Origin: Octopus sinensis
Taxonomy: Eukaryota
Reading direction: 5' to 3'
NCBI RefSeq assembly: GCF_006345805.1
Contig: NC_043005.1
Span: 10,044,001-10,108,000 of the forward strand
DNA length: 64,000 bases
The translations under genes were made by a program, and so were the position numbers. A model generated the notes under the pieces. The model did no database searches, was not told the DNA's origin, and was given only the letters and a program-made list of their open reading frames with translations. Every line of letters begins with the position of its first letter. Within the stretch, counting starts at the first letter, position 1. This document shows positions 1 through 64,000 of the stretch, in pieces.

Positions 1-1135
1 AGGAGGCGTGACAATATTGACGATAGACTCAGCTGATAAACCGACTCGTCCCACACGTGACAGCAGTTGTTCGACATAAGCCCACAGGTCGGAAATTGTT
101 GGACACTGAACGAGTGCATGCAGAACGGTTCGTCGCTCTGACCGCATCTCGGGCAGGTCGGCCCCGTGTTTCTCGAGCCGTGTCTGTAGAGCTTATCCCG
201 AACGGGTAGCGCTTCTCGGTAGCACTGCCAGGCCAGGGATCTCTGGAAGTTGTCCATGGGCCCTGGCCCGAAAGTCGTCCCGAACAGGCGGGTCGGGTAC
301 TCCTCGTCGACGTCCAGGTTCGCCCCGAGCTCGTCGTCGTACCTCCCCTCCACTAAACCCCTATAGAATGCTTTGGTTGTGTTGAAGTCACTTAAGGTCG
401 ACCCGGACGGCAGAGTTGCTTGAGAGCAACGCGACACTCGCGGTGCCATTCGCCCTTCCTCGGCCTCTTTTGATCCACGACTGCAGTTCGGTCATGGAGA
501 CGAGCTGCGGGAAAGCGTGCCTCACAAACGGCGACCACACCTGTTCACCGTCGTCTACATAGAGCCAGAGATGTCGCAGTCTCAGCGCGTGTCTGCGCAT
601 CATCAACCACGGCATGCCCAGCCCTCCTTTTAACGGGTGTTGACAGCAAATGGATCGCCTGAGCATCGGGACGCATCCTTTCCACAAGAAGCGAAAGAGG
701 ATGCGTTGTAGTTTGGTGATGGTAGGGTCGGGACAAGGTACGACGGTCAGGCGGTAGTCGGTAGTATAGATGACGACGCGATGTACGTGTTCGCCACCTC
801 CGCTCGACCTTTTAGGGACAGTTTCCTCTCGGGCCATTGCCGGGCGAGTGACCACCCTACTCGTTATCTCGTTCCAGTTCTTCTCCACTTGGAGGTCCGG
901 ACCAAACCAGACCCCGAGCAAACTCAAACGGGCCGTCGGTCCAGCGTCCACGACGAGGCGCTGGTGGACGGCATGGGCTTGCTTCTCCAGTGCCTAGTCG
1001 CAAGCCCACTGACTTTTCCCGTTGATTTTCGCTCCTGTCACCGCTTCGTAGTTTTTCAGTGTCTCGCCGACCAGCTCGATGTGCTCGTGGCTAGACACTA
1101 TGACGGTGACGTCGTCCGCGTATGCAGACACGCTC
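1..1135 (-). mobile_element. Tx1/L1-clade non-LTR retrotransposon, 5'-truncated ORF2 fragment with frameshifts; runs off the window start
   Basis: The minus strand reads SVSAYADDVTVIV (RT YADD, ~1110-1121), LLGVWFG, LFRFLWKG, KGGLGMP and a CPRC zinc-knuckle region. It is near-identical to 13629-14270 in inverted orientation. The 5' junction abuts (TATC)n. Confidence 0.9.

Positions 1136-1136
<1 letters not shown>

Positions 1137-1197
<61 letters not shown>
1137..1197. repeat. (GATA)n/(TATC)n microsatellite
   Basis: Direct reading. Confidence 0.98.
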
Positions 1198-1198
<1 letters not shown>

Positions 1199-2017
1199 AA
1201 GATGATTAGATGGAGAGAAACAGGTAAACAGATATAAATGCCTCAGGATATCTACAAACGTAATAGCTATTTGTATGATATAATATTAGAGCTGTCACCT
1301 ATGTATTTCGTCTGTTAAAAATGTAAGTTTTATAATGCTAAGACAAACCATTAGAAAAATACGAAATATCACATGGTTGAGGTCACACTCACACATCAGA
1401 AAATGTACGGCTGATTAGTCCATGAATACATATCCTAAATCGGAAATAGATATTCTAAAACTAATACTAAGCAGAACTCTCCAACAATTTTGTACATATG
1501 ATTATAAATAGACTTAAATCAACTTCCATACAGCCAAAATAACACAGATTATACGTGATCTATGAATGCGAGCCATATTTTTCTCTTCGGAACATTGAAT
1601 ACAAACTGAGGTATCTAATTGTCTTTCATGATGACCAGGAATGTTGATTATAGGAAAGCAAATTTGAAGAATTATTCGTGTATTTGTTGTTTGTTCGGAG
1701 ATCAGTCATGTCTGGACATACGTATGATCAAAGGTGTCGCCGCTATGATCGTACTCTCTCTTTTTATCTGGCATTGCATATCCTGGGACTACGTTATATA
1801 AAGTGTAGTTACTATTTCAAAGCGTTCGAATAATAACTGATTAAAATCCAGCAAATGTTTCAAACAATCCCAGAACCCAAGTGGAATTCCCATCGTCAGC
1901 TTAGGTATTCATGCAGTACTTGTTTGGGGATTTGATCTAAGAATGATGTGTTGAAGCTGAAAATAATGTAGCCATCGATGTATCATACTTAATGTATACA
2001 CACTGCCTATAAGCCAG

Positions 2018-2240
2018 TATGTATATATGTATGTATGTATGCATGTATGTATGTATGTATGTATGTATGTATGTATGTATGTATGTATGTATGTATGTAT
2101 GCACGTATGTATGTATGTATGTATGTATGTATGTATGTATGTACGCACGTATGTATGCACGTATGTATGTATGTATGTATGTATGTATGTATGTATGTAT
2201 GTATGTATGCATGCATGTATGTATGTATGTATGTACGCAT
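2018..2240. repeat. (TATG)n microsatellite
   Basis: Direct reading; source of the spurious YIHT/MYVC ORFs. Confidence 0.98.
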
Positions 2241-2271
2241 GCATGTATATCATATATGCATATATGTAAAT

Positions 2272-2506
2272 GCATATTCTGTTGTGTCTGGGGAGAGTCA
2301 TTTTCTTTTTGTGCCTTATTATGTATCACACTCACCGGTAAAATTTCCACTATTTCTCATTTTAATTGTCCTAATATTTTATTGCCAGACGCAACGAAAA
2401 TTTTAGGACAATAAAAATATGAAATAAGTGGAAATTTTACCGGTGAGTGTGATACATTATAAGGCACAAAAAGAAAATTACTCTTTCCAGACACAACAGA
2501 ATATGC
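2272..2506. repeat. Imperfect palindrome with ~100-bp arms
   Basis: gcatattctgttgtgtctgg...cactcaccggtaaaatttccact is mirrored by agtggaaattttaccggtgagtg...ccagacacaacagaatatgc. Confidence 0.92.
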
Positions 2507-2772
2507 TTCAGCACACGAACTCATATAAAGAATCTTGCAAACCAAATCCAAAAACGAAACGTAAATGCATATATACACAAATATATATATATATGCATGT
2601 TCGTTTGTTATACTATAGTTAGTGTCATTTTTTTCTCTTCTAGCGCAGTCAGGAGTGAGGCTCTTTAGTTGGTCAAACGTCTAAATAAAATGCACAAAAC
2701 TCCAATAGACCTGATACATCTGGATCATTGGTGCTCTTGTCGATCATTGTTAATGCGAGACTATATTGTTCA

Positions 2773-3181
2773 TCTATAATATAAATTGGACATGGGCGAT
2801 CATTGTATTCTTTCTTGTCTTGAGGTTCACAGCCAAACGGCTGGATAGATTCGCATGAAAAATGGCAGACATTTGGAGACGGGTGCATAGATTGGAATGC
2901 AGTTTGTATTTTTTCCTAACCCCCATACTTACCGAGAAAATTGATTAAAACTGTTTCTAATGGAATTCCCCTCTTTCTTCCGCCATTAAAACAACCAGTT
3001 GCTTAGAAGCTGTTTTCTGACGGGGTGGGGTCAGGAAATTTTCATATAGTTGGAGGCTCCAATCGAAGCAGGGGACTCGAAATGATAAGGTTGACAAACG
3101 CTGTTATAGATTATGCCTAAGCGAAAACGATCACAGCCACATCATCCAAACAGACCGGGTGAAACCGGGCTTAGCTGTTAG
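2773..3181 (+). mobile_element. Putative non-autonomous Helitron (second family, degenerate)
   Basis: 5' end A|TCTATAATATAAA; subterminal GC hairpin ccgggtgaaaccggg; 3' end GTTAG|T (degenerate CTAG). Confidence 0.55.
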
Positions 3182-6100
3182 TTCTAACATATAAAATACT
3201 GAATGTCAGGCAAATATATCGTATTTTTTCTCATTGCCCAATGTGCTTCTAAACACTGTTAGTTTGGCGCATTTGTATCGACGGAGATGAGTGAGATGTA
3301 GGGAGATATAAGTGCAGTAGTTGTTGCTCTTCTGCAGCAACCATTGGTGGTTTCAAGAATGAATATTTAGTTGTTCGATCAATCACAATAGCTGCACATT
3401 AAATCAGCTTGTAAATGGCTAAATGCTCCACCGGCTTGTGTACCATCAATACCCAGACAGCATTAGCACGACACAGTTTGTAACAAATCTGAGCCTTTGA
3501 ATTACAGGCTCGATTCATCCGATAGGCTGCCACTCAGTTTCCATGTATCCAATCTCTTTGACAAAGCTGGGGTCGAAAAATCTGGGATCATACAGTAGGC
3601 TCGAACCGGGAGCATCTTAATATTGAAACAAACCTCTTTACTATTCAGTCTTTCTGTGTCCTTCTTCGGTGTGACTGTTGCATCACTTCAAAGTATTTTG
3701 GACTGATATTTTTTGTTTGTTTGTTTCTTTTGCATATTTGTCCACTAGAATGATGCCGTGTTCTTAGGCAGGAGGAAAGGCAGTGCTCATGTAAGAAGTT
3801 GTAGTGAGGAAGGAAGGTATCCTGATACTGATCTGAATGCTTGCAACAGAGAAGACCTTGTTAAAAGCGTCCAAGTGGTGTTATTTAACTGGTCACCGGA
3901 TTATATCTGTCAACTAAGTGGACTACAGCTGGATTTGAACTTAGAAAAACAAAGACCCAAAACAAACACCAGTAGGCATCTAATAAGATGTTATTACCGC
4001 CTTTTTACCTTGGATTGGTTCTATTTTTTTTATTAAATCCGAAGGAGTGAAAGTTGACCACCGTGCGATTTGATCTTAGAAAGCCAAGTATTAGATCAAA
4101 TACCACACTTAATTTTATTTGGCGCTTTAACGGTTCTGTTAATTCACCGCCTATTACTTTAGATTACTGTGAAGTATGCTTGGTTGTTTTAGATCGACTG
4201 TACTTGCAGTGTCAGAGATATCGTGGGTTAGAGTATGTTAATGCCCTTAAAATATTTTGCTTGATTATAATTCCTTCCGCTGGCACAATAACACATAATT
4301 GTAAGCGAAGGGAGAGCAGTGAAATCGATTGAATCAATCCAATTGATTTTTACTGACCGAACCCTCGACTAACGAAAGGCAGAAGTAGAGGAGAACGCAG
4401 TGAGATGTAAATAATGTTGAAAGTAATTTTCTCCGACGCTTTAACGATTCTGCCATCTGCATCACCCACATCTAGTATATTATTTAGGAGTATAAGAATA
4501 TAAACAGATATCAATGCAGTAATTCAGAAACTAGCAATTTAAACTGCGATGTATTTCAATGGAACAGGCAAGTTACCACTAGTAACAATAATATTGGTAA
4601 TCCATAATGATCACCTAAAGCGAGTAGCATACAAATAAGTCTGTAAAAATGATTGGAGAATAGAGAGATTTTGTTTTTGTTATTTTCTATAGAATTTAAT
4701 GAGTCCTTGCAGTTGTTTAAGGTTCTTATTGAGAAAAGAATTACCACACAGCACTTTCCATTGCAATCTATAAAAAAGATTTTATAATTGGATGGTAAAC
4801 AATATTATTAACACTCCCTGGATATATAATATATGCGCGCGTGTGTATGTATTGTTACATGCGTACATATAGACACGTTTTATATAGTCATATCATATAT
4901 ATTTTGCTCTTCTCTTAATATGTGTATGGAAGCAGTTTTAATGATTGAGATAGAGTCATGATTGCAAGATGAAAAGAATCTGTTGTTGTTTTGTATTTTT
5001 AATAAATATATTTTAAATATAGTAATAGGAGCACATCATGTTGATAAAGAAGCGAGAAGCTACGTAGTAATTGAATAGTGCCATGATAACATAAAGCGTC
5101 ATAAAATGGACGGCGAAAATAGATTAGGTAGGATTTCAGCAGAAAGCATGTTAGAAAACAAAAGAAGAGAGAATAGAGAAGCAGTAAAATTCTGAATGGT
5201 GTTGTAGATTATGGAAATTGGAGGAGAGATTTGGCTAGAGATTAGCAAAAAGGTAATTAAAATATACATGGAATGTCATTAGAAGTTCTGGTAGGGAGAA
5301 AGAAAAAAATTTTTAAGAGATATCATATGGAATAAACAATTACCGAAAGAAAAACTGTAAGTAAAAAAGAAAATAAATAGAAGAAACGAGACTATTAGTG
5401 AGATAATATGGTTGACAGTGGATAATGTTTATGGCTTGTTTGACTTTTAAAATTGTAATCTATTCCATATAAAATATCCATTGTTTTTATTTAGCTCTGA
5501 GAGATATATATGTTGTGTGTTATAGAAATTGAACGTTAGTGTTCAGTGATGTGTGAACGTTATCTCTTGCTAGTTCATTGTCAAGTATTCCCATGTCACA
5601 GCGATTGCCCGAAATTATTATATGAGTATAAAGTCTTTATGGCAATGGATTGATATATGCGCCATTGTTTCAGTATCTGTGTGTGTGTGTGTGTGTGTGT
5701 ATTGTGTTGTGTGTGTGTGTGTGTGTCTGCCTGTCTGTGTCTGTTGTATGTCTGTATGTCTGTATATATGAGTGTATGAATGTTCTCTTCTCTTTATAAT
5801 TATTTAACTTCTTCCTCCTCTGAAGAAGAGCTAGTTTTAACAAAGATACAAAACTCCATCATTGGAATGTAGATAGTAAAAACAATGTGACATTTTAAAC
5901 TTGATAAAAGTCTTGCAATTTTTACTAAAACACTTACAGATTGTATTAGTAATGGTGCGAGTTAATTGGTCGATTTCTTTTTCTGAAAAACCCTGGCTTA
6001 TCTAAATTGTCATTTAGGCATTAACTCACAAAGCCAAGTGCACAAATTATAAATGTTATATATGTGAATATATAATCTGGATACAGAAGCTAGAGGTTTC

Positions 6101-6340
6101 GATGCAGTTAGCCATATCTATCCTATTTTTCCTTGATTTTCAAAGAGATATTCACGTCAGCAGGATGGCAGACCTCTATGATGGTACATACTTTTCATTG
6201 TCTGTCCTAAATAACAATATCCGGCCAGTTATGTTTACACTTGAGAGAAATTTTAACGGAAATGTTCCAGTAGTGTTCCTTTTTGTTGATGTTTTGTTTC
6301 TATTCAATAACAGGGGGATTTTCTATATTTATTCCTGGAC

Positions 6341-6783
6341 AGGCGTAGGAGTGGCTGTGTGGTAAGTAGCTTGCTTACCAACCACATGGTTCCGGGTTCA
6401 GTCCCACTGCGTGGCACCTTGGGCTGGTGACTTCTACTATATGCCTCGGACCGACCAATGCCTTGTGAGTGGATTTGGTAGACGGAAACTGAAAGAAGCC
6501 TGTCGTATATATGTATATTTATATATATAAATATATATATGTATGTATGTGTGTGTGTGTGTGTGTTGTGTGTGTGTGTATGTTTGTGTGTCTGTATTTG
6601 TCCCCCCAACATCGCTTGACAACAGATGCTGATGTGTTTACGTCCCCGTAACTTAGCGGTTCGGCAAAAGAGACAGATAGAGTAAGTACTAGGCTTCAAA
6701 GAATAAGTCCTGAGGTCGATTTGCTTGAGTAAAGGCGGTGCTCCAGCATGGCCGCAGTCAAATGACTGAAACAAGTAAAAGAG
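6341..6783 (+). mobile_element. tRNA-derived SINE, family A (central TA/TG microsatellite), full length
   Basis: A-box-like tggctgtgtggt and B-box-like ggttcagtccc; tail ggcggtgctccagcatggccgcagtcaaatgactgaaacaagtaaaagag; more than 12 copies in the window. Confidence 0.9.
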
Positions 6784-7070
6784 ACAGTCTTTATTCTGAA
6801 TGGCATCGTATATTGTTTTTACGACAGACATGTTTGATCATCTGAGGAAGCTGTAATGTCTGAGGAAGCTTTAGCATAATGCACAAGTACTAAGCTCTAA
6901 ATGCCGTACATCTTATACCGAAAACAGCTTCAAATTAATGAATAATTAATGCATAATTTTCTGTTCCTCCGTTATATGTTTCATTTCATATTATGCCCGG
7001 AGCTCAACTGAAGCAAACATCAGTTTATTAATATCGCTGTACCTCAGTGACACACAATACAAATATATAT

Positions 7071-7562
7071 AAGCGGCGAGCTGGCAGAAACGTTAACACG
7101 TCGGGCGAAATGCTTAGCGGTATTTCGTCTGCCGTTATGTTCTGAGATCAAACTCCGCCGAGGTCGACTTTGCCTTTTATCCTTTCGGGGTCGATTAAAT
7201 AAGCACCAGTTACGCACTGGGGTCGATGTAATCGACTTAATCCGTTTGTCTGTCCTTGTTTGTCCTCTCTGTGTTTAGCTTCTTGTGGGTAGTAAAGAAA
7301 TAGAAATAGGTATTTCGTCTGCGTTATGTTCTGAGATCAAACTCCGCCGAGGTCGACTTTGTCTTTCATCCTTTCGGGGTCTATTAAATAAGTACCAGTT
7401 ACGCACTGGCGTCGATATAATCGACTTAAACACTTTGTCTGTCCTTGTCATATATATATATATGAAGAGAGTATAGGAAGTACAGAGGGAGATAATTGAC
7501 AGGCATTAAGATTGACCTAATTGTCCCCTCTATATTTAGCCCCCTGTGGGCAACAAAGAAAT
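7071..7562 (+). mobile_element. SINE family B, tandem dimer with Tx1-like tails
   Basis: Head gcggcgagctggcagaaacgtt; the second unit restarts at ggtatttcgtc; both units end in ...gtggg..aaagaaata. Confidence 0.9.
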
Positions 7563-7797
7563 AAATATATATCAGCCATATATGCATGTGTGTGTGTGTG
7601 TTTGTACATGTGTATATATATATATATATATATCTATATATTATACATGTGTGTTTGTACATGTGTATATATATATATATAATATATTATATATATATAT
7701 ATATAATATATATATATATTATATATGCCACAGAAGCAGGGCAAAGCTGTATCACACGCGGGATTCGAATGAACGTGCAGGATTTCGTGGTAAGCAG

Positions 7798-7897
7798 NNN
7801 NNNNNNNNNNNNNNNNNNNNNNNNNNNNNNNNNNNNNNNNNNNNNNNNNNNNNNNNNNNNNNNNNNNNNNNNNNNNNNNNNNNNNNNNNNNNNNNNN
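7798..7897. other. Assembly gap (100 N)
   Basis: Run of N. Confidence 1.
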
Positions 7898-8747
7898 GTC
7901 ATTGTGGGGAATCACTGTGTACAGGGATTTTACATCTAAAGTGAAGAGGAGGTGTGAGGGGCTGGAAGGGAAGGAAAGGAATTGAAGAGACGGAGGGCGT
8001 GGTTGGTGTCGTGTATGTGGGATGGGAGGGCTGCGACTAAGGGGGACATGATGCGGTCGAGGTATAGGGAGAGTTTCAGTGGGGCAATTACAGGCAGAGA
8101 CTATGGGACGGCCAGGATTAGAGGGTTTATGGATCTTGGGAGGAAGTAGATGGTGGAGGTGCGGGGTGTGCGGACGATGAGGTTGGTGGCGGTGAGGGGG
8201 AGAGCGGAGGAGGAGATGAGGTCGTGGATGTGGAGGACACTCGCTGTTGGTAGGAGGAGGTGGGATCGGAGGGAGGAGGCGATAGAAGAGTGGATTTTGA
8301 AGCTGGTTGAGCGCTTCCTCCCTGTATAGGTCCGCGCGCCACACTACCACTGCCCCGCCTTTGTCCGCCGGTTTGATGACAATGTCATCACGACGGCGGA
8401 GGTGGCGAAGGGCAATGGATTCGGCCCGAGAGGTTGGCTCGGCGGGGTCTTGGTGCAAAGTTGAAACAGTGGACCAAAGCGTTGCAGTCATGTACAAACG
8501 AATCTAGGCTACTGAAAAGGCCTGGGGGCGGCGTCCAGATGGATGGACGACGCCCCAGCTCCAAAAGGCAATCCTGATTGTTGTGACGCTGCGGGGACGC
8601 GTGGTAGTATGCGCGAAGTTTGAGGCGGCGCAGGAACAGGTTGACGTCCGCCCGAGTCTCGAACTCATCACAGTGGCGCGTGAGTGGCGTGAAGCGGAGA
8701 CCCTTACTGAGGAGGGAACGCTCAGCGGCGGAGAGGGGGAGGTGGGG

Positions 8748-8750
<3 letters not shown>
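7898..8750 (-). mobile_element. Penelope-like element (PLE) reverse transcriptase fragment, frameshifted, probably Neptune-type
   Basis: LLSKGLRFTP, LRRLKLRAYY, IVIKPADKGGAVVVW, PKIHKPSNPGRPIVS and DVKSLYTVIPH are diagnostic PLE N-terminal/RT motifs. It is flanked by (TA)n and cut by the gap. Confidence 0.92.
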
Positions 8751-8786
<36 letters not shown>

Positions 8787-9277
8787 TACATAAGGCATCG
8801 AGCTGGCAGAATCATTAGCTCGCCGGAATGCCTAGCAACATTTCGTGTCTGTCATTATATTCTGAGCTGAAGTTTCGTCGAGGTCGGCTTTGCCTTTCAG
8901 CCTCTCAGTTGATAAAAAAAAAAAAGTACTAAAAATTCTTCATGAGAACTGGGGTCGATGATATCGATTCATCCCCCTCCTCCTAAAACGGAGTGTGCAT
9001 GCGTGTGTATAACAAAATACTGCATTGTACCGTTATTTATCGATGAATTATGCTTAAGCGAGATATATACAATATATATTTCGTTCTTATTTATTTCTGA
9101 TTCACCAGGGATCGCTAACTTTGCCTTGTCACTGTCAATATAGCTTTCTCTGAATAACGTCAACAAACGATTGTAAAAGTAAAGAAATTTATATATAATA
9201 ATATTAAGTTAGTACTGGGAATTAATGACAAAAGTGACAATGTTTGTACTTTTACAGTTAAATTAAATGTATATTCA

Positions 9278-9673
9278 TCTTTATATATAAAAGTGAAGTT
9301 GTGTGTCTGTCTCCTACGATTTAGATTCCGAACTACTCCCACATTTTGTGGTGCAGTTTAACCAAAACCGGGTATCTTATAGTCGTGATTCATATCGAGC
9401 CCTTCTGGGTATTAGCGCGCGTCTACGATGAGTCTACGATTTAAAAAAAAAATTACCATCATTTTTTTTCCATTTTAATGCATTTTTTGCTATTATATAA
9501 GGGAAGTAACTCTCTAAAAATGACTACGATGAGTCAACGATTTAAAAAAAAATTACCATCATTTTTATTCCATTTTTAATGCATTTTTTGGATATTTTTG
9601 GCTATAACTCTCTAAAAATGCTTATATAGTTATTTCCCTTACAAACCCGAGCAACGCCGGGCGATACTGCTAG
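9278..9673 (+). mobile_element. Non-autonomous Helitron, family 1
   Basis: 5' end A|TC; 3' hairpin cccgagcaacgccggg followed by CTAG|T; no TSD; five copies in the window. Confidence 0.9.
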
Positions 9674-10644
9674 TTAAATATATGTTCCGTCGGCAAGTTG
9701 GCGGAATGGTTAGAGAGGAAGGAAAATGTTTTGAGACTTTCTTCTGGTTGTTTACCTTCTGATTTCAATTCCCGCCGAGTTTACATTTACCTTTAATCTC
9801 CCCAGAATATAAAGAAATAAGTACCAGACAGGTAGTGGAGTCAATGCTTGTTCCTGAATTAGTAACTCTTTCGCATAACATATGCCACGCTTATGCATAT
9901 TTCTTCGAAAACACTCCCTAATATTTTACATTTTTTGGCGGGCCACCTGGCAAAGCACTTTCAACAAAAAAACTATTTTCTGTATAATTGCGAAATAATT
10001 CTACATGTAAGTATTATAAGCGCCTCATTCCCGTAAGTTAATTTTTAATTCTTTAGATTTTTTTATGAAGATTTCGAAAATCCGAGCATCTCACGTACCA
10101 CGCTGAAAGTGATTACGTACTTGACATTTTGGTTGTGTCTGCACATTACCGACATCTGTGCCACGGTGCAGGTAGAACAGCTAAAGATATTTAAATCATT
10201 CATGTTCCCCCGCTGACAACTATTTTTGTTCCTGATATATCGGTTACTTCCGTACATCACCGGCATCTGTTGTACGATATATATATATATATATATAAAC
10301 ATCAAAACATATTTTTCCGATTCGCTTTGCAATTTCAATGATGGAAGTATCGCTTGGCCTTAAACTCCTTTGTACATTTTGATAGCAAGAAAAATAAATG
10401 GTATCCAGTGATACAATAAATTATTCGTGTGCGAATATGTGTGTACGTGTGTATGTATAAGTGTGTATGTGTACATATGTGCGTGTGTGCATGCGTATGT
10501 GCGCGTGTGTGAGCGTGTGCGTGTAAAATATTTGTTTATATACCATATATATAAATATATATATATATACATACATACACATGTACATACATACATACAT
10601 ACATACATACATACATACATACATACATACTTACATTTACGTAG

Positions 10645-10980
10645 TGGGTAACCATTTTCTTCACTACTTCAAGAAGTGACGACCTGCCTGACACAAGTTC
10701 TGGGCTCAGCTGGCTCCGGCTGACAGTACCCGGTATGGGTCCGTATCCAGGGTTACGGAAAGGAGACAACCTTCAAAGAAATCCGGAGTGGAGCCCCGTA
10801 GGCGGTCTAGTGTTCGACTCGACACTCTTCCGGCAGCTCCTGCAACCAAGCTGGTGCCAAACTCCTTTGGACTACGTCAGCAAGGTCGAGAGAGGAATCC
10901 TGACGATTGGGCTACCCAGGATTTTCTTACATCTAGCCCAGGCCTGCGCAAAACTGGAGAGGAAACTGGAGGGGACATGA
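10645..10980 (+). mobile_element. GC-rich repeat fragment, possibly the 5' UTR of an RTE-type LINE
   Basis: GC-rich island between microsatellites. The motif ggcagctcctgcaaccaagctggtgccaaac resembles RTE 5' UTRs from memory; not verified. Confidence 0.35.
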
Positions 10981-11140
10981 AATGTAAAATCCAGACTGGA
11001 TTAGTTTATGCGCAACTCCATTGTCTCCCGAGACAAAAGGATGCCAACAACATGCATATATATGTATATATGTAAGTACACATAGATATATATATATATA
11101 TGTGTGTGTGTATACACACAATCACACATGTACGAAAGGG

Positions 11141-11652
11141 ATGAACTGATTTCATTACGCAATATTTTAATAAGGAAAAGCAATAGAAAACTCCAGCTAA
11201 GTCACAAATATTTACTCACAATCAACTTTTATTTCCTGTCTTACAAGTGTGCTATATGACCAGCACCTGCAGTACGGGTAACATCAATGCGATAAGAGAA
11301 TTCCTCCCAAACGCGTCTCAGCATATCAAAAGCAAGTTCATTATGGAACTAAAGAAGAAATTTGCTTTGCTTGAGGCGATTCCAGAAGATATTGTCATAG
11401 AAAGGGAATGGAAAACCTTCGATAAAGCATTCGACCAGACAGTCAAAGAAGTACTTAGTGGATTGTGATATGCTGATACGCGTCTGGGGGAATTGTCTCA
11501 TCACATTGATGTTACCTGCGCTGTAAGTGGTGGCCACATTGAACACTTGTAAGACAGGGAATAGAAATTGATTATGAGTAAATACTTGTGACTTAGCTGG
11601 AGTTTTCTATTGCTTTTCCTTATTAAAATATTCCGTAATGAAATCGGTTCAT
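11141..11652. repeat. Long inverted repeat (~188-bp arms, 137-bp spacer)
   Basis: Arm 11141-11328 mirrors 11466-11652, e.g. aatattttaataaggaaaagcaatagaaaactccagctaagtcacaa. Confidence 0.93.
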
Positions 11653-11670
11653 TTTCTTTGAATAACCTTG

Positions 11671-11724
<54 letters not shown>

Positions 11725-11783
11725 TATATATAGACACACACACACACACACACACAACACACACACACACACACACACACACA

Positions 11784-11831
<48 letters not shown>

Positions 11832-11864
11832 CTGTGTATATATATTAAATATATGCATATATAC

Positions 11865-12240
11865 AGGCGCAGGAGTAGATGTGTGGTTCCGGGTTCAGTC
11901 TCACTGCGTAGCACCTTGCACGAGTGTCTTCTACTATAGCCTCGGGCCGACCAAAGCCTTGTGAGTAGATTTGGTAGACGGTAACTGAAAGAATCCCGTC
12001 GTATATATGTATATGAATGTGTGTGTATATATTTGTGTGTCTGTTTTAGTCCCCCTTCCCAACATCGCTTGACAACCGATGCTGGTGTTTTTACGTCCCC
12101 GTAACTTAGCGGTTCGGCAAAAAAGACCGATAGAATAAGTACTAGGCTTACAAAGAATAAGTTCTGCGGTAGATTTGCTCGACTAAAGGTGGTGCTCCAG
12201 CCTGGCCACAGTCAAATGACTGAAACAAGTAAAAGAGTAA
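11865..12240 (+). mobile_element. SINE family A
   Basis: Matches 6341-6783 with a small head deletion. Confidence 0.88.
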
Positions 12241-12331
12241 ATATACATACATATATATATACACATATATATATATATAAATGTGAAACAAGGTGGAAAA
12301 AAGTGTACTCAAATACCAGGGGTAGAGTAAT

Positions 12332-12433
12332 ATGCTTTATTTAAAAGCAGCAGAAATTCAACAAAATCTGTTACTCGGAGTAAACTCCGAGTAACAGGTT
12401 TTGTTGAATTTTTGCTGCTTTTAAATAAAGTAT
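12332..12433. repeat. Near-perfect palindrome (50-bp arms, 2-nt loop)
   Basis: ctttatttaaaagcagcagaaattcaacaaaatctgttactcggagt AA actccgagtaacaggttttgttgaatttttgctgcttttaaataaag. Confidence 0.95.
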
Positions 12434-13468
12434 GTATTATATATTAAAGTGTTATACTAATTATCTTTTTTTAATAATTTTGATATATATTTAAAATAAT
12501 ATAAATTAATTAATCTTATGTATTGGCTTAAGTTTTTCATTGTATGATTTGCCTAATAGTGGTTTTATCTCTAATTTAATATAATATATTATTTTACTGT
12601 AAAATTGGATTCAATCCTAAATTTTTCCCTGTAAGTTTGGATTTATTCTCTAATATTTTTATTATATATATATATGTATATGTCTGTGTGTGCTCATATA
12701 TACAATATATACATACATACGTACGTATGTAGGTATGTATGTATCTCAATATACGACTTGATTTATTGTTATCTGTCTCTTCGTATTAGCTGTATTTCTA
12801 TATCATTGTATATATTATCGTTCTAAACAAGATGTTTTTCACTTGTATTAACTCATGCTCCTAATTGATTTGCATTAAAAAAATAGTATTTTCGATATCT
12901 CTGCGGAATATTTAACTATGTAATTACTGTCACATCTTATTTCTGAAAGTTAATTTTTAAATTCCATTTTAAACGTTGATTTATATGTTCGAGCATTCTG
13001 GGATAATATAAAAAAGATGGAGTGAATTAATGTTTTTGATATTTTAGTTGTTTCTCTATCTCACCGGCATCTGGTCGTTGGGGGCAAATAAACAATAAAC
13101 CATATTAGCGGTCTCCTTGGAATTTCACTGATAATGGTAGCATCTTTTTTCACACGTTTCTTTACTCCCAGTACAGGAAACATGAACTGTATTGGAAAAT
13201 AAGGTTGCTCGCGCACGCATGCGTGTGCGTGTTTGTGTGTGTGTGTGAGTGTACGGGCGCGCCTATAAGATCGCATTTCTGAAGCATGAAGAAGTTTTAA
13301 AATGTATCATTTTACAAAGTTGCTCAAATGAAAACGTATAAACAACAGAGCTGATAATACATCCAGTAAAAATCCTTTAAACACAAAAACTGGACAAGCC
13401 ACACACATACACACACACGCGCATATACACACACATCCATGTACATCTATCTATCTATCTATCTATCA

Positions 13469-13526
<58 letters not shown>

Positions 13527-13530
13527 ATTA

Positions 13531-13572
<42 letters not shown>

Positions 13573-13597
13573 CACATACACACACACAGACGCGTAC

Positions 13598-13628
<31 letters not shown>

Positions 13629-14909
13629 AAAAAGGAGGGCTGGGCATGCCGTGGTTGATGATGCGCAGATACGCGCTGAGACTGCGACATCTCTGGCTCT
13701 ATGTAGACGACGGTGAACAGGTGTGGTCGCCGTTTGTGAGGCACGCTTTCCCGCAGCTCGTCTCCATGACCGAACTGCAGTCGTGGATCAAAAAGAGGCC
13801 GAGGAAGGGCGAATGGCACCGCGAGTGTCGCGTTGCTCTCAAGCAACTCTGCCGTCCTGGGTCGACCTTAAGTGACTTCAACACAACCAAAGCATTCTAT
13901 AGGGGTTTAGTGGAGGGGAGGTACGACGACGAGCTCGGGGCGAACCTGGACGTCGACGAGGAGTACCTGACCCGCCTGTTCAGGACGACTTTCGGGCCAG
14001 GGCCCATGGACAACTTCCAGAGATCCCTGGCCTGGCAGTGCTACCGAGAAGCGCTACCCGTTCGGGATAAGCTCTACAGACACGGCTCGAGAAACACGGG
14101 GCCGACCTGCCCGAGATGCGGTCAGAGCGACGAAACCGTTCTGCACGCACTCGTTCAGTGTCCAACAATTTCAGACCTGTGGGCTTATGTCGAACAACTG
14201 CTGTCACGTGTGGGACGAGTCGGTTTATCAGCTGAGTCTATCGTCAATATTGTCACGCCTCCTTCCTTCAAACGGGAAGGAAGAGGTATTTTCATCATCC
14301 TTGTGGCTATGGCGAAAGAATGTATCTGGTGGACGCGTCTGAAAGGATTGGAGACAAACACTTTCCTCTCTGGTCAATCTCTCATCAACTTCTTCAAGTA
14401 CCACTTGAAAAGGAAAGTGAGAGTAGAGAGGCAAGTTTTGTCTAGCGAATGTTTTAAAAAAAGATAGGTGAATGTAGCAAGAATGGCACGTATGAATGAC
14501 GAAGCCATCTTGAGCATAATCCTATGAACCCAGAAATTGAAAACAGAGATTTGCTTATTTGCAAAAAAAAAAAAAAAAAAAAAAAGAAATATAAAATGTG
14601 ACTTCATTGACCGAGGTTACCGTGGTCTTTTCGGTAGGCTTTTCTTTCCACGGGTAAACCTCACCTGTCCTCCCCTTTACACTTCATATTGACATTTCTG
14701 TGATAACGATCCCTATTGATCAATTTTTTTTTCCTCTCCCCCCTTTTTTTAACCCCCCCTTTTTTGTCCTCTTTCTCTCCTTTTACGATCCCTTTTGATC
14801 GAAACATGCCCCTTTCATTTTTTTTTTTTTTTTTAAACCTTCAAAAGAAAAGCTCTACCTTGTAATTTGTTCTATCTGTGTGCAGCCCTGTGTGGCTAAT
14901 AAAGAAACA
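13629..14909 (+). mobile_element. Tx1/L1-clade LINE, 5'-truncated: ORF2 C-terminus plus 3' UTR
   Basis: Open frame KGGLGMP...CPRCGQSDETVLHALVQC (CCHC)...FKKR*. The TAG at 14465 is probably a mutated TGG, with the frame continuing to TGA at 14527. AATAAA at 14898, no poly(A), (TATC)n on both sides. Confidence 0.92.
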
Positions 14910-14933
14910 TATCTATCTATCTATCTATCTATC

Positions 14934-14964
<31 letters not shown>

Positions 14965-15102
14965 TATATATATATACAGACACATACACACACACAGACG
15001 CGTACATCTATCTATCTATCTATCTATCTGTCTATCTATCTATCTATCTATTTATCCATCTATCTATTTTTCGTTATATATATATATATATACATACATA
15101 TA

Positions 15103-15155
<53 letters not shown>

Positions 15156-15742
15156 TTACTACAATGTATGATAGCCGCCTTCCTGTCTGGCTGGATGCAT
15201 GCATCCATGCAAACATCTTACTTTTCAGTTTGTCGTCCTAATTTATTTTATCGCATCCTTTTGGATTATATATATTTCTGCCTCATTTCTGCATCATTCT
15301 CTATATTATCGATGTAAATGTAATTCTTTTTACATTATTGCGTCATCTCGCTAATGGCTTTCCACAATAAAAGTATTTTCAATTATACCATGAAATATTT
15401 GACTATATAATTACTAACCAATCTCATTTCCGTGAGGCAATTTTGAAATTTATTTTAATGTAGATTGACAAAGTATGAATGTTATCGCAAAATATTTGTT
15501 TACTTAATCGAAAGTATTTGTGTTCTAGATACTTCTGTTGTTTTTGTAACTCACTGGCACCGTTAGTAAGGTTTATATAAACAGCAAAGCATATTTACGG
15601 CTGTCTTTGTACTTTCGGTAAAGAAAATATCATGCGTTCTTAGATATTTATGTGCGACTACGGAGCAGAAATGGTAAATTGTTTTGAAAGGTTAAATATA
15701 TTCCATATCTATCCCTCTCAATATATACTTTGGCATTATATG

Positions 15743-16226
15743 AAGGCGGCGAGCTGGCAGAAACGTTAGCACGCCGGTCGAAATGCGTAGCTGTATTTCG
15801 TCTGCCGTTACGTTCTGAGTTCAAATTCCGCCGAGGTTGACTTAGCCCTTCATGCTTTCGGGGCCGATAAATAAAGTACCAGTTTCGCATAGGGTCGATG
15901 TAATCGACTTAATCCGTTTGTCTGTCCTTGTTTGTTCCCGCTGTGTTTAGTCCCTTGTGGGCAATAAAGAAATATATATTCCATATCTATCCCTGTCAAT
16001 ATATAGTTTGGTATTATATGAAGGCGGCGAGCTGGCAGAAACATTAGCGCGCCGGGTGAAATGCTTAGCGGTATTTCGTCTGCCGCTACGTTCTGAGTTC
16101 AAATTCCGCCGAGGTCGATAAATTAAGTACCAGTTACGCACTGGGGTCGATGTAATCGACTTGATCCGTTTGTCTGTCCTTGTTTGTCCCCTCTAGGTTC
16201 AGCCCCTCGTGGGTAGTAAAGAAATA
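15743..16226 (+). mobile_element. Two SINE-B copies in tandem, separated by duplicated target sequence
   Basis: Copies at 15743-15972 and 16021-16226; duplicated flanks at 15696-15742, 15974-16020 and 16223-16245. Confidence 0.9.
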
Positions 16227-16252
16227 TATAGTTTGGTATTATATGCTTGTGG

Positions 16253-16500
16253 TGGAGGCGCGTGGCTTAGTGGTTAGGGTGTCAGCATCATGATCGTAAG
16301 ATGGTGGTTTCGATTCCTGTATCGGGCGACGCGTTGTGTTCTTGAGCAAACACTTCATTTCACGCAGCTCCAGTCCACTCCGCTGGCAAAAATGAGTAAC
16401 GCTGCGATGGACTGGGGTCCCATACTGCTTGGGAACACATACGCCATGGAAGCCGGGAAACCGGGCCCATGAGCCTGGCTAGGCTTTGAACGGGTGCATC
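16253..16500 (+). mobile_element. tRNA-derived SINE, family C variant
   Basis: Head tggaggcgcgtggcttagtggttaggg...ggtttcgattcc; tail gcgatggactgg...gccgggaaaccgggccc, shared with 46110-46406. Confidence 0.75.
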
Positions 16501-16526
16501 TATATTTTATTTATCATATGCTTGTA

Positions 16527-16845
16527 AAGGCGAGTGGCTTAGTGGCTAGGGTAATCGGCTCACGGACCATAAGATCGCGAGTTCGACTCGCGGCTGCACG
16601 TGGTGTCCTTGAGGGAGACACTTTATTTCACGTTGCTCCAGTCCACTCAGCTGGCAAAAATGAGTGGTACCTGTAATTAAAAAGGTCGGCTTTGTCATAA
16701 TCTGTGTCCCGGAGAATCTCCCTGGGAACTACGTTAACGTCATGCGTGTCTGTGGAGTGTTCTGCCACTCGTGCGTTAATTTCACGAGCAGGATGTTTCG
16801 TTGATCGGATCAACTGCAACACTCGTCGTCGCAACCGACGGAGTG
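16527..16845 (+). mobile_element. tRNA-derived SINE, family C variant
   Basis: Head as above; tail ttaatttcacgagcagg...accgacggagtg, shared with 63006-63392. Confidence 0.8.
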
Positions 16846-16929
16846 TCGGCTGTATTCTTGAGCATCTCCCTATCAGTGGTGTACTGTGTATATATATGTG
16901 TGTGTGGCGCGCGCACCTATGTATTATAG

Positions 16930-17347
16930 TCGCAGGAGTGGCTGTGTGGTAAGAAGCTTGCTTCTCACCACATGGTTCTAGGTTCAGTCCCACTGCATGG
17001 CACCTTCTGCAAGTGCTTTCTACTATAGCCTCGGAGCGACCAAAGCCTTGTAAGTGGATTTGGTGGACGGAAACTGAAAGAAGTCCTTCATATATATATA
17101 TATATTATATATATATATTTATATATATATGCGTGTATTTGTGTGTCTGTATTTGTCCCCCCACCATCGCATGACAATCGATGTTGGTGAATCACGTCCC
17201 CTTAACATAGTGGTTCGATAACAGACACCGATAGAATAAGTACTAGCCTTGCAGAGAATAAGTCCTTGGAGTCGATTGGTTCGACTAAAGGTGGTGCTCC
17301 AGCATCGCTGGAATCAAATGACTGAAACAAGTAAAAGAATAAAAGAA
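16930..17347 (+). mobile_element. SINE family A
   Basis: Matches the family A head, centre and tail. Confidence 0.85.
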
Positions 17348-17989
17348 TATATCATTATAAATATTATGGCTCAAAATCAGTTATTTTTTGGGGTGGTGGC
17401 CATTACACATATTTCGGCCTTCTCACTAATTCTTTCGCGTGAAAATGTGTTTTCGATATGAGTATGAAATAATTACTGAAATCATACACACACACACACA
17501 CACACACACATTTCTCTCTCTCACACACACGCACACACAAACACGCATGCGAATACACACATAGGAACACAAGCACACGCATATATATATTTGTATGTGC
17601 CTGCATGTATATACACATATACATACAAGTATATATTGTATATACACTATACACACACACGCAGACACATACACACACGCATGCACACACACATACGCAC
17701 GCACACACGCGCAAAGATATACGCATGTATAGCCACTTCGAAAAGAAAATGGACAGCAATATTCGTCCGTATAAATGTGTCTAATGGACGTGCTGTGTTT
17801 AAAAACAGAATATATATTGGAGGCAGGCGTAAATTGTCCAATCAACGCTTCTTGAGAATGTCCGTTGTTAGTAGCATCTACTCATCGCCAACCGATTTCT
17901 AAAGTGAAGTTTATCACTACTGATATAATAATAAAGTGACTGAACAATCATTCGTGTTGCGAATAGCCGCCCGGTAAATAAAAACAATA

Positions 17990-18510
17990 TATACCCCCAC
18001 CCTCAGCCTAACTCACAATCCATCCTTACCTCCCCCACCTCCAAACACCATCACACCACCACACCATACACCACTACATTGTACACTACCATACCACATA
18101 AGATATCATATCACATCATACCACCACGCAAACACTAACACTGACCACTTCCCAGCCCCACATCTTCACACCTACACACACACACACACGCACACTTCAA
18201 GGTCATCAGCCCTCTTCTACACTCACATACATACTCAGACGCACGCGCACCTTCGTTTTGGGATCACCCCTACTTTATTATCTCCCCTTCTTCCTAGCTC
18301 TCCTGTGTGACCCCTCTGTCCGGCATTCGCCATGATAGATCGCTAGCCACTACACATTCTTTATTTTCTCTCCTTGTTTCTTTCTGTGTTCAGAAAAGAG
18401 AGTAGGCTCGAAACGTTAAATGCTTTTTCACTTTCCGAGCGCTAAACTAATACATCTGTTTGTCGTCTACACCATCTGTCTTCGTCTTTTGTTTTTCTTT
18501 TGTGAATTTT

Positions 18511-18515
<5 letters not shown>
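17990..18515 (+). mobile_element. PLE 3' UTR/terminal-repeat fragment with a degenerate hammerhead (18389-18420)
   Basis: C-rich tract, then tgtccggcattcgccatgatagatcg...gagagtaggctcgaaacgttaaa. Homologous to 33875-34053 (minus strand). Ends in (TA)n. Confidence 0.6.
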
Positions 18516-18548
<33 letters not shown>

Positions 18549-19309
18549 TAGACACACGACAGAAGAAGAACTACTAGATTAAAATATCAATCAGTCTATG
18601 ATACTTAATATAGATACATCGTAAAAAGCAAATTTACTGCAGCATTCGACTAGCGATGTTATTTCTTATGGAAGTGTTGTGTTTAAAAACCACGATTAAT
18701 ATATAAACAGGCGAAAATTGTCCAATCCATCACTGGTGATAATATTATTTGCATTTCTGTGTTGTTAAGCATTATCAGTAGCATGTAATACACATGCGTA
18801 TGCATATGTGTGAGTGACGTGCTTAGTATTTCTTAATATCAGGCAGTCATAAATATTATGATAGACGAGCTCCTTAAACAACCATTTAGTTCTTAAATTC
18901 AAATGTAACTTTTTTAGATTTTCACCTGTCTTCTACAAAACACAATAATCATTTGATATTTCTGTGTTGATAATTAATACTCTATTGTTTGTTATGACAT
19001 GGACAATTATGTCAGAATTATCTAGTAGTCTGTCTGGATGCTACATTTTTAAAGTATTGCTATGTCCAAAGATTGAGATTCATAGGTGTATTATGGAATT
19101 TTTTTTCGGGATTTTCTAATTAGCTTGTGAAGGCGTGAATTGTGTTTCCAAATGTATATAAATTAATTAGAAATCATTATTATAATTATTATCATCGTTG
19201 TCGTCATCATCGTCATCATCATCACTACCACCATCATCATCATCATCATCATCATAATTTCTATTGTTGTTTTTGTTACTATTTGCTTTTAATTTGTTTG
19301 TCTGTGGCA

Positions 19310-20480
19310 ATCATTTGTTGCGACACACCCAGCGCCCTAGGGCAAGTGAAAGATAAGAGATGTTACAATATAACTGAAAGCTTAGGGAAGGGAAGTGGCA
19401 AGAGAAGTAGCAAAATATCTCAATGTAATAAAATATAGACGTTCAAAATGATAGGGTTTTTTTCTAAAGATGTGGGTAGTATTTGTCAGCACAATCTTCT
19501 GGATTTTTCTGAAACATGGTATCCTGGTCTCCTGGGATGTTGTCTAGATGTTTCTTTTATCAGACCTAGAGCAGCTGCAATAAGAGGAACAGTTTTTGCT
19601 TTAAGATACCACATCTTTTGTATTTCAATTTCCAGGTCCATATATTTACTAAGTTTATGGAAGACTTACATCTGTTAGTCTACAAGTATTTTTTTCCCTG
19701 TCTTTAATAACTATGTCTAGTCGACTAGCCGGGACAGTTGTCAGTATTGGCTGGAAGATCCCAGCAGATAGAGACTTTTTTACTAACACTATACTCATTA
19801 ATGCACTCGATCTGGCTGTTTCTGACTAACTACTTCTTCCCTTATTTCTTTTTTACCCGTGCAGCATCTCCATTATGATTGACTGGCTTATCCCAAATAT
19901 TACTCCAGAACTTTCTAGCTTCTTCTGCATTAGGTTTCTTATCTTCAGTATTTTCTTTTACACTTATTGTTTGGTTATTAAATCTCCGCTCTGTCTCATA
20001 CAATCTGTTCTGTTGATACTGATCTATTCTTTTTCTAATATCTGGAAAGCTCACCTGCTATTGCTTTGATACTTTGTTTCAATTCTTCCATGACTATTCC
20101 AAATCTTTTCTCTGTGACTAAGTATTTTTTCTCAAGTGATTTAAATCTTGTTTCCTAACTTGTTCAATTTCTAAGCTTCGATTCTATTAATATCTTGTCT
20201 TAAATCTCACTTTTTTCGAATCTCCTTTTCTACATTTGCTCTTTCCTAATTTTTCCTTGAGGAATAACAAATTTTCTAGTATCTACTACCCTTCCAGCAA
20301 TAAGTTAATATCACCCATAATTTTTGTATCTAATGTCACCAATATTTTTAGTGTTTATCCTACTGATAACAGAATCTACTTTCGTAGTCATTTCTAGCAG
20401 TTTTTTTTTTTCGTTTGCACATATTAATGTTGGTAATCTATTTTTTCTTCTTTCCCCATTGCTTCTTTCAACTCATCAAA
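19310..20480 (-). mobile_element. R4/Dong-clade LINE remnant, degenerate and internally deleted
   Basis: The minus strand gives DQYQQNRLY...PNAEEARKFWSNIW and KLSKYMDLEIEIQKMWYLKAKTVPLIAAALGLI (restriction-like endonuclease region), homologous to 26051-26353. Confidence 0.8.
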
Positions 20481-20773
20481 ATCGTCTGATCTTCCTCACT
20501 CAAGACACTTAAGTTGCTGGTGCCAGTTATCCCTTCCTGATCGGAAGTGCTATTATTATTTTTTCTTTAGGTTCTTCTTTGGTTTGAACTGTATTGCTTA
20601 TGGCGTTTCTACTGCTTGGTCTTTCTTTTACAATTCTCTTGTTTTCTCTTCCTCCTCCAATTCTGTCATCCATTTTGTTTTCCTAAATAGCATTATGAAA
20701 CTTTTCTACCCTGAGGGACCAGAAAGGTGTACAAAGAAAGAGGAAAAGAGGATGAGGGAGAAGAAGAAGAAGA

Positions 20774-20808
<35 letters not shown>

Positions 20809-22271
20809 GAACTGTAGCAGAGACAGTAACAACAGCACTGAGAATCTCACCACCAAATGGAGTGCTGTTTCTCAAAAGACTGTGTCGCATGCCCTGTTTG
20901 AGAAAACTATCTAAGAACAGATATAGAAACGTTATACATCGCTTTCTCGTGATTAACAGTAAGAGCGTATTTCAGTGTGCACTTAAAGCGGCAGCTAAAG
21001 GAGGCTGGTATGTAAAGTAAAGTCCATTGGCCTGACAAAATCGTACGCAAGTAGTTACTGAATGCATTTAAGATCAAATGCAAGGCGAAAGGTGAAGACA
21101 ATGTGCCACACACACTTATTCATAGGCTCAACTCACAATATATAAGCAGTGTAATGTAAGATAACAAATATTGACAATTATATTAAACTCAGATTCGTTG
21201 TCCACTTCGGACTCGTTGTCCACTGCAATCGGAGCAGGTTGTTAGAGCAACCTCGGGTGAGGTCAGTATGGAGTTATAAGTCTTGATGATGCAGAAAGAA
21301 AAACAGTGAAACTGACAGCAAAATTTCCAGCCGTTACACTTATGGCAACAAAGGCACTTGAGAGCTTTCTGTTTTAAAGAATCAGAAAGGAAAAGATAAA
21401 GAGAAACAGAGAGAGGTGGGAGGGGGTCCGACACCAGCAGAGCCCGTGACAACAATAGATAACACCAGAGGCTGCTGGTACAATAGTCGCACAGTCAATC
21501 AGCTCCATGTATAATTTTAAAAATCGCCTTACTATCAAAACCAACACTCATTGGCCAAGAAGCACCTACTCTCTGGCCTCAAAATGTAACACTGCCCCAT
21601 ATCTTGCGACACAGCGTGATCAAACGTGGGATCTATTTCATGGGTTCACATCCATGCATGTTTGTAGATGGTGGGGCTTTTAGTTTTAATTTCTATTCAC
21701 TTTTAATTACATCTTATTAAATCTGTTTCAGATATTAGTTTTCAATCACTTTATCACGGCGAGAATACGCTAATTATTCATCTTGTGTGTATGTGTTTTA
21801 TGAGGCTAGGGCTTTCCGATGGTTAATAGATTTTGTGAGCTTCATATATTTCTTGAAGAAACGAATGAGGTATGGACACCAGACACAGTTAGGAATGTCA
21901 GATAGAAGCCTTAAGCTGGCACGGATTTAAAGTGACTTCTACTTAGCGTGAGGTTTCATACATGCATATTATTGCAAGCAGTATTTATAAATCTATAGGA
22001 TTCATCAGTGAGAGGGCATTCATTATGACTGAATTACGGTTAATGGTTAATGTAACAATTAATTAACGATATCATTAACACATGCTTATGCAAATATCCA
22101 GGCGATAACTGAAAATTATACAAGCCTCCTTATAAATGACACGAAGCCATATCATATACTGACAAATGCAATACGTTTCACCCCATTACTGCTATTACAA
22201 AATAGCCCCATCAAAAAAACCCTAATTATCAAAATAATTAGGGTCATTTCTGTAAATAGTCAATTACATTT

Positions 22272-22465
22272 GTTCTTTTATTTGTTTCAGTCAATTAACT
22301 ACGGCCATGCTAGAGCACCCACCGCCTTTAGTCGAAGTAATCGACCCCAGAACTTATTCCTTATATTCTATCGGTCTCTTTGCCGATTCGCTAAATTACG
22401 GGGATATAAACACACCAGCATCGGTTGTCAAGCGATGTTGGGGGAAACCAAACACAGACACACAA

Positions 22466-22517
<52 letters not shown>

Positions 22518-22675
22518 GACGGGCTTCTCTCGGTTTCCATCTACCAAATCCCCTCACAGGGCTTTGATCGGCTCGAGGTTATAGTGGAAAACACTCGCTC
22601 AAGGTGCCACGCAGTGGGAATGAACCCGGAACCATGTGGTTGGTACGCAAGCTACTTACCACACGGCCACGCCTG
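22272..22675 (-). mobile_element. SINE family A
   Basis: Reverse complement of family A. Confidence 0.85.
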
Positions 22676-22794
22676 CCTCTCTCTATATATTTTCAAAATA
22701 AAACTATATGCATATATGATCTAGTATTTACGCCTGTGGATTAAGTTTATTCCTGTATTAATTAATTCTCTTACTAATGGACGACTTCGAGAAT

Positions 22795-23000
22795 GCAGCG
22801 AGTTGGCGATATCGTTACCACGCTGGGGCAGCGCCTTTTCATCCGTCTTTACGTTCTGAGTTCAAATTCCACCGAGATCGACTTTGCCTTTGATCATTTC
22901 GAGGATCGATGAAATAAAATGAGAAGTTGAGTACTGGGATCGATGTAATCGACTTACCCTCCCCCGAAATTGCTGGCCTTGTGCCAAAATTTGAAACCAG
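22795..23000 (+). mobile_element. SINE family B with the alternative tail (tail 1)
   Basis: Body gttctgagttcaaattcc...tcgatgtaatcgactt, then ccctcccccgaaattgctggccttgtgcc. Confidence 0.8.
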
Positions 23001-23380
23001 TAAACTACGTCTGGATACCCTTTACTTTCACAACACTAAAGATAATCACTTGTCGGATAGAAAAGAAATTGTTCCTCTGTTTCTGATTCTATCAAACAAA
23101 CCATAAATTTCTTTCTTCCACTGACCAGACTTTTCCGTTAGAAAATACGAAATACTCAACATTAAATTGGTTTATTGACCTTCCAGTTGCTTCTTCTACC
23201 AAATATGTCTGCATGGTGTATGTTCATGTGTGGGCTTGTGTCTGACTTACCAATATTTATATAATATCCGTATCTTGGAACGTTTGAAGTTAAATGCTAT
23301 GTATTTTCTAGATGCATATACAATGCAAATATAACTATATAACTAGAGAGTATCGTTTAGGTTAAAATGGACCGAGCTGC

Positions 23381-23409
23381 AGATAGATAGATAGGTAGAT
23401 AGATGAATG

Positions 23410-23466
<57 letters not shown>

Positions 23467-23504
23467 GTAGATAGATGAATGGGTAGATAGATAGATAGAT
23501 AGAC

Positions 23505-23572
<68 letters not shown>

Positions 23573-23581
23573 GGATGGATG

Positions 23582-23620
<39 letters not shown>

Positions 23621-23641
23621 GGATGGATAGATAGATGGATG

Positions 23642-23704
<63 letters not shown>

Positions 23705-23713
23705 GGATGGATG

Positions 23714-23772
<59 letters not shown>
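23381..23772. repeat. (GATA)n/(GATG)n microsatellite
   Basis: Direct reading. Confidence 0.98.
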
Positions 23773-23773
<1 letters not shown>

Positions 23774-24895
23774 TATGATTGTGTAAAATACGTAAACACA
23801 TAGGCACGTATGTATGTATTTTATACATAAATTGTATGCATTTGTAGATATATGTATGCATGCATGTATGTGTATATGTATGTATGTGTGTGTGTCTGTG
23901 TACCTATGTGTGTGTGTATAAAAAATATTTATATAATACATATACACATACATATATATATATTGCATGTATTATACCTGCATATAATTATGCATACATG
24001 CATACATACTAACATACATTTCTATGCATAAAGATATATGTATATATATGTACGTGTGTATGTGTGTGTGTGTTTGCCTGCGTACATTGATTCATTTATT
24101 GGGTTATCTTAATCATCTCTGAAGGTTTATGAACAATAAAATGATCCTTTTCCTTTTAATTATGATAGCCTAAATCGATAATTCTCCAATGTGCAGCTTA
24201 AATTCTGTTCCTCTCCGGGTGCGGCGAAATACTTTGGCAAACAGCCTATCTTTTACATTGAAACACATAAATATAGACACTTTGCTTGGATGCTTTCTGT
24301 GTATTTCTTTTCATCGTCGGAGGGTCAATATTTAGTAGAAGATTGGTGTAATGTAGTGGCATGCCAGGCGTATTAAAGTGACTTGTTACAAGTTCTTGCT
24401 TCCATTGTTTAGCCCCAGGTCAATGTTTATCAAGTAGATTTATTGAAATTGGGTTGCATTTTCTTGAAAGTGGAGCGACTGTATTGAAATTCTCTCTATA
24501 GCCTGTATTGCTTCTAGTAATGTTGATGCCGTTTAGCACCATCTTAACTTTGACCCAGCAAACCAATGATAAAGACAGTTGAAATTTGGGATCATCTTAT
24601 CACATTTTTCTATGATATATATTCATTAACTCTAAAGACAGCTGGTGAATGATGAGCTGAGAGAAATATTTGGTTGCTATTTTTCGTGGGTTTTATGACC
24701 ACGCTGAGGGGCTTTATTTGAATCGAGTTGCTATAGTTAGGTCATGTGATCAGCTATGTTTCGAAGCTGTAAACAGTAAAACAACTTGAATTTTCTGTTC
24801 AGCAACTGAAGTATTTAAGAGACGACTTACAAAAGCGAAATGATACTTGGCTACTCCAACCGATGAGAAACAGGAGCGAAGTCTCTCTCAGAATA

Positions 24896-24930
<35 letters not shown>

Positions 24931-25812
24931 GTGTACATGATGGAAAGACACACTAACTCGAAATGTTATTTTTTTTTACCTGTGATTGTTTTTTTTTTAT
25001 GTATTTTATTACCACTTGAAAATGGCTTGAAAGCATTTAGCCATGCTATTCGTGATGCAGGAGCGTTTATTTCTATAAAATTTAATATGGAAGCACTTTC
25101 TAACTCCACCTTTCTCTTCCTTTCTTTGTCTTTCTCTCCATCTCTCTCTCTCTCCCTCCTTCACCCTCTTTCTCCTTCTCTCTCTCTCTCTCTCACTCCT
25201 CTCGAAATCCTTGGAACTTCAAGAGACGTAGAATGTTGTCGCAGCGATCGGGTTATCCTCATGTATCAATGAGAAAGAAATACAATCACTTCCGTGGATT
25301 CTTTACTTTGAAATGCAAACGAAAGGTGTAGCATAAGTGGGACCAGTCTCGATTATCCTATCGGTCTATGCAGCTGCCTACCCCATCCAGTGGCCGGCAG
25401 GTGGATTCCTAGTCTTGTTTGTGAAGGACCGTAGATGAAGGGCACTGCATTTTAAGATGGAGAGTGGCTAGCTTAAAAGGCGGCCATATTCGATATTCAG
25501 CTTCCGATAGCCTTAAACAAAGGGAATGCTCACAATCAAGATTTTGATCATGGATATTTTCGATCAGATTTGACCTGAGTTAACCAAAAAAACAACAACC
25601 ACAAACAATAAAAAGGTATTTACACGATTTCTTGTGAAATGGCAGTCAAATGTCATTAAAATAAAACCCTAGTTTCTGCGAGATTAAAAAAAAAAGACAT
25701 TGGATACTCTAGTCCTAGAGGCATCGGAAAAGGAAAAATGTAAAGGTTAGGCTTGAACACATTTTAGCATAAGGCTGTTCGTTCAAAATAATAATAATAA
25801 TAATAATAATAA

Positions 25813-26432
25813 ATGATAACTCATATTATCTCTGGCTGCCCAGTCCTGGCTAAGAAGGAATACATTCACAGACATGACAGAGTTGGGACCTACATACACT
25901 GGGAGCTATGCCAACATTATGGAATAACAACAGAAAAAAGATGGTATAGGCACACACCAGAAAAGGTCACAGAAAACGAGAAAGCAACCATACTCTGGGA
26001 TATGCCGATACACACAGATAGAGTAATTAAGGCCAACAGACCAGATATAGTTGTCAGAGATCATGAAGAAAAAATGCTTTCTAATTGATGTATCAATCCC
26101 GGCAGATGACAACGTGTCTCTAAAAGAAATGGAGAAAATTTCAAAATACAAAGACCTGGAAATAGAGGTAACCAGAATGTGGAATCTAAAAACAGAAACA
26201 ATTCCTATCATAGTAGGTGCATTAGGTATGATAAAAAAATATTCAGACAAATACATAACAAAAACACCAGGACTTAGAAACACATATAACATACAGAAAA
26301 TTGCACTACTAGGCACTGCACACATCCTACGCAGAACACTTTCCATACAATAACCATCAGAGCATCACAACAAATCACAGCACATACCCAAGGCGCACAG
26401 AGCTGCGCTCGGTAGTGAAGTGAAAGCACGTT
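25813..26432 (+). mobile_element. R4/Dong-clade LINE, 5'-truncated 3' end (end of CCHC plus restriction-like endonuclease)
   Basis: HIISGC...YIHRHD, ILWD, NRPDIVV, LIDVSIP, KYKDL, GALG. One frameshift in an A-run at ~26070. The 5' flank is (AAT)n, consistent with Dong (TAA)n targeting. Confidence 0.92.
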
Positions 26433-26435
26433 ATA

Positions 26436-26436
26436 A

Positions 26437-26486
<50 letters not shown>

Positions 26487-26554
26487 CATCATCATCATCA
26501 TCATCATCATATCATCATCATCATCATCATCATCTCATCATCATCATCATCATC

Positions 26555-26589
<35 letters not shown>

Positions 26590-26598
26590 TATTATTAT
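26436..26598. repeat. (ATG)n(CAT)n(AAT)n(ATT)n compound, self-complementary microsatellite
   Basis: Direct reading. Confidence 0.95.
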
Positions 26599-26830
26599 TC
26601 AGGGACCTTTTGAGCGGGATGGGCTACTCAACCTGAAGAAAATTCTAACTGGGCCCCACCTGCAAGGTCATGTGCTGTTTATCTTGATATGAGATCACCA
26701 TGTCGAGCACATATGGTTGTGATGCATGTGCCTAGTGTACCCTTATCAGACGGGTAGTCATGATGGGTATATTGGGCTTCGTATATTTTACCCCAGTGTC
26801 ACTTTGATGGCATGAACTGCTCTCTCACTC
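26599..26830 (+). mobile_element. Probable 3'-end fragment of a second (AAT)n-associated retroelement
   Basis: A 230-bp complex insert between (ATT)n and (AAT)n tracts, ending ctctctcactc(aat)n. Confidence 0.5.
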
Positions 26831-26867
<37 letters not shown>

Positions 26868-27442
26868 TTCGGCTGTCCGTTGAAAAACAGTCAGTAAATT
26901 AAAATTATTCGGCCAAAGCTGATTAAAAAAGAATCTCTTTGAAATGTTTCTAAAAGTTCATCCTGAAAGCAACACATTAAAAATATATATTCAATGTCAA
27001 TCACTTTCAGGAATTTTGATTCTGAAATCTTCGGAAGGTTTTCTTTCAGTTTTAAATATTCATATTAGGTGTTCTTTACTACTTCCTCTTCTGCCACACT
27101 CTTCACAGAAGATTCACAAATATTGATTGATTTTTCGGATGTGAAAATGTTGGCATAAGATTTTAAAGAAATCTGAAAGTTAATGTAAGGTACAAAATGG
27201 AATGTAAAAAGAGAATCAAAAAGAAATTTTTCATTTTCATGATTATAATTTATTGCAAATCAAGGACCATTTCTATGATTTTGAATTTTAAATGAAGGAA
27301 TCCAGGAATTACGGTACATTACACATAGATCCCTTAGAATTTTAATGTAGGGATCGCCTCTATATTTTGATATATTCTTACATTTTAGACAGAAGCTTCC
27401 ACTTGCAGCAGTAGCATATGTTTCTACCTTCCTCTACAATAT

Positions 27443-28340
27443 AGATTTCAAATTTTAGCTCAAGGTGAACAATTTCGGGGAAGGGAGTAAGCCGATTACA
27501 TCGACCCCAATATTAAATTTATACTTATTTGATTGGCTCCGAAAGCATGAGAGGCGAGATCAACCTCGGCAGAATTTGAGCTCTGAACGCAAAGACGTCA
27601 GAGCTCAAAGATGAAATGCCGTCAAGCATTTTGCCTGGCGTGGTAAAGTTTCGGCCAGCTCGCTGCCTTACAAACTTACTCTATATTATTGGCTTCAATG
27701 TTTGGCACAAGGTCAGGAATTTCGAGTGAGAGGAAATTTGATTATATGGACCCCATTTCTCTACTGGTACATGTTTTATCTACACTGAAAAGATAAAAAG
27801 CAAAATGGACCTCCGTGTAACTCGAACTCAGAACATAAAGACAGACGAAAGGCCGGAAAGCATTTTGTCCGGCGCGCTAACGATTCTTAATTCTTTATTG
27901 CCCATATGGGACTAAGCACAGAGGGGACAAACAAGGACAGACAAAGAGATTAAGTCGATTACATCGATTCCAGTGCATAACTGGTACTTATTTAATCGAC
28001 CCCGAAAGGATGAAAGGCAAAGTCGACCTCGGCGGAATTTGAACTCAGAACGTAGCGGCAGACGAAATACCGCTAGGCATTTCGCCCGGCGTACTAACGT
28101 TTCTGCCAGCTCGCCACCTTACCTTCCTTTATAATATTAGTTTCAAATTATAGCGCAAGGCCAGACATTTCGAGTGGGGTTGGGTAAAGTCGATAACGTC
28201 GACCCCACTGATCAATTGTTACTTAACATATCAACCCCGAAAGGAAAATCAATCTCGGCGGAATTTGAACTCAAAACTTAAAGACAGACGAAATGCCAGG
28301 AAGAATTTTATCGGACGTGCTAACAACTCTGCTAGCTTGC
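27443..28340 (-). mobile_element. Cluster of about four SINE-B units, including a young Tx1-tailed copy at 27888-28120
   Basis: Repeated reverse-complement bodies cctcggcggaatttgaactca. Confidence 0.85.
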
Positions 28341-28943
28341 TGCTTTACCGTTCCGTAAAATATTGAAGCCTAATCGTGTGAGAGATGATATCATCTCAAT
28401 TGGGACTTGAATAAAATTGGAGATATCGATTTCAAAGTCTGTATACGCCACTTGTCAAAATGTTCTAGAATGCAATAATAATGCAAGAAAGCAAAATATA
28501 TTTCCAGCTAACAGATTTTAAAGTTATTAATACATTATGCCGATTAAATGTTATCAAAGAAATCCTCAGATGTTTCGTTTGCCGAATCTAAAAAAAAGAG
28601 AGAAAAAAATTCTGTTTTATACACACTCTTTTTTCACTAAACCATCCTCGGTGTACATGAAAGACTTTCACAGAGAGTAAGTTCAGAAGACTTACATTGC
28701 GCTTGGGCATTTGTTTTGTATAAACAGCTATGTGATAGATAATAATCTGCGATTGTGCTTACATAGCTAAAACATCTGTACCAATGACTTTGCTTATATC
28801 TAATTTAATTAATATCCAAGGACTTAAAACAACTGTATTATGTTAGAATCATGGTAAACATTAAAATATGAATTTCATCACATATAATAGTAGGTAAGTA
28901 GGTCTGCACACACACACACACACATGCATATACAAACACACAC

Positions 28944-28999
<56 letters not shown>

Positions 29000-29276
29000 A
29001 ATAGGTAGATAGATAGATAGATACAAACACACACACATACACACGCACACACACATACACACACACACATATATATATATACAGAGAGAGAGAGAAATAG
29101 GTAGATAGATAGATACATACATACATACATACACACATACACACATGTAAATATATACGAATGTGTGTTTAGATAGATACATGCATACATACATAATACA
29201 TGCATATATACACACACATACATACATACATGCATACATACATTCATACTTGTATGCATGCATATATGCATACATA

Positions 29277-30107
29277 CGAGGGGGTACCCAAAAGAAACTG
29301 GATTTTACAATATTATTTTATTCCCTTAGATTTCCATGTTTACACTTTTATCGCCTTCAAAGTATCCCCCATTTGAAGCAATGCATTGGTTCAGATGTGT
29401 TTTCCATTGTTGGAAGCAATGTTGGAACGCTTGTAAAGAGATGCTTTTTCAACACCTCCGTCGTTCTTTTCTTCACATCTTCCACATCTGCAAATTCCGT
29501 AACACCAGCTTTCATCACCAGTGATGACCTTCTAGTAAAGGTCTACATCAACTTCTAATTGCTGTTTCAGTTCACGTGACTGCTTTTGATCTTCCGTGAG
29601 CAAACGAAGCACAAATTTTGCTGCAGCTCTTTTCAGTCGTTGGCAGGAGCTGCAGGACACGACTATCATATCAACAAGTTCGTCAATTGTCCAGTGACGG
29701 TCTTCCAAGATCAGTTCATGATGTTTTTGCTCGTTCCGGAGGTCGATGGTCGCCTTGAACGAGGTTGGTCATCAAGAGGTAAGTGACCATTCCTAAAGCT
29801 TGAAAACCACTCGTAAAATTGTGTTTTGCTCATGGCAGCGTTACCTTGTAAGATACTCGAAATATGACAACTGTTTCAATCGCCGTTTTCAGAATTTCAC
29901 CGAAGTACGCTGTTCCTTCTTTTCAATCAAATCAAAAATTGACGAACAGGCGAGAAACACTGCAAAACAAAGACGCACAACGTGGCAGTCCGACCTCAAC
30001 CGAAGAAGCCTGTAGGTTGCATCAAATGGCTTCTAGCGGCGGAAATCCGAACTACAGCGGGCTTATACTAGAGAGAGAGTTTCCGGTTAATTTCGGGTAA
30101 CCTCTCG
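29277..30107 (-). mobile_element. Internally deleted mariner element with both terminal inverted repeats (TIRs)
   Basis: TA|CGAGGGGGTACCCAAAAGAAAC ... CCGGTTAATTTCGGGTAACCTCTCG|TA. Minus-strand remnants LDDQPRSRRPSTS and CFQQWKTHLNQCIASNGGYFEGD. Confidence 0.85.
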
Positions 30108-30204
30108 TAATACATACATACATACATACATACATACATACATACATACATACATACATACATACATACATGTCTGTGTGTGTGAGTATCTATGCAGATG
30201 TGTT

Positions 30205-30550
<346 letters not shown>

Positions 30551-31129
30551 ATGAATGTATGTGCATGTATGTATGTATGTTTAATTCTAAATCTTGTTCG
30601 TAAGTAAAGAATTCAGAATTTAAGCAAGAATTCTAAAAGTGTGCATTAAAATACTATTAGTGTGTGCTCTACAAAGAACTCTATAATTGAATTATGTCTC
30701 ACATCTTATTTCTGCTAAAGGAATATACTATTATTTTATTAACTTTTCAGTCGATCTTGATAGATCATGTCTCTTCTTCATATGTACATAGATTGACAAC
30801 GTAAGAAATGTGTAAACATGTGTCTTGAGTGCGTATATGTGGAAGCATTACGGCCACTTACGGTTTTGTTACTAAGAAGCCTCCTACACAGAAGTGCGTT
30901 TTGGCTGAGCTATATACACATATATACAACCACAAGCACGCTTATACACCCATATATATTTACATACACAGATACACACACACACAGATAGTCGCACACA
31001 TACATACATATAAACATGTATGTATGTGTGTGTGTCTGTGTGAATATACATATATGTAATTTGTGTACACACATACACAGAAATATATATATATATATAT
31101 ATATATATGCATATATATATATATAGCAT

Positions 31130-32035
31130 AGGCGTTGCTGTGTGGTTAGAAGCTTGCTTCCCAACCACATGGTTCTGGTTTCAGTCCCTCCGCATGGCAC
31201 CTTAGGCAAGTGTCTTTTGCTAAAGCTTCGTGCTGACTGAAGCCTTGTGAGTGGATTTTGTAGACGGAAACTGAAATAAGCGCAAAGTATATGAATATAT
31301 ATATATATATATATATAGCACTATACAATGTTTCACCAAAAGCTATTTGTGTGTATGTGTGTGTGTGTGTGTGCGTGTTTAATTTTGTGTCTCTGATTGT
31401 TCTCCATGACAATCATGACAACCGGTGCTGGTGTGTTTACGTCACCGTATCTTAGCAGTTCAGAAAAAGAAACATAGACTAACTGTGCCTAAAAGAATAA
31501 ATTCCGGGATCGATTTGTTCGACTGAAACCTTTCAAGACGGTGCTGCAGCATGGCCGCAGTCAAATGACTGAAACAAGTAAAAGATATGCTTATATATTA
31601 TATATATATACAATATACACACACACATGCGCGTATCTATATACATGTGTGGTAAGTAGCTTGCTTACTAACCACATAGTTCCGGGTTCACTCCGATTGC
31701 GATGCACCTTGGGCAAGTGTCTTCTGCTATAGCCACGGGCCGACCAAAGCCTTGTAAGTGGATTTGGTAGACGGAAACTGAAAGAAGCCCGTCGTATATA
31801 TGTATATATGTGTGTGTGTTCGTGTGTCTGTGTTTGTTCCCTCCCGCCAACATTGCTTGACAACCGATGGTGGTGTGTTTACGTACTCTTAACCTAGCGG
31901 TTCGGCAACAGTGGTCGATAGAATAAGTACTAGACTTACAAAGAATAAGTCCTGGGGTCAATTTGCTCGGCTGAAGGCGGTGCTCCAGCATAGCCGCAGT
32001 CAAATGACTGAAACAAGTAAAAGAGTAAAAAAGAG
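31130..32035 (+). mobile_element. Two consecutive SINE family A copies (31130-31585 and 31647-32035)
   Basis: The family A head and tail each occur twice. Confidence 0.87.
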
Positions 32036-32235
32036 TGTGTGTGTGTGTGCGTGTGTATTTGTGTGAGTGTGTGTGTGTGTGTAGGTCAGTCTTCTTTCAG
32101 CGTCCGTCTACTAAATCCTCTCACAGAGCTTTATTTGGTCCAACGCTACAGTATTAATAGAAATCCCCAGCTGAAGGTGCCACGCAGTGGAACTAATCTT
32201 AGAACCATGTGGTTGGGAAACATACATTTATATGC

Positions 32236-32326
<91 letters not shown>

Positions 32327-32344
32327 TATATATATATATATATA

Positions 32345-32743
32345 TTATATATAAAAGTCAAGTTGTGTGTCTGTCTGTCTCCTACGATTTAGATTCCTAA
32401 CTACTCCCACATTTTGCGGTGCAGTTTAACCAAAACCGGGTATCTTACAGTCGTGATTCATATCGAGTCCTTCTGGGTATTAGCGCGCGTCTACGATGAG
32501 TCTACGATTTTAAAAATAATTTACCATCATTTTTTCCATTTTAATGCATTTTTTCGCTATTATATAAGGGAAGTAACTCTCTAAAAATGTCTACGATGAG
32601 TCAACGATTTCTAAAAAAATTTACCATAATTTTTTTTCCATTTTTAATGCATATTATTTTGCTACTTTTTGGCTATAATTCTCTAAAAATTCTTGTATAG
32701 TTATTTCCCTTACAAACCCGAGCAACACCGGGCGATACTGCTA

Positions 32744-32744
<1 letters not shown>
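32345..32744 (+). mobile_element. Non-autonomous Helitron, family 1, inside (TA)n
   Basis: Matches 9278-9673; ends in hairpin plus CTAG|T. Confidence 0.9.
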
Positions 32745-32817
<73 letters not shown>

Positions 32818-33009
32818 GTTCTTTTATTCAAAGTCTTCTTTTCTCTATTGATGGAATTTACAATAATAAAAACAATGTCCCTTTTTGAATTTCAGAGAAA
32901 ATACACGCGCGTAAACACACACACATACACACGCGCACACACACACACACACATGTATATATAAACATGTATATCTACCTACATGTGGGTATGTATATAT
33001 TATATATAC

Positions 33010-33060
<51 letters not shown>

Positions 33061-33164
33061 CGTGGGTAGAGAATTTGATTTTGAAAATACACCTGAATTT
33101 GAAAAGTGAGTCATTATTTTTAAGTAGATTTATTTACATATATATGAAACTAGTTTAAACAGTA

Positions 33165-33423
33165 GAGGTGCAATGGCCCAGTGGTTAGGGCAGCGGACGC
33201 GTGGTCGTAGGATTGCTTTCGATTCCCAGACCGCACGTTGTGAGTGTTTATTGAGCGGAAACACCTAAAGCTCCACGCGGTTCCTGCTGTACTCTTTCAC
33301 CACATTCTTTCTTCCTGTTTCTTTTGTATTTCAAAGGACCAGCCTTGTCACACTACTCAGCCACTTACGCATTAATTTCACGAGCAGGCTGTTCTGTTGA
33401 TCGGATCAACTGGAACCCTCGTT
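33165..33423 (+). mobile_element. SINE family C, internally deleted
   Basis: caatggcccagtggttagggcagcggac...atcaactggaaccctcgt. Confidence 0.8.
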
Positions 33424-33669
33424 TATAAAACAATGAGATTTTAACAGAGTTTAAAATTACGAAGCAATGTGTGTATGTGTTTGTACATATATATAATATA
33501 ATATATTAGCAGAATGAAAATTAAAACGGAAGAAGCACGGGGAAAATTTCGTCATTTTTACTAATCAACTTGAAAGCTGATTACGACAGGTATTGCCTCA
33601 ATACCATAACACTGTGTATACAGTACACTTACGTAGGCATAGGTAGGAATTGTTTGGGGTATGTTCTGT

Positions 33670-34212
33670 TCTTTTACACGTTTCAGGCATTTGACTGCAG
33701 CCATGCTGGAGCACCTTTAGTCGACGAAATTTACCCCCAAGACTTATTCTTTGTAAGCCTAGTACTTATTTTATCGGACTCTATGGCCGAACCATTATGT
33801 TATGGGGACGTAAACACACCGACATCAGCAGTCAAGCGTTGGTGGAGGGACAAAAATACAGACACAAAAAAACAAAAGACGAAGACGAGCGTGTAAAGAA
33901 CAAACAGGTGTATTAGTTTAACGCTCGGGAAGTGAGAAAGTCTTTTACTTTTCGAGCCTACGCTCTTCGACAGAAAGGAATACAAAAATAAACAGGGAGA
34001 GAAAATAGAAAAGGGTTTTGTGGCTGACGATCTATCATGGCGAATGCCGGACATACACGACGGGCTTCTTTCAGTTTTCGTCCACCAACTCCTCTTGCAA
34101 GGCTTTGGTCGGCCCGAGGCTATAGCAGAATACACTTGTCCTAGGTGGCACGCAGTGGAACTGAACACGGAACCACGGGGAAGGGATGCAAGCTTCGCAC
34201 ACAACTATGCCT
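33670..34212 (-). mobile_element. SINE family A interrupted centrally by a PLE terminal-repeat fragment (33875-34053)
   Basis: Family A halves flank a segment homologous to 18317-18495. Confidence 0.85.
33942..33977 (-). ncRNA. Degenerate minimal type I hammerhead ribozyme motif
   Basis: Minus strand: CUUU CUGUCGA A GAGC GUAG GCUC GAAA AG UA AAAG. Stems I and II pair; the core has an A6-to-U change. Confidence 0.55.
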
Positions 34213-34354
34213 GAGCCTACCATCCGGTAAACATTTTATCTTCTTCCTGGGATTCGCGGTGAACGACATAAAAGCCAGTCTGACATTCGGTGATATGTTA
34301 TCCAGAGAGTTAATCAGCAGTAGTTTCATTTTCATTGATACATTTAATACAAAT

Positions 34355-34682
34355 GGGAAGCACTCCGTCGGTTACGACGATGAGGGTTCCGGTTGATCCG
34401 ATCAACGGAACAGCCTGCTCGTGAAATTAACGTGTAAGTGGCTGAGCACTCCACAGACACGTGTACCCTTAACGTAGTTCTCGGGGATATTCAGCGTGAC
34501 ACAGAAAGTGGCAAGGCCGGCCCTTTGAAATACAGGTACAACAGAAAGAGGAAGTAAGAGTGAGAGAAAGTTGTGGTGAAAGAGTACAGCAGGGATCACC
34601 ACCATCCCCTGCCGGAGCCTTCTGGAGCTTTTAGGTGTTTTCGCTCAATAAACACTCACAACGCCCGGTCTGGGAATCGAAA
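34355..34682 (-). mobile_element. SINE family C, head truncated
   Basis: Near-identical to 63006-63335. Confidence 0.9.
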
Positions 34683-35832
34683 ATTTAATACAAATGATAC
34701 GTTTGAGAACTGAAATAACACTTGGCCTTACTTTGGTTTGAACTGACTTCGTCATTATTAATTTAAATTCGCCTTGATATTTCCTATAAACCCGTGCCTC
34801 ATCAGCAGTAAAACTCCTCGTGAAAAATACTGGGAGATCAGAATCAAATTTGTTAACAAAAGATGTTGCACAACTCAGCATCTTTTTGCCATTGAATGCT
34901 GATGTCTAAAGTTAAATGAATTCATCAATAACTAATCTTATTCTTATTCAGGGGTTCATTAAACATTTGCCGAGTAGAACTTTTAGTTAGTTACGTACAA
35001 CCTGGGCTCGTCACTAATTCTGTGTAGACTTCATTTATAGAAATTGAAGGACGCTTTGAGTCTTACCGTTCTCTAAAGAGTTCCTTCCATTCCCGTATAG
35101 GTAGTGGAACCATTGCTTTATGGCCATACAACGTTTCCTACTACTTTATCCAGCTCGTCATAAAATCCTCCTATGGTTTTGTATTGCGGTTATTTCTGGA
35201 AAGATCTTTTGTGATGTAAGAATATAATTACCAATAATTTATAATTATACAATGTGTACATTTGCTTCTTTCTTATTAATCTTTGTACAATGTAGTTATT
35301 TTAATGTATAATATTTTTTGGCACTAACTTTTAGGCGTCCGAGAACTAATTGTTTTTAACGAACTATCACTGTTTATATCACATGAACGTTTCTCATATA
35401 TAATTGCATTGAATAAGAAAACTCCCTTGAGGCATCGTCTTTCAGGCATATTTTTGAGTCATCAAGAAAGTCACTATAATCCATCTTCATATCTGTGTGT
35501 TTATGTGTAGTTCTCTGTGTGTGTGTAACTGTGTGCATGTGTGTGCGTGTCTGTGTGTCTAAGATTGTGTGCATGTGTGTGTGAGTGCGTGTGTGTCTGT
35601 GACTGTGTGCATGTGTGTGTGAGTGTGTGTGTGTCTGTGACTGTGTGAATGTGTGTGTGAGTGTGCGTCTGTATGCCTGTGTGTTTGTGAGTGTATGTGT
35701 GTATTAAGCACACTTACATCTCTCCAACTGAGATGAGCGTGTTTTGTTGAAGAGACCTAAGAAGGCCGAAAAATCCTTGTTCCTTGGATTTAAAAACCAA
35801 ATTCCTTTGAAGCGAAAATACTATTTTTGCCA

Positions 35833-36230
35833 AAGGCGACGAGATAGCAGAAACATTAGCACGCCGGGCGAAATGCGTAGCCGTATTTCGTCTGCCGTTA
35901 CGTTCTGAGTTCAAATTCTGCCGAGGTCGACTTTGCCTTTCATCCTTTCGGGGTCGATAAATTAAGTACCAGTTACGCACTGTGGTCGATATAATCGACT
36001 TAATCTGTTTGTCTATCCTTGTTTGTCCTCTCTGTGTTTAGCCCCTTGTGGGTAATAAAGAAATAGGTATTTCGTCAGTCTTTTCGTTCTGAGTTCAAAT
36101 TCCGTTAAGGTCGACTTTGCCTTTCATCCTTTTGGGATCGATAAATTAATTACCAGTAGCGTGCTGGGGTCGTTCTAATCAACTGAGCCCCTCCCCCAAA
36201 ATTTCGGGCCTTTTACCTAGAGTAGAAAAG
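35833..36230 (+). mobile_element. SINE-B composite: head-body-Tx1-like tail, then body-tail 1
   Basis: Junction aaagaaata|ggtatttcgtc at ~36065. Confidence 0.9.
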
Positions 36231-36435
36231 TATATTATTATTGCCAATTTTATGAGCAACTAACCTTATTGGACTTATATAATTTTTATTATTGCTTTAG
36301 ATATTTTAAACATCATTGAGGGGTGGAAATTTTTTCTAAAAACTGTTTGGATATCATTAGATTACACGTGAGTCTCTACCGTGCATGCAAAACTTTATTT
36401 CGAGCTATCCTCCCTGAGTCATAATGTTGATATAC

Positions 36436-36474
<39 letters not shown>

Positions 36475-36735
36475 AAAGTAAGATAGGGGTTATGAGGGTA
36501 ACCCACTATGGGATATCAGTTACCCAATAGTTTATTTGTATTATTTTTATTGTATTACTAATTTGCATATTGAGTATATTGTTTTGTTCGATTTTCAAGT
36601 TCCTATTCGTATAATTAATAAATAATATGAATTGTAATATCTGTAAGTTGATGATCGAAATGATTTGTTCCTCCATTTTCTTATTTGTATATATACATAT
36701 CATATATATATATATTATAATATATATATATATTT

Positions 36736-36767
<32 letters not shown>

Positions 36768-36785
36768 ATTATTATTATATATTGC

Positions 36786-36862
<77 letters not shown>

Positions 36863-36864
<2 letters not shown>

Positions 36865-37360
36865 AGCAGTATCGCCCCGGCGTTGCTCTGGTTTGTAAGG
36901 GAAATAACTATATAAGTATTTTTAGAGAGTTACTTCCTTTATAGATGCCAATTCTGGCTTTCTTAGCCATTTCTGTTTTGGTGTCTTCAAGCCATGAAGT
37001 CGTTGTTCTAAAAGAACGCTGGTCTCCTTGACAACGCATTACGACGTTGATTTCCTTACACTCCCTTCCCCACAGCTTCACGAGGGAGGGAAGAAAGGGG
37101 AGAAGCAAACAGGTGCAGGTGTGACCATGGACGCCAACTCCGCCGTCATCGGCACACGAAAAATTATGCATTAAAACGGAATAAAAAATGATGTTAAATT
37201 ATTTTTAAAATCGTAGACTCATCGTAGACGCGCGCTAATAGCCAGACGGGCTTGATATTAATCACGACTATAAGATACCCGAATTTGGTTAAACTGCACC
37301 GCAAAATGTGGGAGGAGTTAGGAATCTAAATCGTAGGAGACAGACACTCACACAACTACA

Positions 37361-37365
<5 letters not shown>
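36863..37365 (-). mobile_element. Non-autonomous Helitron, family 1, variant with an extra internal segment
   Basis: Termini match 9278-9673; 36945-37160 is absent from the other copies. Confidence 0.87.
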
Positions 37366-37400
<35 letters not shown>

Positions 37401-38416
37401 ATGTATTTCCGAAGCTCTCTATATTCAATAAATGTGTATTATGGACTACTACACTCTGTAAATGATTACACTACTCTAAATAAACTAAAATGGTCTGATA
37501 GATCTATGAACGACAAACACTCTGAAATATAATTTAGTCGAGAGTCTCAATGGCTTCGATAATAAACAGGATACTAAAAGATGAATGTTTGATTCAGTGC
37601 GTGATTAAAGATCACGAAATATAAGAAACATCTATTGATAGAATATGCAACTTGTACGACATTGTTTCTTTAAAGAATACTTTTCTTTCACTCTAACATG
37701 TGACAAAGCAATCGATAGCTTCACATCAAACAATACTGACATTATGCAGATGAAATTATGTACCAATAACCAGCTTCTATGAGTGGCATGCTTCTGATAT
37801 TAGATATTTAAAAAATAATTTGATATTCACAACTTGGCTAATTAATCATTTTCATTATTTATGTAATAGGAAAGTTAGCACATTTGATCGAGTGACAAAA
37901 CGGAGAGGAAACAAAATTCTGTCGGCTGCGTTAGTTTCTAGCGTTCAAATCTTCATGAATAATTTTCAGCTTCTATGTTCCCTGTGCGATCCCTAAAGAG
38001 GATCGCTGAAAAAGGAGCCTCTATCGAAGTTTTCGCCTCATTAAAAAGAAGAACGCGTCTATTATGAATATCTCGAATTAATTCTTCATCGATTCATTTT
38101 TTTTGCTTTTGCCTATATTTTATTGGCAAAAAAGAACCGCAGGAAGCCAGCTTGACCCATGACCTTTTCACATCCTCTGTGACTAACGAGATTGACGTGA
38201 AGAATTAATTGAAGAATTGCAAGTTGATGGCTTTAGAGGAAAATGTTCAAAGACTCCTGCGCAACACGTCAAGTAGTAAGGCTGAATCCAATACCACATA
38301 GTTGAGAATCTCTCAACCGCACAGCCACGCCATGTGTATACCTATGAGGTCGCGCCAATTGTCTTTGACCCTCCATCTTTATCTTATACAATTATGGTAA
38401 GTCAAGAGAAGCTAAT

Positions 38417-38818
38417 ATTCTTTTCTGCTCTAGACACAAGGCCCGACATTTTGGGGGAGGGGGCCAGTCGATTAGATCAACCCCAGTACGCAAATGGTAC
38501 TTAATTTATCAACCCCGAAAGTATGAAAGGTAAAGTCGACCTCGGCGGAATTTGATCAAAGAACGTTAAGACAGACGAAATACCTATTTCTTTACTACCC
38601 ACAAGGGGCTAAACACAGAGAGGACAAACAAGGACACAGACAAACGGATTAAGTCGATTATATCTACCCCAGAGCGTAACTGTTACTTATTTAATCGACC
38701 CCGAAAGGATGAAATGCAACGCTGACCTCGGCGGAATTTGAACTCAGAACGTAACGGCAGACGAAATACCGCAAAGCACTTCGCCCGGCGTGCTAACGTT
38801 TCTGCCAGCTCACCGCCT
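38417..38818 (-). mobile_element. SINE-B composite (same architecture as 35833-36230)
   Basis: Reverse complement with the same tail/ggtatttcgtc junction. Confidence 0.9.
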
Positions 38819-38984
38819 AAGAGAAACTCAGATGAAGAGAATGGTAAGATGAGTCAGTAAACATTTTCGATCCCCAGCTGAAAACAACTCCGCCATTGAG
38901 ATAAGAATGATTATAATGTAACTTCTTTATAAGCTCTTTAAATTTCAGATCTTATAACGAAAGAAAGCTTAAGATTTCCTAAGT

Positions 38985-39187
38985 TGTGGCTGTCTGGCAA
39001 GAAGCTTGCTTCCCAATCACACTGTTCTTGGGTTCAGTCCCACTACGTGTCACTTTGGGCAAATTTCTTCTATTGTAACCTCGGACTGATCAAAACCTTG
39101 TGAGTGGATTCGGTAAACGGATACTGAAAGGATCCCGTCATGTGTGTGTGTGTGTGTGTGTGTGTGAGTGTGTGTGTGTGTGTGGGT

Positions 39188-39219
<32 letters not shown>

Positions 39220-39550
39220 TGTGCGTGTGCACATGTGTGTGTCTTTGTATATATGTGTTTTCCCCCACCAGTGTGTGTGTGTGTGTATGTATGTATGTGT
39301 GTGTGTGTGTGTGTGCGTGTGCACGTGTGTGTGTCTTTGTAAATCTGTGTTTGTCCCCCACCAGTGCTTGATAACCGGTGTTGTTGCGTTCACGTCTTCG
39401 TAACTTACCGGTTCAGCCAAAGAGACCGATAAAATAATCAACCAGGCTTAAAAAAGAAAATAACTACTGGAGTTGGTTTATTCGAGAAAATATTCTTCGG
39501 GGCAGTGCCCCAGCATGGTCACAGGGTTATGACTGAAAGAAGTAAAAGAT
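38985..39550 (+). mobile_element. SINE family A with an expanded central (TG)n
   Basis: Family A head and tail. Confidence 0.82.
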
Positions 39551-39719
39551 AAATTTATATTTGTAGGAAGAAAAGGAAGAGAATGATTCATATTTTTATA
39601 ACCTCTAACAAATCTTTGAATTTAATAGCAAAAATTACGGAATAACATAACGCAGTAATATGTAGCAAAGCAAGATATAATCATTTTAGCTGCTATGGAC
39701 GTTCCATATTTTATACATG

Positions 39720-39779
39720 ATTGATTGATTGATTCTAGTTTCAGCTCATGAGCTGTGGCCATGCTGGGGCACCGCCATT
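39720..39779 (-). mobile_element. 60-bp retroposed 3'-end fragment with an (AATC)n tail and 6-bp TSD
   Basis: Minus strand: ggcggtgccccagcatggccacagctcatgagctgaaactag(aatc)n, flanked by tacatg on both sides. Confidence 0.75.
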
Positions 39780-39854
39780 TACATGTTACATGTTCTTGTT
39801 TATCTTTAGATACATTAATTTATAGATCTCCTTATCATTATTTTATTATATTTT

Positions 39855-40305
39855 AAGGCTGAGAGCCGACAGAATCGTTAACACGCCGGGTAAAACGCTT
39901 CGGAGTATTCACTCCGTCGCTATGTTCCGAGTTCGAATTCCGCCAAGGTCAATTTCACCTTTCATCCTTTCGGGGTTGATAAATTAAGTACCAGTTGCGT
40001 ACTGGTGTTGTTCTAATCGACTGGCCTCCTCTCCCAAAATTTCAGGCCTTGTGCCTATAGCAGAAAGGATTATTTCAATTATATTAAGGCGGCGATCTAG
40101 CAGAATCGTTAGCACGAGGGCAGAATGATTAGGGGCATTTCGTACGTTTTCACGTTCTGGGTTCAAATTCCACCGAGGAGGACTCTGCCTTTTATCCTTT
40201 TGGGGTCGATGAAACGAGTACCAGTTGAACACTGGGGATCCATGTAATAGACTACCTCCCTTCCCACCCTCAAATTTCAGTTCTTCTGCCTTTGGTAGAA
40301 AGAAT
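39855..40305 (+). mobile_element. Two older SINE-B (tail 1) copies in tandem
   Basis: Diverged heads cagaatcgtta at ~39870 and ~40101. Confidence 0.8.
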
Positions 40306-40531
40306 TATTTTATTATATTAAACATTTCGTTCCATATCTTTAAATTCGTTTCATATTTAGAACTGTTTAAAGCGTAACACAGAAACAGATGTCTTAAAAT
40401 AAAGCAAGAACACATTGGTTTATCAAGGCTGAAATCCTCATGAACACAGGTTTCTTGACTAAAAGATGTCTCTGCCACTTCTAGCTTTCTATTCGAAATA
40501 AAGACAATGACAAATAGAAGCAGACACCAAT

Positions 40532-41234
40532 ATTGTTGCAGTCAGGACATAAAATGCCGGATCAGATACTGCAGGAAATCCTCTCCAAAACTACAACTCC
40601 GCCAGCTGGTTATGATGGAGTGGTAATTTATCGAAAGACGAAACTTGATATTGACGGGATTTGAACTCGGAATGCAGACAGTCAGAACAAGTATAACAAC
40701 GCTTTATTTTTTTTCGATGATCTAACCACACTACCAAATTACTACCTAAATACGTAACTGGACTTATGTAGTAATTTGGCAGCGTGGTTAGACCATCGAA
40801 AAAAATAAAGCGTTCTAAGGCGGCGAGCTGGCAGAGACGTTAGCACGCCGGGCGAAATGCGTAGCCGTATTTCGTCTACCGTTCCGTTCTGAGTTCAAAT
40901 TCCGCCGAGGTCGACTTTGCCTTTCCTCCCTTCGGGGTCGATAAATTAAGTACCAGTAACGCACTGGGGTCGATATAATCGACTTAATCCGTTTGTCTGT
41001 CCTTGTTTATCCTCTCTGTGTTTAGCCCCTTGTGGGTAGTAAAGAAAAATAAAAAGAAAAAAATAAAGCGTTGTTGTAGCTGTCTGCACTTCGAGTTCAA
41101 ATCTCTCGCCTGTATCAACTTTCGTCTTTCGACAACAAATTACCAATCCAGCATAGCCAGGTGGCGGAGTTGTAGTTTTGGACTGGATTCCCAGCAGTAA
41201 AAGTTCCGGCATTTCGTATCCTGACTGCAACAAT
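40532..41234. repeat. Long diverged inverted repeat with a SINE-B (40817-41050) inserted in the right arm
   Basis: attgttgcagtcagga...caaaactacaactccgcca...ccaaattactac is mirrored by gtagtaatttgg...tggcggagttgtagttttgg...tcctgactgcaacaat. SINE TSD aaaaaataaagcgtt. Confidence 0.87.
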
Positions 41235-41383
41235 CATTTGAAATATTAGCTGCATTTGCATCGGATTTCAGAAAGAAAATGTTATATTCTTCTGCTATCG
41301 TGTTACCATTTAGAAATGTGGTTTAACCTTGACTTTCCTTTACCTCCTCACACTCTCTCCCATCCTCAGTTTCTCTCGCTCAA

Positions 41384-41421
<38 letters not shown>

Positions 41422-41538
41422 CACATACATACACACACACACGCACACATATGCATATACGCACACGCACACTCTAACACTTTCTCTTTCCTTTTCTCAC
41501 TTTTTCTCTGTATACATCTCTGATTTTTCTTCCGCTCT

Positions 41539-41578
<40 letters not shown>

Positions 41579-42290
41579 GTACTCTCCCTTCTTACCTCTC
41601 TAACCATCTATAATTTCATACACTACCTTTTAATTCTTTTCTGTTTCTGCTAAGAGGTTAAAATCTATCGTTTAGTCTCAGAATATTCTCCTGTGACATC
41701 TCATCGATTACACGTTCACGGTCAGTGGGCCGTCTTTCTATTCAGCTTTACTCTAAATCAAATCTTTGGTCAAGCATATTTTCCTTTCGGCCAATCTTAT
41801 GCATAGATGGACAATCAGGTTTTCTCAATCATTTTATTTGCTTTGATTTTGTCTTGCAATGAAGTAGCCGAACATCGGTGTTTTGTGTGTGTTTTAGTGT
41901 ATCTGTGTTTGTACATGTGTGTGTGTGTCCGTGTGTCCGTGTCCGTCCGTGTGTGTGTGTGTGTATGCGTGAATGAATGTTTGTGCTTCCTGGTTTGCGT
42001 GTATGTGTGTTGTTTGCATGAGTGTGTTTGTGAAGATATACGTTTGCTTGTTTGTGTGCGCTTTTGTACATGTATATGCGTTGGTGCATGTTTCGTTATA
42101 CGTGTGTGTGTGTGAATATCCACGTGTATATGTGTGCGGATAAGTGTATTGTATGAGTGTGATTATGTGTGTTTTTGTGTGAGTACGTCTGCGAGAGTTA
42201 ATATATGCTTTTGTTTGTGAATGTGTATTTATTTGCGTGCGTGTGTGTAAATGTGTGTGTGTATATATGTGTATGTATGTGTGTGTATGT

Positions 42291-42355
<65 letters not shown>

Positions 42356-43169
42356 TTTAATCGCCAGCTGCAATAGATAACTTTTACATCATCCGTAACG
42401 GAACTTTACAAATGTCAGATGTTATGATCTTTCAGAAAGTAAATTCATAAAAGTGTCCTTGGATAATAATTTGTCCAAGATCTGAGAACAAAGGAAATTG
42501 CAATCGACTTTCATCATTATTGCAGGAAAGAACCTTTTCATTTAACTTGAAAAGAATCACACATCGATAATTTTTAATTGCTGGCTTCTTTCATTGTTTT
42601 TTTTTTTTCTTTTATTCAAAACTAGCAATTCAGGACAAACACACGTCGTCCTATTCCTAATATTGATTCCTGGCATAGGCATAAGACAAGATTACAAATG
42701 TAGGAGGAATGCGTTTATTCGAATAAATCCGGCCTGGTAAATTGGTTCCTAACATTTTTACTACCAAGGATCCATTATATTTGCATGAATTTTCCTACAG
42801 ACCTTTCGTTTTTCGAAATTTCTAAGCCGAAACAAACCGGGAAAACAAACTCGTTTTGCAACCTTCATCTCTCGGGTGAAAGATATATGTAAGTAAATAA
42901 TGTTGTTGAATAATAATATATTTCAAACTGAAGCCTTCTAAAAATTTTAACACAGCTCACGTAGTCCAGGTTGGGATCTACTGAACAAACATTTAACTGA
43001 TATTTCATTTTATCGACGTCGTATGAGGATAAAAGTGGTAAAGCCGGAATTTCAATTCAGAATTGAATGTGATATACTTAATCATCGTAAAACATTTTAC
43101 CTCTCTGTCGATCTACTGATTCTGCTATCGTAACACCCGCCTCACTCATAAAGCTGAGAAACGGCTAAT

Positions 43170-43631
43170 ATTGCTTTCAAATTTTGACTCATGGACAGCA
43201 ATTTCAGGGAAGGATAAGTCCATTACCTCGACCCTAGTACTCAAGCGGTACGTATTTTATCGAATCCGAAAGGATGAAAGGTAAAGTCGACCTTAACGGA
43301 ATTTGAACTCAGAACGTAAAGACGAACAAAATATTGCTAAGTATTTTGTCCGACGCCCTAACAATTCTTATTTCTTTATTGCCCTCACGGGGCTAAACAT
43401 AGAGGGGACAAACAAGGACAGACAAAAGAATTAAGTCGATTACATCGACCCCAGTGCGTAACTAGTACTTAATTTATCGACCCCGAAAGGATGAAAGGCA
43501 AAGTCGACCTCGGCAGAATTTGAACTCAGAGCGTAGAGGCAGACGAAATACCTTTATTACCCACAAGGGGCTAAACACAGAGAGGACAAACAAGGACAGA
43601 CAAACGGATCAAGTCGATTACATCGACCCCA
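43170..43631 (-). mobile_element. SINE-B tandem array (two Tx1-like tails plus an older tail-1 unit)
   Basis: Reverse-complement units with junctions at gtatttcgtc and agaattgttag. Confidence 0.87.
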
Positions 43632-44476
43632 GGTTTTCTTTGAAAACCTTGTCGTTTTTCAGTTTATTTAACGCTAAGTCAAAGAAGGAAGGACAGTATC
43701 CATGTCATTATGCATGTAATTGATGGGAAAGAGTGAAGAAGATATTAACTGGCCGAAGCCCTGGTCCAATGTTTGCAACAAAGTTGACTACACAGAAGAA
43801 TCCCAGGGCACCAGATGGTAATGTTTGACAAACAAGAGAATTTGTCCCTCTAATAAGCTTTCACGCTGTTTCCACCAACCAAATTTCATTGGTAAAGATT
43901 TGGTCAATCCGAATCTATGATGGGAAAAAACTTGCCTAAGGTACCACTTAGTGGGATCAAACCCGAAACCGCTTAGCTGCAAAGCGAATGTCTTAGCCGC
44001 ACAATTATGACTCCGCCCAATCTTGCCTTCTTTAATATTAAAATCCTTCGAAAGTGCCTGACCCGAGAACCCATATCTCTTCTCTTATTTTATGTATCAG
44101 GTCGGATCTCTTCTTTTAGACAGTAACATCTCAAAGTGAATTGATGGTGTTCTCTAACACTTATATTCCATCTACTCTGTTTTACTTCAGGATTGAAATA
44201 CATGGCTGACAGGTTTATAATATCCGACTTACCATAAAACAATATCAGAGAATAGCTATTTACATAGAGTGTTATATTTTCTTTAATTGTCCATTAGTAT
44301 TATCTACAACAATCGGGTTGCTGCTTGAGAGGATTTTTGTAATTTTTCTAGCAACTATGATCGTATCCAGATCACCGGTTGTAATATGAGAAAGATTCGG
44401 TTGTCATTTATAACAAGGCAAGTGAATATATAGGAGCTCTCTGTCGTTTTAAAAAAGGATTCCAGATAAGCTAGTC

Positions 44477-44894
44477 TATTTCTTTACTACCCACAAGGGG
44501 CTAAACACAGAGGGGACAAACAAGGACAGACACATGGATTAAGTCGATTACATCGACCCCAGTGCGTCACTGGTACTTAATTTATCGACCCCGAAAGGAT
44601 GAATGGCAAAGTCGACCTCGGCTGAATTTGAACACAGAACGTAGCGGCAGACGAAATACCTATTTCTTTACTACCCACAAGGGGCTAAACACAGAGGGGA
44701 CAAACAAGGACAGACTAACGGATTAAGTCGATTACATCGAACCCAGTGCGTAACTGGTACTTAATTTTATCGACCCCGAAAGGATGAAAGGCAAAGTCGA
44801 CCTCGGCGAAATTTGAACTCAGAACGTAACGGCAGACGAAATACAGCTACGCATTTCGCCTGGCGTGCTAACGTTTCTGCCAGCTCGCCGCCTT
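44477..44894 (-). mobile_element. SINE-B dimer with a perfect 18-bp TSD
   Basis: attccagataagctagtc at 44459-44476 and 44895-44912. Confidence 0.93.
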
Positions 44895-46109
44895 ATTCCA
44901 GATAAGCTAGTCACCGATATGTAACATTATAGGATGATTACGCCTCTCACCCACTTGGTTATAGGCCTGCTCGTTCAGGTCTCGCTGGTAGATAAACAAC
45001 AAATACAGCAACACTTTGTTAATCAAACCGCAAATGTTTGTTCGACATGCATGACACAGCAACCAAATCCGCTTCAAATCACAGCGTGCTGTCTTAAAGA
45101 AATTGTAAACGAAGAAAATAGTGCAGCTAAAGAAAAAGTAACGTTACCCAAGTAATGTTTTGTAGAAAGCAATCAAACTACATCCTTATCTTAAAATTGT
45201 ATGATTTTTGTCCCTAGTCAAGATAAATCAATGCCCTTCGTTCTTAGTCTCCAGTAAAGCACCATAATGTTACATAAATAGTAATGTAATGTATTCATGT
45301 ATTGATTGCTATCGAAAAGCAAAACCTGTTTTTCTCTCTTCCAAGCCTTGAGAGATGCTCTAATTGCCAGTGCATAATTCCAATGTCAAGGTGATCAGCA
45401 GAGATAAAACACACACACACGCACGCACACACACACACACACGCACACACACACACGCACACGCACACGTGCTAGTATATGTATATATATGTGTGTGTGC
45501 GTGTATGTGTACCTGTATGTGTATACGTGTATGCACGTCTGTATGTATACATATATATATATATATATGAATGTGTGTGTGTGTGCACTTGTATGTGTAT
45601 ATGTGTATGTACGTAGGTATGTATACATATATATATATGTATGTGTGTGTGTACTTGTATGTGTATAGTGTATGTATACATATATATATGAATGTGTGTG
45701 TGTACTTGTATGTGTATAGTGTATGTATACATATATATATGAATGTGTGTGTGTATTTGTATGTGTATATGTGTATGTACGTGTGTATGTATACATATAT
45801 ATATGAATGTGTGTGTACTTGTATCAGTATACGTGTGTATACGTATGTATATACGTATGTACATACATATGTGTATTTGTGCATATATGTGCTTGTAAGT
45901 GCGCATGTACCCAGTCCCTCACATTTAAAAATAAAACTGAATAATAACGATTAGACTTTATTTTTTTAACCTTGATCATAGAACTGCTTGATCAGAACTC
46001 GCCTGGGTTCAAACAATAACGTCAACGATAAACAGTGCTGGGCTCAGAGAATATACAATAAAATTCTCTCTATGTAGAAACACAACGAAACGTAGCAATG
46101 ATTGTTTTG

Positions 46110-46406
46110 TCTGTTCCTTCTCGATCCACACCTGGCACATTGGGGCCGGTTTCCCGGTTTCCTTAGCGTATAGTTTCCCCACCTGGACGGGATGCCGGTC
46201 CGTCGCTGGTGAGCTGCAAGATGCAGAAGGAAAGAGTGAGGGAAAGTTGTGGCGAAAGAGTCAACAGATGTTCGCCACTACCTTCTGCCGTAGACGCGTG
46301 GAGCTTAGGTGTTTCGCTCATAAACACACACATCGCCCCGTTTGAGATTCGAACCTGCGATCCCTTGATCGCGAGTCCGCTGCTCTAACCACTAGGCCAT
46401 GTGCCT
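46110..46406 (-). mobile_element. SINE family C variant
   Basis: Minus-strand head catggcctagtggttagagcagcggactcgcga...ggttcgaatc; centre as in 63006-63392, tail as in 16253-16500. Confidence 0.8.
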
Positions 46407-46411
46407 TCACC

Positions 46412-46540
46412 AATGATATACAAATATTGATATACAAATATAAAAATATCATGTTATCAGCAACGATATACAAGTATAAAAATATCGTGATATAAATTGT
46501 ATATCAGCAATGATATAGAAATAGATAAATATCTTGTTAT
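46412..46540. repeat. Degenerate AT-rich minisatellite
   Basis: Three to four imperfect units of caatgatatacaaatataaaaatatc. Confidence 0.75.
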
Positions 46541-46743
46541 CGATGAGTCTTTTGCACAGATATCTTACTTGTTTGTATAATTGTTGTTGTTGTTTTCTGC
46601 CACTGTTGTTATTTTTGTTGTTGTTTAACCTCTTTCAACACTTGACAGACTATAAGTTATGATCAAGGACATTCCAACCGCGGCCGTCCTATTTCTTTTC
46701 AGAGTTAGTACTTTTCATGAATTCTATATATTTTAAAATTCGT

Positions 46744-47240
46744 TTACTTGTTTCAGACAATTGACTGTGGCCACGCTGGGGCATTACCCTGGAGGGTTTT
46801 CTTCATTAAATCCACTTCAACATTTATTTTAAGTGTAGTATATTTTTCTATCGAATTCCTTTTGCTGAACCGCCATTTTACAAAGATAGAACTAATTAAG
46901 CGGCGAAACATATATTCACACACATACATATATCATGATATATGTGTGTGAATGTGTGTGTACATATGTATGTGCATACATACATATACACGCACACATA
47001 CACACATACATACATACATACATACATACATACATACATACATACATACATACATACATACATGCATACATACACATACGTATTCGGTATATGTTAAGCG
47101 GCTAAACAATTTCCGTCTATCAAATTCGTTGACAGTTGGTCAGCCCTGGGCTATTACAAAAGATGCTCATAGTGTGCCATATGGAGTCACTGAACCGGAA
47201 ACCACGTGGCTGCAAAATAAATTTCATTTCATAGCAATGC
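46744..47240 (-). mobile_element. Old, degenerate SINE family A
   Basis: tacttgtttcag...ttgactgtggccacgctgg and actgaaccggaaaccacgtgg. Confidence 0.6.
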
Positions 47241-48928
47241 CTGGTTTAGAACTTTATATTTGGCATGCCTTCTTTTGTAACGTTTGAGTATGATTTTAGA
47301 GGGGAAATATCTGTTACTTCTAGCAGATCGAATAATTCCTTAGAAGCATCCTCGTTGGGTCATGCTTGCTAGTTTTATAATAGATTCGCTGTAGTAGTCA
47401 GCACTAACATAACATTTACTTGATGTGGGTTAGATTTGAATAAAACCTCAGAGCAGATTTATTGTAACGATTGACAACCAAAATGAAATCAAAGTATGAA
47501 TGAAATATCTTAAAATATACTTTCTATTATAATCAGATGACGATGATAATTTTGCGCATGCGTTTAAATAATTGGCATATTCTGATATTTCACTCTTTGA
47601 CTATGTACACACACTATTCAATGAAAATATTTCTGCCTTTACATTAGAGTCACGGTTGCGAGTGTCGTAATAGATTGAATGTTATTGCTTTCTCTGAGGA
47701 TAATATTAACAGTCACGTCTGAAGTTTTATGGTCTTTCCACAAGAATAAATTTAGTTTAAAAGGTTTTGTTCATATACATCACGTGATTCTGTTAATACT
47801 TCCGGTTAATTAAAAACACAAGCTTATTATTGAAATTTTGCTTTGAAATCGGCCCATTATTATTTGATTAGGAAACTACTTCCTATGATAATATTGCTCT
47901 CACACGCACACATCCTCATTTGAATTTACTTGAACACAATCTGAACACATAGGCAGGGATGTTTTAACGGTCCTTATCGCCATTATTACAAATAGGCATT
48001 ATTTGTGTTATTGTTTTCGTTTCCAATTCTTATTGACACGATTTCATAGTCTCTAACTATATTTTATTGCATGTCAAAGCAAACGTTATTCTATTATCTC
48101 AGTCGAATACATTATTATTATTATCATGTCTATCTCTTGAACGATCTCTGACCACCCAATCAATGATTTTCAAAGCGTATTTGATCTCAAACCGACCATT
48201 TCAAACTGATTGTCTTCGGATAAACAACAGCCTAGAGATGTTATCTGAACTCTCGGCCAGGAGGTAAAAAGTCGAACAATAGGCTGTTATGACTCATAAT
48301 TATAGCCAACAGACGGCATGAAGCTTTTAATATCGACGTCCTGTAGCGAAATCCTCACTATCAATGCTAGATTGAAAACAAGGCGACAAAACTGTATCAC
48401 TAATATCTCTTGTACTGTTTTATCGCTGTGAAATCTAAGAGAAATGATCAGAAATATGGTTAACAGTGCAATCATTGATTCAAAACTACAAGATATTTCT
48501 GAATATAACTCATAAGTTATTGAAATAATGCCTGATATCAAGCAAAGATAATATTCATAAGTTCATAGCTGAACAAGTTTCCCAATACTAAGGACAATAT
48601 TATTTAACGATAGCCATCAATCTTTCTAAAAATGAAAATTCTATTGTTGTCGGATTTGGGGACGAAAGTATCAAAGAATAAGGAGCTTTGAATGATGTTG
48701 GTGGGGAAGGGTTGAGACGGAATACGGGATCTTTTACACAAACTATATTCTTATGTATATAGTCATTTCTGCTTCTGTCTGAGTGTATGCGTTCGCGCGC
48801 TCGTGTGTGTACGTGTGTGCATACATGTGCGTGCATGTGTGTGTGTGTATGTGTATGTGCGTGCATGCCTGCGCACATAATCGCAGAGAAGCATTTAGTA
48901 TGATATTTATAGGTTTAAAAAAAGTTAT

Positions 48929-49144
48929 TCTTTTACTCTTTTACACATTTGACTGTGGCCATGCTGGAGCACCGCCTTTAGTCGAGCAAATCGACCCCAG
49001 GACTTATTCTTTGTAAGCCTAGTACTTATTCTATCGTGCTCTTTGCCGAAGCGCTAAGTTACGTAAATACACCACCATCGGTAGTCAAGCGATGTTGGGG
49101 GGGGGGGACAAACACAGACATACAAACATATACACTCACACACA

Positions 49145-49145
<1 letters not shown>
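48929..49145 (-). mobile_element. SINE family A, 3' half
   Basis: Reverse-complement tail up to the central microsatellite. Confidence 0.85.
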
Positions 49146-49186
<41 letters not shown>

Positions 49187-49267
49187 CTTTCAACATGTGA
49201 CCTCGTGAGCACCGCCAGCAATTTTTTTTCCTCTGTCTTCCCTTCTCTGGATCTTTCCTTCTCCTTT

Positions 49268-49302
49268 GCTTCTGACGAAGAGCTCCGCTCGAAACGTTAA
49301 AC
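49268..49302 (+). ncRNA. Minimal type I hammerhead ribozyme motif in a PLE-type terminal repeat fragment (49185-49385)
   Basis: GCUU CUGACGA A GAGC UCC GCUC GAAA CG UU AAAC: intact CUGANGA and GAAA, stem II GAGC/GCUC, palindromic AACGUU stem III. Confidence 0.7.
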
Positions 49303-50494
49303 CCTCCTTCTTTCCTGAGCATCCAATAATACTTTATTTGTTCCACGTCCTCGCGTTGCTGTATTCTTTTGGGGGGGTTTTCTTATATATATCGGCCAAG
49401 TCTGCGGGTTTTCTATTGGGTAACGTTGTTATTTCGGAAAGCCGAGACTTACTTGCTTGGACAGCTGCCAGTCTTCTTCAACAAAGTCTTGTCCAGGCTT
49501 TCACATACATTTACAGGATATCACGCTAGACCGATGGGACTTCCCTTTAGCTTTTGCATGCAGTAAGGACTAAAGCCTTTGGGTTTACCCCTTAGTTTAC
49601 TTCAGTCGAAAAATAAAAATCCATATGATACTCCACATTTGGATAACTATACATATACATATTTCTAGATGCACTTAAACTTCAGCTGACTGGAAAACAG
49701 CGACGTGAAATGAGATGTTTCACGTTTGGGCACGACACAGCGCGCCCTCTACCTGAATAAAACCTATGGCCTATGATCAATCACCAACAGCCTAATAATA
49801 TGACCAGCGCCTTCTTTCACTCATTAACCTATATATATCACAAACACTAACATTATAAACGCACAACCGATATAAACTGTTCCGCTAATTATAGAAAAAT
49901 TAATTTATAAATACAGATCAACGTTCGCGGTTGCACGAGCAGATAGAAATGGCTGTAAAGTCTTTATCAATAACTACAGCTTTTAAAATGGAAGCATAAA
50001 TCGGCTGGATACTCCCTGCTGGAATACCTTTCGCTATAATCTCCTGTATTAGAATTGTCAATAATTCATACATTAACAATAATTTATACATACTGAATGA
50101 AAGCTTATAAACAATCACATGTGCTCACGTACGCATGCGCACAGCCATTCGGTCGTCTTGGTTTGCCTTCTCAATAACTGAGATACCTTCGACCAGCAAT
50201 ATTATAGTGATTGAAGGTCTGTGTCTTTTTCTGTTTTCTTATATCTGAAGAAGTGAACGAAGCCATTGTCCCTCGACCAACAAAGAAAAGGAACCAAATT
50301 CCCTTGAATTAGAACCCCATGTCTTAAGAAAAACACTCATTATATGACGTGGTCTTAGGTGTCAAGTATATAGGAAAGAATACGGTTTGATCTCGGCAGG
50401 AATGTCTTCGATCGTACGCCAGGTAGGTCACGACTGGACTGACATGACTAAAAAAATACAAAAGCGTAAGCATCTGCAGCAGCAGCAGTCAATA

Positions 50495-50625
50495 TTCTTT
50501 TCTATTCTAAGCACAAGGCCCGAAATTTTTAGGGAGGAGCCAAGCGATTAGATCAACCCCAGTACGCAAAAGGTACTTAATTTATCGGTCCCGAAAGGGT
50601 GAAAGGCAAAGTTGACGTCGGTGGA
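50495..50625 (-). mobile_element. SINE-B tail-1 fragment
   Basis: Matches 38417-38550. Confidence 0.8.
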
Positions 50626-50664
50626 AGCAGTAGTCAATATTACATCCAAATTTTAAGGGGGCGA

Positions 50665-50733
50665 GCTCGGACCGGTCAAAGCTTGTGAGTGAATTTGGTA
50701 GACGGAAGCTGAAAGAAGCCTATTGTATATATG

Positions 50734-50765
<32 letters not shown>

Positions 50766-51042
50766 TGTATGTATGTATGTATGTATGTATGTATGTATGA
50801 ATGAATGAATGTATGTATGTATGTGTGTATATGTTTGTGTGTCTGTTTGTTTCCCCAACATGGCTTTACCAGCGATGGTGGTGTGTTTACGTCCCCGTAA
50901 CTTAGCGGTTCGACAAAAAGTGACCGATAGAATAAGTACTAGACTTACAAAGAATATGTCCTGGGGTTGATTTGATCGACTAAAGGCGGTGCTCCAGCAT
51001 GGCCGCAGTCAAATGGCCGAAACAAGTAAAAGAGAGAGTAAG
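50665..51042 (+). mobile_element. SINE family A, 5'-truncated
   Basis: Family A centre and tail. Confidence 0.85.
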
Positions 51043-51380
51043 AGTATACTTTGTATGTAAGGTAATTAAATAAATTAGGCATATTGGATTTCAGTAAATG
51101 GCTATAATGTTTGTACAATTTCATCGCAAACGGAAAACGAATCTAGTTTCAGATGTGTTTATCTTCTCTTCAGCAACGACTTACTCTTTTCTTGACTGTC
51201 AACATTGAAATTATATAAACAAGACTGTTGTTTGAGTGTTTTTAATTGATGAAGTTAATTTTAATTAGTTAACGTATTAGTATACAAAACCAACACTACG
51301 AACGAGTCAGTAATTTATTCACTCAAAATATCTACCAAAGTGCGTCCAGTCAGTGGATCCGATTAAATGAAGCCCTTAAA

Positions 51381-51820
51381 TAGGCGCAGGCGTGACTGTG
51401 TAGTAAGGAGCTTGCTTTCCAATCACATGGTTCTGGGTTCAAGTCTCACTGTGTGGCACCTTGGAGACAAGAGACTTCTACTGTAGCCTCGGGCCAACCA
51501 AGGCGTTGTGGGTGTATTTGGTAGACGGAAACTGAAATAATCCTGTCGTAAATATATGTGTGGTGGTGGGGGCGTGTGGCTGTGCATGTCTGGGCGTCAT
51601 TGTGTTTGTGCTCCCCCCCCCCGAGCACCACCACCACCACCACTTGACAACCTGTGTTCTTGTGTTTACGACTCCGTAACTTAGCGACTCAGCAAAAGGG
51701 ACATATAGAATAAGTACTAGGCTTACAAAAATAAGTCCTGCGATTGATTCGTTCGACTAAAACGCCTTAAGGCGATGCTCCTGCATGGCCACAGTCAAAT
51801 GAATGAAACAAGTAAAAGAC
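51381..51820 (+). mobile_element. SINE family A
   Basis: Family A head and tail, diverged. Confidence 0.82.
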
Positions 51821-52149
51821 TAAATAGCAGAGACTATGAATTCGTTCCTAATTTATGCATATAAATTTAAAAGTTTATGATAATTATGAGTTTATGATGT
51901 TAGCGTTTCTAACATTTAATGATGGGAGTGGAGGATGATGTGTGTCTAGTGGTTCAGCTGTTGAACTGGTTTCAATGACGTGGGTTAGATTCCCGGACCG
52001 GTAGTGGGTCCTTGGGCAAGATGAGTCAAGTTCCTCCAGGGACTGACCCAGGTGGCTTGCACTTGTAGTGTGTGCATATTTGATTCACTGCTACCAAGTA
52101 GGATCGTCTACAGCTGGGTAAGCAATGGTCGATGCCTTGACAAATGAGA

Positions 52150-52310
52150 AACAAGAGCACTCAGAGAGTGCAAACCTCCGCCCGAGGCAACACTATCGTC
52201 CTCTCAAAGATTAACCAGAGATGATTTTCAAAATGAGAATGTCTGAAATAAACTCGACTGCTCTCACAAACGAGAGTACTAAAAATGAACCCGACCGCTC
52301 TCAACAATTA
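52150..52310 (-). mobile_element. Probable Helentron-associated (HINE/DINE-like) terminal fragment
   Basis: aacaaga GCACTC aga GAGTGC aa acctccgcc: a stem-loop next to a subTIR-like motif, ending in TT on the minus strand. The other end was not found. Confidence 0.45.
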
Positions 52311-52311
52311 A

Positions 52312-52322
52312 GTATGTGTGTG

Positions 52323-52354
<32 letters not shown>

Positions 52355-52374
52355 TGTATGTATGTATGTATGTA

Positions 52375-52405
<31 letters not shown>

Positions 52406-52778
52406 GTGTGTATATATGTGTGTGTATGTATGTATGTATGTATGTATGTATGTATGTGTGTATGTATGTATGTGTGTGTATATATGTGTGTGTATGTATG
52501 TATGTATGTATGTATGTATGTATGTATGTATGCATGTATGTACGTATGTGTGTGTATGTGTGTGTATGTATGCATGTGTGTGTGTATGTATGTCTGTATG
52601 TATGTACGTATGTGTGTGTGTATGTATGTGTGTGTATGTATGTGTGTATGTATGTGTGTGTAGGTATGTATGTGTGTGTGTATGTATGTGTGTGTATGTA
52701 TGTATGTATGTGTGTGTGTATGTATGTGTGTGAGTATGTATGTATGTATGTATGTATGTATGTGTGTATGTATGTATG
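52312..52778. repeat. (TATG)n/(TG)n compound microsatellite
   Basis: Direct reading. Confidence 0.98.
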
Positions 52779-53567
52779 TTCATGTTTATTAACTTTTCTC
52801 TCGTGAATTTATGCATATATTCTTTACCGCCAAAGAAAAAAATAGCAGCTTATTATTCGCCTGCATGAGAGACAACCATGCATTAGAAAGCATAATAATC
52901 CTTGATCACCACATTTATTGATGTTCACGATCTATTTTGTTGTTGAAAACTAACTTCTTTGCTTTGATTACACCGTCATTCATGCTCTTGATATCTCTTA
53001 ATCTTTTCAATTTTCATATTTTTTCTTTTCTTCTGTGCTATCTATATTTCCAGTCACAGTGAATACTAACAATTCTGGTTGATATTACATGACCTTGGCG
53101 AACTCTTTGGCCGCTTAATCCTGGATGTAAAAATTAATCTTCAATGTCAACGACTAAATCTTGATCCGTTCATAATCTCGCTATTAATTTCTTTTCTGTT
53201 CAGTCTCTTTCAATTTCTCATAATGTTCACCGCGGCTTAAACCGTTTCTAACTTGCATGTTTTGTCAGCAGCGCTGATGGAAGACGTGAATGGAAGAAAA
53301 TAAGAAAGGATTCTTAGAAACTAGGACAACCAATATAATTATTTCCAGCATGCAGCAGTTCTAATCAAAAAAATAATCATCTCAGCATCATTGTTACCAG
53401 TCTTCTTAGATGCTTTTATTTCCAGCCTAGGTATACGTGTATGTATATGTGTGTGTATGTGTGTGTGTACGTATACCTGTAGTATATATGTATATATATG
53501 AAAGTATTTATATATATATATATATGTATATATACATGCATATACATTCATATATAGGAATATATGA

Positions 53568-53604
<37 letters not shown>

Positions 53605-53772
53605 TATTACATGATCGAACGCCACATATCCATTTCCAAGTAAGTTTTATCTTAATAATTCCGATGTGCACTCTATAGCCTATCTCTATTCTATCTCCCT
53701 CTCTTGTTCTTCTTCCTTTCTATTTTTCTCTCCCCTCCTTTCTGTAATTCTTCTCCTCTCCTTCACCGCTTC

Positions 53773-53808
<36 letters not shown>

Positions 53809-53859
53809 ACTTTTCCTCTTTGACTCTCTCGTTGCTCCCAAGTGACCAACGGCTATCTA

Positions 53860-54696
53860 TCTTTCTTTTTTTCTTCAAAACTTCGATCAAACGCTCTAAT
53901 TGCTGACAGTAGACTTGAGAATTGATTGTTGCATTAGGTGGTAACAATTCAAAGTGAATTACTCCTTTGCAATCCCACCAGATAGAGAGAAGAAATTTTT
54001 CCCACGAAGTTTCCTTCTCGGTTGTGGTTGAGCTTTTTTTCCTTTTACCAAGCTACGACCATTTTTCGTCACCTGTCACAAGTCCATCCAAAAAGGATGA
54101 AATGAGTTCACGAGAATGGATAGAAGAGCAGATGTCAATTCGGGATTTGCGGTTGCTTTCGGACAATTCATGAGTCATCCATTTTCCAAGTTTAGGAACC
54201 TTTCCAAGTTGTTGAAGATGACTACAAACAGTTGTATGGTTTGAACTAAACTTTATTGCCAATTCTTCAACTGATAATGCAGGATTTTCTTCAAGTAATG
54301 CCTCAAGGAACTTATCATCAAACTCAACTGGACGCCCTGTTTGATCTTCAACTTTAAGGCTGAAATCTCCACTTCTGAATTTTTCAAACTATCTTCTGCA
54401 AGTTCTTTCATTCAAGCGTTCTTTCCCATAAGCTGAATGTGTTTCAAGTCGCCTCAGCTGCGGAGTTTCCTTTTTTGTACTCAAAAAGCATTATGTGCCT
54501 CAAATGCTCTTTGGATACTTCCATATTAGAAAGGGTTTTAATCAAAGAAATTTTAATTCTATTAATCTGTAAAATAATATTTAATTAGTTTAAATGTACA
54601 CAAATGCATAAAAACTTTTAATTCCATAAGACATTCTAAAATACTATTAAATTTTATTCAATTTTAAAAAAGGACAGAACTTATGGGATGACCTGA
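53860..54696 (-). mobile_element. Mariner transposon remnant: 5' TIR plus pseudogenised transposase N-terminal two-thirds
   Basis: ATG at 54524: MEVSKEHLRHIMLFEYKKG...GKWMTHELS (WVPHEL-like)...LVTGDEKW...IWWDCKGVIHFELLPPNATINSQVYCQQL. TIR-like TA|TCAGGTCATCCCATAAGTTCTGTCC. Confidence 0.9.
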
Positions 54697-54701
54697 TATA
54701 T

Positions 54702-54733
<32 letters not shown>

Positions 54734-54781
54734 GTTATCTATTTATTCATCTATCTATCTATCTACCTATCTACCTATCTT

Positions 54782-54824
<43 letters not shown>

Positions 54825-55019
54825 ATATATATATATTATATATATATATTATATATATATATTGCTAGCTAGATAGATGGATATAGTTACGCACAAACAT
54901 GCACACAAACAAATGTACATATTTTCATATGATGTTAGCGCACCGTCGTTTCGCTCATGTTGCCGATGTTGTGTGTGCGGCTATGTATATATATGTGTGT
55001 GTGTGTGTGTGCGTGCGTG

Positions 55020-56255
55020 CGATAGGCAAATTGTCACCATTTTATATTTTTAATTTCGCACATGCGCATTGTTTGTTCTTTGATTTTGTCAACTACATAG
55101 TATACTAGGGTCAGTTGGGCACCGTCTGCGAGAAAAACAGCACCATAACGCAATTCATTCTGCCAGAAACTTGGAAACCACGTGATGTTCTGCTTGACGT
55201 TCGCGCCAGAAGCTCCAATACGAACGTTTCAGAGTGTTTGGGTGTCAATCTGAGGACAGTGCAATCTGAGGAAATGTACAGAGAGTGATAAAAATCAAAC
55301 ATCCACTCAACATCATGGTGTTTGGAGTGATCACAAGTGATGGCAACGTTAAGCCTCCATTCATCTTCCCACACGACCTGAGGCACACCATGGAGGCCTA
55401 CATCAAATAATTGGTGGAGGTAGTGCTGTCTTAGGTCAAGAGGGTGGCTGCTGGAGGACCTTATACTTGGAAACAGGACTCTGCACCATGCCGCACAAGC
55501 AGGAAGACCTAGTCATGGTTGTCAGACAATTTCTGCGATTACATCAACCCTATCACCTTGCAACCTAACTCCCCAGACTGCAAACCCCGTGATTATTATG
55601 TGGTGCAGTTGAACGAGAGGCCAACAAAATTCCTTGTAAAACCAAAGATGAACTCAAGGCAAGAATTATAGCAGCATTCACCAACTTAAACAAGGAGACC
55701 CTCCAGAAGAGGTACAGGAGATTCCGAAGTCGTCTGGAGGCTGTGGCTGAAGCCAATGGCGAGTTCATTGAATAGATTTACTCTTTAGTATTTCAAGATA
55801 TTTTAATATCATTTTGGTAAACATCTTTATATTTAAAAGTGAAGTTGTGTGTCTGTCTCCTACGATTTAGATTCCTAACTACTCCCACATTTTGCGGTGC
55901 AGTTTAACCAAAACCGGGTATCTTATAGCCGTGATTCATATCGAGCCTTTCTGGGTATTAGCGCGCGTCTACGATGAGTCTACAATTTAAAAAAAAATTA
56001 CCATGAATTTTTCCCATTTTTGGCATATATAAGGGAAGTAACTCTCTAAAAATTTATTATTAAATCTCAGAACGTAAAAAGCTTAGGTAACACCCCCCCC
56101 CCTTTGTGGTTAGCCATATTAAGATGGCTATTATACTTTACATCTCTAAAAATGCTTCTATAGTTATTTCCCTTACAAACCCGAGCAACGCCGGGCGATA
56201 CTGCTAGTATCTATTAAAATGAGATGTTAGTGCTATTTTCATTTTTGCATAATTT
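55020..56255 (+). mobile_element. DD37D (maT-type) Tc1/mariner remnant, internally deleted and interrupted by a Helitron
   Basis: IMVFGVITSDG...KQDSAP...NSPDCKPRDYY with exactly 37 codons between the last two catalytic Asp; C-terminus RLEAVAEANGEFIE*; in-frame stops. Confidence 0.85.
55824..56207 (+). mobile_element. Non-autonomous Helitron, family 1
   Basis: A|TC...hairpin...CTAG|T. Confidence 0.92.
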
Positions 56256-56939
56256 ATTAATATATGTATGTGTGCGCTCGTGTATGTATATCTCCTTACT
56301 GCATATCTCGCGCTTTTTCCCTCAGATCTTGACATACAATCATTTCGTTCTTCTTTACCCGTTATTATTATTTGGAGGGTGGGGTTATTTGATTTCACAA
56401 CAATGAATTTTAGATGCATCTTTAAAGAATCTCTAAGATATTGATATTTAGAATTTTATGGTTTTTTTATTGTCTTGTTTTATCTTCCAGTTCTTAGTTT
56501 GTAGGGTTTCCTCAATGTACTTTACATAATATTCGCCTGTAGCTGTCGCTTCTTTTTCTGGGAAATTAGTTTTCTTTGAGATCTTTCATTTGACGTCGTT
56601 TCGAAAAATCTACCTTTTTTTTTTTCATATCTTTAATTCAATGATAATGTATGTGTGTGTGTATGTATGCATATATGCATGTATATATGTATGTATTATG
56701 TATGCGTATATATGAACATATGAATGTACGAGTATATGTATACGTATATGTATAAATGCATGTATATACAAATATGTGCGTATATATGTATGTATTGATG
56801 CAAGTATGTATGTATAAAGTATTATATATGCATATGTATATGATGCACAAATATGTATATGCGTGTGTCTGCGTATATGTATTTATATGTTTATATATAT
56901 ATATATATGCATGTTTATATGTATGTGAGCATGAATGAA

Positions 56940-57345
56940 TATGTATGTATGTATGTGTGTATGTATGTATGTATGTATGTATGTATGTATGTATGTATGT
57001 ATGTATGCATGTATGTATGCATGTATGTATGTATGCATGTATGTATGTATGTATGAATGTATGTATGTATGCATGTATGCATGTATGCATGTATGCATGT
57101 ATGTATGTATGCATGTATGTATGTATGAATGTATGTATGTATGTATGCATGCATGTATGCATGCATGTATGTATGCATGTATGTATGTATGTATGTATGT
57201 ATGTATGTATGTATGTATGCATGCATGTATGTATGCATGCATGTATGTATGTATGCATGCATGTATGTATGTATGCATGCATGTATGTATGTATGTATGT
57301 ATGTATGTATGTATGTATGTATGTATGTATGTATGTATGTATGTA
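56940..57345. repeat. (TATG)n/(CATG) microsatellite
   Basis: Direct reading. Confidence 0.98.
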
Positions 57346-57454
57346 CAGTTCTGACGATGTCTTCAAGATGCTTATCCGTGTCTTACCTTCTGTTAATATT
57401 ATTCTTCTCTAAGGGGTTTGATATTTATTTCAAATTAAAAACCTTTATTTTAGA

Positions 57455-57856
57455 CTAGCAGTATCGCCCGGCGTTGCTCGGGTTTGTAAGGGAAATAACT
57501 ATATAAGCATTTTTAGAGAGTTATAGCAAAAGAAAAAGCAAAAAATGCATTAAAAATGGAAAAAAAATGATGGTAAATTTTTTTTTATATCGTTGACTCA
57601 TCGTAGACATTTTTAGAGAGTTACTTCCCTTATATAATAGCGAAAAAAATGCATTAAAATGGGAAAAAATGATGGTAAATTTTTTTTTAAATCGTAGACT
57701 CATCGTAGACGCGCGTTAATATCCAGGAGGGCTCGATATGAATCACGACTATAAGATACCCGGTTTTGGTTAAACTGCACCGCAAAATGTGGGAGTAGTT
57801 AGGAATCTAAATCGTAGGAGATAGACAGCACGCAACCTCTCTTTTATATATAAAGA
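57455..57856 (-). mobile_element. Non-autonomous Helitron, family 1
   Basis: Reverse complement with intact A|TC and CTAG|T termini. Confidence 0.92.
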
Positions 57857-57986
57857 TATCCATGTTACCCGCAAAATTAGTACAATGCATAAAGCTGGTA
57901 CTGAAATAATATTGTTAATAATACTATTACTGATGGTCACTCCAGTCGATTTCGACGTATGGGTGCCTGAACGAGAGGATTTAAAG

Positions 57987-58026
<40 letters not shown>

Positions 58027-58059
58027 GACTTTAAAAATAAAAAGTTGCGTTGATGGGCG

Positions 58060-59005
58060 CATGGGTGTAATTTGATAGGTGCATGAATGTAATTTGTGTC
58101 CGAGTATGGATTTTTCTATGAAGTTACAATGAGGACACTGATGATTTTTATATTGTTTAGGATTGAACAAATGTGTCTGTTGTTTGCAGGATATAAATCT
58201 TTTATTGTTCTGTTCCTTTGACTCAAATTGTTTTGATGCATCATGACACATTCTACACCATGCAGATCGATCTAGACAATAACATTCCAAAGATGTCACA
58301 TTAAGCTGTAGAAATTTTAGTGATTGTTTCAACTTATCCTTAAACCTAAGGACGGGTCTCTCCTTTACCGCAGCATTCCTCTACTTGTTGGCCATACAAA
58401 AGAATTTTCTTTCATTCAAACAAGATGTCGTTGCCATCTGCACTGAATTTTCAACACCATGCTTTTGATGCTGGAGATATCACATTTCCCTAAGATTTTG
58501 ACAATTGATATCTTATCTTGCTATATTAACGTTGCAGATACTGTGGAGACATCACATATAAGGGGTTTCAAGTTTATTTTTAAATGTCTGTAGAAGTGAA
58601 TCCATGCTTCTGCCCCATACAAAAATGTGCTCAAAAACCAAGAGATGAATACACTTATTCTAGTTTTCAGACTGACACCGTGTTCATCCCACAAACGATG
58701 GGAAAGTTTTCTAAAAGCATTGTAGCTTTAGATATTGTAACATTGATTTCATCAGTACTCTTAAAGTTTATTGTACATCCAAGATCTGGTCAATTTGAGT
58801 GGCTTCTTACCAGTCATCACATTTGTATCCCGAATAGGCTTTGGCTGGAATAAAACTACGGTCTTCTCGATACTGACAGTCAGTCCAAATGCACGAACTA
58901 CCGAAGCAAACCTGTCGACTGTTTCTTGAATTACCTCAAACGTATGAGAAATCAAAGCGCAATCATCAGTAAGCAGAAAATCACGCAGAATCTCTTCTTT
59001 GGTCT
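58060..59005 (-). mobile_element. RTE-clade LINE remnant (RT C-terminal half)
   Basis: RDFLLTDDCAL...FGLTVSIEKTVVLFQP, ILLYGQ, LRFKDKLKQSLK, DRSAW and a C-terminal CPHC. Confidence 0.85.
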
Positions 59006-59144
59006 TTTAGGTTTATAAGACCTTCGCCTGCGCGAAACTGGAATTTTACACCATTTTCTTAATCCCTTTTGGTAATCATGAACAATTGTAACTAGAAGCA
59101 CCATAGACACTCCAAATGTTAGGCCTCACTCCCAACGAGAATCT

Positions 59145-59555
59145 ACTCTTTACTCTTTTACTCTTTAACTTGTTTCAGTCATTTGACTGCGGCCATGCTG
59201 GAGCACCGCCTTTAGTCGAGCAAATCGACCCCGGGACTTATTCTTTATAAGCCCAGTACTTATTCTATCGGTATCTTTAGCTGAACCGCTAAGTGACAGG
59301 GACGTAAACACACCACCATCGGTTGTCAAGCAATGCTAGGGGACAAACACAGACACACAAACATATACACACACACTTATATATATATACATATATACGA
59401 CAGGCTTCTTTCAGTTTCTGTCTACCAAATCCACTCACAAGGCATTGGTCGGCCCGGGGCTATAGCAGAAGACACTTGCCCAAGATGCCACGCAGTGGGA
59501 CTGAACCCGGAACCATGTGGTTGGTTAGCAAGCTACTTACCACACAGCCACTCCT
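59145..59555 (-). mobile_element. SINE family A, full length, young
   Basis: Reverse complement with a (TAAAAGAG)n tail. Confidence 0.92.
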
Positions 59556-60160
59556 ACCCCGACGGAAGTATATCCTTCACTGGTTATGCATCTCAAAGAC
59601 TAACTTTTCACTTCAGAGCCAGAAGATATTTCCTCTCCCTTCTATTTGTTAACACTGAACAAACTTCAGCTAAATCCCACAGTGGATGGTGTTGCTGCTG
59701 CACATACTGACAACCGAGACCACATTCATGATTAGCAATAAAGTTATCCACCGACACACTCTAGCCTATGGACTATAGACTAACCGTCTCTCCTTTTGCT
59801 GCTGCCACCAATAATAGCCTGTTTCCTCAGAGATGACTGTCTTGCATCACCCTTAATCAGACACTCCTGACGAACTTAGCTCACCTCCTCTCACCCCTCA
59901 TGTCTCGTCCAATATCCCGGAATTTCTTTAAACACTACTCTCACTCGAAATAATATATTCCTAAATCTCAGAGATTTATGCAGTAGCAGCACGATAAAGT
60001 GATAGTATGTTGTCCACTTAATGTGACAGTCCCATAAAAGAGAAGAAAGCTACTGTTATTTAGCCATAGGAAGCACCGTTTCCTGTTGGACTTGACACAT
60101 TTACTGTGTCTTTATGTTTTCAAAGTGGCGACAATCACCTCCACCCAGCAAAGCCAGCAA

Positions 60161-60201
60161 CCAGAGACTAGTTTCAGAGTCATTGCTCATCATCAGTCTT
60201 G
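60161..60201 (-). ncRNA. Minimal type I hammerhead ribozyme motif within a longer hairpin
   Basis: Minus strand: CAAGA CUGAUGA U GAG CAAUGA CUC U GAAA CUAG UC UCUGG. Intact core, GUC cleavage triplet, palindromic ACUAGU stem III. Confidence 0.75.
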
Positions 60202-60767
60202 AGTAGCACGGCTTGCTAGCTGTCGATGCCCATTTGCTTTTGAAAACATATATATTTCAAGTGAAATATAATCAATCCTTCCACTCACCGAACAGAAATA
60301 AAAGAGAAACTTAATAAATTCTGTAAACATCCTGTAACAAGTTATAACGCCTTGAAAGATGAGATCTGTGTTAAGTGCCAGAAGGCAACATTATATTATG
60401 CATTTTTCAATTTTCTAGTAGTCCAGGAATGTCAATAAAGCCGAACTAGGGTAATGCATTCAAGGAACTTAGCCAGTTTTATCATCTCCAGTGATTTAAG
60501 TTTGAGGCTTTCTTCATCGATCTGTATTTAGAGTTCAGGCATATACGTTCTGACGTAAAGTGACGCAAATCGATACACCGGTAAGTACCCGTAAATATCA
60601 ATATAGGCTCATTTGCGTTCAGACAAGAAGAGCTTGTGCGTGAGAATGGGATGGAGAAACCGAAAGAGAGACGCCGGGTGTCCACCCGTTTACAAGGCAT
60701 CCGTCAACCAGAAGCCCCAGTAGAAGATGCTTCCGCGATTCGGTGCAATTAGATCAAAGCTATGAAA

Positions 60768-61060
60768 GCGCGTGGCTTAGTGGTTAGAGTATTCGGCTTA
60801 CGATCATAAACTCGTGAGTTCAGTTCCCGGCGACGCGTTGTGTCCTTGAGGAAGACACTTTATCTCACGTTGCTCCAGAAGAAATGAGTAGTGCCTGTAT
60901 TTCAAAGGGCCAGCCTTGTCACATTCTGTCTCACGCCGAATTTCCTTGAAAATTACGTTAGAGGTGCACGTTCTGTGCACCTTTATGCACGTTAATTTCA
61001 TGAGCAGGCTGTTCCATTGAACAGATCAACAGGAACTTCATCGTCGCAAGCGACGGAGTA
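60768..61060 (+). mobile_element. SINE family C variant
   Basis: Matches 16527-16845. Confidence 0.82.
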
Positions 61061-62109
61061 TCACTTTAGATCAAACCTATAGTCACATGGTTATGAAGCA
61101 AACTTCATAATCTGCGGCTATGTAACATGTAAATCACTGACAGAGAAACAGAGTTTTCTTTGTGAGCTACATGGCATTTTACATAAATTGTTTTGATGTC
61201 AGTTAGCAAAGGCTGGATCGTACGGATGGTTTTTAAGACTTGATAATCTGTTAAGTATTTATTTCGTCAGCTCTAGCATACGGCGCTTATCTAACAAAGT
61301 TTACTTTTTCATCTGGAAGCTCTTCCCGATAAAACGAGTCAGTGAAGAAGACTCTGAATGGTACCTCATCAACTAAAAACAGTCATCAAATCTTCCTTAA
61401 ACCATGCTCTGCAGTCTTTAAAAACGACACATTTCAATAATGGAGTCGAGAAGTCATTCAAACTGAATTAGAGATTGGATGGTCATATCTGGAATTAGAA
61501 ATTGGATGGCTTGAGCAGTAGTTTTGCTATGTTAACTGAAGCAAGGTAAAACGAAGTTTTTCTACCTAGAAACCCAACAAAATGCTTGAAGTAGCTTCGA
61601 ACATACATGCCACGAGCGGGTAGTCTAAATCTTACCCAGTCAGCCAAACCGCTTCTACTTATATATAGGTGGGTTGTTAAGAAATTCACTTGGCAATCAC
61701 GATGTCGGTTTTATATTCCACTGCATAGTATCACGTGCAAGTTCTTTTGTCGAAACCTACAAGGGTCAACTCCTGTTTGTGAATTTGAGTTAACGAAAAC
61801 TATGTGGAAACCTGTCGAATGAATTGTAGCTGTAGTTCAAAGGCACAACCTTGTCATACTCCTGTCACACTTATTCCACCCAAGAATTACGCTAAAAGTG
61901 CAGATATTTGTGGAATACTCAACCACTTCACGAACTAATTTAATGATTTGCTCGTCCCGTTGATTAAACAACTGGCAGCTCATTCACCGTGAGAGTCCAT
62001 CCATATATAATGTATTGACATGAAATTAATCTAAAAGACAAAGAATATTATTGGTTTCTTCGTCGACTTCATAGAGATAAAAAAAAAGTGTCTAATAACT
62101 TACTTACCA

Positions 62110-62272
62110 GAGGCGTAGGAGTGGCTGTGTGGTAAGTGGCTTGCTTACGAAACATGGTTCTGGGTTCAGTCCCACTGCGTGGCACCTATGGCAAGTGTCT
62201 TCTACTATAGCCTCGGGTCGACTAATGCCTTATGAGTGGATTTGGTAGACGGAAACTGAAAGAAGTCCGTCG

Positions 62273-62360
<88 letters not shown>

Positions 62361-62595
62361 TGTGTATGTGTGTGTGTGTATGTTTGTGTGTCTGTTTGTC
62401 CCTCCAACATCGCTTGATAACCGATGGTGGTGTGTTTACGTCTTCGTAACTTAGCGGTTCGGCAAAAGAGGCCGATAGAATAAGTACTAGGCATCCAAAG
62501 AATAAGTCCTGGGGTCGATTTGCTCGACTAAAGGCGGTGCTCCAGCATGGCCACAGTCAAATGACTGAAACAAGTAAAAGAGTAAAAGAGTAAAG
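62110..62595 (+). mobile_element. SINE family A, full length
   Basis: Family A head, microsatellite and tail. Confidence 0.92.
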
Positions 62596-62616
62596 GAGTT
62601 ATCTGTTGAACCACGG

Positions 62617-62669
62617 TGTCCTTGTTTGTCCTCTCTGCGTTTAGCCCCTTGTGGGTAGTAAAGAAATAG
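62617..62669 (+). mobile_element. Isolated Tx1-like SINE-B tail
   Basis: tgtccttgtttgtcctctctgcgtttagccccttgtgggtagtaaagaaata with no SINE body. Confidence 0.85.
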
Positions 62670-63005
62670 TTTTACGGTTTTACTCTCTTTCTTAACACCT
62701 TTACGCAGAATTATGGTTTACTGCATATTTCCACGCTCAGCTTAAAATCGCCAACCAAGGAGTTTCAACATGATCAACCGGCTTACTAGAAATACCAGCC
62801 GTTTCTCATTCATATTACCCTGCTTTCTTAAAGAAGAAAAATAACGCATTGCATAACGTGGTCCTTCGTAGACAACCCTAAAAGGATTAGATTGTCATGA
62901 TTGGAATGTTTTGGTTGTGCAGATCCGGGACTGAATAACTAAACTAAAGCTCGAAAATGTCTCTGGCCCCTTGTATCTATGTCCCATTACTCTCCCTTTA
63001 TTATG

Positions 63006-63392
63006 TGGAAGCACTCCGTCGGTTACGACGACGAGGGTTCCGGTTGATCCGAATCAACGGAACAGCCTGCTCGTGAAATTAACGTGTAAATGGCTGAGCA
63101 CTCCACAGACACGTGTACCCTTAACGTAGTTCTCGGGGATATTCAGCGTGACACAGAGAGTGACAAGGCCGGCCCTTTGAAATACAGGTACAACAGAAAC
63201 AGGAAGTAAGAGTGAGAGAAAGTTGTGGTGAAAGAGTACAGCAGGGATCACCACCATCCCCTGCCGGTGCCTCGTGGAGCTTTTTAGGTGTTTTCGCTCA
63301 ATAAACACTCACAACGCTCGGTCTGGGAATCGAAACCGCGATCCTATGACCGCGAGTCCGCTGCCCTAACCACTGGGCCATTGCGCCTCCAC
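63006..63392 (-). mobile_element. tRNA-derived SINE family C, full length, 11-bp TSD
   Basis: Head tggaggcgcaatggcccagtggttagggcagcggactcgcgg...ggtttcgattccc; ccctttattat on both sides. Confidence 0.92.
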
Positions 63393-64000
63393 CCCTTTAT
63401 TATACACGTATGTCTAACTGCTATAGACCAGTGTTTAAAACGCAAATAAACGGTAAGTTGGAATCATTTCAGAGGGTAATGTATTTCAACTATATTTACA
63501 CGGCTCAACAGTAAACAACAACATATGCTCGAAGGTGAGACGGTTCCTATGTATTTTAGCAACAGTTTTAAATCAGTGATTTAAAACAATTCGTGCATTT
63601 TAAACACGGCGAGTCACGACTTTGTTTGACATCGATAGGTTAAAAGAAAATATCGATAAAACTTTACTTTGAACAGCAGAGCAGAGAAATGAACTTAACC
63701 GAGGTTAGGGTCATCTGTTGTTTTATGTAGTTGTAATATTTATGTATTTACTTCTTTCTTCATTTATTCAATTTTACAGGAAATGGTTAACAAAAGTCTA
63801 TATCTGGATAGCAGAGATTTTTATCTTTCAATTACTTTGTAAACAAATTATTCGTGTTCTTTGTTCATTAATACTGTTATATGTTTTCCTGCTAACGATC
63901 TAATATTTAATTACAAGAATATTTGTTTTCTAAATAATAAAAATAATTTAATTACTCGACTGAGATTTCTCGGTCATGCTTTTTGAATTTCTTAATTTCA

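Follow-up and report, generated by a model that had tools for sequence, protein, structure and literature searches.

A truncated Tx1-like LINE in an octopus TATC array lies between two copies of a compound microsatellite block

Several Tx1 elements are described as targeting microsatellites, namely Kibi at (TC)n, Koshi at (TTC)n and crocodilian elements at (TTCC)n or (TTTC)n, and the same account takes the flanking of >20% of copies by one repeat type as its criterion for such targeting (PMC4494074). The target-site duplications (TSDs) of APE LINEs are usually given as 10-20 bp (PMC6895275), and longer ones are also on record: 126 bp in R9 of rotifers (PMC6895275, PMC9977147), >50 bp in the majority of new Dualen insertions (PMC9977147), and >20 bp at many L1 insertions in one HeLa data set (PMC4245944). 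Tandem duplications linked to L1 have been reported (10.1101/2024.12.14.628481), and pseudo-TSDs that stem from existing duplications are discussed for HERV-K (PMC5488345). Since long LINE TSDs are already known, a long TSD at one copy would, even if true, be a known kind of outlier.

Here we analyse a locus of Octopus sinensis, within a window of 64,000 nucleotides (the whole stretch of DNA studied), at which a LINE lies between two copies of a microsatellite block. The feature is real in the assembly, and the element itself is unremarkable, a truncated Tx1-like LINE of a kind that targets (TATC)n. Its family is like Kibi, Koshi and the crocodilian elements in its APE endonuclease, reverse transcriptase (RT) and C-terminal zinc motif and in its insertion into a simple repeat, here well over the 20% criterion, whereas its target is (TATC)n/(GATA)n; the likeness is one of features. 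The duplication is similar in length to that of R9; in contrast, R9 belongs to the RLE type and inserts at a fixed position in rDNA, and the octopus element is of the APE type, its family having TSDs of mostly 8-25 bp. A LINE flanked by a duplication well >20 bp is common to Dualen, L1 and this locus; however, theirs were read against known pre-insertion sequence, while the octopus locus is read from the filled allele alone and its block is bounded by slippage-prone repeats. As with the HERV-K pseudo-TSDs, insertion between or within duplicated segments would mimic a long TSD, although the duplicated unit here is a compound microsatellite block of ~100 bp. In the literature searched (supplements, Repbase and subscription papers lay outside its scope), we found neither a Tx1 described as targeting TATC nor TSD lengths for one, and the main text of an O. 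vulgaris repeat paper lists L1-Tx1 families without mentioning target sites (PMC13282606). A TATC-targeting family is a modest extension of the known Tx1 targets.

An earlier note on this DNA had reported a 32-mer that occurs twice and a block 5' of the LINE that is repeated 3' of it, and both observations were confirmed at the level of the assembly (Table 1). With up to 3 mismatches allowed, the 32-mer has 2 matches in the window and 0 in 100 shuffles, and its exact matches in the 2.72-Gb genome are these two loci alone. The genome search also gave no paralogous empty site. The exact repeat covers 72 nt (13550-13621 and 14958-15029), or ~100-128 nt including the repeat tracts, 128 nt being the upper limit on the repeat diagonal if the six TATC units 3' of the element are all target DNA. 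The 5' copy has the structure (TATC)13-TATAT-TATC-(TA)18-core-(TATC)7-A and the 3' copy (TATC)6-(TA)12-A-(TA)9-core-(TATC)5-TGTC, so that the core is identical in both whereas all three repeat runs outside it differ. The first base of the element adjoins the end of the 5' copy, and its last base the start of the 3' copy. 3' transduction was ruled out as the source of the block: none of the other family copies has the 32-mer next to it, and the genome contains no third exact match. Two stretches that are 70% alike (12794-12972 and 15285-15458) were considered as part of the duplication and set aside as a likely old dispersed repeat, which has further weak matches at 9966 and 17348.

Table 1. 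Features at and around the LINE, in window positions
Feature	Position	Strand	Basis
Older, diverged unit copy: CA-rich spacer, GTACATC, start of first TATC tract	13407..13459	+	local alignment to 13564-13612
First TATC tract, (TATC)5 AATC (TATC)13	13446..13522	+	
5' block copy: TATAT-TATC-(TA)18, 32-mer core 13569-13600, (TATC)7	13523..13628	+	
Single extra A at the 5' junction; no microhomology	13629..13629	+	comparison with full-length copy L031
5'-truncated Tx1-like LINE: last 278 ORF2 codons (zf-RVT) and 3' UTR ending AATAAAGAAACA	13630..14909	+	PF13966, E 3e-8
3' block copy: (TATC)6, (TA)12-A-(TA)9, 32-mer core 14977-15008, (TATC)5	14910..15029	+	
Remainder of downstream TATC tract; variants absent from 5' copy	15030..15067	+	

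No LINE separates the older unit copy from the next unit, and of the 929 distinct TATC tracts examined, just 2 have the same 7-mer in front of them, both in the window; the unit was therefore probably duplicated once earlier, without a LINE between its copies. At the 5' junction, the A at 13629 fits neither the target phase nor the base found in the full-length relative and may be untemplated or a homopolymer error. The truncated end of the LINE has no TATC homology, and together with the extra A this would give the cDNA end no advantage in reaching the next tract.

The window LINE represents the 3' 1.28 kb of a 6.1-6.2-kb element and is 98.4% identical to the 3' 1,279 nt of the 6.2-kb full-length copy L031. 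It carries zf-RVT; RVT_1 was matched in L031 (E 5e-17) and the APE endonuclease in a further relative, L046 (Exo_endo_phos, E 1e-16), with L1 endonuclease structures as the best solved-structure matches for the family endonuclease. A zf-CCHC match in an upstream fragment of L046, where the frames are broken, reached 19.9 bits, just under the 20.8 cut-off, and three other fragments upstream of ORF2, also with broken frames, gave no family match. Among the homologues listed, 2 of 120 are named 'transposon TX1 149 kDa protein', none is named L1 and most are unnamed. The Tx1 identity proposed for the element thus holds as Tx1-like, the level set by the domains and homologue names. The family is large, with 4,230 exact genome matches to a 31-nt 3'-end pattern (at least 4,230 copies) and 1,925 to a 72-nt pattern. 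Compared with the majority of 59 close relatives, the window copy differs at 7 of 911 positions and is therefore young, and some of these private differences may be assembly errors; its ORF2 stop at 14465-14467 is also private. Two full-length variants occur, L031 and L046 (6.2 kb) versus L045 and L047 (6.1 kb), which are ~97% alike in the ORF2 region and whose megablast alignment ends in the 5' part (the first ~1.7 kb), suggesting a swapped 5' UTR/ORF1. A second family copy, 97% identical to full-length copies, occupies window positions 1-1135 on the minus strand, and its 5' junction abuts a (TATC)17 tract (1136-1203). Tandem SINE-like copies at 15696-16245 (repeats of 87-145 nt, 89-92% identical) end in AATAAAGAAAT, which resembles the last bases of the LINE.

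To describe the target, we used 168 copies with both ends, made up of the 32 closest by DNA search, 77 found with the 31-nt pattern (its first matches) and 59 found with the 72-nt pattern, the pattern-derived copies all coming from C1. Left out before counting were copies whose 5' end was not within the retrieved sequence, along with two loci that were rearranged, one that contained an N gap, and two near-duplicates. TATC lies at the 5' junction of 139 of the 168 copies, some of the other 29 having poorly placed junctions in older subfamilies, and after the 3' end in 86 of the 91 copies that had not been selected for TATC. The family therefore exceeds the >20% single-repeat criterion for microsatellite-targeting Tx1 elements and inserts into (TATC)n, in agreement with the target proposed earlier. 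An obligate TATC tail is unsupported: the full-length copy L173 (G000:C1:28046928-28054927) lies in a non-TATC site with a clean 11-bp TSD directly after its 3' end, although L089 has four extra units. Between the TSD and the element start of L173 there are ~19 nt of TATC-like sequence, as if its transcript had started within the upstream array of the donor. Copies are also stacked in one array: in 16 of the 168 (among them L009, L018, L032, L034 and L042), the 3' end of another family member lies no more than 400 bp upstream of the 5' junction.

A TSD within pure TATC is invisible, and interruptions of the arrays served as markers instead. Exact marker-anchored flanking repeats were found in 24 of the 168 copies; 19 are 8-25 bp long, and the other five measure 40, 50, 57, 78 and 116 bp. 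Another 116 copies have TATC on either side but no anchor; among these, the upper bound on the TSD is ≤30 bp in 94, 31-60 bp in 13 and >60 bp in 9. Short anchored repeats occur in 11% of family copies versus 2% of control cuts, and the short TSD is thus a real signal in the family. A geometry of ≥40 bp resembling a TSD was seen in 8 of 168 copies including the window copy and in 7 of 167 without it, namely L213 (48-50 bp), L038 (56), L228 (76-78), L012 (100), L188 (112), L215 (112) and L094 (176+). The survey of TSD lengths called for by the earlier note has therefore turned up some long geometries, but short TSDs are the rule; the measured lengths refuse a fixed long TSD as a family trait, and the family does not show the long TSDs in most insertions that mark R9 or Dualen. 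Four further candidates for long duplications, L039, L083, L089 and L113, resolve to short TSDs combined with a nested SINE, a tail or pre-existing repeats, and L095 has a TSD of 16 bp. In the 3' flank of L039, a tRNA-like SINE sits within the TSD region of the LINE and has its own duplication of ≥22 bp of interrupted TATC.

As a control, we cut 125 element-free TATC arrays at TATC positions (105 retrieved out of 120, with 22 added and 2 removed for overlap); an initial set of 22 arrays had given 0 matches and was too small, hence the enlargement. Loose straddling blocks occur in 15/168 family copies versus 4.1% of control cuts (p 0.005), strict locus-specific ones in 10/168 versus 3.3% (binomial p 0.08), and exact anchored repeats >30 bp in 5/168 versus 1.1%. 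The slippage-tolerant geometry of ≥40 bp is present in 7/167 copies (window copy excluded) versus 1.7 expected when counted per array (P 0.008); weighting the controls by cut sites raises the expectation to 3.3 (P 0.09). Markers that occur no more than twice number 3 versus 0.8-1.6 expected (P 0.08-0.24), and in 4 of the 7 other cases the marker is repeated at least 3 times anyway. By array size, which can be matched only imperfectly as the insertion itself lengthens arrays, arrays with >200 bp of TATC give 7/71 (9.9%) in the family versus 7.8% in just 12 control arrays, and the size class of the window copy (100-200 bp) gives 0/57 other copies versus 0.7% of control cuts. Altogether, a small tail of long TSDs in the family is possible on these counts.

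The earlier note had proposed that second-strand resolution in the next TATC tract produced a TSD of ~120 bp. The geometry fits, but such resolution is not a family habit: 24 copies have a tract-spacer-tract arrangement downstream, and the spacer also lies upstream in two of them, the window copy and L228, where it was already repeated upstream. Spacers on both sides thus occur in 1 of the 23 other copies at risk versus a mean of ~5% of cuts in 34 element-free arrays. The contrary case, two blocks without an insertion, is seen as background in element-free arrays, with blocks of ≥40 bp resembling a TSD at 1-2% of cut sites; the present locus holds the older unit copy. LINE-independent block repeats are present in the element-free arrays of the window at 23381-23773 and 30205-30547 and in L274, L313, L316 and L327. 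The block duplications beside L083, L002 and L196 cannot be TSDs; L083, for instance, has a 406-bp block repeat upstream and a TSD of its own of 8 bp, and a filled unit precedes an empty one at L002, the reverse order being found at L083 and L196.

Slippage before insertion, a long TSD and a later exchange all predict the same sequence, and alleles alone separate them. As family TSDs are mostly 8-25 bp, doubling of the block is likelier by repeat slippage than by insertion, and we slightly favour, with a probability of roughly 45%, replication slippage between two TATC tracts that doubled the block, after which the LINE entered the middle tract. By slipping back from tract 2 into tract 1, replication would have doubled the spacer, leaving an empty site of the form tract1-spacer-tract2-spacer-tract3; the first-strand nick would then have fallen in the middle tract (tract2), on its GATA strand, target-primed reverse transcription would have inserted the LINE with a short TSD hidden in pure TATC, and subsequent slippage could have let the TA and TATC runs drift. 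Besides the short anchored TSDs and the bounds of ≤30 bp in most unanchored copies, this reading is supported by spacers that straddle the element no more often than in controls, by strict blocks and weighted geometries that stay near background (p 0.08 and P 0.09), by the similar rates in arrays >200 bp, by the block duplications that are not TSDs at L083, L002 and L196 and in the two window arrays, and by the older unit and a truncated 5' end without TATC homology to steer the joining. Both breakpoints would fall in TATC by construction under slippage, as they would under exchange. Against it stand the exact fit of the block to a TSD, the identical cores, which would be expected if the block were of the same age as the insertion (7/911 private differences), and the family excess of long flanking repeats over unweighted controls (7 vs 1.7), of exact repeats >30 bp and of loose blocks; moreover, a background of 0.7% in the 100-200 bp class makes the event rare here too, and the size-matched control for large arrays consists of 12 arrays only.

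A true long TSD, exceptional and not typical of the family, is a possible but doubtful explanation. The first nick would lie in the upstream TATC tract, the top strand would break in the following tract, 100-128 bp further downstream, and fill-in would duplicate the block. The abutment of block copies on both ends of the element, the seven other copies with compatible geometry, the excess over unweighted controls and the precedents of R9, Dualen and L1 (PMC6895275, PMC9977147, PMC4245944) are consistent with it, whereas the excess is non-significant once controls are weighted by cut sites or matched by array size, the marker is repeated at least 3 times in four of those seven cases, no other copy among 57 in the size class shows the geometry, and the block copies differ in all three repeat runs. 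It is improbable that a second block was added after insertion by unequal exchange or template switching, in which a filled chromosome, through the TATC tract beyond the 3' end of the element, would engage the upstream TATC tract on an empty homologue. Exchange across 25-50 bp of homology should be rarer than slippage on the same strand. Such an exchange would yield the same structure with a young identical core, and the arrangements at L002 (filled then empty) and at L083 and L196 (empty then filled) are as it predicts, but a LINE that entered one of two units already present would explain them equally well; a pseudo-TSD model akin to this exchange has been considered for HERV-K (PMC5488345). 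That an error-prone assembly merged filled and empty haplotypes into one consensus is very improbable: all four public runs do give another base at 13149, at full depth, and young full-length copies have broken frames, yet the core is exact in both block copies, contigs of four runs cover the unique flanks on each side, and no obvious mechanism would duplicate this block alone.

On the present evidence, an apparent 100-bp TSD in a microsatellite target should not be trusted at face value. It seems unlikely that, in a few percent of family insertions, the second strand is resolved in another TATC tract at a distance of 40-230 bp, with duplication of entire blocks; thousands of copies would in that case lengthen and re-seed their own target arrays. 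If some proportion of copies did have long TSDs, a LINE with site preference would enlarge its own microsatellite target, and interrupted repeats would serve as a natural ruler for where the second strand is nicked, a step that is poorly understood.

Two of the copies show inverted sequence at their margins. The 3' flank of L089 (G000:C1:28723807-28731806) holds a 316-bp inverted copy (98%) of its 5' flank, which is either a fold-back next to the insertion or an artefact of the assembly. At L211 (G000:C1:134307198-134315197), an inverted 5' end of the element lies directly upstream of a truncated copy, which resembles a twin-priming inversion or may be a neighbouring copy in the opposite orientation. 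Elsewhere in the window, TA/TG microsatellite blocks form higher-order repeats of 51-76 bp, with no family LINE, at 7595-7699, 45476-45652 and 45617-45779.

What the first reader, a model, noticed from the sequence alone, without database searches (positions are those of the whole stretch)
14858..14909. SINE-B carries the 3' end of the Tx1 LINE: candidate Tx1-driven SINE/LINE partnership
Seen: the LINE terminus ccttgtaatttgttctatctgtgtgcagccctgtgtggctaataaagaaaca aligns with the SINE-B tail at 36017-36065 (ccttg---tttgtcctctctgtgtttagccccttgtgggtaataaagaaata) at 41 of 49 positions plus one 3-nt gap (hand count). Both end at AAAGAAAYA without poly(A). Both keep a small hairpin (LINE AGCC-cugugu-GGCU; SINE GCCC-cuugu-GGGY). 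About ten copies of this tail occur in the window. Known: SINEs borrow the 3' ends of partner LINEs, typically CR1, L2 or RTE, whereas L1-clade partners usually recognise poly(A). Inference: a very abundant SINE here is mobilised by a stringent, 3'-end-recognising Tx1 lineage. I do not know of this being described.
Basis: partly seen in the sequence, partly recalled or inferred. Interest (0 to 1): 0.8.

Follow-up and report, generated by a model that had tools for sequence, protein, structure and literature searches.

The report
Octopus SINE carries Tx1-type LINE tail
A very common short jumping element ends in the same 45-60-letter tail as a group of target-choosing long jumping elements, which likely copy it; in the papers we could search, such shared tails in this LINE group were reported only from plants and algae.

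Summary
In detail: 41 of 49 identities plus a 3-nt gap. The tail is the family's real end: 29 of 30 loci picked by ORF2 alone carry it. Whole elements encode a zinc-knuckle ORF1 and an endonuclease-RT-zinc-finger ORF2 closest to human L1 among solved structures. The Tx1 label rests on architecture and target specificity, not on a tree with named references. The tail is lineage-wide: six ORF2 families and many ORF1-only derivatives keep it, mostly without alignable upstream UTR. Its small hairpin covaries (11 of 11 families at least 3 pairs, null 6.5). SINE-B ends at this tail, with 10-22-nt target duplications (22 of 37; null 0.4). The window's family is probably not the driver: it sits in (TATC)n, and 0 of 89 SINE tails do. 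A cousin family fits better: family E has the best tail score, and ORF1-only family G shares a SINE-head insertion site with SINE-B. The autonomous partner was not found, and stringent recognition is inferred. Verdict: new variant of a known kind.

The parts
13630..14909 (+). 5'-truncated copy of L1/Tx1-type LINE family A: ORF2 C-terminus with zinc finger, about 380-nt 3' UTR, tail. This copy has a premature stop at 14465.
   Evidence: 95-98% identical to the 39 other loci listed; whole copies in L065, L078, L079
14858..14909 (+). Conserved 3' tail shared with SINE-B: U-rich run, hairpin, AATAAA, end at AAAGAAACA
   Evidence: 41 of 49 with SINE tail; in 29 of 30 ORF2-selected loci
14884..14897 (+). 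Predicted RNA hairpin, 4-bp stem and 6-nt loop
   Evidence: Folds at -4.5 kcal/mol as a 20-mer; third pair covaries across families
14910..15036 (+). (TATC)n-led composite microsatellite, about 127 bp, duplicated upstream at about 13500-13628; likely a long target-site duplication
   Evidence: Local alignment
1..1135 (-). Second family A copy; 5' junction in (TATC)n; runs off the window, where it ends in the same tail plus (TATC)n
   Evidence: L080
35832..36065 (+). SINE-B, 234 nt: tRNA-type head with A-box-like and B-box-like motifs (read by eye), body, Tx1-type tail at about 36005-36065
   Evidence: no ARAGORN tRNA and no Rfam match
36066..36240 (+). SINE segment starting at head position 52 and ending in the sister 'SINE-A' tail: either the SINE that SINE-B inserted into, or the right arm of a dimer
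44477..44894 (-). SINE-B followed by a second unit from position 52; the pair is flanked by an 18-nt target-site duplication
40817..41047 (+). Solitary SINE-B with a target-site duplication of about 16-19 nt
15743..16226 (+). Two SINE-B copies in a local tandem duplication
7073..7302 (+). SINE-B copy followed by SINE from position 52. Further copies at 27888-28120, 38585-38818 and 43369-43632 (minus strand); tail-only pieces at 7521-7563 and 62619-62668.

Best explanation
SINE-B ends in a 45-60-nt tail that it shares with a whole lineage of target-specific L1/Tx1-type LINEs, and it is likely copied in trans by the ORF2 protein of one of them, likely a cousin of the window's family rather than that family itself. 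Shown: the tail is the fixed end of ORF2 families A-F, of ORF1-only derivatives and of SINE-B; its hairpin covaries; SINE-B has 10-22-nt target duplications starting at that end; each LINE family has its own downstream target. Inferred mechanism: Pol III makes SINE RNA from the tRNA-type head. A lineage ORF2p binds the U-rich run and hairpin, its endonuclease nicks a target (mostly 5' of a purine, often a SINE head at the A box or at position 52), and target-primed reverse transcription starts a few bases after AAUAAA/AGUAAA without a poly(A) tail. The driver is probably in the branch with the CCC/GGG hairpin (family E and the ORF1-only G/H elements), perhaps an older family now decayed.
For: Tail in 29 of 30 A loci, 28 of 30 B, 10 C copies, 30 of 30 D, 28 of 30 E, 17 of 20 F. 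A-E plus four database proteins (P0003, P0004, P0231, P0233) form one clade (SH-aLRT 99, quick tree) at 57-80% identity between families. The last 65 nt align at z>3 in 15 of 21 family pairs, the rest of the UTR in 3 of 21. ORF1-only elements, which need ORF2 in trans, keep the tail: 13 of 20 loci, with 0 of 20 showing ORF2 in the 1.1 kb after ORF1. Hairpin: 11 of 11 families have at least 3 Watson-Crick pairs vs 6.5 when arms are swapped (p 0.002), and the third pair occurs as C-G, G-C, A-U and U-A. In SINE copies the one freely varying stem base is C or U opposite G (24 and 54 of 78), and 51 of 78 have AGTAAA instead of AATAAA, so the poly(A) signal is not needed. Target duplications of at least 10 nt in 22 of 37 SINE arrays vs 0.42 in shuffled pairs. 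The 11 best G loci are all followed by the SINE head at the A box; 5 of 89 SINE-B tails lie at that site; in L224 a G element with a 16-nt duplication sits at that site directly behind a SINE-B.
Against: No autonomous family with both SINE-B's exact tail and its targets was found. E's downstream sequence is a different repeat or its own 5' end. Tail scores differ modestly: E 55.6, A2 50.3, G354 49.9, H363 49.7, A 47.8. The stem is only 3-5 bp; with G-U allowed the total-pairs statistic is not significant (p 0.12), RNAalifold's covariation term is about 0 on the MAFFT alignment, and related families are not independent. 38 of 89 SINE tails are followed by another SINE unit from position about 52 (7 in one array), which could be dimers moved from a different 3' end. 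Other LINE clades were checked only weakly (5 distant RT fragments). No activity assay.
Confidence: 0.68

Rival explanations
1. The tail came from the Tx1-type lineage and its ORF2p moves the SINE, but the hairpin is not a strict recognition signal. It serves 3' end formation or RNA stability next to AAUAAA, and recognition is relaxed.
For: AATAAA is kept in most LINE tails; the stem is short; loops differ between families, and many different passengers exist.
Against: Most SINE-B copies have lost AATAAA but keep the stem. A Pol III SINE has no obvious need of a Pol II end signal. All passengers kept the same terminal segment and nothing else.
Confidence: 0.13
2. The Tx1-type tail in SINE-B is a relic. 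Copies spread mainly as dimers or read-through RNAs moved by another LINE (RTE, CR1/L2 or R4), for example through the SINE-A tail.
For: 38 of 89 tails are followed by a further SINE unit; a sister SINE with the same body and another tail is abundant; RTE, CR1 and Dong-R4 are recently active in Octopus vulgaris (PMC13282606, Table 1).
Against: Arrays ending in the B tail have duplications starting within 10 nt of it in 22 of 37 cases. L292 shows a full SINE-B inside a SINE head at position 52 with an 18-nt duplication. Of 17 tail-profile hits outside SINE context in 1.06 Mb, the strong ones are Tx1-type elements or truncated SINEs, and none of 5 distant RT fragments had a tail below E 1 downstream.
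Confidence: 0.1
3. Family A, the LINE in the window, is itself the SINE's partner.
For: 41 of 49 identity and the same terminal AAAGAAAYA; family A is abundant (2072 first-look candidates).
Against: Family A lies in (TATC)n at the 3' end (28 or more of 30) and at the 5' junction (25 of 34 rows, some duplicated); 0 of 89 SINE tails do. Its stem type (G-C third pair, 6-nt loop) differs from the SINE's. SINE copies are older on average (pairwise 89.7%) than the best A copies (95-99%, a score-biased sample).
Confidence: 0.05
4. The direction is reversed (a LINE picked up the SINE's end), or the likeness is chance.
For: Several families insert into SINEs, so captures are possible.
Against: The tail is in every branch of a clade as divergent as 57% in protein and varies with it; scores are far above shuffles (36-56 vs null maxima 21-30); SINE-B shares its body with a sister SINE and differs only in the tail, as tail exchange predicts.
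Confidence: 0.04

Closest known systems
SINEU and Tx1-Mar of crocodilians (Kojima 2015, PMC4494074; abstract, passages and one part of the main text read)
   Same: A SINE inferred to be moved by target-specific Tx1 LINEs; shared insertion sites inside another transposon; sister Tx1 families target microsatellites.
   Different: SINEU has snRNA heads and poly(A) tails, and the paper found no LINE sharing the 3' end of SINEU-1. Here the head is tRNA-type, there is no poly(A), the tail itself is shared, and the shared target is a SINE head.
ZmSINE2/3 with LINE1-1_ZM (maize) and SINEX-3_CR with L1-1_CR (Chlamydomonas) (Ohshima 2012, PMC3472496, first third read; Ohshima 2013, PMC3747384, passages and Table 1 read)
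   Same: L1-clade LINE and tRNA SINE share about 50-80 terminal nt; in the grass pair the tail has a hairpin with compensatory changes, conserved across a LINE lineage.
   Different: Plants and algae. Table 1 of 58 pairs lists no Tx1 pair, no animal L1-clade pair and no octopus SINE. Those LINEs end in poly(A).
Kibi and Koshi of fish; crocodilian microsatellite-targeting Tx1 (as described in PMC4494074)
   Same: Tx1 families tied to one microsatellite; here (TATC)n for A and C, (TC)n for D, and (ATT)n after B.
   Different: Relationship not tested with their sequences; no shared-tail SINE described in the passages read.
Stringent L2 pairs (UnaL2/UnaSINE1, ZfL2; Hayashi 2014, PMC4176376, passages read)
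   Same: 3' stem-loop as the proposed ORF2p binding signal, with loop specificity.
   Different: L2 clade and tested by assay; the stem here is much shorter and untested.
HAL1 and other ORF1-only non-autonomous LINEs (passage in Kojima 2018, PMC5786205)
   Same: G/H elements keep ORF1 and the 3' end and lack ORF2.
   Different: Derived from this Tx1-type lineage, target-specific, and carrying the hairpin tail.
Octopus OK, OR1 and OR2 SINEs (Ohshima and Okada 1994; not held; cited in PMC4758252 and PMC4824008 as CORE-type)
   Same: tRNA-type octopus SINEs; SINE-B may be one of them.
   Different: Could not compare sequences; no partner LINE is given in the passages seen.

Membership tests
L1/Tx1 group of non-LTR retrotransposons | ORF2 with APE endonuclease, RT and C-terminal cysteine-rich finger | tested here: met
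   PF03372, PF00078, PF13966 on two 1149-residue open frames; best solved match human L1 ORF2p E 7e-55 vs R2 1e-20
Tx1 clade | ORF1 with a CCHC zinc knuckle (recalled as typical of Tx1 and unlike mammalian L1) | tested here: inconclusive
   CX2CX4HX4C visible; Pfam zf-CCHC E 0.01, below the curated cut-off
Tx1 clade | Target preference for microsatellites, multicopy RNA genes or transposons (PMC4494074) | tested here: met
   A: (TATC)n on both sides; D: (TC)n 30 of 30; F: head of another SINE in 14 of 17 tails; G: SINE head 11 of 11. For B, D and F only the 3' side was seen.
Tx1 clade | RT phylogeny grouping with named Tx1 elements | not testable with these tools
   No named Tx1 or L1 reference protein was returned; the tree has unnamed outgroups only
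tRNA-derived SINE (SINE2) | Short, high-copy, non-coding, with target duplications | tested here: met
   234 nt; 75 tails in 1.0 Mb; duplications 22 of 37
tRNA-derived SINE (SINE2) | tRNA-derived head with A and B boxes, Pol III transcription | tested here: inconclusive
   Box-like motifs by eye (print); ARAGORN and Rfam found nothing; transcription untested
Stringent SINE/LINE pair | Shared 3' terminal sequence with a conserved stem-loop | tested here: met
Stringent SINE/LINE pair | Tail required for mobilisation by the partner ORF2p | not testable with these tools
   Needs a retrotransposition assay
Pair of SINE-B with window family A specifically | Same insertion targets | tested here: not met
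   0 of 89 SINE tails followed by (TATC)n
Octopus OK/OR1/OR2 SINEs | Sequence identity to the published families | not testable with these tools
   Paper not held; no Repbase, Dfam or SINEBase access

The most novel reading that the evidence does not exclude
Octopus genomes hold an animal L1/Tx1-group lineage that recognises a tiny 3' hairpin instead of poly(A). It has radiated into families with different targets, drives a SINE of about 200,000 copies and a swarm of ORF1-only passengers, and includes families that home into the heads of the very SINEs it mobilises. The sister SINE-A, whose hairpin has the same CUUGU loop, may be a second passenger. This would extend stringent recognition to animal L1-group elements and support it as the ancestral state.
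Probability: 0.45. Interest if true: 0.78.

Novelty: new variant of a known kind. Interest (0 to 1): 0.63.

Why it matters
Whether the L1 group began with strict 3'-end recognition and relaxed to poly(A) is an open proposal resting on plant and algal pairs (PMC3472496). An animal Tx1-type lineage with a shared hairpin tail, intact young ORF2 frames (family E: 43 loci identical over the 72-residue query, several 1132-codon open frames) and natural loop and target variants makes this directly testable. It would also name the likely engine behind one of the most abundant octopus repeats (75 tails per Mb; about 200,000 if extrapolated to 2.7 Gb) and show LINEs that use SINE heads as landing sites.

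Tried and rejected
Chance LINE-SINE chimera: rejected. Family A as partner: largely rejected by targets. Search for a family with an F-like upstream run plus the SINE tail: 0 matches for one exact pattern, which is a narrow test. ORF1 search for G's autonomous sister: 20 of 150 hits examined, none with ORF2. Queries with P0004 and P0005 mostly returned families already seen. No named Tx1 reference. RNAalifold on MAFFT alignment A1 put five rows out of register; the first hairpin script chose a wrong register for five rows and was redone. The careful tree did not finish; the quick tree is reported. Earlier findings of this scan: none. SINE-A tail vs family B tail scored 18.4 against a null maximum of 18.8: a hint only. 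Literature searches found no octopus SINE-Tx1 tail pair. Not seen: subscription papers, the 1994 octopus SINE paper, Repbase/Dfam/SINEBase entries, and supplements or libraries of PMC13282606 and PMC10294476; any of these could note the pair.

Full report
Observation. The LINE end at 14858-14909 and the SINE tail at 36017-36065 align with 41 identities, 8 mismatches and one 3-nt gap. The tail motif occurs 13 times in the window against 0.12 by chance. The sequence upstream of the LINE tail is an ORF2 C-terminus with a zf-RVT finger.

The tail is the family's real end. A search with ORF2 DNA only gave 30 loci, of which 29 carry the tail 390-540 nt downstream, nearly all followed by (TATC)n. Whole copies are about 5.8 kb. 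They have an ORF1 with a CCHC knuckle and an ORF2 of about 1145 residues with endonuclease, RT and zinc finger. Human L1 ORF2p is the best solved match (E 7e-55). 5' junctions also lie in (TATC)n (25 of 34 rows; four rows are duplicates and two are the reference copies). Microsatellite targeting is a described Tx1 trait (PMC4494074, passages). No named Tx1 protein could be obtained, so 'Tx1' is a likely label, not a tested one.

The tail belongs to a lineage. Protein searches and a random 1.0-Mb sample (100 stretches from 12 large contigs) revealed further families. B is followed by (ATT)n (28 of 30 with tail), C by (TATC)n, D by (TC)n (30 of 30), E by a fixed non-microsatellite sequence or its own 5' end (28 of 30), and F by the head of another tRNA-type SINE (14 of 17 tails). 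A-E fall in one clade at 57-80% protein identity between families (quick tree; F not included). Their last 65 nt stay alignable in 15 of 21 pairs, the rest of the UTR in 3 of 21. There is also a radiation of ORF1-only elements with the same tail: 16 of 20 loci show ORF1 within about 1 kb of the tail and none shows ORF2, and 13 of 20 loci picked by ORF1 have the tail about 750-900 nt later with no ORF2. Elements that cannot make their own RT kept this segment, which is what a cis signal predicts.

Hairpin. Anchored on the 3' arm, all 11 families tested form at least 3 Watson-Crick pairs; swapping arms between families gives 6.5 on average (p 0.002). The third pair is C-G in SINE-B, E, G, H363 and I, G-C in A, B, C and F, A-U in D and U-A in H367. 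Against this: the stem is short, families are related, the total-pairs test with G-U is not significant (p 0.12), and RNAalifold gave no covariation bonus on an alignment with five rows out of register. Within SINE-B the stem base that varies freely is C or U opposite G, and two thirds of copies (51 of 78) carry AGTAAA.

SINE-B integrates at this tail. Of 37 arrays with a head and a terminal B tail, 22 have duplications of 10-22 nt, against 0.42 in shuffled pairs (one is a simple repeat). The sample holds 75 tails per Mb, with mean pairwise identity 89.7%. Of 89 SINE tails (92 hits minus 3 LINE tails), none is followed by (TATC)n, 38 by a SINE unit from position about 52, 5 by a SINE from the A box, and 10 by (TA)n. 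The position-52 class may be targeted insertion with a homology-guided 5' junction (L292 shows the duplication) or dimers moved whole; this was not resolved.

Which partner. Mean local scores against 78 SINE tails (8 from one array) are E 55.6, A2 50.3, G354 49.9, H363 49.7, I369 48.2, A 47.8, F 41.7, C 39.4, D 38.8, B 36.1, with null maxima of 21-30. E and G share the SINE's stem type. F shares the upstream part, about 24 nt, almost exactly, so the LINE-derived segment is nearer 60 than 49 nt. The 11 best G loci all sit at the SINE A-box site, which SINE-B also uses, once directly beside a G element. The autonomous element with those targets was not found. Non-Tx1 LINEs were tested only weakly: no tail below E 1 after 5 distant RT fragments, and the strong non-SINE tail hits in the sample are Tx1-type or truncated SINEs.

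Mechanism. Best supported (0.68): a lineage ORF2p, probably from the E/G branch, binds the U-rich run and hairpin of the SINE RNA and primes reverse transcription at its own nick, without poly(A). The shared tail, covariation, duplications and targets are shown; binding, stringency and partner identity are inferred. Rivals: the hairpin has another role (0.13), a different LINE clade moves the SINE (0.10), family A is the partner (0.05), reversed direction or chance (0.04).

Comparison. It works like the stringent L2 pairs (PMC4176376, passages) and like the grass and algal L1-clade pairs (PMC3472496, first third). A Tx1-moved SINE is known from crocodilians, by shared targets and with poly(A) tails (PMC4494074). 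The 58-pair table in PMC3747384 has no Tx1 or animal L1-clade entry. Nine literature searches found no octopus SINE-Tx1 pair. PMC13282606 (two of three parts read), PMC8967140, PMC9115989, PMC10294476, PMC4758252, PMC4824008 and PMC5786205 (passages) do not mention one in what was seen. The 1994 octopus SINE paper, repeat databases and supplements were not seen, and SINE-B itself is probably already catalogued. Verdict: new variant of a known kind, interest 0.63.

Noticed in passing
L070:6880-7520 (-); L331-L350: LINE family F is followed by the head of another tRNA-type SINE at one fixed site in 14 of 17 tails: a SINE-targeting Tx1-type family. Four more F-like tails at that site appear in the random sample, three of them followed by that head.
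   Followed up: partly
L224:2850-4560; L351-L390: Many diverged ORF1-only (HAL1-like) families with the lineage tail and different targets: the SINE A-box site, a second repeat (7 of 20 loci) and others.
   Followed up: partly
window 36185-36240; random sample: Sister SINE-A has the same body and another tail. Its hairpin has the same CUUGU loop, and its outer pair swaps between U-A (20), A-U (19) and G-U (12) in 63 copies. The likeness to family B's tail is borderline.
   Followed up: partly
window 13500-13628 and 14910-15036: About 127 bp of composite microsatellite is duplicated on both sides of the LINE, suggesting a very long target duplication when the second nick falls in the next TATC block.
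   Followed up: partly
L256: Tandem array of eight SINE-B units of about 183 bp (one full, the rest from position 52).
   Followed up: no
L228; L301-L330: Family E is young: 43 loci identical over 72 residues, several long open frames, and tandem copies about 5.2 kb apart.
   Followed up: partly
window 7634-8720 (-): Decayed RT-like fragment whose motifs resemble Penelope-type elements (recalled; no Pfam hit), next to an assembly gap.
   Followed up: no
window 9085-9640: A repeat also seen interrupting LINE copies L097 and L332, with short inverted ends; possibly a non-autonomous DNA transposon or Helitron-like element.
   Followed up: no
window 11865-12240 (+) and 16255-16500 (+): Two other tRNA-type SINE-like families; the first is the one whose head family F targets.
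   Followed up: no
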